This document shows, in pieces, positions 1 through 64,000 of a DNA stretch of 64,000 bases. The DNA is from a bacterium (lineage in GTDB: Bacteria; Electryoneota; Electryoneia; Electryoneales; Electryoneaceae): assembly GCA_963669175.1 (NCBI GenBank), contig OY769902.1, positions 704,001 through 768,000 on the forward strand, given 5' to 3'. Both the position numbers and the translations under genes were made by a program. Positions within the stretch are counted from its first letter, which is position 1; the number at the start of each line of letters is the position of its first letter. The notes beneath the pieces are model-generated. The model made no database searches. It was not told the origin of the DNA and saw only the letters and a list, made by a program, of their open reading frames with translations.

Positions 1-131
1 GACAATAACAGGACGAGAGGTGGTTTCAGTATTATCGTGCATTCAGAAAAACATAGCGAAAGCCGAAAACGGAAAGTCGCGTCAAGACCTGCCACAACAT
101 TGCCCGAATGCACAAATTCTTGTGAGGAACC
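1..131. mobile_element. Right-hand part of a MITE, second copy of the 11263-11596 element, truncated by the window edge
   Basis: Nearly identical to about 11465-11595; ends in the same terminus TGCACAAATTCTTGTGAGGAACC. Confidence 0.75.
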
Positions 132-179
132 AAACTTTATAACTTTGTAACCTTCAAACTTTGCAACTTTCAAACTTTA
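132..179. repeat. Degenerate 8-9 bp periodic AACTTT tandem repeat
   Basis: aaactttat aactttgt aaccttca aactttgc aactttca aacttta; related tracts at about 5373, 20709 and 34124. Confidence 0.6.
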
Positions 180-193
180 AAAGGATCTATTTC

Positions 194-2833
194 GTGAAAT
201 ATAGATTTTTTACACTAGTTCTTATCTTCGTGATGACATCCTCAACATGGGGAGCGAAACCGGCCTATCAAAACCGGAATCTTCCTGTTGATCAGCGTGT
301 GGAAGATCTGCTTTCTCGAATGTCGCTAGACGAGAAAGTCACCCAGTTGGACATGGTCAGCGGACGTCCCCTCGCGAATGTTGATCATCTCGACCCCCAA
401 CTCGCCCTCACCCTGATCGGTGAACACGGTGTAGGCTCCATCCACGATTTTTACCCGGTTACACCGACTCTGGCCAACGAACTGCAAGCTTTTATCATCG
501 CGCATAATCGCCATGGTATTCCTGCGTTGTATATCGAGGAAACGCTGCATGGGTACAAACAGGGTGGCAGCACTGTTTTCCCTGTGCCACTGGCGTTAGC
601 CTCAACCTGGAATCCGGAACTGGTGGAAGAGGTCGGGCGCGCCATCGCTTCAGAAGCACGATCGCTAGGCGCTACGGTTGGCCTGAGCCCGGTGCTGGGC
701 ATCGCACGTGAACCCCGTTGGGGACGCGTTGAAGAAACCTTTGGCGAGGATACTTATCTCGTTTCCGTCATGGGCCGCGCTATGATCAAGGGGTTTCAGG
801 GCGATGACCTGAAACAACCGGACGCTATCGCAGCTACGGTCAAACATTTCGCCGTTCACAGTGTACCGGTGGCAGGTACCAATTCCTCTCCGGCCAGTGT
901 GGGCAAACGTGAAGCGCTGCAATTTTTCCTCGAGCCCTTCCGTGTGGCGATACAGGACGGTGGGGCTCGTGGGGTGATGACCGCTTATTCGGAATGGAAT
1001 GGTGTTCCCTGTACCGGGGATCGCTGGCTGTTGACCGACCTGCTACGTGATCAATGGGAATTTGACGGTTACACCATCGCCGATATGGGCGCGATCCGTA
1101 TGTTGTCCACCTGTCACTTTTCCACCGAATCGCCCTCCGCCTCGCTCCAGCGTGCCATTTCTGCCGGGGTGGATATGCAATTCTACGATTTTCCTTCTCA
1201 TGTTTTCCGTAGCGATACCAAAGAACTGGTCGAATCCGGCGAGCTGGACGAACCCGCGCTGGATCGTGCGGTTCGGGATATCCTGCGTCTGAAATTCGAA
1301 CTGGGCCTGTTTGATAATCCCTATGTAGATCCCACGCTGGCGGAGAAAACGATTCACAGCCCGGAACATCAGGAACTGGCGTTACAGGCGGCGCGTGAAG
1401 CTGTCATCCTGCTGAAGAATAAAGGTGTTCTACCATTGGGTGAGGATATCAAACGTATCGCCGTGGTCGGCCCGGCGGGGGAAAGCACGTATACCGGAGG
1501 CTATTCACCTTTAGGGGCGTCCGGTGTTACGCTGGTAGAAGGTCTGCGCCAGGTAGTCGGAGACGAGGCTGAAGTCAGGTATGCGCAGGGCGTGTCCTTC
1601 ATTGATGCAGGTGTGCCGGTGCCGGGTAATGTGCTTTGGACACTGGATCAGAGTCAGCATGGCCTGCACGTGTCCTATTATCCCACTTTTGACCTGTCCG
1701 GTGATCCTTTGGTGACCCAAATCGACCCCGATATCAATTTCAGTTGGGATACGCACTCCCCGGTGCATGGCCTGCCGCCGGACAGTTTTTCGGTGCGTTG
1801 GGAGGGCTGGTTGATCCCAACGGAAGACATTGAGGGTTGGATCGGGGTGAGTTCGGATGATGGCTCACGTTTGTGGCTGGACGACGAGCTGGTGATCGAT
1901 GCCTGGGCGACCGGAGTGACCATCCGTCATCACTATCTGTCCCTCGAAGCAGGACGGAAATACAAAATCAGGATGGACTATCACGAGGCCCAATGGGGCG
2001 CTTCGGCAGCGCTACGCTGGCGTACCGAACCGGAGGACATCGCTTCCGCTGTGGAACTGGCGGAATGGGCGGATGTGGTGATCGTGGTTGTTGGGGAAGA
2101 CGGCATGCTGGTTGGCGAAAACCGGGATCGTCTCGCGCTGGAACTGAGCGGCAACCTGTCAGACTTGCTGGCCCGGGTGGAGCAGGCCGGAACGCCGGTC
2201 GTATTGGTGGTGATCAGCGGACGTCCCCTTGCGCTGGGTGATGATGCCAAGCGTGCCGACGCCATCCTGTACACGTTCTTCGGTGGCGAGTATGGCGGTA
2301 CCGCGCTGGCGGAAGTGTTGACCGGAAATGCCAATCCCGGCGGGAAACTGCCCGTCAGCTTGCCCTTGAATTCCGGCCAGATTCCCTGCTATTACAACCA
2401 GAAACCCTCACGGATCATGCGTTACACCGATGGCAGCGCGTACTCCCAGTATCCCTTCGGGTACGGCTTATCTTTTACCGACTTCGACTACAGCGATCTT
2501 GAATTAGCGGCGGATGCGTGGGCAGTGGATGACACAGTACGCTTCACTGTTACTGTCACCAATACCGGGGACTGTTCCGGTTCAACTGTCATTCAAGCTT
2601 ACATCAACGACCTCTACAGCACCGTAACCACCCCCCTGAAGGAATTAAAGGTATTCCAGCGTGTAACACTGGAAGCGGGGGAAAGCCGGGTTGTACCTTT
2701 CGAAATCCCGGTGTCGCATCTGGCGCTGTTCAATGCCGACTGCGAACGTGTGGTCGAGCCGGGAGTGTTTGAGCTGATGATCGGAGAATCATCTGCTGAT
2801 ATCCGGTTGGAAGGAAAGTTTGAGGTTCGGTAG
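194..2833 (+). CDS. Secreted GH3 beta-glucosidase/xylosidase with PA14 insertion and C-terminal Fn3-like domain
   Basis: REPRWGRVEETFGED, KHF, nucleophile ADMG, PA14-like FSVRWEG/SDDGSRLW, YPFGYGLSF; signal peptide; GTG start chosen after AAGGA. Confidence 0.93.
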   Translation: MKYRFFTLVLIFVMTSSTWGAKPAYQNRNLPVDQRVEDLLSRMSLDEKVTQLDMVSGRPLANVDHLDPQLALTLIGEHGVGSIHDFYPVTPTLANELQAFIIAHNRHGIPALYIEETLHGYKQGGSTVFPVPLALASTWNPELVEEVGRAIASEARSLGATVGLSPVLGIAREPRWGRVEETFGEDTYLVSVMGRAMIKGFQGDDLKQPDAIAATVKHFAVHSVPVAGTNSSPASVGKREALQFFLEPFRVAIQDGGARGVMTAYSEWNGVPCTGDRWLLTDLLRDQWEFDGYTIADMGAIRMLSTCHFSTESPSASLQRAISAGVDMQFYDFPSHVFRSDTKELVESGELDEPALDRAVRDILRLKFELGLFDNPYVDPTLAEKTIHSPEHQELALQAAREAVILLKNKGVLPLGEDIKRIAVVGPAGESTYTGGYSPLGASGVTLVEGLRQVVGDEAEVRYAQGVSFIDAGVPVPGNVLWTLDQSQHGLHVSYYPTFDLSGDPLVTQIDPDINFSWDTHSPVHGLPPDSFSVRWEGWLIPTEDIEGWIGVSSDDGSRLWLDDELVIDAWATGVTIRHHYLSLEAGRKYKIRMDYHEAQWGASAALRWRTEPEDIASAVELAEWADVVIVVVGEDGMLVGENRDRLALELSGNLSDLLARVEQAGTPVVLVVISGRPLALGDDAKRADAILYTFFGGEYGGTALAEVLTGNANPGGKLPVSLPLNSGQIPCYYNQKPSRIMRYTDGSAYSQYPFGYGLSFTDFDYSDLELAADAWAVDDTVRFTVTVTNTGDCSGSTVIQAYINDLYSTVTTPLKELKVFQRVTLEAGESRVVPFEIPVSHLALFNADCERVVEPGVFELMIGESSADIRLEGKFEVR

Positions 2834-2908
2834 GGGGGGTACCCAAAAAACGGGACAGATCATTGCGGGTCAGTCCCTGTTTTTCTGCAAATGAATACTG
2901 ACCACACT

Positions 2909-3059
2909 CTCATTCCTGCGCAGGCAGGAATCCAGGCAGGTATCGACATTATTAAATGTATATTTTCTACACTGTTTTCAATGTGCCGCGTACTGCGACA
3001 ACATGTAACTCTTTGTAATATAGCAGCATGACTAGATCCCAGCCTGCACTGGGATGAAA
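2909..3059. repeat. Inverted pair of REP-like palindromes (REPIN-like)
   Basis: TCATTCCTGCGCAGGCAGGAATCCAG and CTAGATCCCAGCCTGCACTGGGATGA about 95 bp apart; a related single copy at about 4800. Confidence 0.55.
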
Positions 3060-3139
3060 GTATTGCGAGTTTTTTCTAACTTCGGCAACAACCGATTCAC
3101 AAAGCACGATACACCAAACAGCAGGCAGCGAGACCAACG

Positions 3140-4576
3140 ATGACCCGTTTTTTTTCAACGATCCGACTATTCATCCTCCTGGCGGTCAGCATGTGCATGG
3201 CAACACCTCTTTTCGCCGACGATAACGGCAGCGATCCCGCGAACGATAAAGAGACTGATCCGAAAGTGCTGGAGAAACTGGAACAGTGGCAGGACGCTCG
3301 TTTCGGCCTGTTAATGCACTGGGGCACGTATAGCGTGAAAGGCTGGTGCGAATCCTGGCCGATCTGTTCCGAGGACTGGGTCACTCGTGGCATGGACAAC
3401 TACGAAGACTTCAAGAAGTACTATGAAAGCCTGAAGACCGAGTTCAACCCGGTGGATTTTAACCCGGACAAATGGGCCGAACTGGCGCAAGCGGCGGGCA
3501 TGCGGTATGTGGTGTTCACGACAAAACACCATGACGGTTTCTGCATGTTCGACACCAAAACCACGGACTACAAGATCACCGACCCGGGCTGCCCCTTTTC
3601 CACCAACAAACGCGCCAACATCACCGAGGAGATTTTCAACGCCTTCCGTAAACGCGACTTCATGATTGGCGCCTACTTCTCCAAGCCGGACTGGCATTGC
3701 GATTCCTATTGGTCCCCGTACTGGGCCACACCGAACCGTCACTGCAACTACAACCCGGGGAAATACCCGGAACTGTGGCAGAAGTTCAAAGACTTCACCT
3801 ACACCCAGATTGAAGAATTGATGCGTGATTACGGGCGTGTGGATATCCTCTGGCTGGACGGTTCCTGGGTCGGGCCGGTAACCCCGTTAGAGAACGCCGA
3901 GCACGGCGGTCGTCTGAAGAACCAGGATCTGGACATGGATTCGCTGGCCGCATTGGCGCGTTCGTACCAGGAAGGGTTAATCGTTGTGGATCGTTGGGTT
4001 ACCGGGCGTCATGAAAACTACCAGACCCCGGAACAGAAGATCCCCGACGAGCCGCTTGACGGACCCTGGGAAACCTGTATGCCCATGGCGGGAGCGTGGT
4101 CCTATTACCCGGACGACAACTACAAGTCCACCCGTGAAATCCTGCGTCAACTGACGGATATCATTTCTCGTGGCGGCAATTACCTGCTGAATATCGGCGT
4201 GGACAGCAAGGGCAACCTGCCTGATGACGCTGTGAACCGTCTCGAAGAACTGGCCGACTGGATGGAAGTCAACAGCCCCGCGATCCATAACACTCGTGCG
4301 GTTGCGCCCTATCAAGACGGCAAATGTCGCCTGACCCAGGGGAAGGACGGCGCCCTCTACGCGATCTATGTCTCCGATGACGGTGAAGACTATCCACCAA
4401 CCCATATCCTGCTGACAACGCAGAATCCACCTGAAGGCAGCACGGTTACCATGCTGGGTGTGAAAGAGCCGCTGCACTGGACGAGCGTCGGAAACGGTAT
4501 CCTGATCGATATCCCGGACAAGGTGGTGAGCCATCCTCCGACGAAGTATGCGTGGGTGGTGAAGGTGGCGGAATAA
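3140..4576 (+). CDS. Secreted GH29 alpha-L-fucosidase
   Basis: RFGLLMHWG, TTKHHDGF, DILWLDG, PWETC, GGNYLLNIG motifs; signal peptide. Confidence 0.93.
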   Translation: MTRFFSTIRLFILLAVSMCMATPLFADDNGSDPANDKETDPKVLEKLEQWQDARFGLLMHWGTYSVKGWCESWPICSEDWVTRGMDNYEDFKKYYESLKTEFNPVDFNPDKWAELAQAAGMRYVVFTTKHHDGFCMFDTKTTDYKITDPGCPFSTNKRANITEEIFNAFRKRDFMIGAYFSKPDWHCDSYWSPYWATPNRHCNYNPGKYPELWQKFKDFTYTQIEELMRDYGRVDILWLDGSWVGPVTPLENAEHGGRLKNQDLDMDSLAALARSYQEGLIVVDRWVTGRHENYQTPEQKIPDEPLDGPWETCMPMAGAWSYYPDDNYKSTREILRQLTDIISRGGNYLLNIGVDSKGNLPDDAVNRLEELADWMEVNSPAIHNTRAVAPYQDGKCRLTQGKDGALYAIYVSDDGEDYPPTHILLTTQNPPEGSTVTMLGVKEPLHWTSVGNGILIDIPDKVVSHPPTKYAWVVKVAE

Positions 4577-4888
4577 CTCACCCGCATACGTAAGCGGTGT
4601 GTATTTGCTTGTTTTCTTATCTTTACTCTTAGCCTGCTTCAGCAGGCTCTTTTTAGCACCCGGCTTCAGCCGGGGTGTCAACGATGCACGATAATTGGGT
4701 AAGCGCGCTTCAGCGTGCTTTCCAGTGATGCTGCCTGTTTCACAACCACACCGCACGCGATTGTGTCAGATGCCAGCCTCATTACACTGTCCGGCTTGCC
4801 TGGATCCCAGCCTTCGCTGGGATGAGAGTGGTGAATATTCTGATAACAATCTGCTATTTGAAGATAAGAAAACTGAAGGACTATCTTC

Positions 4889-4967
4889 TTTATTTTATTT
4901 AAAATAGACCACCGCCGGGCAGCCACCTTCGCTTCGCTACGGTTTGCTTCAAGCCGGCGGGGCCAAA
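4889..4967. repeat. About 80 bp hairpin repeat, copy 1 (copy 2 at 5489-5568), flanking tRNA-Gln
   Basis: AAATAGACC-CCGCCGGGCA...TTCAAGCCGGCGGGGCCAAA occurs twice in direct orientation. Confidence 0.65.
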
Positions 4968-5144
4968 CAGATTGAAGCCTGACACTTCAAATCTCGAGAT
5001 CCCCGGTCGGTGCCGGGGATGACAGGGTATTCGGTTTGATACCCGCCTGGTGAACAGCAGCGCCCTTTGCCTGTCACGCTGGATGGCACATAATTGGCAA
5101 ACGCAGAAAACCCGCAGGCCTCTTTCGAAGACTACGGGTTCAAG

Positions 5145-5218
5145 TGGCTGGGGAACAGGGATTCGAACCCCGATTCTACGGTCCAGAGCCGCATGTCCTG
5201 CCGTTGGACGATTCCCCA
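5145..5218 (-). tRNA. tRNA-Gln (CTG)
   Basis: Reverse complement TGGGGAATCGTCCAACGGCAGGACATGCGGCTCTGGACCGTAGAATCGGGGTTCGAATCCCTGTTCCCCAGCCA: cloverleaf, GTTCGAA T-loop, CTG anticodon, encoded CCA. Confidence 0.96.
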
Positions 5219-5488
5219 ATCGGACTGGAAAGCTAATAAACCACTCATCGTGAGTCAACCCATTGGCTCGGGGGTCAGAGGCTCATTGAACCTGTTGAGA
5301 TTTATCTTGTTGAACCGAATACCAGAGGGATTTTTTCTCCGAATAATTGCGCTAACACGGGATGTGTACAGGAAGTTTGAAAGTTGACAAGTTGGAAAGT
5401 TCTAAAGTTATCCCTATCCTTGTCATCCTTCTTCCGTTCATCCAGGAGTCAGGCGACACCCGACAGCAAGCAGTCGGGCCACACGGCC

Positions 5489-5568
5489 TTTAATTTCATT
5501 TAGAAATAGACCGCCGCCGGGCAACAGCCTTCGCAAGCTACGGCATGTTTCAAGCCGGCGGGGCCAAA
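5489..5568. repeat. About 80 bp hairpin repeat, copy 2
   Basis: Direct, imperfect repeat of 4889-4967. Confidence 0.65.
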
Positions 5569-5975
5569 TGCGCATCCACTTTACTCTTGTCGTTCGGTCT
5601 ATCCCGTAAACACTACCACACCACACTCAACAAAACAAATCCTTCGCATCTTTTTCATCCTGTCTATCCTGTACATTCTGCCACCATACATACAATAGAA
5701 AACATCCTTCTATCCTATCATCCTGTGAGTCAATTCTGTAAGTACAGCGCAGTCCCGACTTGCTATCACGTCCAGCTTTAGGTCAATCCCTCATTCATCG
5801 CAAACCATTATTATGTATTGCATCGCATCAAGGGCAAATCGGGCCAAGCCTCTTGAAGCTTGCAAGCTCCAAAGTTTGTTTTTATCCTTGGCATCCTTCT
5901 ATCCTATCATCCTGTGAGTCAGACGACACCCGACAGCAAGCAGTCGGGCCACGCATCCCGCCACTGACTCAGCAT

Positions 5976-7670
5976 CTATTCCTTGTGCGAGGAGACATAC
6001 ACCTGTTTCCCGTTGACGATTGTATACAGCACACCGGTTTCCAGCATTTCCCGTGGGGGAGCTTTGGTGATATCACGGTCCAGGATGGTCAGGTCAGCCA
6101 GGTTACCTACCGAGATCGTGCCCAGGTCATGTTCCGCGAAGGTAGCATAGGCTGCTTCGCGAGTGTAGCCGTCCAGCGCTTCGGTTACTGTCATCTTGTG
6201 TTCCGGGTACCAGCCGCTTTTCGGGTTGCCGTCATGATCCTGACGTGTGACCGCCGCATAAATCCCCCACAAAGGGCTCGGGCTTTCCACCGGTGATTCG
6301 GAGCCCAACGCAAGATGAGCTGTGTTATCCAGCAGGGTACGCCAGGCATAGGCGTATTTGATCCGTTCCGGGCCGATACGTTTTTCCGCCCAAGGCATGT
6401 CGCTGGTGGCGTGGGTAGGCATGACAATCGGGATCACATCCAGGTCGGTCAGACGTGCGAAATCACCGGGCGCCAGCAATTGAGCGTGTTCCAAACGGAA
6501 ACGTGGCGCTTCCTGACCCGACGCATGACGTGCCTGATCAAACGCATTCAGGGCGATATAATTACCACGGTCGCCCACCGCATAGGCCGAAACCTGGAAT
6601 CCGGCTTTCAGGGCGTCCGTAGCGAACTTCTTCAGGTTCTCTTCGGGGGTGGCGAGAAGGCCACGGTTGCCCGGATCATCGGCATAGGGTTCGATCAGCG
6701 CCGCAGAACGAGCGCCCATACCACCATCAACAAACATCATCATCGAACGTACCTGCAGCATGTCGCCTGTCTCACCACGAGGTCCGTCCTGGAGCTGGTT
6801 TTTAATCCACCCGCGATCCTTGCTCTGCAACACCGCCCACGTCCGCAGGGTCAGCTTGTCTTCCTTGTTCAATTCTTCCAGTAAAGCCAGTTCCAGTGAA
6901 TCCACCGCAAACGCGCCAACACCGGTCAACCCGACACGGTTGCAGGCACGAATTCCCAATTCCAGCCAGTGTTTGTATTCGTCGCGTGTCGGCTGGGGAA
7001 TATGTCCCGTTACCAGGCAGGCCGCTTCGTTCAACAGGACACCGGTAGGATTGCCCATGCCATCACGCAGGATACGCCCCCCCTCCGGGTCCGGTGTATT
7101 CTTATCGATACCGCATTCACGTAGCGCCAATTCATTGACCCAGACTGTCTGGCCGTCAATACGCCACAGGCAGACCGGGTTGGGCCCGGGCGGAAGGTCG
7201 GCGATGGTGGGGAATTGTGTGCTTTCCCAGTCGTTCTGATCCCAGCCGTTGCCCACGACCCACGCATCTTTGCCCTCCTCATTCTGACGAAGCTCCATGA
7301 TACGTTCCATGATCTGCGTATAAATCTGGTCAATGGATGCAGTGCCAACGAGGTCCAGCTCGGTCTGGGCGCGTCCAAGGTCCATCAGGCGAATGTGAGC
7401 ATCCACCAGCCCAGGCAAGACAATTCCACCTTTGATGTCGATTTCACCGGTACGTTCATTCCGCATGGGTGCCGCATCCTTGAGATCTCCGGCAAAGACA
7501 ATACGACCATCACGCACCAGGATCGCTTCAACCGTGGGTTGATCAGGATTCATGGTGTAAATCGTGCCGCCATGAATCAGCAAGTCACCCTGTTTGTCGG
7601 CGCTGCACGAGATAAAAACCAGGGAAAGTAGCAGGACAACCAGCATTGCGGGGTGTGGGGTACGTGGCAT
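5976..7670 (-). CDS. YtcJ-like amidohydrolase family 3 lipoprotein, probably catalytically inactive
   Basis: PGLVDAH, DPEGG-ILRD..GNPTGVL, RFRLEHAQ, GTISVGNLADL; lipobox FISC; AGGAGG RBS; most metal ligands substituted. Confidence 0.88.
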   Translation of the reverse strand: MPRTPHPAMLVVLLLSLVFISCSADKQGDLLIHGGTIYTMNPDQPTVEAILVRDGRIVFAGDLKDAAPMRNERTGEIDIKGGIVLPGLVDAHIRLMDLGRAQTELDLVGTASIDQIYTQIMERIMELRQNEEGKDAWVVGNGWDQNDWESTQFPTIADLPPGPNPVCLWRIDGQTVWVNELALRECGIDKNTPDPEGGRILRDGMGNPTGVLLNEAACLVTGHIPQPTRDEYKHWLELGIRACNRVGLTGVGAFAVDSLELALLEELNKEDKLTLRTWAVLQSKDRGWIKNQLQDGPRGETGDMLQVRSMMMFVDGGMGARSAALIEPYADDPGNRGLLATPEENLKKFATDALKAGFQVSAYAVGDRGNYIALNAFDQARHASGQEAPRFRLEHAQLLAPGDFARLTDLDVIPIVMPTHATSDMPWAEKRIGPERIKYAYAWRTLLDNTAHLALGSESPVESPSPLWGIYAAVTRQDHDGNPKSGWYPEHKMTVTEALDGYTREAAYATFAEHDLGTISVGNLADLTILDRDITKAPPREMLETGVLYTIVNGKQVYVSSHKE

Positions 7671-8073
7671 GGCTCCTCCTTCCGAAGGTGACGAGGCAGC
7701 AGGGAAGCAGATCCCGGGAATGTCACGTTCTGCGCTCAGGATACAATGGGGTCCGTAATCGGACAAATACTGGATATACTAGTATACTTTAGATACATCA
7801 GCCCGGACAAGGTTGTTCCTAAAACACTATGTGCTCCCGGTTTTCGGGAGCACATGGCGAGCTATATTCAAGTACATCTTTGGATTAGAGGAAGGCGGAT
7901 CTTTCTCCATAATCCTTAAACAGGAAGATGTATAAAGGCACTAAAATTTTACTGGTGGACCAAATCACATAAATCGATGGATATTGAGCGCTTCATCATC
8001 GTTCAGGACAAGATGTATTCCTGAAGATATATAACTGTTCTCGATTTTATTCCGTCATAATGGAGATTGCCGG

Positions 8074-8265
8074 GAAAAGGGGACGGGATCCTTTTCCTCG
8101 CGCTTATGCAGAATATTTCTGAGGTATTCCTGAAAAAGGAAACTGTCCCCTTTTCCGTGTAATTCCTGCCTGCTCTCAAGAAAAAGGGTACAGCCACCTT
8201 TCCCGGTCCATGCTCACAGCGTGAAGGCTTTTGCCGCAGGGAAAGGAAACTGCCCCCTTTTTCCA
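8074..8265. repeat. Four degenerate palindromic units of the form AAAGG(G/A)...CC(C)TTT(T)CC
   Basis: Units start at about 8075, 8132, 8180 and 8241; related GGGACAG..GTCCC hairpins at about 2847 and 22371. Confidence 0.5.
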
Positions 8266-8697
8266 TCTCCTTTGTTCCAACCAAATAAAGGATCTTTCAC
8301 TGATATAGCACATGACCCCATGACGGACTAATAATGGGAATCGCTATAGCGTGTTATTTCGAAGACATGAAACGCTGTTGAACGATAAAGCGTTTTCCCT
8401 TCAAGCTTGTATTAGGCGGGCTGTCTGCTGTGTTGATTTCATTTACAGTAATTCACTACACATGCGTAAAATCGCACTGCCGCAAGTTCTCCTTTGAAAA
8501 ACAGAATCACTCACATTGTGTAAAACGGTTCATTCGTGGAGTCTCTGCATCACTATCCCTGCGAAACACATCCAACACACAACAGGCTTGTGCCTGTATT
8601 CTCAAAGTCTATCACAATTTACGCTGAACCTATTGATCCATCTGGACTTCTGCATCATCTTGTTATATGAAGTATTTCACAAACGGGGTGGCATGCC

Positions 8698-11193
8698 ATG
8701 AAGAGACTCTTCGGACTTGTGCTGACGGGTGTGGTTCTGTTTACGGCTGGATTCCTGGCCCTGGCAGATGATGACATGTGTGAAATGTGCCATGATGACC
8801 CGGATATGCAACGGGTGGAAAGTGGTATCCCGCATTCACTCTATGTGAATTCTTCCATGATCGAAGGATCGGCTCACGCCGGCTTCGGTTGCACCGATTG
8901 TCATACATCGCTTGACGGTTTCGAAGACTTCCCCCATGATCCTCACCTGCCCGGGGTCAATTGTGCCGAATGCCATACGGACGCTTTTGATGAGTACATG
9001 TCCGGGTTTTATGAACACCTGCGCCAGCGTGGTTTTACCGCTATTCCCGGCTGTACCCAGTGTCACGGCAGCCATGAAATTGCCGAACATGCCGACACAC
9101 GTAAAGTCTGCGGCGTTTGCCATGCTGCCGAAGTGGCGAGCTTTAGAAAATCGATTCATGCCCCGGAAAATTCGGGTCAAAACATTACCTGCACCAGTTG
9201 TCACTCCGCACATGATAAAAGCCAGCGAGGCAATATGCTGCCCGATGACTGGCGTGAATTTACTGTGAACCAGTGCCTGACCTGCCACAAATCCCAATCG
9301 GCGGATTACCTGAACAGCTACCATTTTCAGCAGGTTAAAGCTGGCAATGACAAGGCGCCCATCTGCATTGACTGTCACCAGTATCATGATATTTATACGG
9401 TAGACAACCCCAAATCCCCGGTTCATGTGGACAACCTGGACGCCACTTGCGACGCCTGTCACGAAGGGCATGAAGCGACTATTCATCGCAAGAGCGGCGT
9501 CGATCCACAGCTCATGACCTGTGTCGCCTGTCATACCGGTCACACAACTGAGATGGACGCTTCCACCAAGGTGACCTTCTACGATGAACCCCTGGCGCAA
9601 ACCTGCCAGCGTTGCCATAAAGACGCCCATAAGGGGCTGAACATGGCCCATAGCGGGATTATGGATATGGGTAATGATGGCAAGCCATCCAACTGTACCG
9701 AGTGCCATGTTTACCACTATGATATTCCCGATGAAGCTCACCAGATGAAGGCAGAGGAATTGTTAGCCTGCCAGAATTGCCATAAACAGGAGTACGACGA
9801 CTGGACACGAAGCGCGCATGGCATCTCACACAGGAAAGGCCATACGGAAGCGCCGACCTGCGAAACCTGCCACGGTAGCCGTGAAGTGGAACGTATTTCC
9901 AGCCAGTTCGGGGACGGACAGGGTGTGATCAGCCTCTGTTCTTCCTGTCATGGCAACCGTGATATCGTGATGCGTTTCCAGTTAAATCCCAATGCCGTGT
10001 CCGGGTACATGAGTTCTTTCCATGGCAAAATGTATGCGTTGGGCTACCAGGGGGAGAAGTTCGCCACCTGTACATCGTGCCACGATAACCACCTGATCCT
10101 GCCCAAGGATAACCCGGCCTCATCTGTCAGCCAGCAGCACATTATTGAAACCTGCGGGCAGTGTCATGCGGATGTAAATGAAAACTTTGTATCCATGCTT
10201 TCCCATTACGATCCCATGGCGCAGGAAGAACACCCGGTGCTGGATATTATTCATGTGTTCATGGTGTGGCTGTTGCGGATCACGTTGACCATCTTCGGCC
10301 TGCATACCCTGCTCTGGTTGACACGTTCTGCCATCAACCGGATCAAGGACGGTCCGAAGAAAAAGGTGCACAAAGCATATCGCTATAAACGATTCGGGCC
10401 GTACGAACGTATTCTGCACGCCATCGTCATTGTCAGCTTCCTGTTGCTGGCCCTGACCGGACTGCCGTTGAAGTACAGTTATACCGAGGCGTCATACTGG
10501 ATCGCGAACCACCTGTTATCGCTGGAGAAAATGGCGCTGCTGCACCGTATCGGCGCGATCCTGACCTTCCTGTATTTCGCGCTGCACCTTGGCAGTCTTG
10601 CCTATCGTCTGGCCTCACGCAGGATGACCCTGAAGAGCATGCTGTGGGGACCGGACAGCCTGGTTCCGCAACCGAAAGACGCCGTCCAGTTCGCGCAGCA
10701 TGTCGGTTATTTCCTGGGCTTGAACAAGAAACCTGTATTTGACCGTTTCGCCTATTGGGAAAAGTTTGACTACATGGCGGTATTCTGGGGCGTGGCGGTG
10801 ATTGGCGCGTCCGGCCTGACCCTGTGGTTCCCGGAATTTTTCACCCGCCTGCTGCCCGGCTGGGCGATCAATGCGGCGCACATCATCCATTCGGAAGAGG
10901 CGTTACTGGCAACAGGATTTATCTTCACCATTCATTTCTTCAACGAGCACTTGCGCCCGGAAAACTTCCCCATGGATGAAGTCATCTTCACTGGATCGAT
11001 CCACGCCGAGTACCTGGAAGAAGACCGGCGCGATTGGTTCGAACGCCTGAAAGAACAGGGTAAACTGGAAGATGTGACGGTGAAGGCGATGCACATCCTG
11101 CCGAGAACGCTGTTGTACATCTTCGGCTTCGGAGCGCTGGCTGTCGGGCTGGGATTGCTGGCCCTGATTGTCATCGGCACGTTCAGCGGGTAG
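8698..11193 (+). CDS. CbcL-like multiheme cytochrome c (17 CxxCH) fused to a C-terminal cytochrome b/b6 membrane domain
   Basis: 17 CxxCH motifs counted; signal peptide; C-terminal TM domain with ERILH, LHRIGA, YWEKFDY.AVFWG, IIHSEEALLA..FIFTIHFFN. Confidence 0.9.
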   Translation: MKRLFGLVLTGVVLFTAGFLALADDDMCEMCHDDPDMQRVESGIPHSLYVNSSMIEGSAHAGFGCTDCHTSLDGFEDFPHDPHLPGVNCAECHTDAFDEYMSGFYEHLRQRGFTAIPGCTQCHGSHEIAEHADTRKVCGVCHAAEVASFRKSIHAPENSGQNITCTSCHSAHDKSQRGNMLPDDWREFTVNQCLTCHKSQSADYLNSYHFQQVKAGNDKAPICIDCHQYHDIYTVDNPKSPVHVDNLDATCDACHEGHEATIHRKSGVDPQLMTCVACHTGHTTEMDASTKVTFYDEPLAQTCQRCHKDAHKGLNMAHSGIMDMGNDGKPSNCTECHVYHYDIPDEAHQMKAEELLACQNCHKQEYDDWTRSAHGISHRKGHTEAPTCETCHGSREVERISSQFGDGQGVISLCSSCHGNRDIVMRFQLNPNAVSGYMSSFHGKMYALGYQGEKFATCTSCHDNHLILPKDNPASSVSQQHIIETCGQCHADVNENFVSMLSHYDPMAQEEHPVLDIIHVFMVWLLRITLTIFGLHTLLWLTRSAINRIKDGPKKKVHKAYRYKRFGPYERILHAIVIVSFLLLALTGLPLKYSYTEASYWIANHLLSLEKMALLHRIGAILTFLYFALHLGSLAYRLASRRMTLKSMLWGPDSLVPQPKDAVQFAQHVGYFLGLNKKPVFDRFAYWEKFDYMAVFWGVAVIGASGLTLWFPEFFTRLLPGWAINAAHIIHSEEALLATGFIFTIHFFNEHLRPENFPMDEVIFTGSIHAEYLEEDRRDWFERLKEQGKLEDVTVKAMHILPRTLLYIFGFGALAVGLGLLALIVIGTFSG

Positions 11194-11207
11194 TGACGTT
11201 GGCTCAA

Positions 11208-11252
11208 GATGAATTTACAGGATGAACAGGATGTGAAGGATTAGCAGGATAA
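11208..11252. repeat. 9-bp periodic AGGAT tandem tract
   Basis: ttacaggat gaacaggat gtgaaggat tagcaggat; same family at 5409-5920 and 37598-37749. Confidence 0.6.
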
Positions 11253-11262
11253 CTACTTTTTT

Positions 11263-11596
11263 GGGCTGCTCACAAGTATTTGTGCATATTATTGACGAGC
11301 ACGTTTCGTCAGGTCTTGACGTGATGCCTTTTTCTTGTTCTTCTCCGCAATTTCAGACACTTATACGACTGACACCTGCTATTCCGCACGATTTGTCGTC
11401 ATCTGTCATCACGTTGTGACCTGACGACAGCGAGAATGCTGATACCGGTGGCAGGTCACAACGCGACAATAACAGGACGCGAGGTGGTTTCAGTATCATC
11501 GTGTATTCAGGAAAACATAGTGAAAGCCGAAAACAGAAAGTCGCGTCAAGACCTGCCACAACATTGCCCGGATGCACAAATTCTTGTGAGGAACCC
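11263..11596. mobile_element. MITE (about 334 bp) with imperfect terminal inverted repeats, no transposase
   Basis: Left GGGCTGCTCACAAGTATTTGTGCA, right TGCACAAATTCTTGTGAGGAACCC; internal inverted CAGGTCTTGACG/CGTCAAGACCTG; T-runs on both flanks; second copy at 1-131. Confidence 0.75.
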
Positions 11597-11654
11597 TTTT
11601 TAAGGAAAAACATGGGTTTTCTTTGCGGCTTCGCGTCTTTGCGTGAAACCGTTT

Positions 11655-13994
11655 TTATTCATCCAACACAACCACCTTCGCCCCTTGCTGATCTGTCCGC
11701 CACACAGGTAATTGAGCCTCGTTGATTCTCACCAAGACATCCTGATGTGGATGGGAAAATGGGTTGTACTGCCCGCAGGAAATCACCACTTCTTCAGGAT
11801 GGAAGCTTTCCAGTAATTCACGTGATGTACTGTGCTTGCTGCCGTGATGCGGTGCGATCAGGATATCGATATCGAGATTCGGATAACGTGATACAATGTC
11901 ACGCTCCACACCCATCGCAATATCACCGGGCAACAACGCAGAAAAGCCGTCTTCATCAAGGTTCCCCGCCTGATACAGGATACACAACGATGCGTCATTG
12001 TCCTTCATCTCGGTTTCTTCGGTAACATCCACTGGTGGGTTCAGCAGGATAAACCGCCCGATACCCGCCACACGAATCGTGTCCCCATCATGCCCCAGGT
12101 ACAGGTTTGCACCACATTCCCCCAGCGCCACAATCCCTTCCTCACCAGCCTTATCACGAAGGGTTACCGGGCTGGTGACGACAGCCTCTACATCAAGCGA
12201 GCCGTTCAGGTCCGGGATCACACCCGCATGATCACGGTCGCCATGGGTGACAAGGTACAGGGGAATATGACGTACCCCGTACCAGCGCAGCGCTTCACTC
12301 ACACCACGGCTCCCCGGCGGACCGCCATCCACCACAACCGCACGATCCCCACGGCACACTACAATCCCATCTCCCTGCCCTACATTCGCCACAATGAAAC
12401 GGAGCGGTTGATTCAGCCAGACCAAGTGTGTGGTCACCACCATCAAAGCTGCCCATACCAGCAACAGGGACAATGTGGCAAGTGGTCTGGTTTTAATGCG
12501 CGCGAACAGAACCAGGCCGACCAGGCTGAACAGGGCCATGGTCCAGGTCGCCAGACCGGGAATGTTTTCCACCACCCATCCGCTCGCAGCGCCCAGTTGC
12601 GCCAGCCCAAGCAGGAGCGTATGTATCCCGGTGAATGCTGCGGTGAAAATGGTCCCGACAAAAGGAATCCAGCCAAGCAGGATCATCACCCATCCGGCAA
12701 TCAGGGCCAGGGTTACCAGGGGAAGGGCCAGCGGCATCAAAGGAAGGCCGATCAGGCTCAAGCGTCCGAAATGCCAGATCAGGACCGGGGCAGTCGCCAA
12801 CCAGGCCCCAACCGACACCAGCAACAGCCCAAACAGGTATTCCACGGCAACCAGATGCACCCATGTGTACCAGGGTTTCCCGGCATGACGTTTGGTGTGT
12901 AGCCTCACATCAAACGCCCGCACAGCAACCAGCACCCCCGCTGTTCCAGCGAAGGAAAGTTGAAAACCGGCGTCCCACAATCCCCACGGCCGCCAGAAGA
13001 GCAACACAATCCAGGCCAGCGCCAGCGAATAGGCCGGGTTGTAACGTCGCTGCAAAGCTCGTCCCCCGGCCAGAAAGGTGTATAACAGGGCAGCACGAAG
13101 TACAGGAGGCTGACTTCCGGTAAAAGGCACATAACACCAGATCAGAAGGATGCTGACCGCGTATGCCCACCGCCAGGGCAGCCGCATCAACTTCAGCAAC
13201 AACAGCAATACACCCGCAAGGATGCCTGTGTGCAGCCCGGAAATAGCGAACAGGTGCATCATTCCCGAAGCGGCGAGCTGTTCCTGGAACTCTTCCGGCC
13301 AACCCCAGCGTTGTCCGGTCAGCAGGGCTATCGCCGAGGGTTCCTGTTCCGCCGGTAACTTCTTACGCAATTGGTTGATTACTTGCAGGCGAAGCGAGGT
13401 GATAGAGCGAGGGAGTATGGCCAGCAAGCCGGGATTGGCTGTTTCAAAGCCGTTTATACTTTTCCCGATGACACGATAGGAGACCCCACGCATCCCCCAG
13501 TAGGCGCATTCATTAAAACCGCCCGGATTATTGCGAGGATTTAATGGTGCAATATCGGCCAACATGCGGACTTGTTGACCATCGTGGAGGTGACGCGCAT
13601 CCGAGGCATCGAGATATACAATCGCATCCCCGCGAAGTATTGCCTGTTCATCACATCGTTGCCAGTAAACCGAATCCAAACGGAAGCGCGCCCGGTCATC
13701 ATGCCGTTCCACGTTCCCCTGAACCACTCCTTTCACCCACACCTGTCCCTCGGGAACTGAAACGGATGGAACCAGCGACCAGCGCAGCCAGCCAAGCAGA
13801 AAAAACAAGCTTATTACCAGGACGTTACGAAGAGTAGAAAGGCGATCCTTCAGAGTCAGCAGAAGAATGGACAGCAGCAGGATTGTCGCTGGCAGCAGCA
13901 ACAACCATGCGGGAATGGACAGATGAGTTCCTGTCAGCAACCCCAGCGTGAAAGCGGTTGCCCCGATGAACATGCCTCGCAGGGGTGGGTGCAT
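11655..13994 (-). CDS. comEC: DNA internalization competence protein ComEC/Rec2
   Basis: NPGGF, GMMHLFAISGLH, GFQLSF, VGQGDG, THGDRDH, APHHGS, NPFSHPH, WRTD. Confidence 0.93.
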   Translation of the reverse strand: MHPPLRGMFIGATAFTLGLLTGTHLSIPAWLLLLPATILLLSILLLTLKDRLSTLRNVLVISLFFLLGWLRWSLVPSVSVPEGQVWVKGVVQGNVERHDDRARFRLDSVYWQRCDEQAILRGDAIVYLDASDARHLHDGQQVRMLADIAPLNPRNNPGGFNECAYWGMRGVSYRVIGKSINGFETANPGLLAILPRSITSLRLQVINQLRKKLPAEQEPSAIALLTGQRWGWPEEFQEQLAASGMMHLFAISGLHTGILAGVLLLLLKLMRLPWRWAYAVSILLIWCYVPFTGSQPPVLRAALLYTFLAGGRALQRRYNPAYSLALAWIVLLFWRPWGLWDAGFQLSFAGTAGVLVAVRAFDVRLHTKRHAGKPWYTWVHLVAVEYLFGLLLVSVGAWLATAPVLIWHFGRLSLIGLPLMPLALPLVTLALIAGWVMILLGWIPFVGTIFTAAFTGIHTLLLGLAQLGAASGWVVENIPGLATWTMALFSLVGLVLFARIKTRPLATLSLLLVWAALMVVTTHLVWLNQPLRFIVANVGQGDGIVVCRGDRAVVVDGGPPGSRGVSEALRWYGVRHIPLYLVTHGDRDHAGVIPDLNGSLDVEAVVTSPVTLRDKAGEEGIVALGECGANLYLGHDGDTIRVAGIGRFILLNPPVDVTEETEMKDNDASLCILYQAGNLDEDGFSALLPGDIAMGVERDIVSRYPNLDIDILIAPHHGSKHSTSRELLESFHPEEVVISCGQYNPFSHPHQDVLVRINEAQLPVWRTDQQGAKVVVLDE

Positions 13995-13998
13995 AGGT

Positions 13999-15393
13999 TT
14001 ATGACATTCGTTTGACCGTAACTTTCAGCCTGTCTTGACTTGTGACAATTACCTGTTCACCCTTGGCAATGGGGGGGGCTTCCGCGGTAGCTTCCCAGAA
14101 TTCCCCCCCGATCTGAACTTTGCCCGTGGGGTTCAGTTCGATATACACAGTGCCCGTTTCACCGACCAGACCTTCGCTTCCGGTCTGAACCTTGCGTTTC
14201 TGGGCACGCACCCCCATACCCACCGCAAACACGAAGAACAGTACTGTCACCATAACAGTGGGAATAATCACCGCCCAGGAAACCCTGAGCGCGGGAATCG
14301 CGGTATCAAAAAGCATAATCGACCCCAATAGCAACCCGGCAGCGCCGCCGATGGAAAGGAAACCATAACTGGTAACCTTGATTTCGAGGATCAGCATGGC
14401 GATGCCGACAATAATTAACATCAGTCCCGCCCAGTTGAGCGGCAGGGTCTGCATGGCAAAAAACGCCAGGATCAGGCTTAATACTCCCACAACGCCCGGA
14501 ATGATAGCGTTGGGATGGTACAGTTCAAACATCAACCCGAAAAATCCCAGCATCATCAACAGGTAGGCGAGGTTCGGGTTGGCAAGTGTGTTCAGGAAAT
14601 CTTCACGCCAATTCATTTCCCGGTGCTGGATATAAGCGTCTGCGGTACGAAGAACGTGTACTCCCTTCACCGTTTCCACTTCACGTCCGTCAATCAACAG
14701 CAGCAGTTCATCTTCAGTTTCGGCGATCAGATCAATGACGTTCAACTCAAGCGCTTCAGTTGCGGTGATACTGGCAGCTTCACGCACTGCTTTTTCCGCC
14801 CAGTCGGCGTTACGTCCACGTTGCTCCGCAATGGCACGAGCCTGCGCGATGGCGTCGTTGGTTACTTTCGCCCGCATCGCTTCATCATTGCCCCTGGCTT
14901 TGGTGGAATCCGCCTCTTTTCCGGGCAGCAGTCCGCCGCCATCCATTGTCACTGGTGTCGCTGCGCCGATATTGGTTCCCGGCGCCATGGCGGCTACATG
15001 AGCGGCCATGGTGATAAACACGCCCGCCGAACCGGCGCGAGCGCCATGTGGCGATACATACACAATCACCGGGACATCGCTGTTCAGAAATGCCTTGGTA
15101 ATGCCACGGCTGGATTCCATCAACCCGCCGGGGGTATCCATACAAACCAATAGAGCTTCAGCATTGGAATCATCCGCTTCTTCCAGCGCTGACAGCAGGT
15201 AATCCATGACAACCGGCTGAATCGCGCCGTCAATGGTTACTTTCAGAATGGTTCCGGGACGGCGTTTTTCAGGCTCGAAAGTTGAACTGTCCGGCTGGGA
15301 GAAAAGCGGTAGAGAAAGGAAGAATACTCCCGTAATCAGGACCAATGCACGTAGCGCCCGAAACAGCGGAGAACGTAAGCGGATAGAGTTCAT
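13999..15393 (-). CDS. nfeD: NfeD family membrane-bound serine protease (long form)
   Basis: MDTPGG, AGSAG, MAPGTNIGAATPV, RGRNADWA, TM region and C-terminal OB fold G.V..GE.W.A. Confidence 0.93.
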   Translation of the reverse strand: MNSIRLRSPLFRALRALVLITGVFFLSLPLFSQPDSSTFEPEKRRPGTILKVTIDGAIQPVVMDYLLSALEEADDSNAEALLVCMDTPGGLMESSRGITKAFLNSDVPVIVYVSPHGARAGSAGVFITMAAHVAAMAPGTNIGAATPVTMDGGGLLPGKEADSTKARGNDEAMRAKVTNDAIAQARAIAEQRGRNADWAEKAVREAASITATEALELNVIDLIAETEDELLLLIDGREVETVKGVHVLRTADAYIQHREMNWREDFLNTLANPNLAYLLMMLGFFGLMFELYHPNAIIPGVVGVLSLILAFFAMQTLPLNWAGLMLIIVGIAMLILEIKVTSYGFLSIGGAAGLLLGSIMLFDTAIPALRVSWAVIIPTVMVTVLFFVFAVGMGVRAQKRKVQTGSEGLVGETGTVYIELNPTGKVQIGGEFWEATAEAPPIAKGEQVIVTSQDRLKVTVKRMS

Positions 15394-16805
15394 CGTGTAT
15401 CCTCCGCCAGTTTTGTCAGCGCGGCCCGTAGCAGGGACAGGATTTCAGCGTCATCTTCCCGCCACAGAGTACGCAGATCCAGCTTGAACACATTGTCGCG
15501 TACATACCCGATCATGGCTGTCTTGCCTGATCGCAGCAAATCCTGGAGACGTTTCAATCTGCCGCCTGGACCGGAGAATACCAGGGCCCGACTTTGCAGA
15601 CGTTCGGTGGGAAGCGATCCGCCTCCGGCGAAACTATCCGATTCATCCACACCCAGGAACAGACCGGCCGCTTTCACATCTCCAACAAGGTTGGCGGCAA
15701 GCTCAAGCGCACGTTGTTCAAGCTGCGGTACTTTCAACGACAACATCTGCCAGAGCGGGATCTCTTTGGTCAGGCGAACCGGGGCGAGATAGCTGCGCAG
15801 GGTGGCATCCAGCGCAGCAAAAGTAAGCTTGTCAGGACGCACCACGCGCATCATCGGGTGCTTGCGCATACGTCCGATAAATTCAGCTTTCCCCACCGCC
15901 AGACCGGCCTGCGGACCACCCAGGAGCTTGTCGCCGCTGAAGGTTACGACTGACGCTTCAGCCTGCACACTTTCCGACACCAACGGTTCACTCTTCAAAT
16001 CGCAATACTTGCCCGGATCGACCAACGCACCGCTGCCCAGATCATCCACAACCGGGAGACCTGCCTCATTACCAAGCTCTACAAGCTCTTCCAGGGCCAC
16101 ATCTTCGGTGAAGCCAACCACACGGAAATTGGAGGTATGTACCCGAAGAAGAATACCTGTCCGATTCGACAATGCTGCACGATAATCTGCGATACGTGTC
16201 CGGTTGGTGGTGCCTACTTCATGCAAACGTGCCCCACCCGCTTTGCAGATATCCGGAATACGGAACGAACCGCCTATTTCCACCAGTTGCCCACGTGATA
16301 CAATCACGTCTTTGCGGGATGCCAGTGTAGTCAGCGCCAGCATCAACGCCGCAGCGTTATTGTTCGTCACCAGGGCGTCTTCGGCCCCGGTAAGACTGAT
16401 CAGGAGATGACGCACCAAGTCGTGACGGCTGCCACGTTTGCCCTTGTCCAGATCGTATTCGAGGGTGGAGTAGCCACGCGCTGCCTGCACCATCGCCTCA
16501 ATAGCTTTTTCGCCAAGCGGACTGCGTCCCAGGTTGGTATGCACCACGATCCCGGTACCGTTCAGCACACGTTTTAGCCGTGAAGCATACTGCTTTGACA
16601 GGCGTTGCACCGCACGTTCGGCCAGTTCCGCACTGTCCGGGGCAGGTTGGTTTTTTTCACGGATGGCAGTACGGGCCAGATCTACTTCAGCACGCACCGC
16701 ATTTACTGCGGCCTCGCTTCCTGTCCATGTTTCCAGCGCCTTTTCGGCCAGAATTTTATCTACTGCGGGCAGGGTTTTCAACTGGTTCTGTTGTTCACGG
16801 TTCAT
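15390..16805 (-). CDS. selA: L-seryl-tRNA(Sec) selenium transferase
   Basis: VLNGTGIVVHTNLGR, LEYDL..GKRGSR, NNNAAA, SRGQLVEIGGSFRIPD, FSGDKLLGGPQAG. Confidence 0.97.
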   Translation of the reverse strand: MNREQQNQLKTLPAVDKILAEKALETWTGSEAAVNAVRAEVDLARTAIREKNQPAPDSAELAERAVQRLSKQYASRLKRVLNGTGIVVHTNLGRSPLGEKAIEAMVQAARGYSTLEYDLDKGKRGSRHDLVRHLLISLTGAEDALVTNNNAAALMLALTTLASRKDVIVSRGQLVEIGGSFRIPDICKAGGARLHEVGTTNRTRIADYRAALSNRTGILLRVHTSNFRVVGFTEDVALEELVELGNEAGLPVVDDLGSGALVDPGKYCDLKSEPLVSESVQAEASVVTFSGDKLLGGPQAGLAVGKAEFIGRMRKHPMMRVVRPDKLTFAALDATLRSYLAPVRLTKEIPLWQMLSLKVPQLEQRALELAANLVGDVKAAGLFLGVDESDSFAGGGSLPTERLQSRALVFSGPGGRLKRLQDLLRSGKTAMIGYVRDNVFKLDLRTLWREDDAEILSLLRAALTKLAEDTR

Positions 16806-16970
16806 CAGTGCGCCTGTGTGTATTCCTTTTGCTGCAATATACACAGTCATGCGCATCATCCACACAACGAAAGTGACATGACAAAGGAAAATCTGACGAT
16901 ATAAAGGGCATACATGTCCGGATTCTGAGGAATGTAGGATTGGCGAAAGGTTTATATTTCTGACAGTAGA

Positions 16971-17241
16971 CTAGTGGACCATTGCACCTGCTATGATGTT
17001 TTCTGAGCTGCGCGCTTTGCCTCAGGACAAGGTGCTTGACCACAGACATAGCGGGCTATTTCAAAGGGAAAGCAACGCAGTCATGGGGCAAAGCGCGCAC
17101 TCCCTTCGGGCTTGTTTTTGATGGCCGATTTCTGCGTTAGTTTCACTTAGAATAGAACCACTGTGATTTCGTGAAACTGCCTTGAACTCGACTCATTAAA
17201 AACAAGCAGAACAACTCATATCAGGTGCAATGGTCCACTGG
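16971..17241. mobile_element. MITE (about 271 bp), copy 1
   Basis: TIR CTAGTGGACCATTGCACCTG / CAGGTGCAATGGTCCACTGG; first about 145 bp nearly identical to 20314 onward. Confidence 0.8.
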
Positions 17242-17276
17242 CATCTGGTTTTATTTCATGTGTAGTTTATATAAAC

Positions 17277-18110
17277 ATGATTACCCGGTTCATCAACGGA
17301 GCCAGTATGTATTCACAGCAGAACCAGCTCGTGCAGTATCATCCATTAACCCGTTGTCTCCTGGCATTTATACTGCTAATCCCTCTATTCACAGTTACGT
17401 CCTGCACCAACAAAGTCACCTCGTATACCACGCTGTGCGCCAACACGTTTGAAACGGGTGAAACAATAGATGAAAAACGTGTTTCGGCACGTGTCGGTAC
17501 AACCCTGGGACAGGTTTTCCAGGCGTCATTAACGTATTTTGACAGCACGGAATATGGAGGCACAGAGTATGTTGAAACAGACACCGATTATCATGACAGG
17601 ATTGTATTATTGACAAGTGGGCTACGTATCTGCCCCATCAACCATCTGGAATTCGGAATCGATGGTTTCTCACCTGTCTTTCCCCTGGCTGCGCTTAGTA
17701 ATTACCACGGACTGGTTAAAATTCGCCTGACTCCAACCGGAAGTCCTTTTGCGTTATCAATGCTGGGGGCGGCTGGTTTTTGTGACGGAACCAATAGCGA
17801 GGAAGAATGGAACGATCACAGGATCAGCATATCCAGTGATCTGAATTTCTTTGAATTTCGGATCCCCATGAGTTATCGATACCCGAATGATCGTGTGGTT
17901 TTCTTTGGTCCATATATGATGCAGGGACATTTTGACGTAGAATCCAAAGCGGAATCAAGTGAATTCTTACATGACCAGGCAGTGTCCCATTACCTGATCG
18001 TTCCGGGTTTTTCACTTGGCGTGCAGACAGAGAGGGTGGCCCATGAAATCACAGCCGTGCTAGTCAAAGAAAGAGTGGCTGTTCAATATGGATTTGTGCT
18101 GAAATTCTGA
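17277..18110 (+). CDS. Hypothetical exported protein, possible outer-membrane beta-barrel or lipoprotein
   Basis: Hydrophobic N-terminus ending VTSC; alternating beta-strand pattern; C-terminal QYGFVLKF; start uncertain. Confidence 0.6.
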   Translation: MITRFINGASMYSQQNQLVQYHPLTRCLLAFILLIPLFTVTSCTNKVTSYTTLCANTFETGETIDEKRVSARVGTTLGQVFQASLTYFDSTEYGGTEYVETDTDYHDRIVLLTSGLRICPINHLEFGIDGFSPVFPLAALSNYHGLVKIRLTPTGSPFALSMLGAAGFCDGTNSEEEWNDHRISISSDLNFFEFRIPMSYRYPNDRVVFFGPYMMQGHFDVESKAESSEFLHDQAVSHYLIVPGFSLGVQTERVAHEITAVLVKERVAVQYGFVLKF

Positions 18111-18122
18111 TTTCTTTACCAC

Positions 18123-18521
18123 CTACCTCAAATCAATCGGTTCGCAGACATGAAACGTGCCAGGAATCGCCTTGCCGGGGTGGACCGCAGGGGGCTGGTG
18201 GGCAAACGAGACCACTTCCGTATTTCTTACCTGAGATGACAGGTACCACCCTGTAACAAAACCAACCAGGATCAGCGCCACAGCACGAACCAGCACGGCC
18301 CAGGCATTGGTTCTCCTTTGAACCGGGAACGACAAGGGTGGCGACGGAATCGTTACCTCAACCTGTTCAATTGCTGCGATATCCCCTCGTACGATTTCCA
18401 ACCGGGTCCGGCACTGTTCGCACCCGGCAAGGTGGGCTGCCACCGCTTCACGGTCATCATCGTCAAGCAAGTCAAGCGCATACTGCATCAGTGAATCATC
18501 ACTCAGGTGTATTGTCGCCAT
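18123..18521 (-). CDS. Zinc-finger (zf-HC2) anti-sigma factor
   Basis: HLAGCEQC (HxxxCxxC) motif plus one TM helix; overlaps the sigma factor gene. Confidence 0.85.
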   Translation of the reverse strand: MATIHLSDDSLMQYALDLLDDDDREAVAAHLAGCEQCRTRLEIVRGDIAAIEQVEVTIPSPPLSFPVQRRTNAWAVLVRAVALILVGFVTGWYLSSQVRNTEVVSFAHQPPAVHPGKAIPGTFHVCEPIDLR

Positions 18522-19053
18522 ACCCGGCCTCCAGCATCGATGTTCGTACTTTCTGCACTGCGTGAAACAGACGTGATTTTACAGTTCCCAGGGGAATCAT
18601 CAACTCTTCCGCGATATCTTCGTAGCTCATGTCGCCATAAAACCGCATCACCATGATGTCGCGGTGAATAGTGTCCAATGACTGAATCGTCTTGACAATC
18701 GCCCGGTCACGTTCATCGGCAACAACACGACTCAACGGGTTGTCTTCTGTTGACAAAAGTTCCGTTTCATCCAGGGAAACTGTATTCTTCTTTCTCTGGA
18801 TTTCTTTCAATGCGGCGTTGCGTGTGATAACCGTCAGGTATCCACTCAAGCTGCCATTGTGGTGCCTGGGGTGTTTCTGAGCCAACTCCATGAACGCCAC
18901 CTGCACCGCATCGCGCGCCGCTTCCACAGAACCTGTCAGGAACCAGGCCATGCGCAGCAATCGATCCCGGTGACGTTGCGAAAGCTGTTCCCAGGCAAGG
19001 TGGTTGCCACGTATTGCCTGCTTGTACAAATCCCAATCGGGAATGTCGATCAT
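18499..19053 (-). CDS. ECF RNA polymerase sigma factor
   Basis: Region 2 (ARDAVQVAF) and region 4 (MSYEDIAEELMIPLGTVKSRL). Confidence 0.92.
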   Translation of the reverse strand: MIDIPDWDLYKQAIRGNHLAWEQLSQRHRDRLLRMAWFLTGSVEAARDAVQVAFMELAQKHPRHHNGSLSGYLTVITRNAALKEIQRKKNTVSLDETELLSTEDNPLSRVVADERDRAIVKTIQSLDTIHRDIMVMRFYGDMSYEDIAEELMIPLGTVKSRLFHAVQKVRTSMLEAGYGDNTPE

Positions 19054-20279
19054 TCGGAATATCCCTGTTCACGACACCATATACGAATGTCGGGAACCTG
19101 ATCATACCTGGACCACTGCTGTCCGAATTTATCTTGCATTTCCGGTGACTGCAGGGGCAGGCAATATGACAGATACCACTGGAACAGGGGACCTGCCTTG
19201 TCCGGCGCACTGGTTTTGATTTCCTCCATGGTACGCAACAAGGCAGCAGAGTAATTCATGCCCATCCACTCCGCCTGGAATTGATCCGCATAACGTACTT
19301 TCCAGCTATCCAGGCCACCCGTACGGAATTCACTCAGCCACGTAGCGGAAGTCTTTCGCACAAGGTTTTTCCGGCCATCAACCGGGGCCACCGCGTGAGC
19401 AAGACCAACCGTAAAACCATCCGCAGCCAGTTTCTCCAGGGGCTCGTTCATATATAATGTCAGCGCGAAGTAGAGAGGCTGCTGGTTCTTCTTCGCTGAT
19501 GGAAGCAACTTTTCGATCAGCATGGTATCGTACGGTCCCTTGCCTTTTCGCATTTCAGCCAATTCATCTGCCGTGATAAAGCGAGGTATACGTCCCTGGT
19601 CGATCAACTGCAGGGCATACCAGTCCGTATTCAACAGGGATCGGTTTACAACGGTTACATCGGGGCGAATATTCAGTATCCGCTGAAGAATCCAGACAGG
19701 ATAGGTGTCGTTGTCGCCATTGGTAACCAGAATGGCGTTCTTTTCAAGCGAAAGCAGGACATTGTAGTTGTAGTCCATGACCACATCCTGCACCACTCCG
19801 CTTTCCAGCAAACGACGCAGAGCAACATCCACCTGCTGCCATTCTCCGGCGCACATGTAGACCGTAACCAGGCTGAACCAGGGGTCCGAATAACCGGGAT
19901 CAAGCTCAACCGCTTTTTCCAGGTATCGTCTCGTCTCCGGTGATTCACTCTTACCGTATCCGGTCATGGATTTCAGGTACAGCATGGTCGGGTTGGCCGG
20001 GTACTTATTTACTCCCGCATCAAGGAGGGGTTCGTAGTTGTCCCAACCAGCATAACGTGCGGCGTACATCCAGTTGGCATAGGCAAATTCGGAAGGAAAC
20101 TGGTCGTTATACGCCTTCCATTGAAGAGCAAGCTGGTTGTAGGTTTCCGTATCGTACACCTTGATTCGTTTGCTGACAACCTGTTCCGGGCGAATAATAT
20201 CCTTCGCCTGCAATGCGCACCCGGTCAACTGGGTAACCACAAACAGGATTGCAAATACGAAAACGATAGAACGACGCAT
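19050..20279 (-). CDS. TPR lipoprotein carrying a DUF2723-type GDNDT domain
   Basis: Lipobox LTGC; TPR-like LEKAVELDPGYSDPWFSL; LVTNGDNDTYPVW...RPDVTVVNRSLLNTDWY; AGGAG RBS. Confidence 0.75.
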   Translation of the reverse strand: MRRSIVFVFAILFVVTQLTGCALQAKDIIRPEQVVSKRIKVYDTETYNQLALQWKAYNDQFPSEFAYANWMYAARYAGWDNYEPLLDAGVNKYPANPTMLYLKSMTGYGKSESPETRRYLEKAVELDPGYSDPWFSLVTVYMCAGEWQQVDVALRRLLESGVVQDVVMDYNYNVLLSLEKNAILVTNGDNDTYPVWILQRILNIRPDVTVVNRSLLNTDWYALQLIDQGRIPRFITADELAEMRKGKGPYDTMLIEKLLPSAKKNQQPLYFALTLYMNEPLEKLAADGFTVGLAHAVAPVDGRKNLVRKTSATWLSEFRTGGLDSWKVRYADQFQAEWMGMNYSAALLRTMEEIKTSAPDKAGPLFQWYLSYCLPLQSPEMQDKFGQQWSRYDQVPDIRIWCREQGYSE

Positions 20280-20313
20280 GACTTTTCTCCTTTGACAGAA
20301 TTCTAACCCCTCA

Positions 20314-20601
20314 CTAGTGGACCATTGCACCTGCTATGATGTTTTTTGAGCTGCGAGCTTTACCTCAGGACAAGGCGCTTGACCACAGACATAGCGGGCT
20401 ATTTCAGGGGAAAGCAACGCAGTCATGGGGCAAAGCGCGCGCTCCCTTCGGGCTTGTCACGAGGCGGCTGTCTGCTGCATTGATTTCATATACAGTAATA
20501 CGCCTCGGCGCACAAGCCCGCTACACCTGCATGAAAACGCCTTGCACCCAACTCGCCCGTGACAAGCAGAACTCCTCGATTCATGTGATCCGGTCCACTA
20601 G
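20314..20601. mobile_element. MITE (about 288 bp), copy 2
   Basis: Left TIR identical to 16971; right end CATGTGATCCGGTCCACTAG. Confidence 0.8.
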
Positions 20602-20831
20602 AACAGTCCTTTTGTTATAAAAAGGTTCACTATGACTCGGAGAGGCTATCGCAATTCGGACCAGGTGGTTTCCCCGCGTTTTGGCAGACTTCTATTCGGA
20701 AGAATTTTTCAACTTTCAAACTTTACAACTTTCCAAACTTCATAACTCCCTACTTGAAATGAATTTTATTTTTGATTTCCCTGTCTGGGTATGTCCACCT
20801 ATATTCGCCATGAACCAGCGAGAGGCAGACA

Positions 20832-22091
20832 ATGGATAAATGGGGTGTTTTTTCCGAGGTCGGACGGCTTCACACGGTTATGGTGCATCAACCGGGATGG
20901 GAACATAACCGGATGCTGCCCTGGAACCGTGAAGCCATGTTGTTCGACGACATCCTCGATATTGATGTTGCGCGTGAAGAGCACAAGAATTTTGTCAGCA
21001 TCCTGAAAACCCAGGGTATTGAGGTCTTACACTTCGCGGACCTGCTGAAGGATGTCTGCGCGGATCCGAAACGCCACGAAGAGGTTGTGCTGGATGTGAT
21101 CGGGGAGGAAGCGCTCGGTGGCCTTGACCCGGCTAAAATTCAACCAACACACCTTCTGATCGGGTATCCGGCCTCCTACCGGTTTGATACGCCTACGATG
21201 CTGGAACCGTTGTTGAACCTGTATTTCATGCGTGATCCGGCCATCCTGATCGATGAATGTATGGTGATCTCGCACCCACGTTTTTCCATACGTCAACGTG
21301 AAGCCAAACTGACTCGCGCGGTCTTCAAGCGTCATCCACGGTTTGAAGGGTTGCGTATTTACGATGGCATCCTCAATGATCCCGACGCCACCCTGGAAGG
21401 TGGCGATGTACTGGTTGCCGATGAAAAAACGGTGCTGGTAGGCATGAGCGAGCGTTCCAATGATGCCGGAGCGGAACATCTCGCCAAACACCTGTTTGAA
21501 CATACAGGGATTGAACGTCTGATCAAGATTTACATCCCGCATCGACATGATTTCATGCACCTGGATACCCTGTTGACCTTTGTGGATCGTCAGCAGATCA
21601 TCACCCTGCCGCATTTCTGGGATCGTCCCGACCTATATGCCGAAGTCGCCCACAATGTCCGTCGCCAGTGCCTTCGCCTTGGATTCGAGTATACCGGGCC
21701 GGACCCGGAATCATTGGCTCGTGGATGTTACATGGAAGCGATTTTCAAGAACGGAAAACGTGAAACCTATACCAACGTGCTGGCTGGACTGGCCAACCTG
21801 GATGTAATCGTTCCTGAAATCACCATCCCTGTAGGTGGTATGGCATTACGATACGCCACCCCGGAAGAACAGGTGCAGGCGGCATTGCGTGAACAGTGGA
21901 ACGATGCCGCCAATACCTTCGCCCTCAAACCCGGCACGATTGTCAGTTACAGCCGTAACGAGGTTACCCGGAAAGCGCTGGAATCGGCGATGGTAGAAGT
22001 GATTCCGTTTATCGGCGGAGAACTGGTACGTGGGCGCGGCGGGGCTCGCTGTATGACCATGCCGCTGAAGCGCGAAGGGGTAAAGGTCTGA
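20832..22091 (+). CDS. arcA: Arginine deiminase
   Basis: GVFSEVGRL, LFDDI, NLYFMRD, LEGGD, FMHLDT, QWNDAANT, GELVRGRGGARCMT with catalytic Cys. Confidence 0.92.
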   Translation: MDKWGVFSEVGRLHTVMVHQPGWEHNRMLPWNREAMLFDDILDIDVAREEHKNFVSILKTQGIEVLHFADLLKDVCADPKRHEEVVLDVIGEEALGGLDPAKIQPTHLLIGYPASYRFDTPTMLEPLLNLYFMRDPAILIDECMVISHPRFSIRQREAKLTRAVFKRHPRFEGLRIYDGILNDPDATLEGGDVLVADEKTVLVGMSERSNDAGAEHLAKHLFEHTGIERLIKIYIPHRHDFMHLDTLLTFVDRQQIITLPHFWDRPDLYAEVAHNVRRQCLRLGFEYTGPDPESLARGCYMEAIFKNGKRETYTNVLAGLANLDVIVPEITIPVGGMALRYATPEEQVQAALREQWNDAANTFALKPGTIVSYSRNEVTRKALESAMVEVIPFIGGELVRGRGGARCMTMPLKREGVKV

Positions 22092-22150
22092 AGCGCTTGT
22101 TCAGGCAAAAATATAACATTGCAACATATTGAAATTGCGGCATTTGTTTG

Positions 22151-22306
22151 TGTGGTCCGGTGTGCTTACACCCGGGTAGTTCACTTCGCGGGAATGTCGT
22201 CTATGTGTTCCATCCCAACTCACATTCAAGAATGATTATAGAATAACGAAGTACTTTGCTCCGGTAAGAAACACAACAGCCCGGGTGCAAGCACACCGGG
22301 CCACAC
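22151..22306. repeat. Inverted pair of REP-like palindromes
   Basis: TGTGGTCCGGTGTGCTTACACCCGGG and CCCGGGTGCAAGCACACCGGGCCACA. Confidence 0.6.
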
Positions 22307-22370
22307 GACCTCGGGATAAAGCGCCATTACAAAGTGGTGTAATCCGGTTTATCGTAGAAAAACAAGAATG

Positions 22371-22408
22371 AAAACCGGGACAGACCACAAAGGGCCAGTC
22401 CCGGTTTT
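22371..22408. terminator. Probable bidirectional terminator hairpin
   Basis: AAAACCGGGAC...GTCCCGGTTTT between convergent genes. Confidence 0.6.
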
Positions 22409-22434
22409 ACATCAGCAATAAAATCGCTTAGAAT

Positions 22435-23607
22435 CTAGTTTTCCAGCAACCGCCAGTCCGGTATAAAGGGATGGTCGCTATCCAGGTTATCCACCAGGAT
22501 GTTTTCCTCGCCGGTTATCACATTGACGGTCATAACGGCCAAAAGGCCATCTTCCTCTTCCACGGTCAATGCAACAAGCCTCTCGTCCAGCATGGTGACT
22601 GGCGCCCAGGCCGGCGCTGCGAGATGCAGCATGGTCGGGTCCGGCAGCACGATGGGAAGCGAAACCGGAACCTCCATCGGCGCTTCATCTTCATCCATGA
22701 TCACAACCAGCTTGGGTGTCCCACCATAAACATTTACAAACAGGGCAATCTCGCCTTTCGTTGACCAGCTCAAAGTAGCTGCACCGGTACCGATGGCGGA
22801 GAAATCATAGGTTTCTCGAAGATTGAAACCATCAGAGCTGAACGAGAGCAGGTGAATCGTTGTGGCGTTTTCTTCGCCGTCCGCACCATCAATATATGCC
22901 AACCTGTTTCCGGTGCCATCATCATACTTCACTTTCGGTGATATGGCCTGCGTGGTATAGGTTGCAGCTATCTCCTGGTCAAAGACGTCCCACATTTCAA
23001 TCTTGGATTGAGTCGCATCTTCCGTGTTGATGAGGCTGAATAAAACAAACTGGCTGGAAACATTGTCATATTGAACGGAGGGGTCTATTTCCCAAGGTTC
23101 CTCTACGTTTCGAATCGTAAGGGAATAGTCATAATCTACATCTGTGCCACTTTTCTGGTAGATGTTCAACTCCTGTCCGGCGCCGTCATATCGTACCGCA
23201 ATAATGCGTGAAGCTGCCGGCGACCAGGCATATGCTCCCAGGTACACCATGTCCGCTACAATGCTGTTGCTGCCATCCTGATCATAAACACGCAAGCTGG
23301 AATAATCCTCGTTGGGTTGTACCAGAATACGTGCTCTTTCCGAAGTGGATGTTGGCGCCCACGATGCTTTATACTGGTAGTCGCCGTCAGTTGTGCGCCA
23401 GTAATACGCTTCTGTCGAGTCACCGGGATCAATAGTGCCTACCAGGCCACCTTCATCCATGAAAAGAATGGTTTTAAGTGGGGGACCATAGGTTCGTTCC
23501 GGGGTGGGATAATGGTTCTCATTATCCGGACAACCGCCGAAGATGATTAACACCCCCACCATGAGCAGCGCTAAAAAGAGCCGCCCGTAACCGTGCTTTG
23601 TCAGCAT
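22435..23607 (-). CDS. Hypothetical lipoprotein, possible beta-propeller (TolB-like WSP repeats)
   Basis: Lipobox FGGC; repeated ASWAP/AWSP/LSWS/AWAP motifs; AGGAGG RBS. Confidence 0.7.
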   Translation of the reverse strand: MLTKHGYGRLFLALLMVGVLIIFGGCPDNENHYPTPERTYGPPLKTILFMDEGGLVGTIDPGDSTEAYYWRTTDGDYQYKASWAPTSTSERARILVQPNEDYSSLRVYDQDGSNSIVADMVYLGAYAWSPAASRIIAVRYDGAGQELNIYQKSGTDVDYDYSLTIRNVEEPWEIDPSVQYDNVSSQFVLFSLINTEDATQSKIEMWDVFDQEIAATYTTQAISPKVKYDDGTGNRLAYIDGADGEENATTIHLLSFSSDGFNLRETYDFSAIGTGAATLSWSTKGEIALFVNVYGGTPKLVVIMDEDEAPMEVPVSLPIVLPDPTMLHLAAPAWAPVTMLDERLVALTVEEEDGLLAVMTVNVITGEENILVDNLDSDHPFIPDWRLLEN

Positions 23608-23812
23608 ACTGCCTCCTGAAAACTTTGTATCGTAACCGGGAACCCTTGCCCGGTATGTTATCGAGGTGACATTCTGCAAGCAATATAATGCTGTGAATAC
23701 CTGTTTTCGAAACGATAACGCCTACTTTTTTGATACAATTACAATTAAACAACCCTAAAAAAAACGGATACCCAACAGGATATCCGCCTGAAAAAACGAT
23801 AAAAATGTCTGT

Positions 23813-24562
23813 CTACTCTAACGCTTCCAGCATTTCCGGATCAATGTCGAAGTTGGAATATACTTTCTGGATATCATCATGATCTTCCAGGTATTCCATC
23901 AGGTTGACCAGGCTTTTGACGTGTTTTTCCTGCACGGGAACCGAAGTTCCTGCGACCATGGTGGATTCCGCTTCGGTGATCGTGAGTCCGGCGTCTTCCA
24001 GCGCCTTGCGGACATCTTCGAGGGTAGAAGGTTCTGTCACCACCGTGAAGGTGCCGTCATCTTCCTGTTCAATATCCTCCGCACCGGCTTCCAGCGCGGC
24101 TTCCATGATATCATCTTCCGACTTGTCGCCCGGGTCAATGGTAATCTGGCCCTGACGACTGAACAGGTAAGCCACCGCGTTTGAATCGGCCAAGTTGCCG
24201 TTATACTTGCTGAAGGCATGGCGGACTTCGGAAAGCGTACGGAGCTTGTTGTCGGTCATGGCATCGATCAGGATTGCGCATCCTCCGGGGCCATACCCTT
24301 CATACGTGATCTCTTCATATACCGTACCTGGTAGTTCGCCAGTACCTTTCTTGATGCCACGTGTGATGTTTTCCTGTGGCATGTTGGCTGCCTTTGCGGC
24401 AAGCACTGCGGTTCGAAGGCGCGGGTTGGCATCCGGATCACCACCGCCCATTCGTGCTGCAACCGTAATTTCTTTTATCAATCGTGTGAAAACCCGCCCA
24501 CGAGCGGCATCGGTTTTCTCTTTTTTCCGGCGAATCGTCGCCCATTTTGAATGACCTGACAT
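23813..24562 (-). CDS. yebC: YebC/PmpR family protein
   Basis: MSGHSKWATI, GGGDPDANPRL, YEGYGPGG, DDIQKVYSN. Confidence 0.97.
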   Translation of the reverse strand: MSGHSKWATIRRKKEKTDAARGRVFTRLIKEITVAARMGGGDPDANPRLRTAVLAAKAANMPQENITRGIKKGTGELPGTVYEEITYEGYGPGGCAILIDAMTDNKLRTLSEVRHAFSKYNGNLADSNAVAYLFSRQGQITIDPGDKSEDDIMEAALEAGAEDIEQEDDGTFTVVTEPSTLEDVRKALEDAGLTITEAESTMVAGTSVPVQEKHVKSLVNLMEYLEDHDDIQKVYSNFDIDPEMLEALE

Positions 24563-24638
24563 CCACGTTCTCCTGCAATACGGTCAAACCAAAACGTTAT
24601 CCTTCAGTCACTTGCTGATGATAACGAGCTGTTGTGTC

Positions 24639-25061
24639 TTACTTTTCCGCCCTGTTCTCCGCATACCAGCTTTTAATATAATCAATTGGGGTGTTGGTTG
24701 GGGTACCCGGACCGAACAGTTTGCCTACACCAATAGTTTCCAATTCCGCCATATCCTCATCGGGAATGATACCGCCACCGGTCAGCAAGACATCGTCCAT
24801 GCCGTTTTGATTCATCAATTCCCTGACACGCCTGAACTGGGTCATGTGCGCACCGGAAAGAACCGACAGCGCTATAACGTCCGCATCTTCCTGCAGCGCA
24901 GCTTCTACAATCATGTCCGGAGTTTGACGCAATCCGGTGTAGATTACCTCAAACCCGGCATCCCGAAATGCTGCGGCCATGACTTTTGCGCCCCGATCAT
25001 GACCGTCCAACCCTGGCTTGGCTAATATGATCCGAATCCTGTGTTCACTGCTTTCGTTCAT
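24639..25061 (-). CDS. Cobalamin-binding small subunit of acyl-CoA mutase (IcmB/MutB-like)
   Basis: [39 protein letters not shown]. Confidence 0.95.
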
Positions 25062-25142
25062 GACAGCCTCGCTTGTGTTTCCGCAATCCGGAGAGGATCA
25101 CCACGCAATGTACAATCTTAACGTCAGTTATTACAACAAATG

Positions 25143-28100
25143 CTACCCTTGTTTCATCTGTTCGATTGATTCCAGGGCATCGCTGAGGTCACGCACCCGA
25201 TAAGGTTTGGCCACGACCCCCTTGAATCCATACCTGGTATAATCCGCCATCACCGGGTCGGTGGAATAACCACTGGATACAATCGCGGTTACTTTCGGGT
25301 CAAGCTCCAGGAGTTTTACCACTGTCTCCTGCCCCCCCATACCTCCTGGAATTGTGAGGTCCATGATCACCATTTTGTAGGGGTCGCCTTCCTCCCGGGC
25401 CTGCTGATAAAGCTCCAGAGCCTGGTGACCGTTCTCCGCCTCATCTACCGCATACCCCATATGTTCGAGCATTTCCCGGGCAACTTCACGTACGGCAACC
25501 TCGTCATCCATGACCAGTATTTTTCCCTGGCCCTGGTGGCTGATTACATTCTCTGTTACCTGAGCTTCAATTATCTTTCCCGATGCCGGCAGGTAAATGG
25601 AAAATGTTGTTCCCTGGTTGATTTGAGATTCCACCGTAATGTGCCCATTATGCTTGGCAATAATGGAGAAGCAGGACGCCAACCCCAAACCGCTGCCACT
25701 TCGTTTGGTTGTGTAATATGGGTCGAAGATTTTATCCAGGTTGCCCCGTGGAATGCCCACCCCCTGGTCGGAAATGTCGATACGTATATAGTTGCCGGTC
25801 TGAACGGGTAAAATCGAGTCTTCATTGAGCGCCACATTGGCTGCGGTTAATCGGATTAACCCGCCATCCGGCATGGCCTGCATGGCATTGATTACCATAT
25901 TGTTGATCACCTGGCTTATTTGTCCGGGATCCACTTCAACAGGTTGAAGATCATCGGGGAGGTTCAAAATACTGCGCACCCGTGAACCACGAAGGGCAAA
26001 TTCTGTTGTTTCACGAATAATCTCTTCGATGGCGATGGTTTTCTTTATTGGTGCGCCACCTTTAGAGAAGGTCAGTAGTTGTTGAGTCAGATCTTTTGCT
26101 CGCAACGCTGCGCTTTCCGCAACTTCCAGACGCTCGTGCAGTTTCTTTTCCTTGGCCAGCACCTGGGCGATGCTGATATTGCCCAACACAGCCGCGAGAA
26201 TATTGTTGAAGTCATGGGCAATACCGCCAGCAAGCAGCCCCAGCGATTCAAGTTTCTGAGCTTTCAGAACTTCCTGTTCAAGCTTGCGCTGTTCGGTAAT
26301 GTCGCGGAACACCAGCACGACACCAATGATCTCGCTCCGGCTATCGCGAATAGGCGCTGCGCTGTCGGAAATAATTCGTTTTACACCGTTTTGGGCTATC
26401 AACATCCCTTCATACTCTGTAGCAATAGCGCCGCCCTGGACCAACACTTCTGCAACGGGGTTTGGAGCCCGACGCTCCGTTTTTTCATCAACCAGGTTGA
26501 AAACATCACTGATCAATTTTCCGATCGCGTCTTCACGTTCCCAGCCGGTCAATTCGGAGGCATGCTTGTTCATCAGAACAACACGTCCTTCGATATCCGT
26601 GGAAATAACCGCATCACCGATCGAGCTTAGAGTTACCGCCAGCCGTTCTTTCTCTTCAGCCAGCAGCTCTTCCGCTTCTTTGCGTTCTGTGATGTCGAAG
26701 GTGACCCCGTTGACACATGCTTTGCCTTCAACCTGGTGTTCAGCAGGCGTGGCTACATCGTATAACCAGCGAACAATGCCGTTTTTCTGGAAAACGCGAT
26801 ATGTGCAGGTTGCGCTTTCACCCGCAAGCAGTTTTTGATCAAATTTACGCGCCAGGCCGATATCGTTAGGGTGAAGCAGGTTGTTCCACAGGCTGGCGCC
26901 ATCACGAATGAATTCTTCCGGTTTATATCCTGTAATCCTATCAATATTTTCAGAGAAGAATGTGTAATGGTACACGCTGGTTTCTTTATCTATTTCCGCA
27001 CTCCACAACGCAGCGTATACCGAATCGACAACATTTCTGAGCTGTTCTTCGCGTCGCCTCAGAGCTTCTTCCGCACGTTTCCGCTCGGAGATGTCCCGGT
27101 AAATACCATACACTGCAAGTTGTTGTCCGCCAAGCACAATAGGATTTCCCAAGATAGACACTTCAACCCTTTTTCCATCCTTGGTCTGGCGCCATGTTTC
27201 CACGTTGATCGGATCCCCGATAGCCACTTTATGGGTCAGCTCAAGTCCTTCATCCATCATCTCGCTTGGTACGATGAGGTCGTTGATCATCTGGCCGACA
27301 GCTTCTTCCGGTGTGTACCCGAACAGTGTAGTAAAATAACGGTTTATGCTGAGTACGCTATCGTCGTTAGACAACAGGGCAATCGCTTCCGGGGCGCCAT
27401 CGAACAACTCTTGCTGATAAACGGTGAGAACTTCCAGCTCCTTCTCTGCCCTGATTCGGTCGGTCATATCCAGACCAACAGCAATACCGCCGATTATATT
27501 GCCTTCTGCATCTGTCAAGGGTGCAAAATTCACCGAGATGTGTATTTCTACCTCGTCTTCATGTAGCGCGTATGGCCCTTCATAATCACAGTTTTTTCCT
27601 TTTAAAGCACTTTCAAAACACTTGACAATCCGTTTGTTCGACAGCTCTCCCAAAGGAAGATCCAGCAGCTCTTCACGTGTACTCTGAAACAGATCAACCA
27701 TTCTCTGGTTAAACTGAACCAGCTTCAAGTCTGTATCGAACAGGCAGACCGCGGCAGGAGAATCATGGAACAGGGTACGGTAACGGTTTTCAGAAGCACG
27801 CAGCATTTCTTCTGTTTGCTTCCGTTCAATGGCAAGCGCGATATGGTCTGAAACAAATTCAAGGATTTCTACATCTGCGTCGGTGTACAACCTGGGGTTG
27901 GTATAACTCTGAAGCGCAACAACCCCGATATCACCATGAGGGGTGCGCAAGGGAGCGCCCAACCAGACTTCTGAATCGGCCCCGAAGAGTACCACTTCTC
28001 CTTCTTCAACAAGACTGTTGAAAATTTCCGGGGTTGCACAGATGGATTTCCCGGTGCGCCTTACATAGTCTGTGAGGCTGCCTTCCAGGGGGAGAACTTC

Positions 28101-28724
28101 CCCGTCTTCACCGGTATCATCATGCTCGTCAACCAGATAGGGAAATGTGTATCCCCGTTCTTCTTCATGGTACAACGCGACATAGAAGTTCTTCGTGTCC
28201 AGCAAATGGCTGAGTTCAGCATGGATGACAGAGAGTAATTCCTCTAGATCGCCTGCTGTTGATGTTGCGATTGCAATATTGATTAACATCTGGTTGATAA
28301 TATCGGTGCGTTTCTGCTCGGTTATATCCCGCATTACACAGAGGAGATACGTTGTATCATTCAGCTCTATCGGGTGTAAGCTGACGATAAAATAGAGAGA
28401 CCTGCCATCGGTATGCAGATGCTCCCATTCAAACTCCTGTTCGCCTTCCCTGAAAGCGGTTTCTATCAGCTCGGCGCTTTTTTCGTTGGAAGGACCCCCC
28501 CCCGGTTGCACTCGTGGCGAAATAATATCTGGAGACAGTCCAACCAGTTGTTCACGATAGCGTCCCAAAACATCAATAGCCGCATCATTACAATCCCTGA
28601 TGACCCCCTCCTGATCAAGGATCATGATAGGGTCACGAGACTGGTGGAACAGCACCCTGTGAAAAGCTCCACTCTGTTCCAGTGCCTGATGCAACGGTAT
28701 GCTAACCTGCGCTTGCCCGTCCAT
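25143..28724 (-). CDS. Cytoplasmic hybrid sensor histidine kinase (multiple PAS, GAF, HisKA, HATPase, receiver)
   Basis: LAGGIAHDFNNIL, NAMQAM, DQGVGI, GSGLGL, ILVMDDE, MDLTIPGG; PAS-C signatures (RDITE); no TM segments. Confidence 0.95.
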   Translation of the reverse strand: MDGQAQVSIPLHQALEQSGAFHRVLFHQSRDPIMILDQEGVIRDCNDAAIDVLGRYREQLVGLSPDIISPRVQPGGGPSNEKSAELIETAFREGEQEFEWEHLHTDGRSLYFIVSLHPIELNDTTYLLCVMRDITEQKRTDIINQMLINIAIATSTAGDLEELLSVIHAELSHLLDTKNFYVALYHEEERGYTFPYLVDEHDDTGEDGEVLPLEGSLTDYVRRTGKSICATPEIFNSLVEEGEVVLFGADSEVWLGAPLRTPHGDIGVVALQSYTNPRLYTDADVEILEFVSDHIALAIERKQTEEMLRASENRYRTLFHDSPAAVCLFDTDLKLVQFNQRMVDLFQSTREELLDLPLGELSNKRIVKCFESALKGKNCDYEGPYALHEDEVEIHISVNFAPLTDAEGNIIGGIAVGLDMTDRIRAEKELEVLTVYQQELFDGAPEAIALLSNDDSVLSINRYFTTLFGYTPEEAVGQMINDLIVPSEMMDEGLELTHKVAIGDPINVETWRQTKDGKRVEVSILGNPIVLGGQQLAVYGIYRDISERKRAEEALRRREEQLRNVVDSVYAALWSAEIDKETSVYHYTFFSENIDRITGYKPEEFIRDGASLWNNLLHPNDIGLARKFDQKLLAGESATCTYRVFQKNGIVRWLYDVATPAEHQVEGKACVNGVTFDITERKEAEELLAEEKERLAVTLSSIGDAVISTDIEGRVVLMNKHASELTGWEREDAIGKLISDVFNLVDEKTERRAPNPVAEVLVQGGAIATEYEGMLIAQNGVKRIISDSAAPIRDSRSEIIGVVLVFRDITEQRKLEQEVLKAQKLESLGLLAGGIAHDFNNILAAVLGNISIAQVLAKEKKLHERLEVAESAALRAKDLTQQLLTFSKGGAPIKKTIAIEEIIRETTEFALRGSRVRSILNLPDDLQPVEVDPGQISQVINNMVINAMQAMPDGGLIRLTAANVALNEDSILPVQTGNYIRIDISDQGVGIPRGNLDKIFDPYYTTKRSGSGLGLASCFSIIAKHNGHITVESQINQGTTFSIYLPASGKIIEAQVTENVISHQGQGKILVMDDEVAVREVAREMLEHMGYAVDEAENGHQALELYQQAREEGDPYKMVIMDLTIPGGMGGQETVVKLLELDPKVTAIVSSGYSTDPVMADYTRYGFKGVVAKPYRVRDLSDALESIEQMKQG

Positions 28725-28810
28725 GCTTCTCCCACTCCCTGTGGACGGTTAACTTTGATCCATCCACCAAGATGGAAACCATGTGAACCCCGGCATTACT
28801 ACGAAGTCCA

Positions 28811-30514
28811 CTAAAAATAAGCCGTTTCTGTATAGGTTCCGTAAACGTCTTCCATCACCCTGACCATTTCACCCAGGGTCACATCGGCATGGGCGCAGTC
28901 AATGAGGTGCGGCATCACGTTCGCGCCTTCTACACAAGCTTGTTTCAGCTTTTTCAGGGATTCTTCAGCTTTGATACTGTCTCGTTCTTCGCGCAGCTTT
29001 TTCAGTTTTGCTACCTGCTTGTCGTGTACATCTTCTCCGATATGCAGGATGGGGATATCTATCTTCTCGTCTGCATCCTTAAAGCGGTTTACCCCAACGA
29101 TGATCCGTTCTTTTTTGTCCAGCTCCTGCTGGTGAATATAGGCTGCCTTGGCAATTTCTTTCTGGAAGAAGCCATTTTCAATGCCAGCCACCACACCACC
29201 CATATCTTCGATGCGCCGGATATAGTCTTCTGCTTCTTTTTCCAGCTTATCCGTCATCCACTCGACATAATAACTGCCGCCAAGCGGATCCATGATGTTC
29301 ACCACTCCTGATTCATAAGCAAGAATTTGCTGTGTACGAAGTGCGATGGTAACAGCCTTTTCGGATGGCAGGGCCAGCGTTTCATCCATGGAATTCGTAT
29401 GAAGGCTCTGGGTACCACCAAGCACACCGGCCAGCGCTTCTACTGCCGTTCGCACAATATTGTTTTCCGGCTGCTGTGCTGTGAGGCTGCACCCGGCGGT
29501 CTGGGTGTGGAAACGAAGCAGCCAGCTACGTTCATCTTTGGCGCCGTACCGTTCTTTCATGCGCCGGGAATAGATACGTCTTGCAGCGCGGAATTTGCCG
29601 ATCTCTTCAAAGAAGTCCACATGGCTGTTGAAGAAGTGGGACAGGCGCGGAGCAAAACTGTCTACATCCAGGCCACGTTTCATCGTCTCTTCGGTGTAGG
29701 CGAAACCATCCATTAGCGTGAACGCCAACTCCTGCGCCGCAGTAGATCCGGCTTCACGGATATGGTAGCCACTGATGGAAACGCTGTTCCAGTAGGGCAT
29801 CTCGTTGGTGGCAAATTCAATCGTGTCGACAACCAGCTTAATACTGGGTTCAGGCGGGAAAATGAATTCCTTCTGAGCGATAAACTCTTTCAGGATGTCA
29901 TTTTGCAGGGTGCCGCCCAGCTTGGAACGGTCAATACCTTTTCGTTCCGCAGTAGCGATAAAAAACGCCCAGATAATCGCTGCGGGGCCGTTGATGGTCA
30001 TGGATGTGGTGATTTCGTCCATGGGGATACCATCAAACAGGGTGTCCATGTCCTGACGGCTGCTGATGGCGACACCACATTTCCCAACCTCGCCCAGGCT
30101 TAACGGGTCATCGGAATCATGTCCCATCAGGGTTGGCAGGTCGAACGCGACAGAAAGGCCTGTCTGTCCACGTTCGAGCAGGTATTTGTACCGAGCGTTG
30201 GTTTCTTCGGGGGTGCCGAATCCGGCGAACTGGCGCATGGTCCAGAGCCGGCCACGGTACATCGTGGGTCGAATGCCACGAGTGTACGGATATTCGCCGG
30301 GCCATCCCAGTTTTGCACGGGGATCCCAGTCGTTTTCAGTGAAGTATTCCGGACCAACAATGTGAGGGACTTCTGCGGCTGATACAGTGGTAAATTTGAC
30401 GCCGTCTTTGCGAAAACGGCTTTTGGGAGTATAGGTCTCTTTTTCCCAGCGTTTACGATCCTGTGGAGCCTGTGCCCATCCTTCCCACGCGGGACCGTGG
30501 TTATTCTTTATCAT
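28811..30514 (-). CDS. Acyl-CoA mutase large subunit with isobutyryl-CoA mutase-type signature (IcmA-like)
   Basis: RQFAGFG (Phe where MCM has Tyr) and [11 protein letters not shown] (Gln where MCM has Arg); [18 protein letters not shown]. Confidence 0.9.
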
Positions 30515-31487
30515 GCCTGATCTCCCGGTAGAACTCCTGTACGAGGGTTTCCGCCAGTCCATAAGGACTTGCCGCCAGTTCAACTCGCTCGATCAACTTA
30601 CTCCTGCGTTCCCTGGTCCAGAATTTTTGTGCAACGGTATCTTCGACGAGACGTTGTGTTTTTTCTGCAAACCGATTGGCGCGACGCTTATCCAATACAC
30701 CAGATTCCTTCAGGTGATCCTGATGTTCTTTGATTGTGACGATAACTTCGTCGATCCCGTCTCCCTGCTCGGCAATCGTCTGGATCACCGGCGGCGCCCA
30801 ACCATCTTCCGGATGCTTCATTTCCAGGATACTTTTCAATTCACGATATGCCCGGTCAGCGCCATCACGATCGCATTTGTTTAAGATAAAAATATCTGCT
30901 ATTTCCATCAAACCGGCTTTCATTGCCTGGATAGAATCGCCCGATTGCGGCACGAGTACAACGATGGTCGTATCTGCCGAATGGGCCACCTCCAGCTCGG
31001 ACTGCCCTACTCCGACCGTCTCAAATAATACCCGGTCTTTTCCGAACGCGTCCATCAGGTCACCGGCCTCGTCCACACCAACCGCCAGGCCGCCAAGGTG
31101 CCCACGTGTCGCCATGGAACGGATGAACACACCGGGATCAAGGAACAGCTTCTCCATGCGAACCCTGTCTCCAAGCAGAGCCCCACCGGTAAAGGGACTG
31201 GTCGGGTCAAACGCTACAACTCCGACCTCCTTCTCCTGCTGCCGATATGCCATGACCAGCTTGTTTACAATGGTGCTCTTACCCGCTCCGGGAGGACCGG
31301 TCAAACCAATCCGCCAGGCATTGCCGGTCAACGAAAACAACTCGTCCAACACCTGGGGCATTGCGGGGTCACGGTTTTCCACATAGGTCAGCAACCGCGC
31401 CAATGCACGTCGGTTGCCATCTCGGAAGTCCTTCAGCAGTGTGCTCTGGTTCTGCAAAGTAGCAGCTCGTAAGATTAAGGGATTCAC
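30501..31487 (-). CDS. meaB: MeaB/ArgK GTPase chaperone of B12 mutases
   Basis: [40 protein letters not shown]. Confidence 0.96.
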
Positions 31488-31806
31488 GTTTTCGGCAAGC
31501 TATAGTATAAATAAAACAAAGCGGCATGGAAATAGGAATTCACGATAACTGTATTTGAATTTTGAAAATGAACCGTGATTTGGAAAACCATGCTCGATCT
31601 GCTCGACATGCTCTTTTGCTTGTATTACATTGGAATGTTTTACAACCGAAATTGGGACGGGGAATATTTCGGGGTGTGTGAGATTGCGCACTCGGTGGTG
31701 GCGTGATGATCCACACATTGTAAAATCTTATCCCGGTCAAACATTCTCGAAACATAATACAACCGTGCTTTTTCGGTACGGTTTACCCGTTACGAAGGGA
31801 GTGGAC

Positions 31807-32325
31807 ATGAGGTATGCTACTCGTTTGATTCTTGTCTTCGCGTTTCTTCTGGCAATGTTACCCGCTGGCCTGATGGCTGCTGAAACCATTACACTGACGA
31901 CAGATGATGATGTGGAAGCCACCAAGTCAATGATCGACTGGGTCAAGGAGAACGGTTACACAGTCGCGGATGAAGGCGAAACCTGGTTTAAGGTTGAGGG
32001 CTCGATTCTTACCCTGATCCTTATGCCCAAATTGACCGATGGCGGCTTGGACCGTGTCGTTGTCCGCTTCTATTTTATCGTGGACAAAGATTATTCAGCG
32101 AACCATTACAGTGAACTGGTGCAGCACATCATGACACTGAATGGCACCTACAATGTCGGTATCTGGAGTCTCGACGAAGACAAGGATATCGTGTTCGAAG
32201 GCTATATGACCTTTGTCGACAAACTCGAGATCAAAGAGTTTAAAGCCTATCTGAACTGGTACGAATCCGCCATCCAGGAAGTCTTCGGCTCCAATTCTGA
32301 CCTGATGCAGATCCTGGCCGACTGA
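31807..32325 (+). CDS. Exported YbjN-like (T3SS chaperone fold) protein
   Basis: Signal peptide; LN..YNVG.WSLDEDKDI pattern resembling YbjN; GGAG RBS. Confidence 0.55.
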   Translation: MRYATRLILVFAFLLAMLPAGLMAAETITLTTDDDVEATKSMIDWVKENGYTVADEGETWFKVEGSILTLILMPKLTDGGLDRVVVRFYFIVDKDYSANHYSELVQHIMTLNGTYNVGIWSLDEDKDIVFEGYMTFVDKLEIKEFKAYLNWYESAIQEVFGSNSDLMQILAD

Positions 32326-32375
32326 TTTTCTGAAAGGCTACGCCTGGCTATTCAGGCCACAGATGCGATGATTCT

Positions 32376-32405
32376 ATCCCGCTCTCCGGAGCGGGATTTT
32401 TTGTT
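32376..32405 (+). terminator. Rho-independent terminator
   Basis: ATCCCGCTC-TCCG-GAGCGGGAT followed by a T tract. Confidence 0.8.
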
Positions 32406-32773
32406 GGCATAGTCCCGAGCGGGGGTTCAGGGATTGGTCACCTTGTCCCGATGCGCTCAATGTTGCGTCACGTGGCATTGCTTCATCAGAGTATTCCTGA
32501 ACCTGTCCAAGAGGAAGCTATATCACTTGCGGATCGGGCCACCCAACGTATGTAATATCATGTTGTTGAAGTGAAATGTGAGCTTGCCACAGTCCAATTT
32601 TTCCTTTCACAATCCCGACTCACTTTTAGTCGCGTGATAGATTGTCACTTCAGCACAGTATCCAACTTGAAACGATAGTGTCAGATGAAGAGGGGCCCAA
32701 AAACTGGACAGTAGTTTAGTTGATGGTTCCGCCCTACATTGAAGGACCGTAGGTTCTTCGGAAGGAGCGGAAG

Positions 32774-33082
32774 ATGAAGCGATCCCGCAGAAAGTTAACC
32801 GCGCAGTTCAAGGCATCGGTAGCGCTTGCCGCCGTCAAGGGTGACAAGACGATTTCGGAACTGGCCTCGCAGTTCGATGTTCACCCCAACCAGATCGTAC
32901 AATGGAAGAAGCAGTTGCTTGAGCAGGCGGAAGGTCTTTTCGCTGGCAAGCGTGGTGTGCATCAGGATGATACCGCCGCAGAGATCAAGGAGCTGCATGC
33001 CAAGATCGGTCAGTTGACGATGGAACGTGATTTTTTATCACGTGTGCTCGGACCTGGGGCAAGGCCGAGCGTAAAACGATGA
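32774..33082 (+). CDS. IS3 transposase OrfA (HTH)
   Basis: FKASVALAA..G.KTISELASQFDVHPNQI..WKK; LHAKIGQLTMERDFL. Confidence 0.93.
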   Translation: MKRSRRKLTAQFKASVALAAVKGDKTISELASQFDVHPNQIVQWKKQLLEQAEGLFAGKRGVHQDDTAAEIKELHAKIGQLTMERDFLSRVLGPGARPSVKR

Positions 33083-33906
33083 TCACGCCCACCGAGACAC
33101 TCCCGGTCACGAAGCAGTGTGCCTTGCTGTCTGTTCCTCGATCAACGGCGTATTACAGGCCGAAACCGTTGAAGGAGCGAGATTTGACGCTGTTGCGCCG
33201 GTTGGATGAGTTGCACTTGGTTTATCCTTTCGCGGGGTCACGGATGTTGCGTGACCTGTTGCGTGGCGAAGGTTACAAGATCTGTCGGAAGAAGGTGCGT
33301 CGTCTGATGCGTATCCTGGGGATCTATACGGTGTATCCGAAGAAGAAACGCACCAGTCACCCCGCACCGGGACATACGATCTTTCCCTACCTGTTGCGTG
33401 GGTTGACGATTGACCGTCCCAATCAGGTTTGGTGTACTGATATCACGTACATTCCGCTTGCACGAGGCTTCGGATATTTGGTGGCGATCATGGATTGGCA
33501 CAGCCGTAAAGTGCTGTCCTGGCGGCTGAGCAACACGATGGATCACCTGTTTTGCGTGGACGCGTTGAACGAAGCGTTGGCGAAATATGGCGCACCGGAA
33601 ATTTTCAATACTGATCAGGGCGCACAGTTTACCAGCGTGGCGTTTACGTCACGGTTGCAGGATGAAGGGATTAAGATCAGCATGGACGGCAAAGGCCGCT
33701 GGGTAGACAATCGGTTCATCGAGCGTCTGTGGCGATCCCTGAAACATGAGGATGTGTATCTGAAATGTTACGAGACCTTGCGTGAGGCAGAAAAGGGTAT
33801 TGGAGAGTATTTTACATTCTACAACGAAAAGCGACCTCACCAGGCGCTGAACAGTCAAACACCAGATCAAGTATACTGGCAAACACAACGAACAGAAGCA
33901 GCATGA
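33079..33906 (+). CDS. IS3 transposase OrfB (DDE integrase core)
   Basis: [51 protein letters not shown]; ATGA overlap with OrfA. Confidence 0.95.
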
Positions 33907-34370
33907 CCCAAACAGGAACCATCACTTAAAACTGATAAATACATGTCCAAACTACGGGGGCCTCTTCAAGATACATCACGTGTGAGTCGGGCCACCCGGG
34001 TGGTTTTTATGTATATCGAACACGAATAAACAACAAGGACTTCGAGATCCCCGGTCAAGCCGGGGATGACATATGTTGTAGGTTTTTCAGAACAATTCCG
34101 AGCTTTTTATATTTACAGCTATCCAACTTTTTCAACTTTCAAACTTTAGAACTTTCCAACTTGTCAAACTCAAAGAGAGACATGCCTCCCGTGCCATGAC
34201 TTTTGCCATTGGAAGAAACAATTCCCACCCCCGGCGGTGTACTTTATTGCCCCGGCGAGAGACCTGTTGATTCCTGCAAGAATAGTTCAGCACGTTCTTC
34301 TTCTGGTTCATGTTGACTAATTTGTGTACCTTAGCTGGATTGAGACGAAAAACTCTACGGCGACAACATC

Positions 34371-35687
34371 ATGACAGACTCTGCTGCATCAAAGAATACA
34401 GGCAACAACGGAGCAAGCGTGTTCGATTGGGTGTGGAATACCCTTAAATCAATGAAGACAGCCATTATCATCCTGCTGATCCTGGCTGTTGCATCGGTGT
34501 TCAACCTTTTTGCCAACGAATTCATTGTACCGACCGACGGCACAGTGGAAACCGCTGCGCAGGTCTATGAACACAGTTACGGGGGACTTCGTGCCGATCT
34601 GCTCCTCGTCTTCCAGATGTATAACCCCTACCGTTCATGGTGGTACACCGGGATGCTGGGAATATTGACCCTGTCCCTGCTGGTCTGTGTCATCGAACGG
34701 ACGCCAATTGTCTGGCGCAGGATGACCAGACCACGTTTTATCGAAGAGGCGGAACGCTATTCTACCCTGGACCCGCACGTTGTCATTGTTGGCGATAGCG
34801 GCCTGCTGGAACGGGCGAAACAGGCAATTGGAAAGAAACATTATCGTGTACAGACACGTGATGACGGAGAAGACACCATACTGCTGGCCGGAAATCGATT
34901 TGCGTGGGCCAACAGCGGTCCCTGGCTGGTGCATGTGGGATTTATCCTGCTGGTGATTGGCGGAGCGATGATCGCCCGTGGTGAATTGCGCGACCGTGCC
35001 GCTGGAATGCCCGGCGATATGCTGGCCCAGGATGAAAGCCGTTGGGGATTCAACGTCCGTGTCGATGATTTCCAGATCGAATATTACCCGCTTGGTGTTC
35101 ATCAGTGGGTACAGGTTGATCAGAACATGATTGGCCGAATTGTTGAAAAACATGACAACAACACTTTCGACGTGGAAATCATGTCACCTAGTCGTGATTT
35201 CCTGACAGAAGTTCCGGCGGAACGCATTCACAACCATTTTGACATGCGTTCACAAGGTGGCGGACGTCTGGACCAGGGGAACATCTCCGATTATATCGCC
35301 ACGCTGACCGTGATCGAAAACGGACAGGAAATCAAGACCGAACGTGTGGAAGTAAATGCCCCGCTTCGGTATAAGGGATATCGTTTTTACCAGTCCAGTT
35401 TTGATGACCGCAGGCAGGATGATCAGGGCCGCTGGATGACCATCCTGAGTATTCGCAAGGATCGTGGCGCCCCCTTTGTCTGGGCCGGAATCCTGGTCGT
35501 ATCGCTGGGCTTGTTTGCCGGGATGTATTTCATGCCGATGCAAATAGCCGGACGATTGGAAAGAAACGGTAAGAACTGGCGGCTGTACCTGGCGGCGCGT
35601 TCGCCCCAGGGAAGAAAACTCCCGGTTGGAGAGTTCGAGAGTATCATCGAACAGATCGGCGGGACAGTGCAAACGGATAAAACATAA
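34371..35687 (+). CDS. resB: Cytochrome c biogenesis protein ResB/Ccs1 (System II)
   Basis: LKSMKTAIIILL, YRSWWY, SLLVC, LVHVG, VNAPLRYKGYRFYQSSF, DRGAPFVWAG. Confidence 0.9.
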   Translation: MTDSAASKNTGNNGASVFDWVWNTLKSMKTAIIILLILAVASVFNLFANEFIVPTDGTVETAAQVYEHSYGGLRADLLLVFQMYNPYRSWWYTGMLGILTLSLLVCVIERTPIVWRRMTRPRFIEEAERYSTLDPHVVIVGDSGLLERAKQAIGKKHYRVQTRDDGEDTILLAGNRFAWANSGPWLVHVGFILLVIGGAMIARGELRDRAAGMPGDMLAQDESRWGFNVRVDDFQIEYYPLGVHQWVQVDQNMIGRIVEKHDNNTFDVEIMSPSRDFLTEVPAERIHNHFDMRSQGGGRLDQGNISDYIATLTVIENGQEIKTERVEVNAPLRYKGYRFYQSSFDDRRQDDQGRWMTILSIRKDRGAPFVWAGILVVSLGLFAGMYFMPMQIAGRLERNGKNWRLYLAARSPQGRKLPVGEFESIIEQIGGTVQTDKT

Positions 35688-35701
35688 CCTGGAGAATATA
35701 G

Positions 35702-36226
35702 ATGAATAAGAAGGCCGGCATTTTCATCCTGATCCTGGTCGTCGCGGTTGGAGGAATCTGGTTCCTCGGGCAGAAACCGAAGGCCCCCGAACAAACCGCC
35801 GCCCCAAGCAGTTCTGGCGCCATGCCGCCCGGGCATGGGCAGTTCATGTCAACCGAGCTTCCCGAGGTGGACGAGGTGACCATTGATGTGCAGGTCGCGC
35901 CGGAACTAATCGTGGAAGGTGTCACATTGACTCCGGGAAAGACGATCAGATTGCAAGGTTCCGATCTGTCCCTTCGTGCAACAGAATTCTACACTCATTG
36001 GAACTGGGACCAGGGCGCCATCAACCTTTCAAAACACGAGAACAACCCGGCAGTAAAAGTGGAAGTGTTGAAAAACGGCACAGTCCTGTATTACGGTTGG
36101 GCATTCAAGCAAATGCCTTTCTTCCGCATGAGCAGCCATAAGGGTGAAGATGTTGGCGAGCAGCTTGCTTTCACCCTGATGGAATACAAAGGGTTGACAT
36201 GGCCATCCGGTGAGGAGGCAAAGTAA
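35702..36226 (+). CDS. Membrane-anchored periplasmic protein (MPPGH motif, DUF2155-like) within the ccs operon
   Basis: N-terminal TM; MPPGHG; NNPAVKVEV...YGWAF; stop overlaps the ccsA start. Confidence 0.65.
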   Translation: MNKKAGIFILILVVAVGGIWFLGQKPKAPEQTAAPSSSGAMPPGHGQFMSTELPEVDEVTIDVQVAPELIVEGVTLTPGKTIRLQGSDLSLRATEFYTHWNWDQGAINLSKHENNPAVKVEVLKNGTVLYYGWAFKQMPFFRMSSHKGEDVGEQLAFTLMEYKGLTWPSGEEAK

Positions 36227-37539
36227 TGGACAGACCCGATGCACTGTTGTATTCCGTTTCATTCTACCTGTACCTGGCCTCCTTTGCCTCGTATATCCTG
36301 CACATTTCCCTGAAAAAGGACTTGATGGGGAAGTTGGGTACAATCCTGGCCGGGGTTGGCCTGATCCCGCACACCATCGCGTTCGGGATTCGCTGGGAAA
36401 TGAAGGGCAGTGTTCCCCTGGCCAATATGTATGAATACATGGGGATGATGGCCTGGATGGTGGCTGCCGGGCTGGTATACTTCACGTTTAAACAGAAGAA
36501 CCACCGTATTGGTGTTTTCGTTTCCCCGATTGCCGTGATGCTGATGGTCGTGGCCTCCCTGCTGCCTTCCGATGTGAACCAGCAGCTCATGCCTGCGCTT
36601 CAGTCTACCTGGCTGGCGATTCATGTGTCCATGGCTGCGTTGGGTTCGGGAGCCTTCCTGATCTCTTTTGCCGGATCGAGTTTTTACCTGTTGAGCCGTC
36701 CGGTTGGTGACAGTGCAAACGAACGCAAAGCAATGAACCGGCAATGGATGAACTTCGGTATATTCTGGATCGCAGTGCCCTTGGTGGTGGCTGCTCTGCT
36801 GAAATTTACCGGGATCTTGCCTCCCACGGTTGAAATGGCCCAGGGACGGATGATGTCGGGCAGTGGTGTGACAGCTTTTGCCGTAGGAACCGGCGCCAGT
36901 GCGTTGTTCTGGGGACGTTTGGCTATCGGGCTCGGCATCGGCATGATTGTCGGTGGTATAGCCTGGCCGATTGTAAACGGACGTACTCGCGCCGAGGAAG
37001 ACAAGGGACTGGCCGCACGATTCTTTGCAGTATTGACCATCGCCCTGCTTCTAGCGGCTGTTGTCAGCGGATTTGCTATCCAGAGCGGATTTATCCGTGT
37101 TACCCCACGCTCTTACTTCAAGATCTTCGAGTTCTTCGGGCCGACACTGGTCATCTCGTGGATTCTAACCCCGATCATCAACTGGCTACTGCTGCAACTG
37201 GGTGGCGGTATCGGAAAGATCGGCGTGGGACGTGATATCGCAGAAGACATATCCTACAAAGCGGTTGCTATCGGTTATCCCCTGTATACAGTCGGCGCGT
37301 TGTTCGCCGGGGCGATCTGGGCGGAGCAGGCCTGGGGTACCTGGTGGAGCTGGGATCCAAAAGAGGTCGGAGCGCTTATCATCTGGCTGTTCTATACCGG
37401 CTTCCTGCATGCCCGCTATCAACGCCAGTGGAAAGGCGACCGCGCGGCGGCGCTGGTTGTCTTCGGAATGGTCATGGTTTTCATCAGCTTCTTTGGAAAC
37501 TACTTCTTCGGCGGGTTGCATTCGTTTGAAGTGACGTGA
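36226..37539 (+). CDS. ccsA: Cytochrome c biogenesis protein CcsA/ResC
   Basis: PLANMYE, LMPALQSTWLAIHV, GAIWAEQAWGTWWSWDPKE (WWD domain), LHA, GLHS. Confidence 0.95.
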   Translation: MDRPDALLYSVSFYLYLASFASYILHISLKKDLMGKLGTILAGVGLIPHTIAFGIRWEMKGSVPLANMYEYMGMMAWMVAAGLVYFTFKQKNHRIGVFVSPIAVMLMVVASLLPSDVNQQLMPALQSTWLAIHVSMAALGSGAFLISFAGSSFYLLSRPVGDSANERKAMNRQWMNFGIFWIAVPLVVAALLKFTGILPPTVEMAQGRMMSGSGVTAFAVGTGASALFWGRLAIGLGIGMIVGGIAWPIVNGRTRAEEDKGLAARFFAVLTIALLLAAVVSGFAIQSGFIRVTPRSYFKIFEFFGPTLVISWILTPIINWLLLQLGGGIGKIGVGRDIAEDISYKAVAIGYPLYTVGALFAGAIWAEQAWGTWWSWDPKEVGALIIWLFYTGFLHARYQRQWKGDRAAALVVFGMVMVFISFFGNYFFGGLHSFEVT

Positions 37540-37570
37540 TTTTCCGGTTTTATTTCTATCTGTAAATTCA

Positions 37571-37600
37571 AGGCGCGGCGTTGGTCGCGTCTTTTTTATT
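37571..37600 (+). terminator. Rho-independent terminator
   Basis: AAGGCGCGGC-GTTG-GTCGCGTCTT followed by a T tract after ccsA. Confidence 0.6.
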
Positions 37601-37749
37601 GAATTTACAGGATGGAAAGGATATCAAGGATAGACAGGATTGCTTGATCAGGGATGAATCACGTTTGTTAAATCGTTATTTATTTCAGTAGTTAAGCCTT
37701 GCTTTCATCCTTGACATCCTTTATATCCTTGTCATCCTGTACATTCAAT
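37598..37749. repeat. Inverted pair of 9-bp periodic AGGAT/ATCCT tracts
   Basis: ATTGAATTTACAGGATGGAAAGGAT... and ...ATCCTTGTCATCCTGTACATTCAAT are complementary. Confidence 0.65.
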
Positions 37750-37854
37750 CAGCGAGTTCCTTCCTCGAAAGGGTTGACCTGGAATGGTATTTTGCCTGTT
37801 GCCAGTTTGCATGAGAAGCTCTATTTTCCGGGAAACAAAGAAAGCCAGCATGTT

Positions 37855-39669
37855 ATGGATGTTTTTCGCCGATTCGCCCACTACGTAAAGCCTTACTGGA
37901 TGCACATCGCGCTGGTGTTGTTGTGTACCGCGCTGTTTGTGGTGTTTTCCGCGTCGGCATACTGGTTGGGCGCATCGTTCCTTCAAGCCTTGTTTTCCGG
38001 TGAGCTGGTTGCTGCTGCGTCTCCCCCATCTATTACCGATCCCAACGCCTGGTTGAAATTTCAGACTCATCATCTATTGACTGGCACATCGCAGCAGGAA
38101 ACCCTTTTCCGTGCGGCCCTGGCCATTGTGATCGCTTTCGTATTGAAAAACCTGTTCAGCTACCTGCAACTGTATTTTTTCAGCTTCGTTGAACAGAAAG
38201 TGATAAAGGATCTGCGTGACGATTTGTTTGACAAACTGCTTCACCTGGACCTGGCCTTCTTTCAGCGCAAGCGTCGCGGCGATTTGATTTCCAACGTATT
38301 AAATGATGTAGAAGACTTAAACCAGGCGCTGAACAAGAGTTTTACCAAGAGTATCCGCGACCCTTTCAATGCGTTGCTGCTCTTTATCCTCCTGTTGGTG
38401 GTTAGCCCCAAACTGACACTTGCCGCATTGCTGGTAGTGCCTGCTGTGGGGTGGACAGTGCTGATGCTGGGACGATCAATCAAGCGCTATGCGGTCCATG
38501 TGCAGGAGGCGATTTCTTCTGTCACAACCCATCTTCAGGAAAGCCTGGGCGGAATTCGGGTAGTGAAAGCGTTTGCCGGCGAAACCTTTGAAAACAGACG
38601 TTTTCAGAAGTTGACCCAAAGTCATTACCAGTACGCCTTTGGACGTGAGCAATTAAAGCGTCTTGTTATTCCCCTGAATGAAATTGTAGGGGTGCTGATT
38701 ATAAGCGGCTTGCTTTTTGTTGGTGGCGATATGGTTCTGGTTCAGCGATCCATGAATTCGGAGGACTTTATCCGTTTCCTGGTCCTGCTTTTCGCCTTGT
38801 TGAATCCGATCATGAGTCTTGGGAACCTGTTTGCCAACATTCGCCATGCGGAAGCATCCGGCGGTCGTGTCTTTCGTGTGCTGGATGAGCCGGTTCGTCT
38901 TAGTCAACCGGACAACGCTGCGATACCCAAACAGTTTCAAGAGCGTTTCGAAGTACGGAATGTCTCTTTCCGTTACCAGGAAGATTTACCCTCGGTCATT
39001 GAATCCGTTGCTTTTACCATTCACCTGGGTGAACGGCTGGCGATTGTTGGTTCGAGTGGAAGCGGTAAGTCTACTCTCTTGAACCTGTTGCCGCGTTTTT
39101 ATGATGTAACGGATGGTGAGATACTCCTTGATGGTACTGACATTCGTGAGTTAGACCTTGCCGGTTACAGAAACCTGTTCGGTATTGTAACGCAGCAGGT
39201 TATCCTGTTCCATGACACCATTTTTGCCAACATCGCTTACGGCAATCCTTCAGCCTCACGTGAAGCTGTAATCGAGGCAGCCAAAGCAGCGTTTGCTGAT
39301 GAATTTATCAGTAAACTTCCTGAAGGATACGACACAATCGTTGGCGAGCAGGGTTCTTTATTGTCTGGTGGTCAGCGTCAACGGATCAGCATCGCCAGGG
39401 CGTTTTTACGCAAACCAGACATTATCTTGCTTGACGAAGCCTCCAGCGCACTGGACCCGGAAGCTGCGGCACAAGTGGAAGCGGCCCTGGAACGGTTGAC
39501 TGCCGGACGAACTGTTATTTCAGTAACCCACCGTATCAATACGGTTGAACATTTTGAGCGAATTCTGGTTTTAAAGGATGGACGTTTGATCGGGGACGGG
39601 CCACATAGAGAATTAATTCAAACATGTGAGCCCTACAGGAACCTTGCGATGACCCAGTCTGTTGCCTGA
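37855..39669 (+). CDS. MsbA-like ABC transporter (fused TMD-NBD)
   Basis: GSSGSGKST, LSGGQRQRI, ILLDEASSALD; TM helices; start chosen at MDVFRRF. Confidence 0.92.
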   Translation: MDVFRRFAHYVKPYWMHIALVLLCTALFVVFSASAYWLGASFLQALFSGELVAAASPPSITDPNAWLKFQTHHLLTGTSQQETLFRAALAIVIAFVLKNLFSYLQLYFFSFVEQKVIKDLRDDLFDKLLHLDLAFFQRKRRGDLISNVLNDVEDLNQALNKSFTKSIRDPFNALLLFILLLVVSPKLTLAALLVVPAVGWTVLMLGRSIKRYAVHVQEAISSVTTHLQESLGGIRVVKAFAGETFENRRFQKLTQSHYQYAFGREQLKRLVIPLNEIVGVLIISGLLFVGGDMVLVQRSMNSEDFIRFLVLLFALLNPIMSLGNLFANIRHAEASGGRVFRVLDEPVRLSQPDNAAIPKQFQERFEVRNVSFRYQEDLPSVIESVAFTIHLGERLAIVGSSGSGKSTLLNLLPRFYDVTDGEILLDGTDIRELDLAGYRNLFGIVTQQVILFHDTIFANIAYGNPSASREAVIEAAKAAFADEFISKLPEGYDTIVGEQGSLLSGGQRQRISIARAFLRKPDIILLDEASSALDPEAAAQVEAALERLTAGRTVISVTHRINTVEHFERILVLKDGRLIGDGPHRELIQTCEPYRNLAMTQSVA

Positions 39670-39717
39670 GGGCGCTTAAAACGGTATCCTCTGGTATCAC
39701 GGGATTGTATATGAGGG

Positions 39718-40836
39718 GTGGACATGCTGGATGATAGAGCACGTGTAGTTGTCATCTGTTCGAGCGACGGGTGGGCGGGGACCGAAAAATGGACCCTGCG
39801 GTCGTCCGAAGAGTTGTACAAGCGGAATCGTCGTGTTCTGATGCTGGTCCGTCGCCCAATCCTGTTCTCCGGCCGTGTAACAGTGAATGTCCCCTATCTG
39901 CGTGTACCCATGCGAAACGAAGCAGATATTTTTTCCCTTCGACGCATGGTGAGGCTGATCAAACGGAACGCGGACGTTGTTGTAGTAACCCGGGTGCGTG
40001 ACTACTGGCTGGGCGGTCTGGCGGCAAAACTGGCGGGGGTACCGGTCGTATTACGGCTTGGCGTTGTCCGTCGCCTGCGAGACTCCTACATCATGGATAA
40101 AATGCGGTACGGAAAACTGCCGCAACGCATCATGGTTAACGCCCAGGCAATTAAAGACAGCCTGGTTAAATCCCCCTGGATAGACCCGGATAAGGTTCAC
40201 ATTATCTATAACGGTGCGGATATCCGTGGCCATATCAGCGAAGAGAACCTCGGCTTTACCCGTCAATTGATCGGAGTGCCCCCGGATTCAACCCTGATTA
40301 TCGGTGCGGGACGGCTTGCGGTGGAAAAACGCTGGGAATGGCTAATTAAAGCCACGTCTATCCTGGTTGCCGAAGGCTATAATATTAACGTCCGTATTAT
40401 TGGACGTGGGTCTGAAGGACGCGATCTACAGAACCTGATCTTCGATTATAAAATTCAGCATCATGTGCAGCTTCCGGGTGAACGGCGCGATTCACACCTT
40501 TGGCTGTCTGCTGCCGACATTGTGGCCATGCCTTCCGAAAATGAAGGCATCTCCAACACGCTTCTTGAGGCTATGGGCGCTGAAGTGCCCGTGCTGGCCA
40601 TGAAATGTGGAGGGAATGCAGAGACTTTCACTGACGGAGAAAACATTTCCCTTTGCGAGATTGATGACTTTGACGATTTTGTCAATCGTTTGCGCATCCT
40701 GGTAAAAGACAGGGAGTTGCGTGAACGAATCGGTAAAGCCGGTTTCGAAGTAGTGAAAGAACGCTTTTCCTGGGAAAGAATGACCGATGAATACGAGGCT
40801 TTACTGGATCTGACCGCCAGTGAAGGTCGGAAATGA
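39718..40836 (+). CDS. GT4 glycosyltransferase
   Basis: IYNG, GRLAVEK, EGISNTLLEAM, FSWE. Confidence 0.9.
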   Translation: MDMLDDRARVVVICSSDGWAGTEKWTLRSSEELYKRNRRVLMLVRRPILFSGRVTVNVPYLRVPMRNEADIFSLRRMVRLIKRNADVVVVTRVRDYWLGGLAAKLAGVPVVLRLGVVRRLRDSYIMDKMRYGKLPQRIMVNAQAIKDSLVKSPWIDPDKVHIIYNGADIRGHISEENLGFTRQLIGVPPDSTLIIGAGRLAVEKRWEWLIKATSILVAEGYNINVRIIGRGSEGRDLQNLIFDYKIQHHVQLPGERRDSHLWLSAADIVAMPSENEGISNTLLEAMGAEVPVLAMKCGGNAETFTDGENISLCEIDDFDDFVNRLRILVKDRELRERIGKAGFEVVKERFSWERMTDEYEALLDLTASEGRK

Positions 40837-41924
40837 AAATCGCTTTCCTGAATTTCGCCCGCGACTTTGGCGGCGGCGAACACTGGACTATTCTTACAGC
40901 AGGCGGCTTGTCGGAACATGGGCATCAGGTGCTGCTGCTGGGACGTTCCGGTTCAACCTACCAGAATCGTGTCAACCAAGCTGGTTTGCAATACATGAGT
41001 GTCCCTGCTGGTCCGGATTATAACCCGATCACGATCTTATACCTGCTTCGAATCTTCCTGTACTTTCGCCCGGATGTTTTGATTGTCTCCCATAACAAAG
41101 ATGTTCGTAACGGCGCTGTAGCGGCATTATTTCTTGGTATTCCCGTATTACATCGTAACGGGTTCCCCATATTAAAGGATACCTGGCGACATCGTTTGAC
41201 CTATGCACTGACCAATCGGATCATCACCAACTCCCAACGCATCCGTGATCAGTATGCCGATATTCCATGGATTGATCCCAACACAATTGATGTGGTTCCC
41301 AATGGGATCGACCCACCGGAAACCATCCGGGATAAGCAACAGGTACGGTCGAACTTGAATCTCGCCCAAGATGCCTTTATTGTCATGTTCGCAGGACGGC
41401 TTACCACGACCAAGCATGTGGATGATCTGATAACAGCGATGAAACTAATGCCGGAAACGTCATCTGTACGGCTTGCCGTAATGGGTGACGGCCCGGAAGC
41501 CGAGTCCCTGAAACAACAGGCCGCAAACCTCGTTACATCGAACAGGGTCGTATTCCTGGGCTATCACGACGATGCTGCGGATAAACTGATGGCCGCTGAC
41601 CTGGTAATCCTGCCGTCCGACGACGAAGGAATGCCGAATACGCTGATGGAAGCGATGGTGCGCAAGATTCCGGTAGCAGCTACACCAGTTGGCGATGTAC
41701 CTTATCTTCTGGATGAGGGCAAAGCCGGCTGGTTGTTCCCGGTTGGATCACCGGAAAAGATAACTGAGCTGCTTGCGTCGCTGGAAAACCATCAGGATCT
41801 CCTGGACGAAATGGCCTCTGCGGGTTTTAAACAGATTCGTGACCATTTTTCCTTTTCCGACATGATCAGTGGCGTAGAACGATCCTGCAGGAGAACGATT
41901 CGAGTCCGTCGTGATCGTACGTAA
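40833..41924 (+). CDS. GT4 glycosyltransferase
   Basis: GGGE, VPNGID, AGRL...K, EGMPNTLMEAM. Confidence 0.9.
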   Translation: MKIAFLNFARDFGGGEHWTILTAGGLSEHGHQVLLLGRSGSTYQNRVNQAGLQYMSVPAGPDYNPITILYLLRIFLYFRPDVLIVSHNKDVRNGAVAALFLGIPVLHRNGFPILKDTWRHRLTYALTNRIITNSQRIRDQYADIPWIDPNTIDVVPNGIDPPETIRDKQQVRSNLNLAQDAFIVMFAGRLTTTKHVDDLITAMKLMPETSSVRLAVMGDGPEAESLKQQAANLVTSNRVVFLGYHDDAADKLMAADLVILPSDDEGMPNTLMEAMVRKIPVAATPVGDVPYLLDEGKAGWLFPVGSPEKITELLASLENHQDLLDEMASAGFKQIRDHFSFSDMISGVERSCRRTIRVRRDRT

Positions 41925-41942
41925 CATGAACCGGAATAGATC

Positions 41943-43022
41943 ATGGCTTCATTTCCACTGCTTACACGCGCCTGGTGGCGTACATTTGTCTTTCGCCTGA
42001 TCGGCGCATTGTCCTCAACCAAACATGTTTCCGGTACACCGCTTCCGGAAAAACCGAACCGAATCCTGGTTTTGACACCTGTTCTGCGTGGTGATTATAT
42101 CGTGCTTTCACCGCTGATTTCGGGATTGCGAAAGCTGCGCCCCTCATCTGAACTGGCCGTCGTCATCACACGTCCAAGTCACGACCTGGCCCAAGCAGAT
42201 CCCAATGTTGACAAGGTTATTCTATATAACAAGTTGCCTCGCTGGTTTCACTCAATACATGAAGTGTTTCGTTATCATCCGGATATTGTCGTGCTGCCGA
42301 AGGGCCATCCGGCGTTTACAGAAACCATGCTGGTTCTGCTGTCTCGCGCACGTTATCGTGTCGGCTTGAGTCACCCCCATCACAATTCTTTCCTCACCCA
42401 TGCGGTGGCGCATCGCGGGGAACGTGAACACCGGACCACAGCCTATGCGCGCCTGTTGAAACCGTTCGGCGCAGATCCGGCGACCATCAGCCGACGTCTG
42501 CATATCGGGGAAGACCCTGTCGGCGAAACCAAGGCGACAGTCTGGTTCGAAGATCATCCCGGTCCGTGGGTGGCGTTGAATCTTTCCGCAGGCGCATCGA
42601 CCCGCCTCTGGCCTCTGGAACGCTGGTCACAACTGATTGTGCAACTTCATGATCTGTATCCAAAATTGCGTTTTCTGACACTCGGCGTCGGCCCACAAGC
42701 GGAAGAATGCCAACAACTGGCGGAATCATTTGACTATGTGGAAACCATAAAGACAGGCTCATTCCTTGAGGCGGTGGCGTTTGTTGCACGTTGTAGCCTG
42801 CTGGTCAGCCCGGATACGGGAACTGTCCACGCTTCCGCTGCGCGACAGGTGCCGGTGTTCGTTCTTTACAACGGCGACCGTGAAAACTACATCCGTTTCT
42901 CCCCCGCTTCTGTACAACATGATTGCGTGTTCGCGGAAGAGGGCCAGGATGTGAATAGCTTATCCGTTCCGGACGTTTTTAACAAGCTTGCGCCATTTAT
43001 CAAAACACTGGGAATCGAATGA
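41943..43022 (+). CDS. GT9 (heptosyltransferase-like) glycosyltransferase
   Basis: RGD, TRLWP..RW, SPDTGTVHASAA. Confidence 0.88.
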   Translation: MASFPLLTRAWWRTFVFRLIGALSSTKHVSGTPLPEKPNRILVLTPVLRGDYIVLSPLISGLRKLRPSSELAVVITRPSHDLAQADPNVDKVILYNKLPRWFHSIHEVFRYHPDIVVLPKGHPAFTETMLVLLSRARYRVGLSHPHHNSFLTHAVAHRGEREHRTTAYARLLKPFGADPATISRRLHIGEDPVGETKATVWFEDHPGPWVALNLSAGASTRLWPLERWSQLIVQLHDLYPKLRFLTLGVGPQAEECQQLAESFDYVETIKTGSFLEAVAFVARCSLLVSPDTGTVHASAARQVPVFVLYNGDRENYIRFSPASVQHDCVFAEEGQDVNSLSVPDVFNKLAPFIKTLGIE

Positions 43023-44989
43023 ACGAAGAGCAACCTCTACCCGTATTGCTTGTGGATGAAGGACCGCCGCAGATATCCCTGTACGCTTACCTGCTGATGG
43101 CTGTCTGGTTGGTTGCGCTTGTGATCGGTGTCGTATTAACTGATACGTATTTCTTCTATTACATAATGATTGGGGCAACACTTCTGGCAATTCTTGCCAC
43201 CGTTGCAGGTTGGTTGTCACTTCCACGATACTGGTTCTTAGCCTTGTTGTTTGTATTCTGGAATGTCTTCCCCACCTTGTTTGAATTGCGATCGTCCAAC
43301 TTGAGCTACTATCGACTGGAAAGCCTGATACCATTCCTACTCCCCTTGATGTTCCTTATTGCATACCTCCTTCTTGTCCGTGGTTTCTGGTTCTTTCATC
43401 TGACATTCATCCCAATCTTTTTCCTTTGTATTGCCATTCCTGTCTCCATGCACAGGATCAGTGGACGTTGGTATAATTCCACCTTCGACGGCATTCCTTA
43501 TCATGGTCTCGGGGCTTACGCACATACGCTTTGGATAATCATAAGCACCCTGCTTCTTTTCCTCTTAATCCGGACCTACTACAAACGAATGCGCTCCTGG
43601 AAGCATCAATGGTATTTTATTTCACTCGGAACCCTACTTTTTCTCCCCCTGATTGCCAGTATGGTCCGGGTTACCATAGACATCTCTATAATTCACGACT
43701 TGGCCCCTTGTAGCGTATTTTTATTTACGGCTTTTATTGCATTGGTTGAGATCTATATCAGGCGTGATTCAACCCTTCATCCACGTGAAAGATTGACCCC
43801 TTTGCGTGGATATCTTGAAGAAATCGCTCTCGCTGCCAGTTCTTCGCTGAATTTTATCTTTCGTAAGGCACCTGAACCGATTTCTTCAGACTCCAAAACT
43901 CCTCGATTTGATGTGCATCCTTTGCGCAGTGACCCACACGGTAAACGTGTATACAGCCCCTATTTACCCGGAAAACCTGTATGGGTGCCGGTCTGTATGC
44001 ACATGCACTCAAACCGATGGGAAGGCAAGTTTACCGTAAAAGAAATGCTGGATTATTACCAGGCTTGTGGAGCTGGAAGTGTTATCATTACTGAACATAA
44101 TCGTATTACCCAAGCTGTTCATCCGGTCGCCGGCCCCCCCACATACGAACACGGCTGGGGCCCGCATCATCACCATGTTTTAGCATTGGGCGCTGAACGG
44201 ACTTTCAGCGACGCCTACCCCCTCGGAAGCGGCTTTGAACAGAAGCAAAAAACTCTGCAAACCTTGCGCAACCATTCTCGTTTTCTCGTCCTTGCTCACC
44301 CGAATCATCACAACGCCTGGACGTTTGATGATGTCAAAAAACAGGATTACGATGCTCTTGAAATCTTCAACAAATCCTGTGAATCGCTTGACCATTGGCG
44401 TCACGCTTTAAACACCGGACGCGTTGTCTGGGGAACAGCCGGGGATGATTGTCATGATTTACGCAGTCGTCATCAAACCGCAAAACGCTTTCTCCTGGTG
44501 GATGCGCGATTGACAAAACAAGAGCTCGAATACCTTGATTCTCTCACTCATACAAGTGGGGTATCAAGTTGTGAGTATAAACTTTTACCGCACGATTATA
44601 CTACTGAAATACCAGATACGGTAGCCTGCGTGGCACAGGAAAGCGACTATGGATTTAATACTATTTCCCCTGATACTCTCCTGCTATTGCTTCACCTTGG
44701 ACGTTTTGTATCTGTACAGATCAAGGATCGCTTTATCACGAGATCACTCCAGGAAGCTTTGTCAATTATGATAGAAAACATTGAACGCACTGAAGAAAAT
44801 CTGCTGTCGTTTCATTTGGATCATCAACCTGATACAGTTTCTATTATCAGTGACTTCGAGGCTGATTGTACTCAGAAAGAATATACCTATTCTTGCCTGA
44901 TTGGCACTCCGAGGGCCACATCATACTGCGCTGCAACGATTAGTAAAGCAACTACAACCATTGCACTGAACCCTGTTATACGCTACTAG
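43019..44989 (+). CDS. Multi-TM membrane protein fused to a PHP-family metallophosphoesterase domain
   Basis: About 7-8 TM helices, then HMHS, ITEHN, E..H, LAHP, EIFN, GDDCH. Confidence 0.75.
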   Translation: MNEEQPLPVLLVDEGPPQISLYAYLLMAVWLVALVIGVVLTDTYFFYYIMIGATLLAILATVAGWLSLPRYWFLALLFVFWNVFPTLFELRSSNLSYYRLESLIPFLLPLMFLIAYLLLVRGFWFFHLTFIPIFFLCIAIPVSMHRISGRWYNSTFDGIPYHGLGAYAHTLWIIISTLLLFLLIRTYYKRMRSWKHQWYFISLGTLLFLPLIASMVRVTIDISIIHDLAPCSVFLFTAFIALVEIYIRRDSTLHPRERLTPLRGYLEEIALAASSSLNFIFRKAPEPISSDSKTPRFDVHPLRSDPHGKRVYSPYLPGKPVWVPVCMHMHSNRWEGKFTVKEMLDYYQACGAGSVIITEHNRITQAVHPVAGPPTYEHGWGPHHHHVLALGAERTFSDAYPLGSGFEQKQKTLQTLRNHSRFLVLAHPNHHNAWTFDDVKKQDYDALEIFNKSCESLDHWRHALNTGRVVWGTAGDDCHDLRSRHQTAKRFLLVDARLTKQELEYLDSLTHTSGVSSCEYKLLPHDYTTEIPDTVACVAQESDYGFNTISPDTLLLLLHLGRFVSVQIKDRFITRSLQEALSIMIENIERTEENLLSFHLDHQPDTVSIISDFEADCTQKEYTYSCLIGTPRATSYCAATISKATTTIALNPVIRY

Positions 44990-45702
44990 GATTCATGCTG
45001 TTTACTCCCTAACCAGCGTGTAAACCGTTCTGGATAATTTCCTGAATTAGAAGCGATCACTGTGTATTCTTTGTGAACCTGACACGGTTATCAATGCAAG
45101 AAAATGCCCATGCGAGGAACACTGAATGATTCTCAAAGTGCAAAAGTAAATACTAAGGAAAAATGTTAATAAACAACAAATACAATCCAAAATACCAGAA
45201 AAGGCCATAATTGACAAAAGGTATATGAGGACAGATATTGACATAACTATTTAATAAACAACGCATCAATGTGTGTAATAGTTGTACGTACAAAAATCAC
45301 TAACACTATCACACCAGTTTTACAAAAACCCCTTCACAGGAAAAATATAGCATACAATACAATGATATTTATGGCCATATCGATCTAGCGATTGTTGGTG
45401 AAAATGCTCATCTGAATACGCCAACAATGGGAATTTTATATATTGGGAGTCTTAAAGGAAAATACGAGGCAAGCAGAAGATGTATACTCAACTCATCTGA
45501 AAATTTCCGTTCTTAATATTGGTCCATCCTGCGTGAAGGCCATTAATGAATAATACCAGTGTATTCTAGTAGTGTTTGTGCAACAGGGAGATTATTCTCT
45601 CGGAGAATTGCTGTTCACTACATAAAGAAACCTGCATCTCTGCAGGCTCTTTTCCTTCATAGAAGTGAATAGGCTATGCTACTATTATCTGAGCTTTTAA
45701 CG

Positions 45703-46260
45703 CTATAACCGCCATGAACGCTGCAAGCGATTCAACACATTTGATCCTCCGGGTAAATCAGTTGTCCACGCTTTTAACATATAAAAATTCTTCTTCTTCT
45801 GATAGACTATAACCACCTTGTATATAGCGCCCGAACGCAATGAATCAACCTCTGTTTCACCCGGAATATAGTCTTCGTTCTGTTGCACAGTACCAAGGAT
45901 AAACCCACCAACATCAGCATTCGCTTCGTCCAGAAGCTTGCCGTCAACAGGACGATACCAGGGTTGTAATCCTTCTTTTTCTGCAAGTGCCATTAAACAG
46001 TTTTTTACATTATTGCATGTTTCCGGATTAAGAATTTCAGCCATGCCATAACAAGAAACTGTTGTGATACACTCAAGGAATGCTGTGCCATTTTCATCGG
46101 TAGAAACGACCCAGGGATCATTGGTTTCAAGGTGTCCGGCCTTGCCAAGATTCACACGATGAGTGTCATCTTTGCCCTTTGAAGCGGCAATACCGGAAAG
46201 AAAAAGGAGACCAACAGTGCAAAGCAGAAGCAGTATTGAAGTGTGTCTATTGGTCAACAT
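45703..46260 (-). CDS. Hypothetical exported protein
   Basis: 185-aa ORF with signal peptide; overlaps the upstream ORF. Confidence 0.6.
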   Translation of the reverse strand: MLTNRHTSILLLLCTVGLLFLSGIAASKGKDDTHRVNLGKAGHLETNDPWVVSTDENGTAFLECITTVSCYGMAEILNPETCNNVKNCLMALAEKEGLQPWYRPVDGKLLDEANADVGGFILGTVQQNEDYIPGETEVDSLRSGAIYKVVIVYQKKKNFYMLKAWTTDLPGGSNVLNRLQRSWRL

Positions 46261-46861
46261 GTTGTTCTTCCTCTGTTGGCTTTTGGATGGAATCGATCAA
46301 TCGGGCCACAACAACCTCCGGATCATCGAACGAAGGGTCATAAGTATCTGCAGAAATTACAAGTATATGATATTCATAGCGTAAGCCAATGATAGCGTAC
46401 GTTCTTGAATCCAGCAAAGAACCGTCGGCACGCTGGTTTTGTTGCTGGTGCCTGATAATATAGCCACTCAGCGCTTCTGTACGCGCTAACAATGCGCTAT
46501 CTACCGGAGTCGGTTCTATTGTCAGTTTGGTTAATTGTTTCAGCCTGTTTCTTACAAACGTGGCCGGAGATTTTTTATGGGCAGAATCGGCAACCTGGGC
46601 AACCATGATGCGAAAAGCGCCGTATTCAGCATTTGCAAGCCATTGTCCCTGTTTATTTACCTGAGCAAACACAGAGGTCGGCAACTCAAGCTCTATCTGG
46701 AAGCTATCCAGAACTACGGGGCCTGTTGTGACAACTCCCGATGGCAGGCTGGCTTGCATGATTTTCGCATATTGATTATCACAACTGGAACATCCTGCGC
46801 CGAAGATCGTACAAAATGCGATGGCACAACAGATGACAACGGGAAAGAGGAGTTTCTTCAT
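46247..46861 (-). CDS. Hypothetical lipoprotein
   Basis: MKK plus hydrophobic stretch and GAGC lipobox; AAGGAG RBS. Confidence 0.65.
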   Translation of the reverse strand: MKKLLFPVVICCAIAFCTIFGAGCSSCDNQYAKIMQASLPSGVVTTGPVVLDSFQIELELPTSVFAQVNKQGQWLANAEYGAFRIMVAQVADSAHKKSPATFVRNRLKQLTKLTIEPTPVDSALLARTEALSGYIIRHQQQNQRADGSLLDSRTYAIIGLRYEYHILVISADTYDPSFDDPEVVVARLIDSIQKPTEEEQHVDQ

Positions 46862-47120
46862 CCAGCTTACTCCTTATAAATGGTGAGTGTTATGCTCTGT
46901 TAACCTTCTTTCAGGGTTTGCCATGCCCATATGGGCTCTCGCATCAACTTGTTTATCAATAGGATACAAAATACATTTTATTTAGGTGGCAAGCAAGCAA
47001 ACAGTGCTCGCGTTCGTCTCGGAGTTCTGTTGCATACGTACATCCTCATCTCTATATTCCAAGGCTTTAGGTCAAAGAGGGAATCTTTGATTTCCGTGAT
47101 AGACGAAACAGGACAGGATC

Positions 47121-47264
47121 ATGAAGAGGACATTCCAGCCGCATAACCGTAAGCGCAAGAATAAGCACGGCTTCCGTGCTCGCATGGCTACCAAGAGCGG
47201 CCGCAAGGTGCTCCAAAGCCGTCGTGCCAAAGGCCGTAAGCGTTTGACTGTCTCTGACAACTAG
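47121..47264 (+). CDS. rpmH: 50S ribosomal protein L34 (not in the ORF track)
   Basis: Translated by hand: [47 protein letters not shown]. Confidence 0.98.
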
Positions 47265-47265
47265 A

Positions 47266-47624
47266 GTGAGCGAAACGCTTAAAAAAGAAGAACTTCTGCG
47301 TGGACGCGATACGTTTCGAAGGCTGCTGCGCGAGGGTGAAAGGGTACACAGCCGAGGCGTTACCCTTTTTTTTTACCCTCTTCAAAACGGCGGTTCGGGA
47401 CGATTGTGCCCATAAGATCTTTCGGCGGCGCGATTCAAAGAAACTATGCGCGACGCCGGTTGCGGGAGTTTTTCCGTAGAAATAAAGAGCTCTTTCCGGA
47501 TAATACAGATTGTATTTTGCGTTTCTACTCTCCCCCACACGACTGGGATAAATGCCTGGGCAAGCTGCGGGGAATGTTAAGCACTGCCAGAAAGAGAATC
47601 GCTGATAAAGCAGCGAATAGTTAA
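47266..47624 (+). CDS. rnpA: RNase P protein component, frameshifted at a T9 run (47366-47374)
   Basis: Frame 1 MSETLKKEELLRGRDTFRRLLREG...; second frame ...RRFGTIV...GGAIQRNYARRRLRE (RNR motif); located between rpmH and yidD. Confidence 0.85.
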
Positions 47625-47642
47625 AATGGTCGGGGCCAGGTT

Positions 47643-47954
47643 GTGAACAGGTGGTTATCCAGGTATGTCGCAATACCTTTCTTGAAGATCTATCATTGGA
47701 TCGGATCGCCGCTTTTTTATGCCCTGGGCAGTCGTTGCCGGTTTTATCCATCATGCAGCCATTACGCGGAAGAAGCCTTCCGCGTCCATGGATTTTCCAG
47801 GGGAATAGTGCTTTCCACGGTCCGTCTAGCCAAGTGTAATCCATTGCACCCGGGCGGATATGATCCTGTGCCGGATCCCAAAGAGACTTCGAAACACGCC
47901 TCCTGTAAGCCGCCGACCATACACATTGAGACAAGCCTGATAACGAAGCGATAA
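47643..47954 (+). CDS. yidD: Membrane protein insertion efficiency factor
   Basis: [25 protein letters not shown]. Confidence 0.95.
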
Positions 47955-47958
47955 CGTC

Positions 47959-49779
47959 ATGGACCGTAAAAGCATTTTTGCCATGTTGCTGGTAGGGTTA
48001 ATCCTGATTCTCTGGAAGCCCTATGTGGACTGGGTAAATCCGCCTGCAGAAGAGGAAGCCACAGAAGCTGTCACTTCTGATGTGGCGCATTCAACCAGAC
48101 CGGAAGGATTGGCAGATATACCTGAATCACAACCCCCGGCCAGGGATCAGGCTGCCCCTGTTGCACCAGTACCAACCACCCCAGAAGACACGGATACAAC
48201 AGCTCAGGCCTGGTTTACGGCGGATCCTTTTGATGCCGGCGAAGATGTTGTTATTGAAACACCGCTATACCGTGCAACCTTTGATACTCGCGGTGCGAGA
48301 ATTACTTCCTGGATCATTAAACCGACAGAACCTTATCTCCATAAACCACCGGTATTGGACTTGGTTAGAAGTCGTGATCAGGACCAGAATCTAACTCTTA
48401 CCGCAGAAATACGTGGTCAGCGACGCATCTTCAATACAGGCACAAAGCTTTTCGAGGCCAGCACAAAGAACCTGGTTTTATCTGAAACAGACAGTTCCGG
48501 CACGGTTGAATTTACCCTGTTCTTGGGACCAAATACCTGGTATCGCGAAACATATGTGTTCCACGCAGATCGTTATGCAGTAGATATCTACCTGGAAAGT
48601 AATGGTTTCGGCGCTTTGACCGGCGCTATGCAGGTTGCGTTTGGCTGGGGTGGCGGTATGGCACACACTGAACCTGACACCGCCCAGGATTTGTACTACA
48701 CCGAAGCTTTCTACCTGATGGGTGGCGAAAAAGAAACCTTCAAAACCAAAGGCAAGGAAGTTGACGAAGAAATCCCCATGGGTAACACACGCTGGGTAGC
48801 GCAGCGTTCCAAATATTTCCTTATGGCCCTGGTGCCAGAAAAGCCTGCCATGGGCGCACGCATGTATACCTGGCCAGATGAACGCTACAAGGGTAAATAT
48901 CTACCGAAACTGTTCGAAACAGACCTCTTGATCGGAATTCCCCAGGGTGATTTGAATCGTCATATCACCATGTATTTTGGCCCACTGGAACAACATGCTA
49001 TCACGGCCGTTGATCCGACTCTTGAACAGACCATGTCCTGGGGTTGGCCGATTATTAAGCCGTTCTCGAAGATTATTCTCTGGACTCTGATCTTCCTGCA
49101 CAAATATATCCCGAATTACGGCCTTGTGTTGATCCTGTTCTCGATCATGATCAAGCTGATTGTATGGCCCTTGACCCACAAATCTTATCAATCCACCAAA
49201 CGCATGCAGATGCTTCAACCTTTGATGAAGCAGATCCAGGCAAAGTATAAGAGCGACCCGCAGAAGATGAATGCCGAAGTGATGGGCTTATATAAGACTT
49301 ATAAGGTGAATCCCGCGGGCGGTTGCTGGCCGATGTTGCTTCAGATGCCGCTTCTGTATGGTCTGTTTATTGTCTTCCGCTCTACCATTGAATTACGCAA
49401 TATGCCTTTCGTGTTGTGGATCAATGACTTGTCCCAGCCGGATGTATTGTTCAACCTACCGTTCTCTATCCCGCTTTACGGCGATCATGTGGCGGTGTTG
49501 CCGTTTGTGATGGCGCTGTCTACGTTCCTGCAAATGCGCTCCACAACGACTGATCCGAACCAGAAGATGATGGCCTACATGATGCCGGGTATGTTTATCT
49601 TCCTGTTTAACCAGTTTCCAAGCGGTCTAACCCTTTACTATACCCTGTTTAACCTGTTAAGTTGGGGACAACAGAAGCTGATGAAGGTTTCGGATCCGGG
49701 TATGGAGAAAGCAATTGATGACGCCATTGCTGATCTGGAGAAACATGGCAAAGGGAAAAAGGGTAAAAAGAAGCAGTAA
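47959..49779 (+). CDS. yidC: Membrane protein insertase
   Basis: NYGLVLILFS, VNPAGGCWPMLLQMP, LWINDLSQPD, PSGLTLY. Confidence 0.96.
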   Translation: MDRKSIFAMLLVGLILILWKPYVDWVNPPAEEEATEAVTSDVAHSTRPEGLADIPESQPPARDQAAPVAPVPTTPEDTDTTAQAWFTADPFDAGEDVVIETPLYRATFDTRGARITSWIIKPTEPYLHKPPVLDLVRSRDQDQNLTLTAEIRGQRRIFNTGTKLFEASTKNLVLSETDSSGTVEFTLFLGPNTWYRETYVFHADRYAVDIYLESNGFGALTGAMQVAFGWGGGMAHTEPDTAQDLYYTEAFYLMGGEKETFKTKGKEVDEEIPMGNTRWVAQRSKYFLMALVPEKPAMGARMYTWPDERYKGKYLPKLFETDLLIGIPQGDLNRHITMYFGPLEQHAITAVDPTLEQTMSWGWPIIKPFSKIILWTLIFLHKYIPNYGLVLILFSIMIKLIVWPLTHKSYQSTKRMQMLQPLMKQIQAKYKSDPQKMNAEVMGLYKTYKVNPAGGCWPMLLQMPLLYGLFIVFRSTIELRNMPFVLWINDLSQPDVLFNLPFSIPLYGDHVAVLPFVMALSTFLQMRSTTTDPNQKMMAYMMPGMFIFLFNQFPSGLTLYYTLFNLLSWGQQKLMKVSDPGMEKAIDDAIADLEKHGKGKKGKKKQ

Positions 49780-49805
49780 CCGGCAGGTTTGATTTAGCGT
49801 GCAAC

Positions 49806-49840
49806 ACCCGGCCGGATTATTTTGTGGCCGGGTTTCTTTT
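49806..49840 (+). terminator. Possible terminator hairpin after yidC
   Basis: ACCCGGCC...GGCCGGGT followed by TTCTTTT. Confidence 0.55.
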
Positions 49841-49849
49841 GGGTAAAAG

Positions 49850-51190
49850 ATGAACTATTCGACGACAGATACGATTGCGGCAATTTCTTCCGGGCAGCAC
49901 CCGCAAGCTATTGGTATCATTCGTCTTTCCGGGCCGGAATCCTGGACTATCGCGCAGCAACTGGTCGGATCGGACTCGCTGTTCAGTGCGCAAAAGGCAA
50001 CACAACGTGACCTGCTTGAGGCTGACTCTTCACTACTTGACCAGGCTGTAATTCTCCCCTGGAAAAGCCCACATTCTTATACTGGTGAAGATATTATAGA
50101 ATTGATGTGTCATGGTTCCCCGGTTGTTCTGCACATGGTTCTGGACAGGTGTATTAAACTTGGCGCACGTCAGGCCGAGCCGGGCGAATTCACCCTGCGT
50201 GCGTTTCTGAATGGCAAACTGTCGCTGGACCAGGCAGAAGCTGTTGAACGTCTGATTGCTTCGAAGACTACCGCTTCGGCTCAAAGCGCCGTGCGTCAAT
50301 TAAACCGCGGGTTACGCGACCGTGTTGCAGCAATCTATGAAGAGGCGTTATCCCTTCGTACCTATATCGCATCATCGATTGATTTTATTGAGCAGGAACT
50401 GGAGCTGATTTCGCCAGCTCAGGTCATTGATATTATTACCGATGCGAACAGTCGCATATCTGAATTGATCAAGCAGTATGCTGCGGGCCGGGTTTTGTCA
50501 CAGGGCGCCACTGTTGTGCTGGCCGGACCTCCTAATTCCGGAAAAAGCACATTGTTAAATACGTTGAGTGGACAGAACCGTGCCATTATCAGCGATATCC
50601 CTGGAACCACACGTGATTTCATTGATGTTGTACTTGATTGGGGTGGTGTTCCGGTTAGATTGATTGATACGGCAGGGCTCCATGAAGCTACCGAATCTAT
50701 TGAAACTGAAGGTGTTGGGCGTGCCAGGGACTTGATGAATACGGCGGATGTTGTGATCTGGCTGAAATCGCCTCCAGAATATCAGGATATACCGAAAGAA
50801 TTGGATGCATCGGCTGTTGTTTTCCCCGTGTTGTCGAAGTGTGACCTGGATGAGGTAAATGAACTTACCTCTGACAACCTGTTGAAGGTCAGCGGAAAGA
50901 CCGGGTTTGGCCTGGCAGAGCTGCGTACGGAAATCCTGAACCACCTGCTATCGGGCTATGATCCTTCGGACGTGGTGGTTGCTGAACAGCGTCATCATGA
51001 TTTACTTATCTCGGCAAATAGTGCCTTGCTGCGCGCTGAAAAGTTGGTATCCATAAGTAATCTGGATCAGGCGGAACTGATTGACACAGAACTCACCACC
51101 ACCCTTGAATCACTCAACGGGATTCTCGGGGGCAACCACACCGAGGAATTGCTCAATTCCATATTTTCTCGTTTCTGTATCGGGAAGTAA
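49850..51190 (+). CDS. mnmE: tRNA modification GTPase
   Basis: DTIAAIS, SYTGED, AEPGEFTLRAFLNGK, GPPNSGKSTL, GTTRD, DTAG, FCIGK. Confidence 0.96.
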   Translation: MNYSTTDTIAAISSGQHPQAIGIIRLSGPESWTIAQQLVGSDSLFSAQKATQRDLLEADSSLLDQAVILPWKSPHSYTGEDIIELMCHGSPVVLHMVLDRCIKLGARQAEPGEFTLRAFLNGKLSLDQAEAVERLIASKTTASAQSAVRQLNRGLRDRVAAIYEEALSLRTYIASSIDFIEQELELISPAQVIDIITDANSRISELIKQYAAGRVLSQGATVVLAGPPNSGKSTLLNTLSGQNRAIISDIPGTTRDFIDVVLDWGGVPVRLIDTAGLHEATESIETEGVGRARDLMNTADVVIWLKSPPEYQDIPKELDASAVVFPVLSKCDLDEVNELTSDNLLKVSGKTGFGLAELRTEILNHLLSGYDPSDVVVAEQRHHDLLISANSALLRAEKLVSISNLDQAELIDTELTTTLESLNGILGGNHTEELLNSIFSRFCIGK

Positions 51191-51192
51191 GA

Positions 51193-51208
51193 TGTTTCAC
51201 GTGAAACA
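51193..51208. promoter_or_regulatory. parS centromere site (perfect)
   Basis: TGTTTCACGTGAAACA, with the palindrome extending to GATGTTTCACGTGAAACATC. Confidence 0.92.
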
Positions 51209-51330
51209 TCTCCTATCTCCTGTTATTGTTTCATTCTCCCAAACCTCCGGGTTCCCTCCAAATCTCATTTGCGGCAACCCGGGTAAAGTTGTACCTTGTG
51301 CGCCTTGACAAGCGGAGAAAGCTGACGGTC

Positions 51331-53187
51331 ATGATTGAAGTATTGGTAATAGGAGGCGGCCACGCCGGGGTAGAAGCGGCCGCAGCAGCAGCACGCGTTG
51401 GGGTTGACGTCACCCTGATGACGCAGGATCGTCATGCCCTCGCGCGCCTCTCATGTAATCCCGCCATGGGTGGCACCGCCAAAGGACAACTCATCAAGGA
51501 AATTGATGCGCTCGGTGGTGTCATGCCTCTCGCGACCGATCTCTCCGCGATTCAGTACCGCATGTTGAACCGTTCCAAAGGCCCCGCCGTCTGGTCGCCA
51601 CGCGCCCAGGTTGACCGCGATCTCTATACAACCGAACTCACACGTCTGATTCACGACCGCTACCCGGACATGGCTATCCTTGAAGATGAAGCAGTCGCTA
51701 TAAAAAAGAATGATGACGGCAGCTTTGTCGTGTCTGGTAAAAGCGGAAGCATCGTTCAAGCCAGCAAGGTTATTGTCTGTTCCGGCACTTTCCTTGGCGG
51801 GCTGGTGCATATTGGCCGACGGCACTGGGAATCCGGACGCTATATCGAAGAAGCCTCCACTGAATTAACCAATTCCCTTGAAAAACTGGGATTTCCGATC
51901 CGCAGGTTCAAGACCGGCACACCGCCACGTATTATCCGTGACACCATCGATTTCAGCCGCCTGGAACGTCAGGATGGTGACGAAGATCTCTGGTTTTTCA
52001 GTCACGAATCGACAGAACGTGTGTTGCCGCAATATCCCTGCTGGCGAGCCTACTCCAGCCCGGAAACACACGCCCTGGTCGCAGGAAATCTTGAAGATTC
52101 TCCCCTGTTCAACGGAACGATAAAATCCATCGGACCACGCTACTGCCCATCATTCGAGGATAAAATTGTCCGATTCCCGGACCGGGACAGGCATCCTTTG
52201 ATTCTGGAGCCTGAAGGGTTAGACGACAACTGGTATTACCTCAATGGTTTTTCCTCGAGTTTGCCGGAAGAAGTACAGCTTGCTGCCATTAGAACCGTTC
52301 CCGGGCTTGAAGAAATTCGTTTTGGTCGTCCCGGTTATGCCATTGAATATGACATGGTTCCACCGGAAGAGTTGAAACGTACACTTGAAACACGTCGTAT
52401 CCCCGGTCTGTATCTTGCCGGGCAGATCAACGGCACTTCCGGGTACGAAGAAGCTGGTGTTCAGGGATTGGTTGCGGGCGCAAATGCCGCGTTAACCTTT
52501 CGGAAACAGCCAATGTTGACCTTGGGGCGCGAAGATTCTTACACCGGTGTTTTGATTGACGATTTGCTGACCACCCACCCGGACGAACCCTATCGCATGT
52601 TCACCAGCCGCGCCGAGTTCAGGCTGTTATTGCGCCAGGATAACGCTGATGAACGACTTGGCGAAAAGGCTTTTGCTGCCGGTTTGATTTCAGAAGAACG
52701 GATTGAAGGAATACGGAAACGTGTTTCAGATCGCGATGCCTGGGTGGATATGTTGCGGACTCTGAATATCGCGCGAGGACAAATCCTGGAGAATGATCCA
52801 GAGCCGGAGCGTGTGGAAAAGGCTTATCACCTGGTGAAACGTCCGGATGTTACCCTGGCAATGGTTCTGGATCAGGTTAATGGCGAGAGCGCTTCGCTTT
52901 CCTCGGAACCTTCCGTACTACGCGCTGTAGAAATTGAGATTGTCTACCAGGGATATTTGGATCGTCAGCGTCGTGAAGTAGAACGGCTTCGGGCTCAAGA
53001 GAACAGAAGTATTCCCCCATATCTGGATTTCAACACGCTTCCGGGATTATCAGCGGAAGCACGTGGCAAGTTGTTAAAACACCAGCCTGAGACTATCGGA
53101 CAGGCTTCACGATTGGCTGGAGTAACGCCATCCGATATTGCTTTGATCCTGGTTGCATTGAAGAAGTTGGAAAAGGAGAACGTGTAG
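51331..53187 (+). CDS. mnmG: tRNA uridine 5-carboxymethylaminomethyl modification enzyme (GidA)
   Basis: VIGGGHAGVEAA, SCNPAMGG, LNRSKGPAV, RFKTGTPPR, GPRYCPS, AGQINGTSGYEEA, YRMFTSRAE. Confidence 0.97.
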   Translation: MIEVLVIGGGHAGVEAAAAAARVGVDVTLMTQDRHALARLSCNPAMGGTAKGQLIKEIDALGGVMPLATDLSAIQYRMLNRSKGPAVWSPRAQVDRDLYTTELTRLIHDRYPDMAILEDEAVAIKKNDDGSFVVSGKSGSIVQASKVIVCSGTFLGGLVHIGRRHWESGRYIEEASTELTNSLEKLGFPIRRFKTGTPPRIIRDTIDFSRLERQDGDEDLWFFSHESTERVLPQYPCWRAYSSPETHALVAGNLEDSPLFNGTIKSIGPRYCPSFEDKIVRFPDRDRHPLILEPEGLDDNWYYLNGFSSSLPEEVQLAAIRTVPGLEEIRFGRPGYAIEYDMVPPEELKRTLETRRIPGLYLAGQINGTSGYEEAGVQGLVAGANAALTFRKQPMLTLGREDSYTGVLIDDLLTTHPDEPYRMFTSRAEFRLLLRQDNADERLGEKAFAAGLISEERIEGIRKRVSDRDAWVDMLRTLNIARGQILENDPEPERVEKAYHLVKRPDVTLAMVLDQVNGESASLSSEPSVLRAVEIEIVYQGYLDRQRREVERLRAQENRSIPPYLDFNTLPGLSAEARGKLLKHQPETIGQASRLAGVTPSDIALILVALKKLEKENV

Positions 53188-54086
53188 TGGCTTACAATAA
53201 ACCGTCTGATCGCAAATCTCGCCCCCAGCGGTCGAGGGACGGAAAAGACGGCAGACGTCGTCCCAACAAAAATGATAAAGGCGGAAAGCCTTTTCATAGT
53301 GGGACCGGCAAAGGCGTAAACGGTCCCAAACCGGAGCGAAAAGAGAACAAACCAGTTCAGGGAACCGTTGCGCCGGTGAAGAAGCGACTTGTACGTAAGG
53401 GTGGCGCAGCTCCTACGGATCCTATTCTTGAGTTGTTCCATACACCGGACCCAACACTTGATATGGAGACGATCACTACCCTGGTTCGGGAAGCAGGTGT
53501 CGAAGAGGTTGAAGAGCTACCCGAAAAGTATCTGAAGTATATTTCTCTCATTATCGAAATGAACGAGGAAATCAACCTGGTTTCACGTGCACGAACACAG
53601 TATGCAGCTCTTTTATCGCTTCTGGACAGTCTGACCGGTGCAATCAAGACAAGCCATCTGATGAACGAAGCCAGTCTATTGGACTTGGGCAGTGGTGGTG
53701 GTTTTCCCGGGATCGTATGCAAACTTTACGCGCCCGGTCTACATGTAACCTTACTGGATGCGCGCCGGGCAAAAGCGTTAGCCTTGAAACAAATATGTAC
53801 AGAGCTTGGGCTGGATGATGTTGTCGTTGCTCATGATCGCGCAGAGACTTTCCCGGACCATGAGGAAAGCAGGTTTGATCTTGTGACAATCCGTGGGGTT
53901 GGTTCTCTGAAAGAGACTTTGCCTATGGCCAGGCCACTCTTAAAACCTGAAGGAACAATCCTGGCCTGGAAGGGGCCGGAGGGGTTGCGTGAATTTCAGG
54001 ACGGACCACAGGAAGAATTTGACCTGATAAAACGTCATCATCTCACTTCGATCCGAAGCCTGTATGAGATCAAACTGAAAAGTTAG
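53187..54086 (+). CDS. rsmG: 16S rRNA m7G527 methyltransferase (GidB) with a basic N-terminal extension
   Basis: N..INLVS, DSL, LDLGSGGGFPGI, RAE, FDLVT.R. Confidence 0.9.
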   Translation: MAYNKPSDRKSRPQRSRDGKDGRRRPNKNDKGGKPFHSGTGKGVNGPKPERKENKPVQGTVAPVKKRLVRKGGAAPTDPILELFHTPDPTLDMETITTLVREAGVEEVEELPEKYLKYISLIIEMNEEINLVSRARTQYAALLSLLDSLTGAIKTSHLMNEASLLDLGSGGGFPGIVCKLYAPGLHVTLLDARRAKALALKQICTELGLDDVVVAHDRAETFPDHEESRFDLVTIRGVGSLKETLPMARPLLKPEGTILAWKGPEGLREFQDGPQEEFDLIKRHHLTSIRSLYEIKLKS

Positions 54087-54088
54087 AG

Positions 54089-54104
54089 TGTTTCACGTGA
54101 AACG
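54089..54104. promoter_or_regulatory. parS site (1 mismatch)
   Basis: TGTTTCACGTGAAACG immediately after the rsmG stop. Confidence 0.85.
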
Positions 54105-54118
54105 CTCGCAAGTATAGA

Positions 54119-54367
54119 TTATTCCATGCCGGGGTTGATTCCATCCTCGGTTTTTTCTTGGTATAACCTGTCATCGTGAGGGTAATGAGGTTCGTAATCG
54201 TCTTCCAGAATCCTGGCCACAATCGTTGAAATCAGAGCCACTACAATGGAAATCACCACCACCAGCATAAAGCGCTTTGTGTCTGTGCTGATCTTTGACC
54301 ACCAGCTTTTCTTCTTTCTAGTCTTTCTTCTTTGTCGGTACGTACTTTTGCTGCTTGGGCGTGGCAT
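54119..54367 (-). CDS. Small single-TM protein with basic N-terminus
   Basis: 82-aa ORF with K/R-rich N-terminus and one TM helix; AGGAG upstream is weak; overlaps the end of the wzy-like gene. Confidence 0.55.
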   Translation of the reverse strand: MPRPSSKSTYRQRRKTRKKKSWWSKISTDTKRFMLVVVISIVVALISTIVARILEDDYEPHYPHDDRLYQEKTEDGINPGME

Positions 54368-55853
54368 TCAGGATTCTCCCGGTCAAGAACGAAATCTGAT
54401 GAGGCTGGATTGGTTGCTCTTCCTCCAGCTCATCGTCGCCACGTTTTTTACGTTCTTCCGCTTCCAGAAGTTCCGGCAACGCAACGACAAGCGCTAACAG
54501 AAACCAGAATGGTTCCATGACACGCACAATTATAAATGTATTAGCTCCAACCGCGTGGAGCAACAGCCCCCAATACCCTGCGATGAACCCCATGATCATG
54601 CCATGATATAGCGGATATTTTTTGTAGGTTACCATATCAAGGCTGCGTTTCGCCGTTCGGTGGATGGAAATAAGGAGACCAAAGAAGAAGAGAAACCCTA
54701 TGGCTCCTGTCTCGGCCAGTACGCGGAAATACTGGGCATCTTTGAAGCCGACACCGGTAACCCCCCACCCGAAGAAAGGACGTTCCGACCATTGCGCCAG
54801 TGTTGTGGACCAGGATTGGATACGTTCCGATGTAGAAGGGTCCAGTGATGTGTCCCCTACTTTTACAACGTCATCGCGTATCTGGTTTTCCGGTGAAAAA
54901 GTGTACTCAACGCGATTCCAGACTGATTCCGGCATGATGATCGGGAGGAAAAGCATGGCCACCATACACAGCGCAATGATCGTCTTGCGTTTTTCCGAAT
55001 AGTAAATCAAGCCGACTATGGCAGGAAACAACGACATCCAGGAAGATCTGGACAGTGTATAGGCGAATGGGATAAGCATTATAAATACGGCGGCGGCCAT
55101 CTGGAAAAGCCGTTTTGCGCGTTTCTGCCCGGTCATCATCCCCATTACGACAGCCATGATTAATACCAGGTACCCGCCAAGCGTGTTGGCCTCTCCCCCC
55201 TCCCCTTCGAATGGTGCGGACACACGAACCCCGCTGGGAATCTGGCTCATTGCATACAGGCTGACTATAATTGCTGTTACAATAATTAACTTAACATATC
55301 TTCGCAATGTTTCCATATCTGTTACGTGTGATATAACCATAAAGTAAATTAAATAGTATTGAAAATATTTAACATTATATAAGATACCTATTAAAGGCTT
55401 TACATCACCAAAAAATACGCCTAGAATGGTAGAAAAGAGGCTGGCGCCTATATACAGGAAGATTGGACGATTAAGAGGCGAATGCCTGAATATTCCCAAA
55501 TCTTTATTCACAGCCGTTTTTATCAGCCATGAAAACATGATCAATCCCAGCATCAGGTCATCAATACGAACGACAACCCCGCGATGCGACATCTGCCCCT
55601 GCCCCCCGGCGGAACCAACATTGAATTCCGGGGACAACAACATGGAGAGGATTAGAATAATCAGGGCAAAATCGGTATTCAGGAAGGCGAACAGAAAAAT
55701 TCCCATCCCGAGCACAACCATGATCGCCAGGCCTTCACTCATACCTACAAGGCTGCTGACTCCAAAGGCGAGCACCATCAAGACGAGGAAACCAGCTATG
55801 GCAACCAGACGTGTGTTTGGTCCGGAGATGGTATCACTGCCTGGCAACGGCAT
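54318..55853 (-). CDS. O-antigen ligase/Wzy polymerase family membrane protein
   Basis: About 12 TM helices; EANTLGGYL, TLSRSSW, R...W...PFFGWG, LAETGAIG. Confidence 0.85.
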   Translation of the reverse strand: MPLPGSDTISGPNTRLVAIAGFLVLMVLAFGVSSLVGMSEGLAIMVVLGMGIFLFAFLNTDFALIILILSMLLSPEFNVGSAGGQGQMSHRGVVVRIDDLMLGLIMFSWLIKTAVNKDLGIFRHSPLNRPIFLYIGASLFSTILGVFFGDVKPLIGILYNVKYFQYYLIYFMVISHVTDMETLRRYVKLIIVTAIIVSLYAMSQIPSGVRVSAPFEGEGGEANTLGGYLVLIMAVVMGMMTGQKRAKRLFQMAAAVFIMLIPFAYTLSRSSWMSLFPAIVGLIYYSEKRKTIIALCMVAMLFLPIIMPESVWNRVEYTFSPENQIRDDVVKVGDTSLDPSTSERIQSWSTTLAQWSERPFFGWGVTGVGFKDAQYFRVLAETGAIGFLFFFGLLISIHRTAKRSLDMVTYKKYPLYHGMIMGFIAGYWGLLLHAVGANTFIIVRVMEPFWFLLALVVALPELLEAEERKKRGDDELEEEQPIQPHQISFLTGRILNATPKQQKYVPTKKKD

Positions 55854-55858
55854 GATGA

Positions 55859-58180
55859 TTATCCCCTGCGACGGCGCTTACGGCCGCCACCAAGACCTTT
55901 GATACGATCCAGGAGGGTACCTTTACGACGTGATCCTTCACCAACAATCTCGTCCTGACGGCGATCGGTGGAACCGTAATAACGTCCGTAGTAGTAGTGG
56001 GAACCGGAGTATCCGGCGATATTAGCTTTCAGGTCGTTTAACACAATGCCCAGCACTGTTGCGCCAACCGCTTCCAACTGCACCTTGGCACGCTTCAGTG
56101 CGGCGCGTGGCACTTTCCCGGTACGATAGATCAACACTGTCGCATCGGCACGGTTAGCCAGGATGGACGAGTCTGTTACCGGCAATACCGGCGGGCAGTC
56201 AAGCAATACCAGGTCATATTCTTCGCGGGCTTCATCCAGGAACGCTTTCATCCGTTTCGAACCAAGCATTTCCGCCGGGTTGGGCGGAATACCACCACTG
56301 GTAATGATGTGCAGGTTTTCCATGCCCGGGGTCATCAGGATTGAATCCATCCCAAGACCGCCGATCAGCATATCCGTCACACCTTTAACCGTATCATGCC
56401 AGTCCATACGCCCCAGCACGATATCCGTCACACCATTTTCCTGTTCCAGCCCGAATGTTTTGTAAATCGTCGGACGACGCAGGTTGCATCCTACAAGCAG
56501 GATCTTTACACCGTCCTGGGCGAGCGTAAGGGCCAGGTTGACCAGTGTGGTCGATTTACCTTCCTGCAGGGCCGCAGAAGTCGCTACAATCGTCCTGATG
56601 GGACGATTAATGGAACGGAACTGCAATGTAGTACGCAACGTCCTGTAGGCTTCGGCAACCGGGTCTTTGGGCGCAAACTGCACAACGAGACGCGCAATGG
56701 ATTCCAGGTGCGGATTCTCTTCCATTGCCGGGTTGCTTCTCAGCAGACGGTCAATCACAGAATCAATATCAATATTGGGAATGACACCCAGTACAGGCAC
56801 CTGCAGGTATTCTTCCACATCTTCAATCGTACCGATGGATGTGTCGAAGGTTTCAAAAAGCAGTGCAAGCACAAGACCCAGCATCAAGCCGATCACGATA
56901 CCAACGCCCAGTGTACGGCCCATATTGATGTTGATCGGCTTTTCACTAAGCATGGCTGGACGCACGATCACAACTTCTTCGGCCTGGTCAGCTTCCCTGA
57001 TCCTGGCTTCCAGCAATTTTTCACTCAGGAAATCGTATTGCTCCGCACGCAGGTCAACTGTACGCACCAGTTGCACATACCGCCGTTGCGTCTCCGGAAC
57101 CTTATCCAGAATACTCTCCTTCATGTTGATATAATCCTGCAGAGAATCCATCTGCATGACATACACATCAAGGTTGCCACGGACTTCATGCCTTAGGTCG
57201 GCCAGAAGCCTTTCGATACGTTTTTCCAGTTCCACCAGGAGCGGGTAATCCGGCTTGTAGCGTTCCAGCATATTCCGTTTCTGGATCTCAAGCTGAATCA
57301 ATTCATTGTTAAGAATGCCAAGCGGTCCATCACCCTGTGGTGTACTGATCCAGGTCAAGGTTATGGTATCGCCTGCGCTGATTACAACACGTGGCGGTAC
57401 GCTTGATGTATCACTCCACATCATCGGTTCGATGACCGGTTTCCCGAGACGCAGATCGATCTGGTCCAATTGTATCTGGAGTTCTTTGATATCGGCTTCA
57501 ATGATCCGCTCTTCTTCTTTGAGCTGGATCAATTCTTCCATGCGGATACGAACATGCTCATCAACAACGGGGTAAGGATTCTGTTCCCGGAACCATTTTA
57601 GAGCAAGTTCGGCGTTCTGTAGCAGTGAATCGGAATGGTTTACCTGGCGTTCGATAAAGACACGTGTATCGCGGTCCTGCTTGGCTTTCTGAGCCTTATG
57701 ACGATATACAAATTCTTCCGCCAGGTACTGCGCCATATCTCGCGCTTCACGCGGATCGCTGGATGTCACAAAGATGTCAATGATATTAGTTCGGCCGCTC
57801 CTTTCGGTGCTGACCTTACCTATCATATTATTAATTCTTCGAGATAAGCGTGGATCATTACGCACATCCATGCTTGTCATGGTAGAGTCGACAATATCCA
57901 TTCGTCGCGCAACTGCTTCCATTACGGGGAAGCTGCGTATCAACTCCTCCGCCGTCTCGATATTATCCCAGCGGGAATACGTCAGGCGTTGAAGCAGAAG
58001 TCCGGCAACGGTGCTGGTTTCCTCGATCTTCACCGAAGAAAAAGTAGTGTACAGCGGGATACGTGACTTACCGAAGAAGAAGCTGAACCCGGCAACCAGA
58101 ATCGTAGAAAAGAGGATCACCTTCCATCTGCGACGGAAGATCCTCTGGTAATCACGTAAATTCAGGTCGTATTGCGCCAT
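55859..58180 (-). CDS. wzc: Wzc-type polysaccharide co-polymerase / tyrosine autokinase
   Basis: Wzz-like N-terminus; AEAYRTLRT, QEGKST, PPNPAEML, DCPPVL; C-terminal Tyr cluster YSGSHYYYGRYY. Confidence 0.93.
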   Translation of the reverse strand: MAQYDLNLRDYQRIFRRRWKVILFSTILVAGFSFFFGKSRIPLYTTFSSVKIEETSTVAGLLLQRLTYSRWDNIETAEELIRSFPVMEAVARRMDIVDSTMTSMDVRNDPRLSRRINNMIGKVSTERSGRTNIIDIFVTSSDPREARDMAQYLAEEFVYRHKAQKAKQDRDTRVFIERQVNHSDSLLQNAELALKWFREQNPYPVVDEHVRIRMEELIQLKEEERIIEADIKELQIQLDQIDLRLGKPVIEPMMWSDTSSVPPRVVISAGDTITLTWISTPQGDGPLGILNNELIQLEIQKRNMLERYKPDYPLLVELEKRIERLLADLRHEVRGNLDVYVMQMDSLQDYINMKESILDKVPETQRRYVQLVRTVDLRAEQYDFLSEKLLEARIREADQAEEVVIVRPAMLSEKPININMGRTLGVGIVIGLMLGLVLALLFETFDTSIGTIEDVEEYLQVPVLGVIPNIDIDSVIDRLLRSNPAMEENPHLESIARLVVQFAPKDPVAEAYRTLRTTLQFRSINRPIRTIVATSAALQEGKSTTLVNLALTLAQDGVKILLVGCNLRRPTIYKTFGLEQENGVTDIVLGRMDWHDTVKGVTDMLIGGLGMDSILMTPGMENLHIITSGGIPPNPAEMLGSKRMKAFLDEAREEYDLVLLDCPPVLPVTDSSILANRADATVLIYRTGKVPRAALKRAKVQLEAVGATVLGIVLNDLKANIAGYSGSHYYYGRYYGSTDRRQDEIVGEGSRRKGTLLDRIKGLGGGRKRRRRG

Positions 58181-58198
58181 GGATTTTCTTCTCCAGCG

Positions 58199-59026
58199 CT
58201 ACCGGGTCAACAGAATCGTTAGGGTTACAACTTGCAAAACCAATACGGCCACCTGTGCAATTCGGACAGCCTTCACAAGGAAGGTTTCGCCAACAGGATG
58301 CGCATACACCTGGTCACCATTGATTAACAGGATATCCTGGGACACATCACCCAGGTTATAGTAGGATTCCAGATCGATCAGGATTCGTTCACCTGTATTG
58401 CGAAGCACCCAGATTTCCCGTGTTTCAGCCTCGGGCAACAAGCCACCATGATCAGCAACGAAGTCTGTCAATAACTGGGGACGAGGTAGAGGGTAAATTC
58501 CCTGATGTACAAAAGCCCCCAGAAGTGTCGCATTGTGGGATACGTAATCCATGATACGGACAAGGACAACCGGGGCAATGATATACCGGTCCAGTTTCGT
58601 ACGTATCAGTTGTTCAAGTTCAACCGGAGTTCTTCCTCCGGCAACCACATTTCCAATCAGGGGAACAAAGATGGTGCCGTCATCCTGAACAACAACATCA
58701 ACCGGACGGCCGTCATCTTCAAAATCACGCCTGTCATAAAAAACAAGGCGCAGTTTATCTTTCGGGCCAAGCGGATAATAACGGCTGGCTCGTTCAACAC
58801 TATCCTGTTGCTCGACCACTCTTTCGATGTACTGAATGGCTTGAACGGTATCAGGTGGGACCACCTCGTCAAATTCAAGCTTCCAGTCCATAAAAGTGGT
58901 ATCAATATCGCGGTCCGGTTCCGGGATGTCCGTAATCTGTTCCTGCCCCAGGAGAAGATAAGGCACAGCTAACAGCAATACGAAAACCAGTACGAACTTA
59001 GCCAGTATTTGTTTCGCAGACGCCAT
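58199..59026 (-). CDS. Polysaccharide export protein (Wza/Poly_export plus SLBB)
   Basis: YPLGPKDKL, VQDDGTIFVPLIG...GRT..EL, LGAF...G.Y, HGGL, DILLINGD. Confidence 0.88.
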   Translation of the reverse strand: MASAKQILAKFVLVFVLLLAVPYLLLGQEQITDIPEPDRDIDTTFMDWKLEFDEVVPPDTVQAIQYIERVVEQQDSVERASRYYPLGPKDKLRLVFYDRRDFEDDGRPVDVVVQDDGTIFVPLIGNVVAGGRTPVELEQLIRTKLDRYIIAPVVLVRIMDYVSHNATLLGAFVHQGIYPLPRPQLLTDFVADHGGLLPEAETREIWVLRNTGERILIDLESYYNLGDVSQDILLINGDQVYAHPVGETFLVKAVRIAQVAVLVLQVVTLTILLTR

Positions 59027-59084
59027 CTTCCTCGACAAAGAAATGAAAACATACCCCGATTTGGCATAGAATATAGGCATCTTT

Positions 59085-59975
59085 TTATCTAAAAGCTAGA
59101 AGTTTAGAAAATTTTTCCCTTAATATTTCTGTGCTTGAAACTCTATGCAATACATTACTTAACTGCTGTAAAGCTAAAGTTTTACTGTCTGAATGATAGG
59201 TTAGTTCAAGTACATCTGTCAGGCGTATTCCCTCGTTTCTTATCGTACCATCCCCCAGCCCCTTGCGAAGCAGAACCATGCTCTTGACTTTGGTTTCAGG
59301 AATCCAGTTCAGGGTATCTGATTCAACAGCCGATTTTCCGTCTTTTTCAATATGTGACAAGGAAAACTGGGGATATCTTTCCCAAACATCCTGCATGGCC
59401 CGTGGTGGTTCTCCCATCCCCCAGGCAATGACATCATTGGCCTCTTCCCGCACTTCCAAGAAGACAAGATCATCTGCGAGGTATTCCGCACCGAGGTTCA
59501 GAGCATGAAGTACTGCACTGGTTTTTCCGGCCCCTGATGCCCCTGCAATCAGGATACCTTCACTATTCAGCTCCACCGCAGCAGCATGCATGGCACGTAT
59601 CCCAAACGGAGCCAGGGTAGCAACCAGGGCCGGAGCGATAATCTGGCGTGCGGGGCTGTCTGTTTTACGCCATGCGGATTCACTCAACACAACGCGGACA
59701 AGACGTTCCGGTTCTCGAATTTCTATGACAGGACCAATATGAGGGTGTACAAATAGAATTGTTGAATCATCACGAAAAGCTTCAAAGAGGGCATGATGGA
59801 AAAGAAAGGGCTCCATGTTAGATGTTGATACATCAAGTCGCCCGGTTTCCAGAACCATCTGAATATCAGGGTGAACTGTCTTGGGTTCTTCTATACCTAG
59901 CCGAAGGTTGAAAACAGGTACGCCATGACCACGCAAGATATCAAGGACGACCGCACCTATACGAACACGCTTCAT
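59085..59975 (-). CDS. HprK-related kinase
   Basis: MHAAAV, GILIAGASGAGKTS (Walker A), YLADD. Confidence 0.85.
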   Translation of the reverse strand: MKRVRIGAVVLDILRGHGVPVFNLRLGIEEPKTVHPDIQMVLETGRLDVSTSNMEPFLFHHALFEAFRDDSTILFVHPHIGPVIEIREPERLVRVVLSESAWRKTDSPARQIIAPALVATLAPFGIRAMHAAAVELNSEGILIAGASGAGKTSAVLHALNLGAEYLADDLVFLEVREEANDVIAWGMGEPPRAMQDVWERYPQFSLSHIEKDGKSAVESDTLNWIPETKVKSMVLLRKGLGDGTIRNEGIRLTDVLELTYHSDSKTLALQQLSNVLHRVSSTEILREKFSKLLAFR

Positions 59976-60238
59976 GAACGCTCCACCAGAAAGCTTCTGT
60001 CGAGCAATTCCTTAATAAATCGTTCTATATCGTCAAGCACTACTTCAGTAACATCTATTCCAAGCCGTCGGCATACATTTTCAGCGAGCGCTTCCAGGTT
60101 TTCGGACTTGCCAATATATTGCCATATCAGGTAGGCTGTCCTGTTGACCACTATGTAGGATCCATCATCCTTGAGCAGCAGCAATCCATCATCAACTTCC
60201 TGGATGGCCAGATCCGGATTGGGAACCGGTATAGACAT
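59972..60238 (-). CDS. Stand-alone PqqD-family protein (RiPP recognition element)
   Basis: 88 aa; VDDGLLLL, Y..VNRTAYLIW, DIERFIKELL...LV; GGGGAG RBS. Confidence 0.88.
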   Translation of the reverse strand: MSIPVPNPDLAIQEVDDGLLLLKDDGSYIVVNRTAYLIWQYIGKSENLEALAENVCRRLGIDVTEVVLDDIERFIKELLDRSFLVERS

Positions 60239-60256
60239 AAGTATCCATCTCCCCCG

Positions 60257-61396
60257 TTACTTGGAATGCCACAGGACCGAACCCAGTGTTTTCGCACGGT
60301 TTTTCACATACCAGCCCAATGCAGGATCAGGATCATTCGCTTCCTGCAACACGGACACCGGCGGGAAAGCCGTATGCAGAAGATAATGAACCATTCCTTC
60401 CATATCATCCAATAAATCTGCCATTGCCAATACTCTTCTTCCTCCTCCCTGCCGCACCATATGCCCGTGTATCAGGTTACCAGCCGATCTCCTCTGTAGT
60501 GACCACGCGGTCCAGCGATCCATTGCGATATGCTGCAAGGGGTGTGGCTGTCTCCCATACACCATCATGGATAATTCAAGTCCCGTTCGAACTGCGCGGT
60601 ACACTTTCCATTCTCTGCACCTGCGATAAAATGAGTCATTCCGGATGTGTTCTTTCCATTCTTGAAGGGTAAAATGAAGATCGAGCAACCAATCCAGCCT
60701 GAAATAGCCATGACGCACGCTGTGAAGGGCGGCCAGGATCAAATGGTCCTCCCAGTGCGGCACACGCGCTTCTATTCCTTCGGATAACATGACGTGAACT
60801 GCTTTTGCGAACAGATCTTCCGGTGGAATCCAGAATGGTTCCGTGCGATCTACAGGCGCTCGATGAAGATCAACCGTAACCGGACTGGCAGGATGTTTGA
60901 AAACAGCAGCGAACCCATAATGGTCCTGAATCTCATTTGTTCTCTTCCAGTGTACTGTGGGAAGTTGTTGCCATCCGGCATTCTTGAAGGTAGCAGCAAT
61001 CTGCTGAAATTCACCCGGCCTGGTAATCAGATCAATATCACCCGGATTTCGCTGGTAAACTTCCGGATATACTTCCCCGAGCGCGAGACCTTTAAACAGT
61101 AGAACACTATCCGCATTAAAAAGCTTGTAAACGTCCTTCAGGGCGTTGCTGACAAGTTTTCTTCTGGCCTTGCCGGGAATTACCGTCTTATCCAGATAAT
61201 TCATTCCAGATGGCGAAAAACAGGTTTTCCAGTGATTGTTGTGCTTAATCCTGTCGCTTGCCAGCGCCCCGAGGCCATGATGAACCAGTAGACTTGTAAG
61301 CGAATCTGTTTCAGGAAATGGATCCGGAGGGAGATTGCCTGTCAGTAAACGCGCCACCGTATACAGCAATAATCGTTCTTCTTCAGGACTCTTCAT
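60257..61396 (-). CDS. Nucleotidyltransferase family protein (NTP_transf_5-like)
   Basis: LLFKGLAL..VYP....R..GDIDL, VDLH, HLIL..LH..RH, WLLDL. Confidence 0.87.
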   Translation of the reverse strand: MKSPEEERLLLYTVARLLTGNLPPDPFPETDSLTSLLVHHGLGALASDRIKHNNHWKTCFSPSGMNYLDKTVIPGKARRKLVSNALKDVYKLFNADSVLLFKGLALGEVYPEVYQRNPGDIDLITRPGEFQQIAATFKNAGWQQLPTVHWKRTNEIQDHYGFAAVFKHPASPVTVDLHRAPVDRTEPFWIPPEDLFAKAVHVMLSEGIEARVPHWEDHLILAALHSVRHGYFRLDWLLDLHFTLQEWKEHIRNDSFYRRCREWKVYRAVRTGLELSMMVYGRQPHPLQHIAMDRWTAWSLQRRSAGNLIHGHMVRQGGGRRVLAMADLLDDMEGMVHYLLHTAFPPVSVLQEANDPDPALGWYVKNRAKTLGSVLWHSK

Positions 61397-61423
61397 GGCA
61401 ATCCTGCTTACATGCGTAACATG

Positions 61424-61449
61424 AAAAACGCACCTTTACGGCGCGTTTT
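61424..61449 (-). terminator. Stem-loop with U tail after the peptide gene
   Basis: Minus strand AAAACGCGCC-GTAAA-GGTGCGTTTTT. Confidence 0.55.
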
Positions 61450-61467
61450 ATCGGAAAAGAACTCCTC

Positions 61468-61476
61468 TTATCCACA
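61468..61476 (+). promoter_or_regulatory. Single perfect DnaA box
   Basis: TTATCCACA in intergenic DNA; isolated, could be chance. Confidence 0.3.
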
Positions 61477-61499
61477 ATTCTCCTGCTACAGCGTATTTT

Positions 61500-61637
61500 T
61501 CACGGACCCCAAGGATCCGGTTCGTCGCTGAAAAGACGAGCCTCAACGCGTCCCTCTTCCAGAATCTTCGGTGGTTCCCACTTGGGTTCCTGAGGGTCGT
61601 TGGACAAGTCCTGTGTCATGTCTTTTTCGTTCTTCAT
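61500..61637 (-). CDS. Putative RiPP-like precursor peptide (45 aa, not in the ORF track)
   Basis: MKNEKDMTQDLSNDPQEPKWEPPKILEEGRVEARLFSDEPDPWGP; GAAGGAG RBS; KWEPPKI leader motif; upstream of the NTase/PqqD/kinase genes. Confidence 0.75.
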   Translation of the reverse strand: MKNEKDMTQDLSNDPQEPKWEPPKILEEGRVEARLFSDEPDPWGP

Positions 61638-61681
61638 CAAACTGACTCCTTCTATCCTGCTTCACTTACTGACGTTGTTGC

Positions 61682-63787
<2,106 letters not shown>

Positions 63788-63790
63788 TTA

Positions 63791-64000
63791 TCACCTGGTC
63801 AACATCACCTCTCGAACCGTATTCTCTCGCGTAGCCAGATTAATCTTGTCCATCAATTCCTGCCGCATATAGTGAAGCTGGTGTCGCCAGCTATCATCCA
63901 ACACTTTTACTGTCAAACGTCCACGTTCAAGCTTTTCCGGAATAGTCACCCGCGCTATCGCATGTCCTACTATCTCTTCCCAATGAAGGAACAGATGTAC
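63791..64000 (-). CDS. DciA/DUF721 family protein (3' part, truncated by the window edge)
   Basis: Translated by hand: ...HWEEIVGHAIARVTIPEKLERGRLTVKVLDDSWRHQLHYMRQELMDKIN...; typical position upstream of gyrB. Confidence 0.85.
   Translation of the reverse strand, partial: VHLFLHWEEIVGHAIARVTIPEKLERGRLTVKVLDDSWRHQLHYMRQELMDKINLATRENTVREVMLTR

Follow-up and report, generated by a model that had tools for sequence, protein, structure and literature searches.

A conserved 45-codon gene upstream of nucleotidyltransferase, RRE and HprK-like kinase genes in Candidatus Electryoneota, a probable precursor gene of an LPP-type peptide-modification pathway

The operon and the evidence for its peptide gene

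The window (the whole stretch of DNA that was analysed, 64,000 nucleotides) carries a seven-gene operon on its minus strand, in which a small peptide gene is followed by the genes of an NTP_transf_5 nucleotidyltransferase (NTase), a discrete PqqD-type RRE, an HprK-like P-loop kinase and three proteins of the Wza, Wzc and Wzy_C types, respectively (Table 1). The peptide gene is an ORF of 45 codons plus stop (ATG at 61637-61635, stop at 61502-61500), lies 44 nt downstream of gyrB (61682-63739) and encodes a product of 45 aa, MKNEKDMTQDLSNDPQEPKWEPPKILEEGRVEARLFSDEPDPWGP. There is an in-frame TTG one codon 5' of the ATG, and a start at this codon would give a product of 46 aa. The peptide gene is separated by 103 nt from the NTase gene, which is the first of six tightly packed minus-strand genes with intergenic gaps of -4 to 18 nt, the start of the kinase gene overlapping the stop of the PqqD gene by 4 nt. 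The unit ends at 54318 and is followed by yidC-mnmE-mnmG-rsmG on the opposite strand.

Table 1. Positions of the genes and sequence features of the operon in the window
Feature	Position	Strand	Basis
Shine-Dalgarno-like GAAGGAG	61646..61652	minus	8 nt 5' of the peptide ATG
Probable precursor peptide gene (LppA-like)	61500..61637	minus	ORF; kept in 13 related genomes; purifying selection
Putative RRE-binding motif WEPPKILEEG, codons W20-G29	61551..61580	minus	17-sequence alignment; hydrophobic spacing like that of the LPP leader
Near-invariant tail LFSDEPDPWGP (putative core), codons L35-P45	61503..61535	minus	Alignment invariance
Ser37, predicted phosphorylation site	61527-61529	minus	Invariant in 17/17
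8-bp hairpin with short U run, candidate attenuator	61423..61447	minus	Fold of the peptide-NTase gap, -30.5 kcal/mol, z = -2.46
NTP_transf_5 nucleotidyltransferase (LppN/PsmN-like)	60257..61396	minus	PF14907, E 3.1e-31, 109.3 bits vs 31.2 cut-off
Discrete PqqD-type RRE (LppB/B1-like)	59972..60238	minus	PF05402, E 4.1e-10, 40.3 bits vs 23.4 cut-off
HprK-like P-loop kinase (LppK-like)	59085..59975	minus	PF07475, E 1.7e-6; TIGR04355, E 1e-7; both below cut-off
Wza-type outer-membrane polysaccharide export protein	58199..59080	minus	PF02563, E 2.1e-17
Wzc-type chain-length determinant / tyrosine autokinase	55859..58180	minus	TIGR01007, 177.8 bits vs 108 cut-off
Wzy_C / O-antigen-ligase-family membrane protein, last gene of the unit	54318..55853	minus	PF04932, E 9.4e-12

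The NTase residues K102, G103, D120 and D122 were invariant in 10 sequences, and the AF2 model of the enzyme (pLDDT 90.7) had a Pol-beta-type NTase fold. No PDB sequence matched the NTase below E 0.19, and the fold search returned 2 matches at E ≤ 0.001 with a low TM (0.34 of the query). The fold neighbours were distant (MenT1, ANT(2'')-Ia and LnuA), and the fold gives no specific chemistry because the matches are generic Pol-beta NTases. The RRE profile, compared with solved RREs, matched TbiB1 at 4.9e-12, PbaB1 (9x90) at 1.6e-7 and LppB (9x8z_B) at 0.0072. The kinase has GASGAGKT as its Walker A motif, the matches to PF07475 and TIGR04355 cover its P-loop region, and G145, G150, K151 and D169 were invariant in 11 sequences; in the PDB, true HPr kinases matched it at E 1e-3.

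An ABC exporter gene was found neither among the seven operon genes nor in the corresponding loci of 6 syntenic relatives, and the closest ABC gene lies on the other strand, at a distance of 15 kb. The plus strand of the window at 37699-44989, about 15 kb from the operon, encodes an MsbA-like ABC transporter and, after it, two GT4 glycosyltransferases, one GT9 glycosyltransferase and an unannotated protein of 656 aa.

Neither Pfam nor NCBIfam gave a match to the peptide itself. By a six-frame search, strong matches to the peptide (E ≤ 1.2e-8) were obtained in 13 of 60 related genomes; weak matches in 8 further genomes (E 0.02-0.48) were taken as noise and left uncounted. In the window's own genome (G000), no paralogue of the peptide was found even at E ≤ 10. 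The relatives keep [W/Y]xxPxI...LFSDEPDPWG with synonymous codon changes, and purine-rich Shine-Dalgarno-like runs are present 5' of the ATG in most of the homologues. When the last 25 codons were compared in 13 sequences, each invariant residue was encoded by 2-4 synonymous codons, the mean dN was 0.23 and the median dN/dS was 0.14 in the 28 finite pairs, the pairs with saturated dS (50 of 78) being excluded from the median. The 45-codon ORF is thus a real gene, conserved and under purifying selection, and no chance ORF. An earlier note on this DNA, made from its letters alone, had proposed an unannotated 45-aa peptide with a GAAGGAG ribosome-binding site, to be sought in relatives between gyrB and the NTase gene; the gene and the site were both confirmed, and the conservation check at that place was positive.

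When one genome per species (185,579 in total) was scanned for LFSDEPDP, 51 pattern matches were obtained, 13 of which encode peptide relatives. All 13 are on contigs of genomes already among the related set, with Ca. Electryonea clarkiae and Ca. Tariuqbacter arcticus among them, and they represent two classes of Ca. Electryoneota (FCB group). Precursor genes of such cassettes rarely exist as called proteins, a search of 5.8 billion proteins having given 7 members of the peptide family with the query included. A profile search of 1.84 billion representatives gave 11 proteins, i.e. 10 small proteins and one tandem-repeat artefact. The latter (P0011, 1115 aa) is a perfect tandem array in which a 55-aa unit is repeated about 20 times, looks like a product of assembly or gene calling, and was set aside as a non-member because its score is the sum of weak matches over 20 stretches.

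The sigma-70 promoter scan returned 0 sites, a result that is uninformative for an FCB-group host. The terminator scan of 61200-61900 called no terminator, the hairpin in the peptide-NTase gap included. This hairpin is kept only as a possible attenuator because it is not conserved in the relatives, in which a peptidase gene fills the gap in place of the hairpin.

Leader motif, core and predicted contact with the RRE

For the comparison of the peptides, 17 sequences were aligned. M1, P23, L35, F36, S37, D38, E39, P40, P42 and G44 were invariant in 17/17, and I25, E32, D41, W43 and P45 were nearly invariant. The N-terminal approximately 18 residues are variable, acidic and Lys-rich. The lengths in the family range from 38 to 54 aa; the N-terminal extension varies, the core of 10-11 residues is invariant, and the family pattern can be written as [W/Y]xxPxI(L)xx(G/K)x(V/I/L)Ex(x)LFS, the window peptide carrying W20-x-x-P23-x-I25. 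Two aligned members deviate at the aromatic anchor, which is missing in register in P0006 and shifted in P0007. The C-terminal 33 residues contain no Ser besides Ser37, and S12, the second Ser of the peptide, is in the variable N-terminus; the conserved Ser was kept in all 10 small proteins obtained from the 1.84 billion representatives, the divergent P0012-P0018 among them. Two further proposals of the earlier note, that of a lasso-type RRE-binding motif in the leader and that of a single C-terminal Ser as a candidate kinase site, agree with the alignment as far as the residues are concerned: the window peptide carries [W/Y]xxPx[I/L], the Pro of the motif is invariant in all 17 peptides, and the same holds for the Ser.

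The peptide profile gave chance-level matches only against the PDB (E 0.37), and no significant overall sequence similarity of the peptide to solved leader chains was found. In the predicted complex of the RRE with the peptide, computed from alignments made for the purpose, the ipSAE was 0.59 (0.59, 0.60 and 0.58 in the respective runs) and that of the best control 0.00, with a partner pLDDT of at least 55 and with the runs agreeing in at least 91% of the contacts. Of 157 solved complexes, 116 pass the mark used for such predictions, as do 2 of 215 mismatches; at an ipSAE of 0.60 or under, only 18 of the 157 solved complexes pass, together with both of the passing mismatches, and the pass obtained here may reflect likeness alone because RRE-leader complexes have already been solved. 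The prediction accordingly read lends weak support to the binding. We infer that the peptide binds the RRE through its leader and that Ser37 is the residue phosphorylated by the kinase.

Gene linkage, the proposed pathway and its alternatives

Within the GTDB family, orthologues of the peptide, the NTase (E ≤ 1.6e-56) and the kinase (E ≤ 7.1e-32) were found in 10 of 15 relatives, the genomes being the same in each case. In the other 5 (G005, G011 and G013-G015; completeness 86-96%) none of the three was found, and an orthologue of Wzy_C was likewise not found in these 5 genomes at E ≤ 1e-10. These counts are to be read as a pattern and not as a statistical test, because the relatives are kin. 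In 7 loci of peptide-positive genomes, Wzy_C was 53-79% identical by tblastn. The gene order pep-NTase-PqqD-HprK-Wza-Wzc-Wzy_C was entire in 6 loci and was cut by contig ends in 3 more. In G003 the operon is split, PqqD-HprK-Wza-Wzc-Wzy_C remaining beside gyrB and the peptide and NTase genes being together on another contig. Since the peptide-modification genes and Wza-Wzc-Wzy_C were either found together or all not found across the family, a role in surface polysaccharide is suggested.

A further gene joins the set in most of these genomes. Directly 3' of the peptide gene, 8 of 11 peptide-positive family genomes have an S24-like ORF of 136-163 aa carrying G-x-S-M-x-P-x-L-x-x-G-D. Four of these ORFs were scanned with PF00717 (Peptidase_S24), by which three were matched (two above the cut-off and one below) and the fourth was not. 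S32, H75 and D90 were invariant in 11/11 aligned peptidases, the alignment comprising, besides the family ORFs, the archaeal-type signal peptidase encoded in G000 and S24-like proteins from two other families, and these residues are therefore a candidate Ser-His-Asp triad. No peptidase ORF was found in the 103-nt gap of the window's genome or beside the peptide gene of G004, and a contig break keeps the status of G001 from being judged. G000 has two such peptidases elsewhere, in two further RRE clusters. The peptidase of the cluster at 3.42 Mb was considered as a general trans-acting partner of the peptide and was rejected, since 4 peptide-negative genomes have homologues of it and, among the peptide-positive ones, 5 have them and in 5 none was found.

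Because the gene is conserved, occurs together with the enzymes and is co-localised with them, and has a leader motif and a spacing matching those of the linear polyphosphorylated peptides (LPP), the ORF is probably the ribosomal precursor, i.e. the LppA-like substrate, of an LPP-type peptide-modification pathway. In the mechanism proposed for it, the PqqD-type RRE would bind W20-x-x-P23-x-I25 as an added beta-strand, and by this docking the segment 17 residues downstream would be presented to the HprK-like kinase, by which Ser37 may be phosphorylated, possibly several times. The NTP_transf_5 enzyme would then modify the phospho-Ser, the presumed glycosylation most likely giving a phosphate-linked sugar as with PsmN in pseudomycoidin. 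In most relatives, the leader would be removed near L35/F36 by the putative Ser-His-Asp S24/S26 peptidase. The window's genome appears to have lost the peptidase gene, and its peptide may therefore remain at full length or be cut in trans, e.g. by the archaeal-type signal peptidase of the 3.42-Mb cluster. The product may finally act with the co-inherited Wza-Wzc-Wzy_C surface-polysaccharide export genes, which is the biological role that we infer.

In the phylum's two other families (f4 and f7), represented by G018, G023 and G028, the arrangement is different. Clusters of S24-like peptidase, NTP_transf_5, PqqD and HprK-like genes are present in G018 and G023, with a PEP-CTERM-type ATPase gene after the HprK-like gene in G018, and in G028 the contig stops after S24-NTase. 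The peptide genes of the three genomes are away from the RRE cluster, 30-50 nt upstream of genes for Por_Secre_tail (T9SS) proteins of 721-895 aa, one gene being between the peptide gene and the T9SS-sorted protein in G018. For this reason, the linkage with the enzymes in these two families is one of genome-level co-occurrence only. A search for other [YW]xxPx[LIVFA] precursors near the S24-NTase clusters of G018, G023 and G028 gave none that was convincing.

The neighbourhood in these three genomes, with T9SS-sorted proteins and not enzymes beside the peptide gene, would be in keeping with an unmodified small acidic adaptor or regulator, in which LFSDEPDPWGP is a docking motif for the export machinery or for the T9SS-sorted proteins and no substrate of the kinase or the NTase. 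The last 27 aa of the peptide are about 75-80% identical vs 31-57% for the NTase, PqqD and HprK, and such conservation of the tail also fits a binding motif. We nevertheless regard such an adaptor as unlikely, since the peptide co-occurs fully with the three enzymes inside the family and stays with the NTase where the operon is split, has [W/Y]xxP with an invariant Pro and an invariant Ser at an LPP-like distance, and is followed directly by the leader-peptidase gene in 8 of 11 genomes.

The T9SS proteins beside the peptide genes (L022 186-5307; L023 2543-5356; L021 5060-8698; L024 2849-5488) share an unannotated region of approximately 480 aa. In G000, 3 of the 6 best homologues of this region (E < 1e-20; ranks 1, 4 and 5) flank a second LPP-like cluster within a 17-kb stretch, and G000:C1:3410838-3418218, which adjoins that cluster, holds such homologues. 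The second LPP-like gene set itself (G000:C1:3418627-3424349; locus L051, 10627-16349) encodes a TM-PqqD fusion, a ScmC-type kinase, an archaeal-type signal peptidase, an MsbA-like ABC exporter and an NTase. No [YW]xxPx[LIVFA] precursor candidate was found near this 3.42-Mb cluster. Two further genes of the same genome are of the types considered here. One is an NTP_transf_5 gene (413 aa; G000:C1:977079-982493; locus L037, 4079-9493), which has as neighbours the genes of an HD-GYP-type protein, a polysaccharide deacetylase, an unannotated protein of 305 aa, a thymidylate-kinase-like protein and an 89-aa ORF. The other is a fourth PqqD-domain gene (PF05402, 55.7 bits) at G000:C1:4414186-4414374.

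It is conceivable that the peptide is a RiPP precursor whose true maturation is carried out by the T9SS-linked set of G000 at 3.419-3.424 Mb, and that its position beside the RRE, kinase and NTase genes of the window is secondary. Such a route could draw on a full LPP-like set with peptidase and exporter included, on the 480-aa-region homologues of ranks 1, 4 and 5 within 17 kb around that set and on the 721-895-aa Por_Secre_tail proteins flanked by the peptide genes in G018, G023 and G028. The peptidase homologues of the set, however, do not track the peptide in the family, whereas the triad of the window tracks it fully, and this route is accordingly held to be quite improbable.

The peptide is therefore best kept as the probable LppA-like substrate of the enzymes beside it, and on this reading an LPP-like system is present in an uncultured phylum of the FCB group, though LPP were called restricted to Bacillota (PMC13381572). 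The locus would supply a clear and conserved precursor for its lineage. Being tiny and invariant, the core makes an easy synthetic substrate and an easy target for mass spectrometry, and the natural variants with and without the leader peptidase ease the approach to the question of function.

A more speculative extension, in which we place little confidence, is that FSDEPDPWGP serves as a glycan acceptor, phospho-Ser37 receiving a phosphodiester-linked sugar from the NTP_transf_5 enzyme and Wzy_C, Wzc and Wza extending and exporting the chain. If this were true, the product would be a ribosomal-peptide-primed or peptide-capped exopolysaccharide, and the T9SS-sorted proteins beside the peptide in the sister lineages would be its surface partners. 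We know of no described glycoconjugate class of peptide-primed or peptide-capped exopolysaccharides.

Comparison with known systems

The phosphorylated or phosphoglycosylated lasso module (PadeK of paeninodin; PsmK and PsmN of pseudomycoidin) is alike in having an HprK-like kinase and a Ser in an RRE-bound precursor, and in paeninodin-type leaders W is the anchor residue (PMC8498205, PMC6993621). In pseudomycoidin, PsmN is needed for the addition of one or two hexoses to the phospho-Ser, and the likeness extends to this NTP transferase, by which hexose is added to the phosphate (PMC6993621). The lasso Ser, however, is C-terminal in a peptide cyclised by C and B2, whereas the Ser of the window peptide is internal and is accompanied by neither a cyclase nor B2. 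The peptide can hardly be a lasso precursor itself. The leader does fit [Y/W]xxPx[L/I]x3G, and lasso B1 proteins are the closest relatives that the RRE has in the PDB, but no lasso macrolactam synthetase or B2 gene was found among the seven operon genes, PF13471 had 0 matches in the window's genome (95.9% complete), the residues before the Ser are L-F, so that the penultimate leader position is L or F and not Thr, and the tail has only 9-11 residues after the leader. The earlier note had likewise remarked on the missing Thr(-2) and on a tail too short for a lasso, and had suggested a different RiPP class; the former points hold, and the latter is borne out by a gene set and a leader pattern that match LPP.

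The HPr-rel-A (TIGR04352/TIGR04353) and SynChlorMet (TIGR04248/TIGR04249) systems are alike in combining a PqqD-family chaperone with an HprK-related kinase. They are found near polysaccharide loci according to the NCBIfam descriptions. They differ from the system studied here in that the window scores were far below the cut-offs (18.1 vs 35, 31.4 vs 200, 22.3 vs 100 and 17.1 vs 125 bits) and in that the window operon has no radical SAM genes. A SynChlorMet-like cassette is present elsewhere in the window's genome (G000:C1:2171091-2177232; locus L052, 3091-9232), with genes of an HprK-like protein, a radical SAM/SPASM protein, a PqqD protein, an S24/S26 peptidase, a second radical SAM/SPASM protein and an ABC exporter. 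In the RRE-Finder paper, HPr, kinase, nucleotidyl, polysaccharide and exosortase are not mentioned, and none of the Electryoneota papers listed is, by title, about peptides.

The closest likeness is to LPP, described by Popov et al. (Nat Commun 2026; PMC13381572) from the lppA-K-B-S-D-N genes of Paenibacillus alginolyticus and other Bacillota. The LPP clusters comprise an archaeal-type signal peptidase (LppS, catalytic residues S29, H68 and D93), an RRE (LppB), an HprK-like kinase (LppK), an NTP transferase (LppN) and an MsbA-like exporter, and are often embedded in capsule loci (PMC13381572). Their precursors, 35-200 aa long, share YxxPxVLxHQxIxFETxxS as a conserved N-terminal sequence and vary at the C-terminus; several phosphates are added by LppK to core Ser3, an internal residue just past the leader, and LppS cuts after T-1, aided by LppB (PMC13381572). 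As far as the text of that paper drawn on here goes, activity of LppN was not seen in the heterologous host, neither the final product nor the function of LPP is known, and LPP are called restricted to Bacillota (PMC13381572).

The window operon is alike in having a discrete RRE together with both an HprK-like kinase and an NTP transferase, most of its relatives have a small Ser-His-Asp signal-peptidase-like protease in addition, and both systems sit in capsule/EPS loci. Counted from the aromatic anchor, the hydrophobic positions of the window family are P at +3, I/V at +5, L/V/I at +6, V/I/L at +11 and A/V/I at +13, against P at +3, V at +5, L at +6, I at +11 and F at +13 in the LPP logo (PMC13381572), and the invariant Ser is at +17 in the window family vs +18 in LPP.

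The differences are of several kinds. The window system is in Ca. Electryoneota of the FCB group and not in Bacillota. By profile scores, TbiB1 and PbaB1 are nearer to its RRE in sequence than LppB is. Its operon is without the MsbA-like exporter and, in the window's genome, also without a peptidase, and the unit is translationally coupled to Wza-Wzc-Wzy_C, with which it was jointly found or jointly not found. In its precursor the core is invariant and the N-terminus is variable, whereas in LPP the N-terminus is conserved and the cores are variable. With an invariant core here and high variability among the cores of LPP, the product may differ from LPP in its kind of role, and the invariance would point to a conserved molecular partner rather than to an antibiotic arms race. 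What is new here is accordingly the phylum, the architecture of the precursor and the fixed coupling to the export trio, the kind of system itself having been published in 2026.
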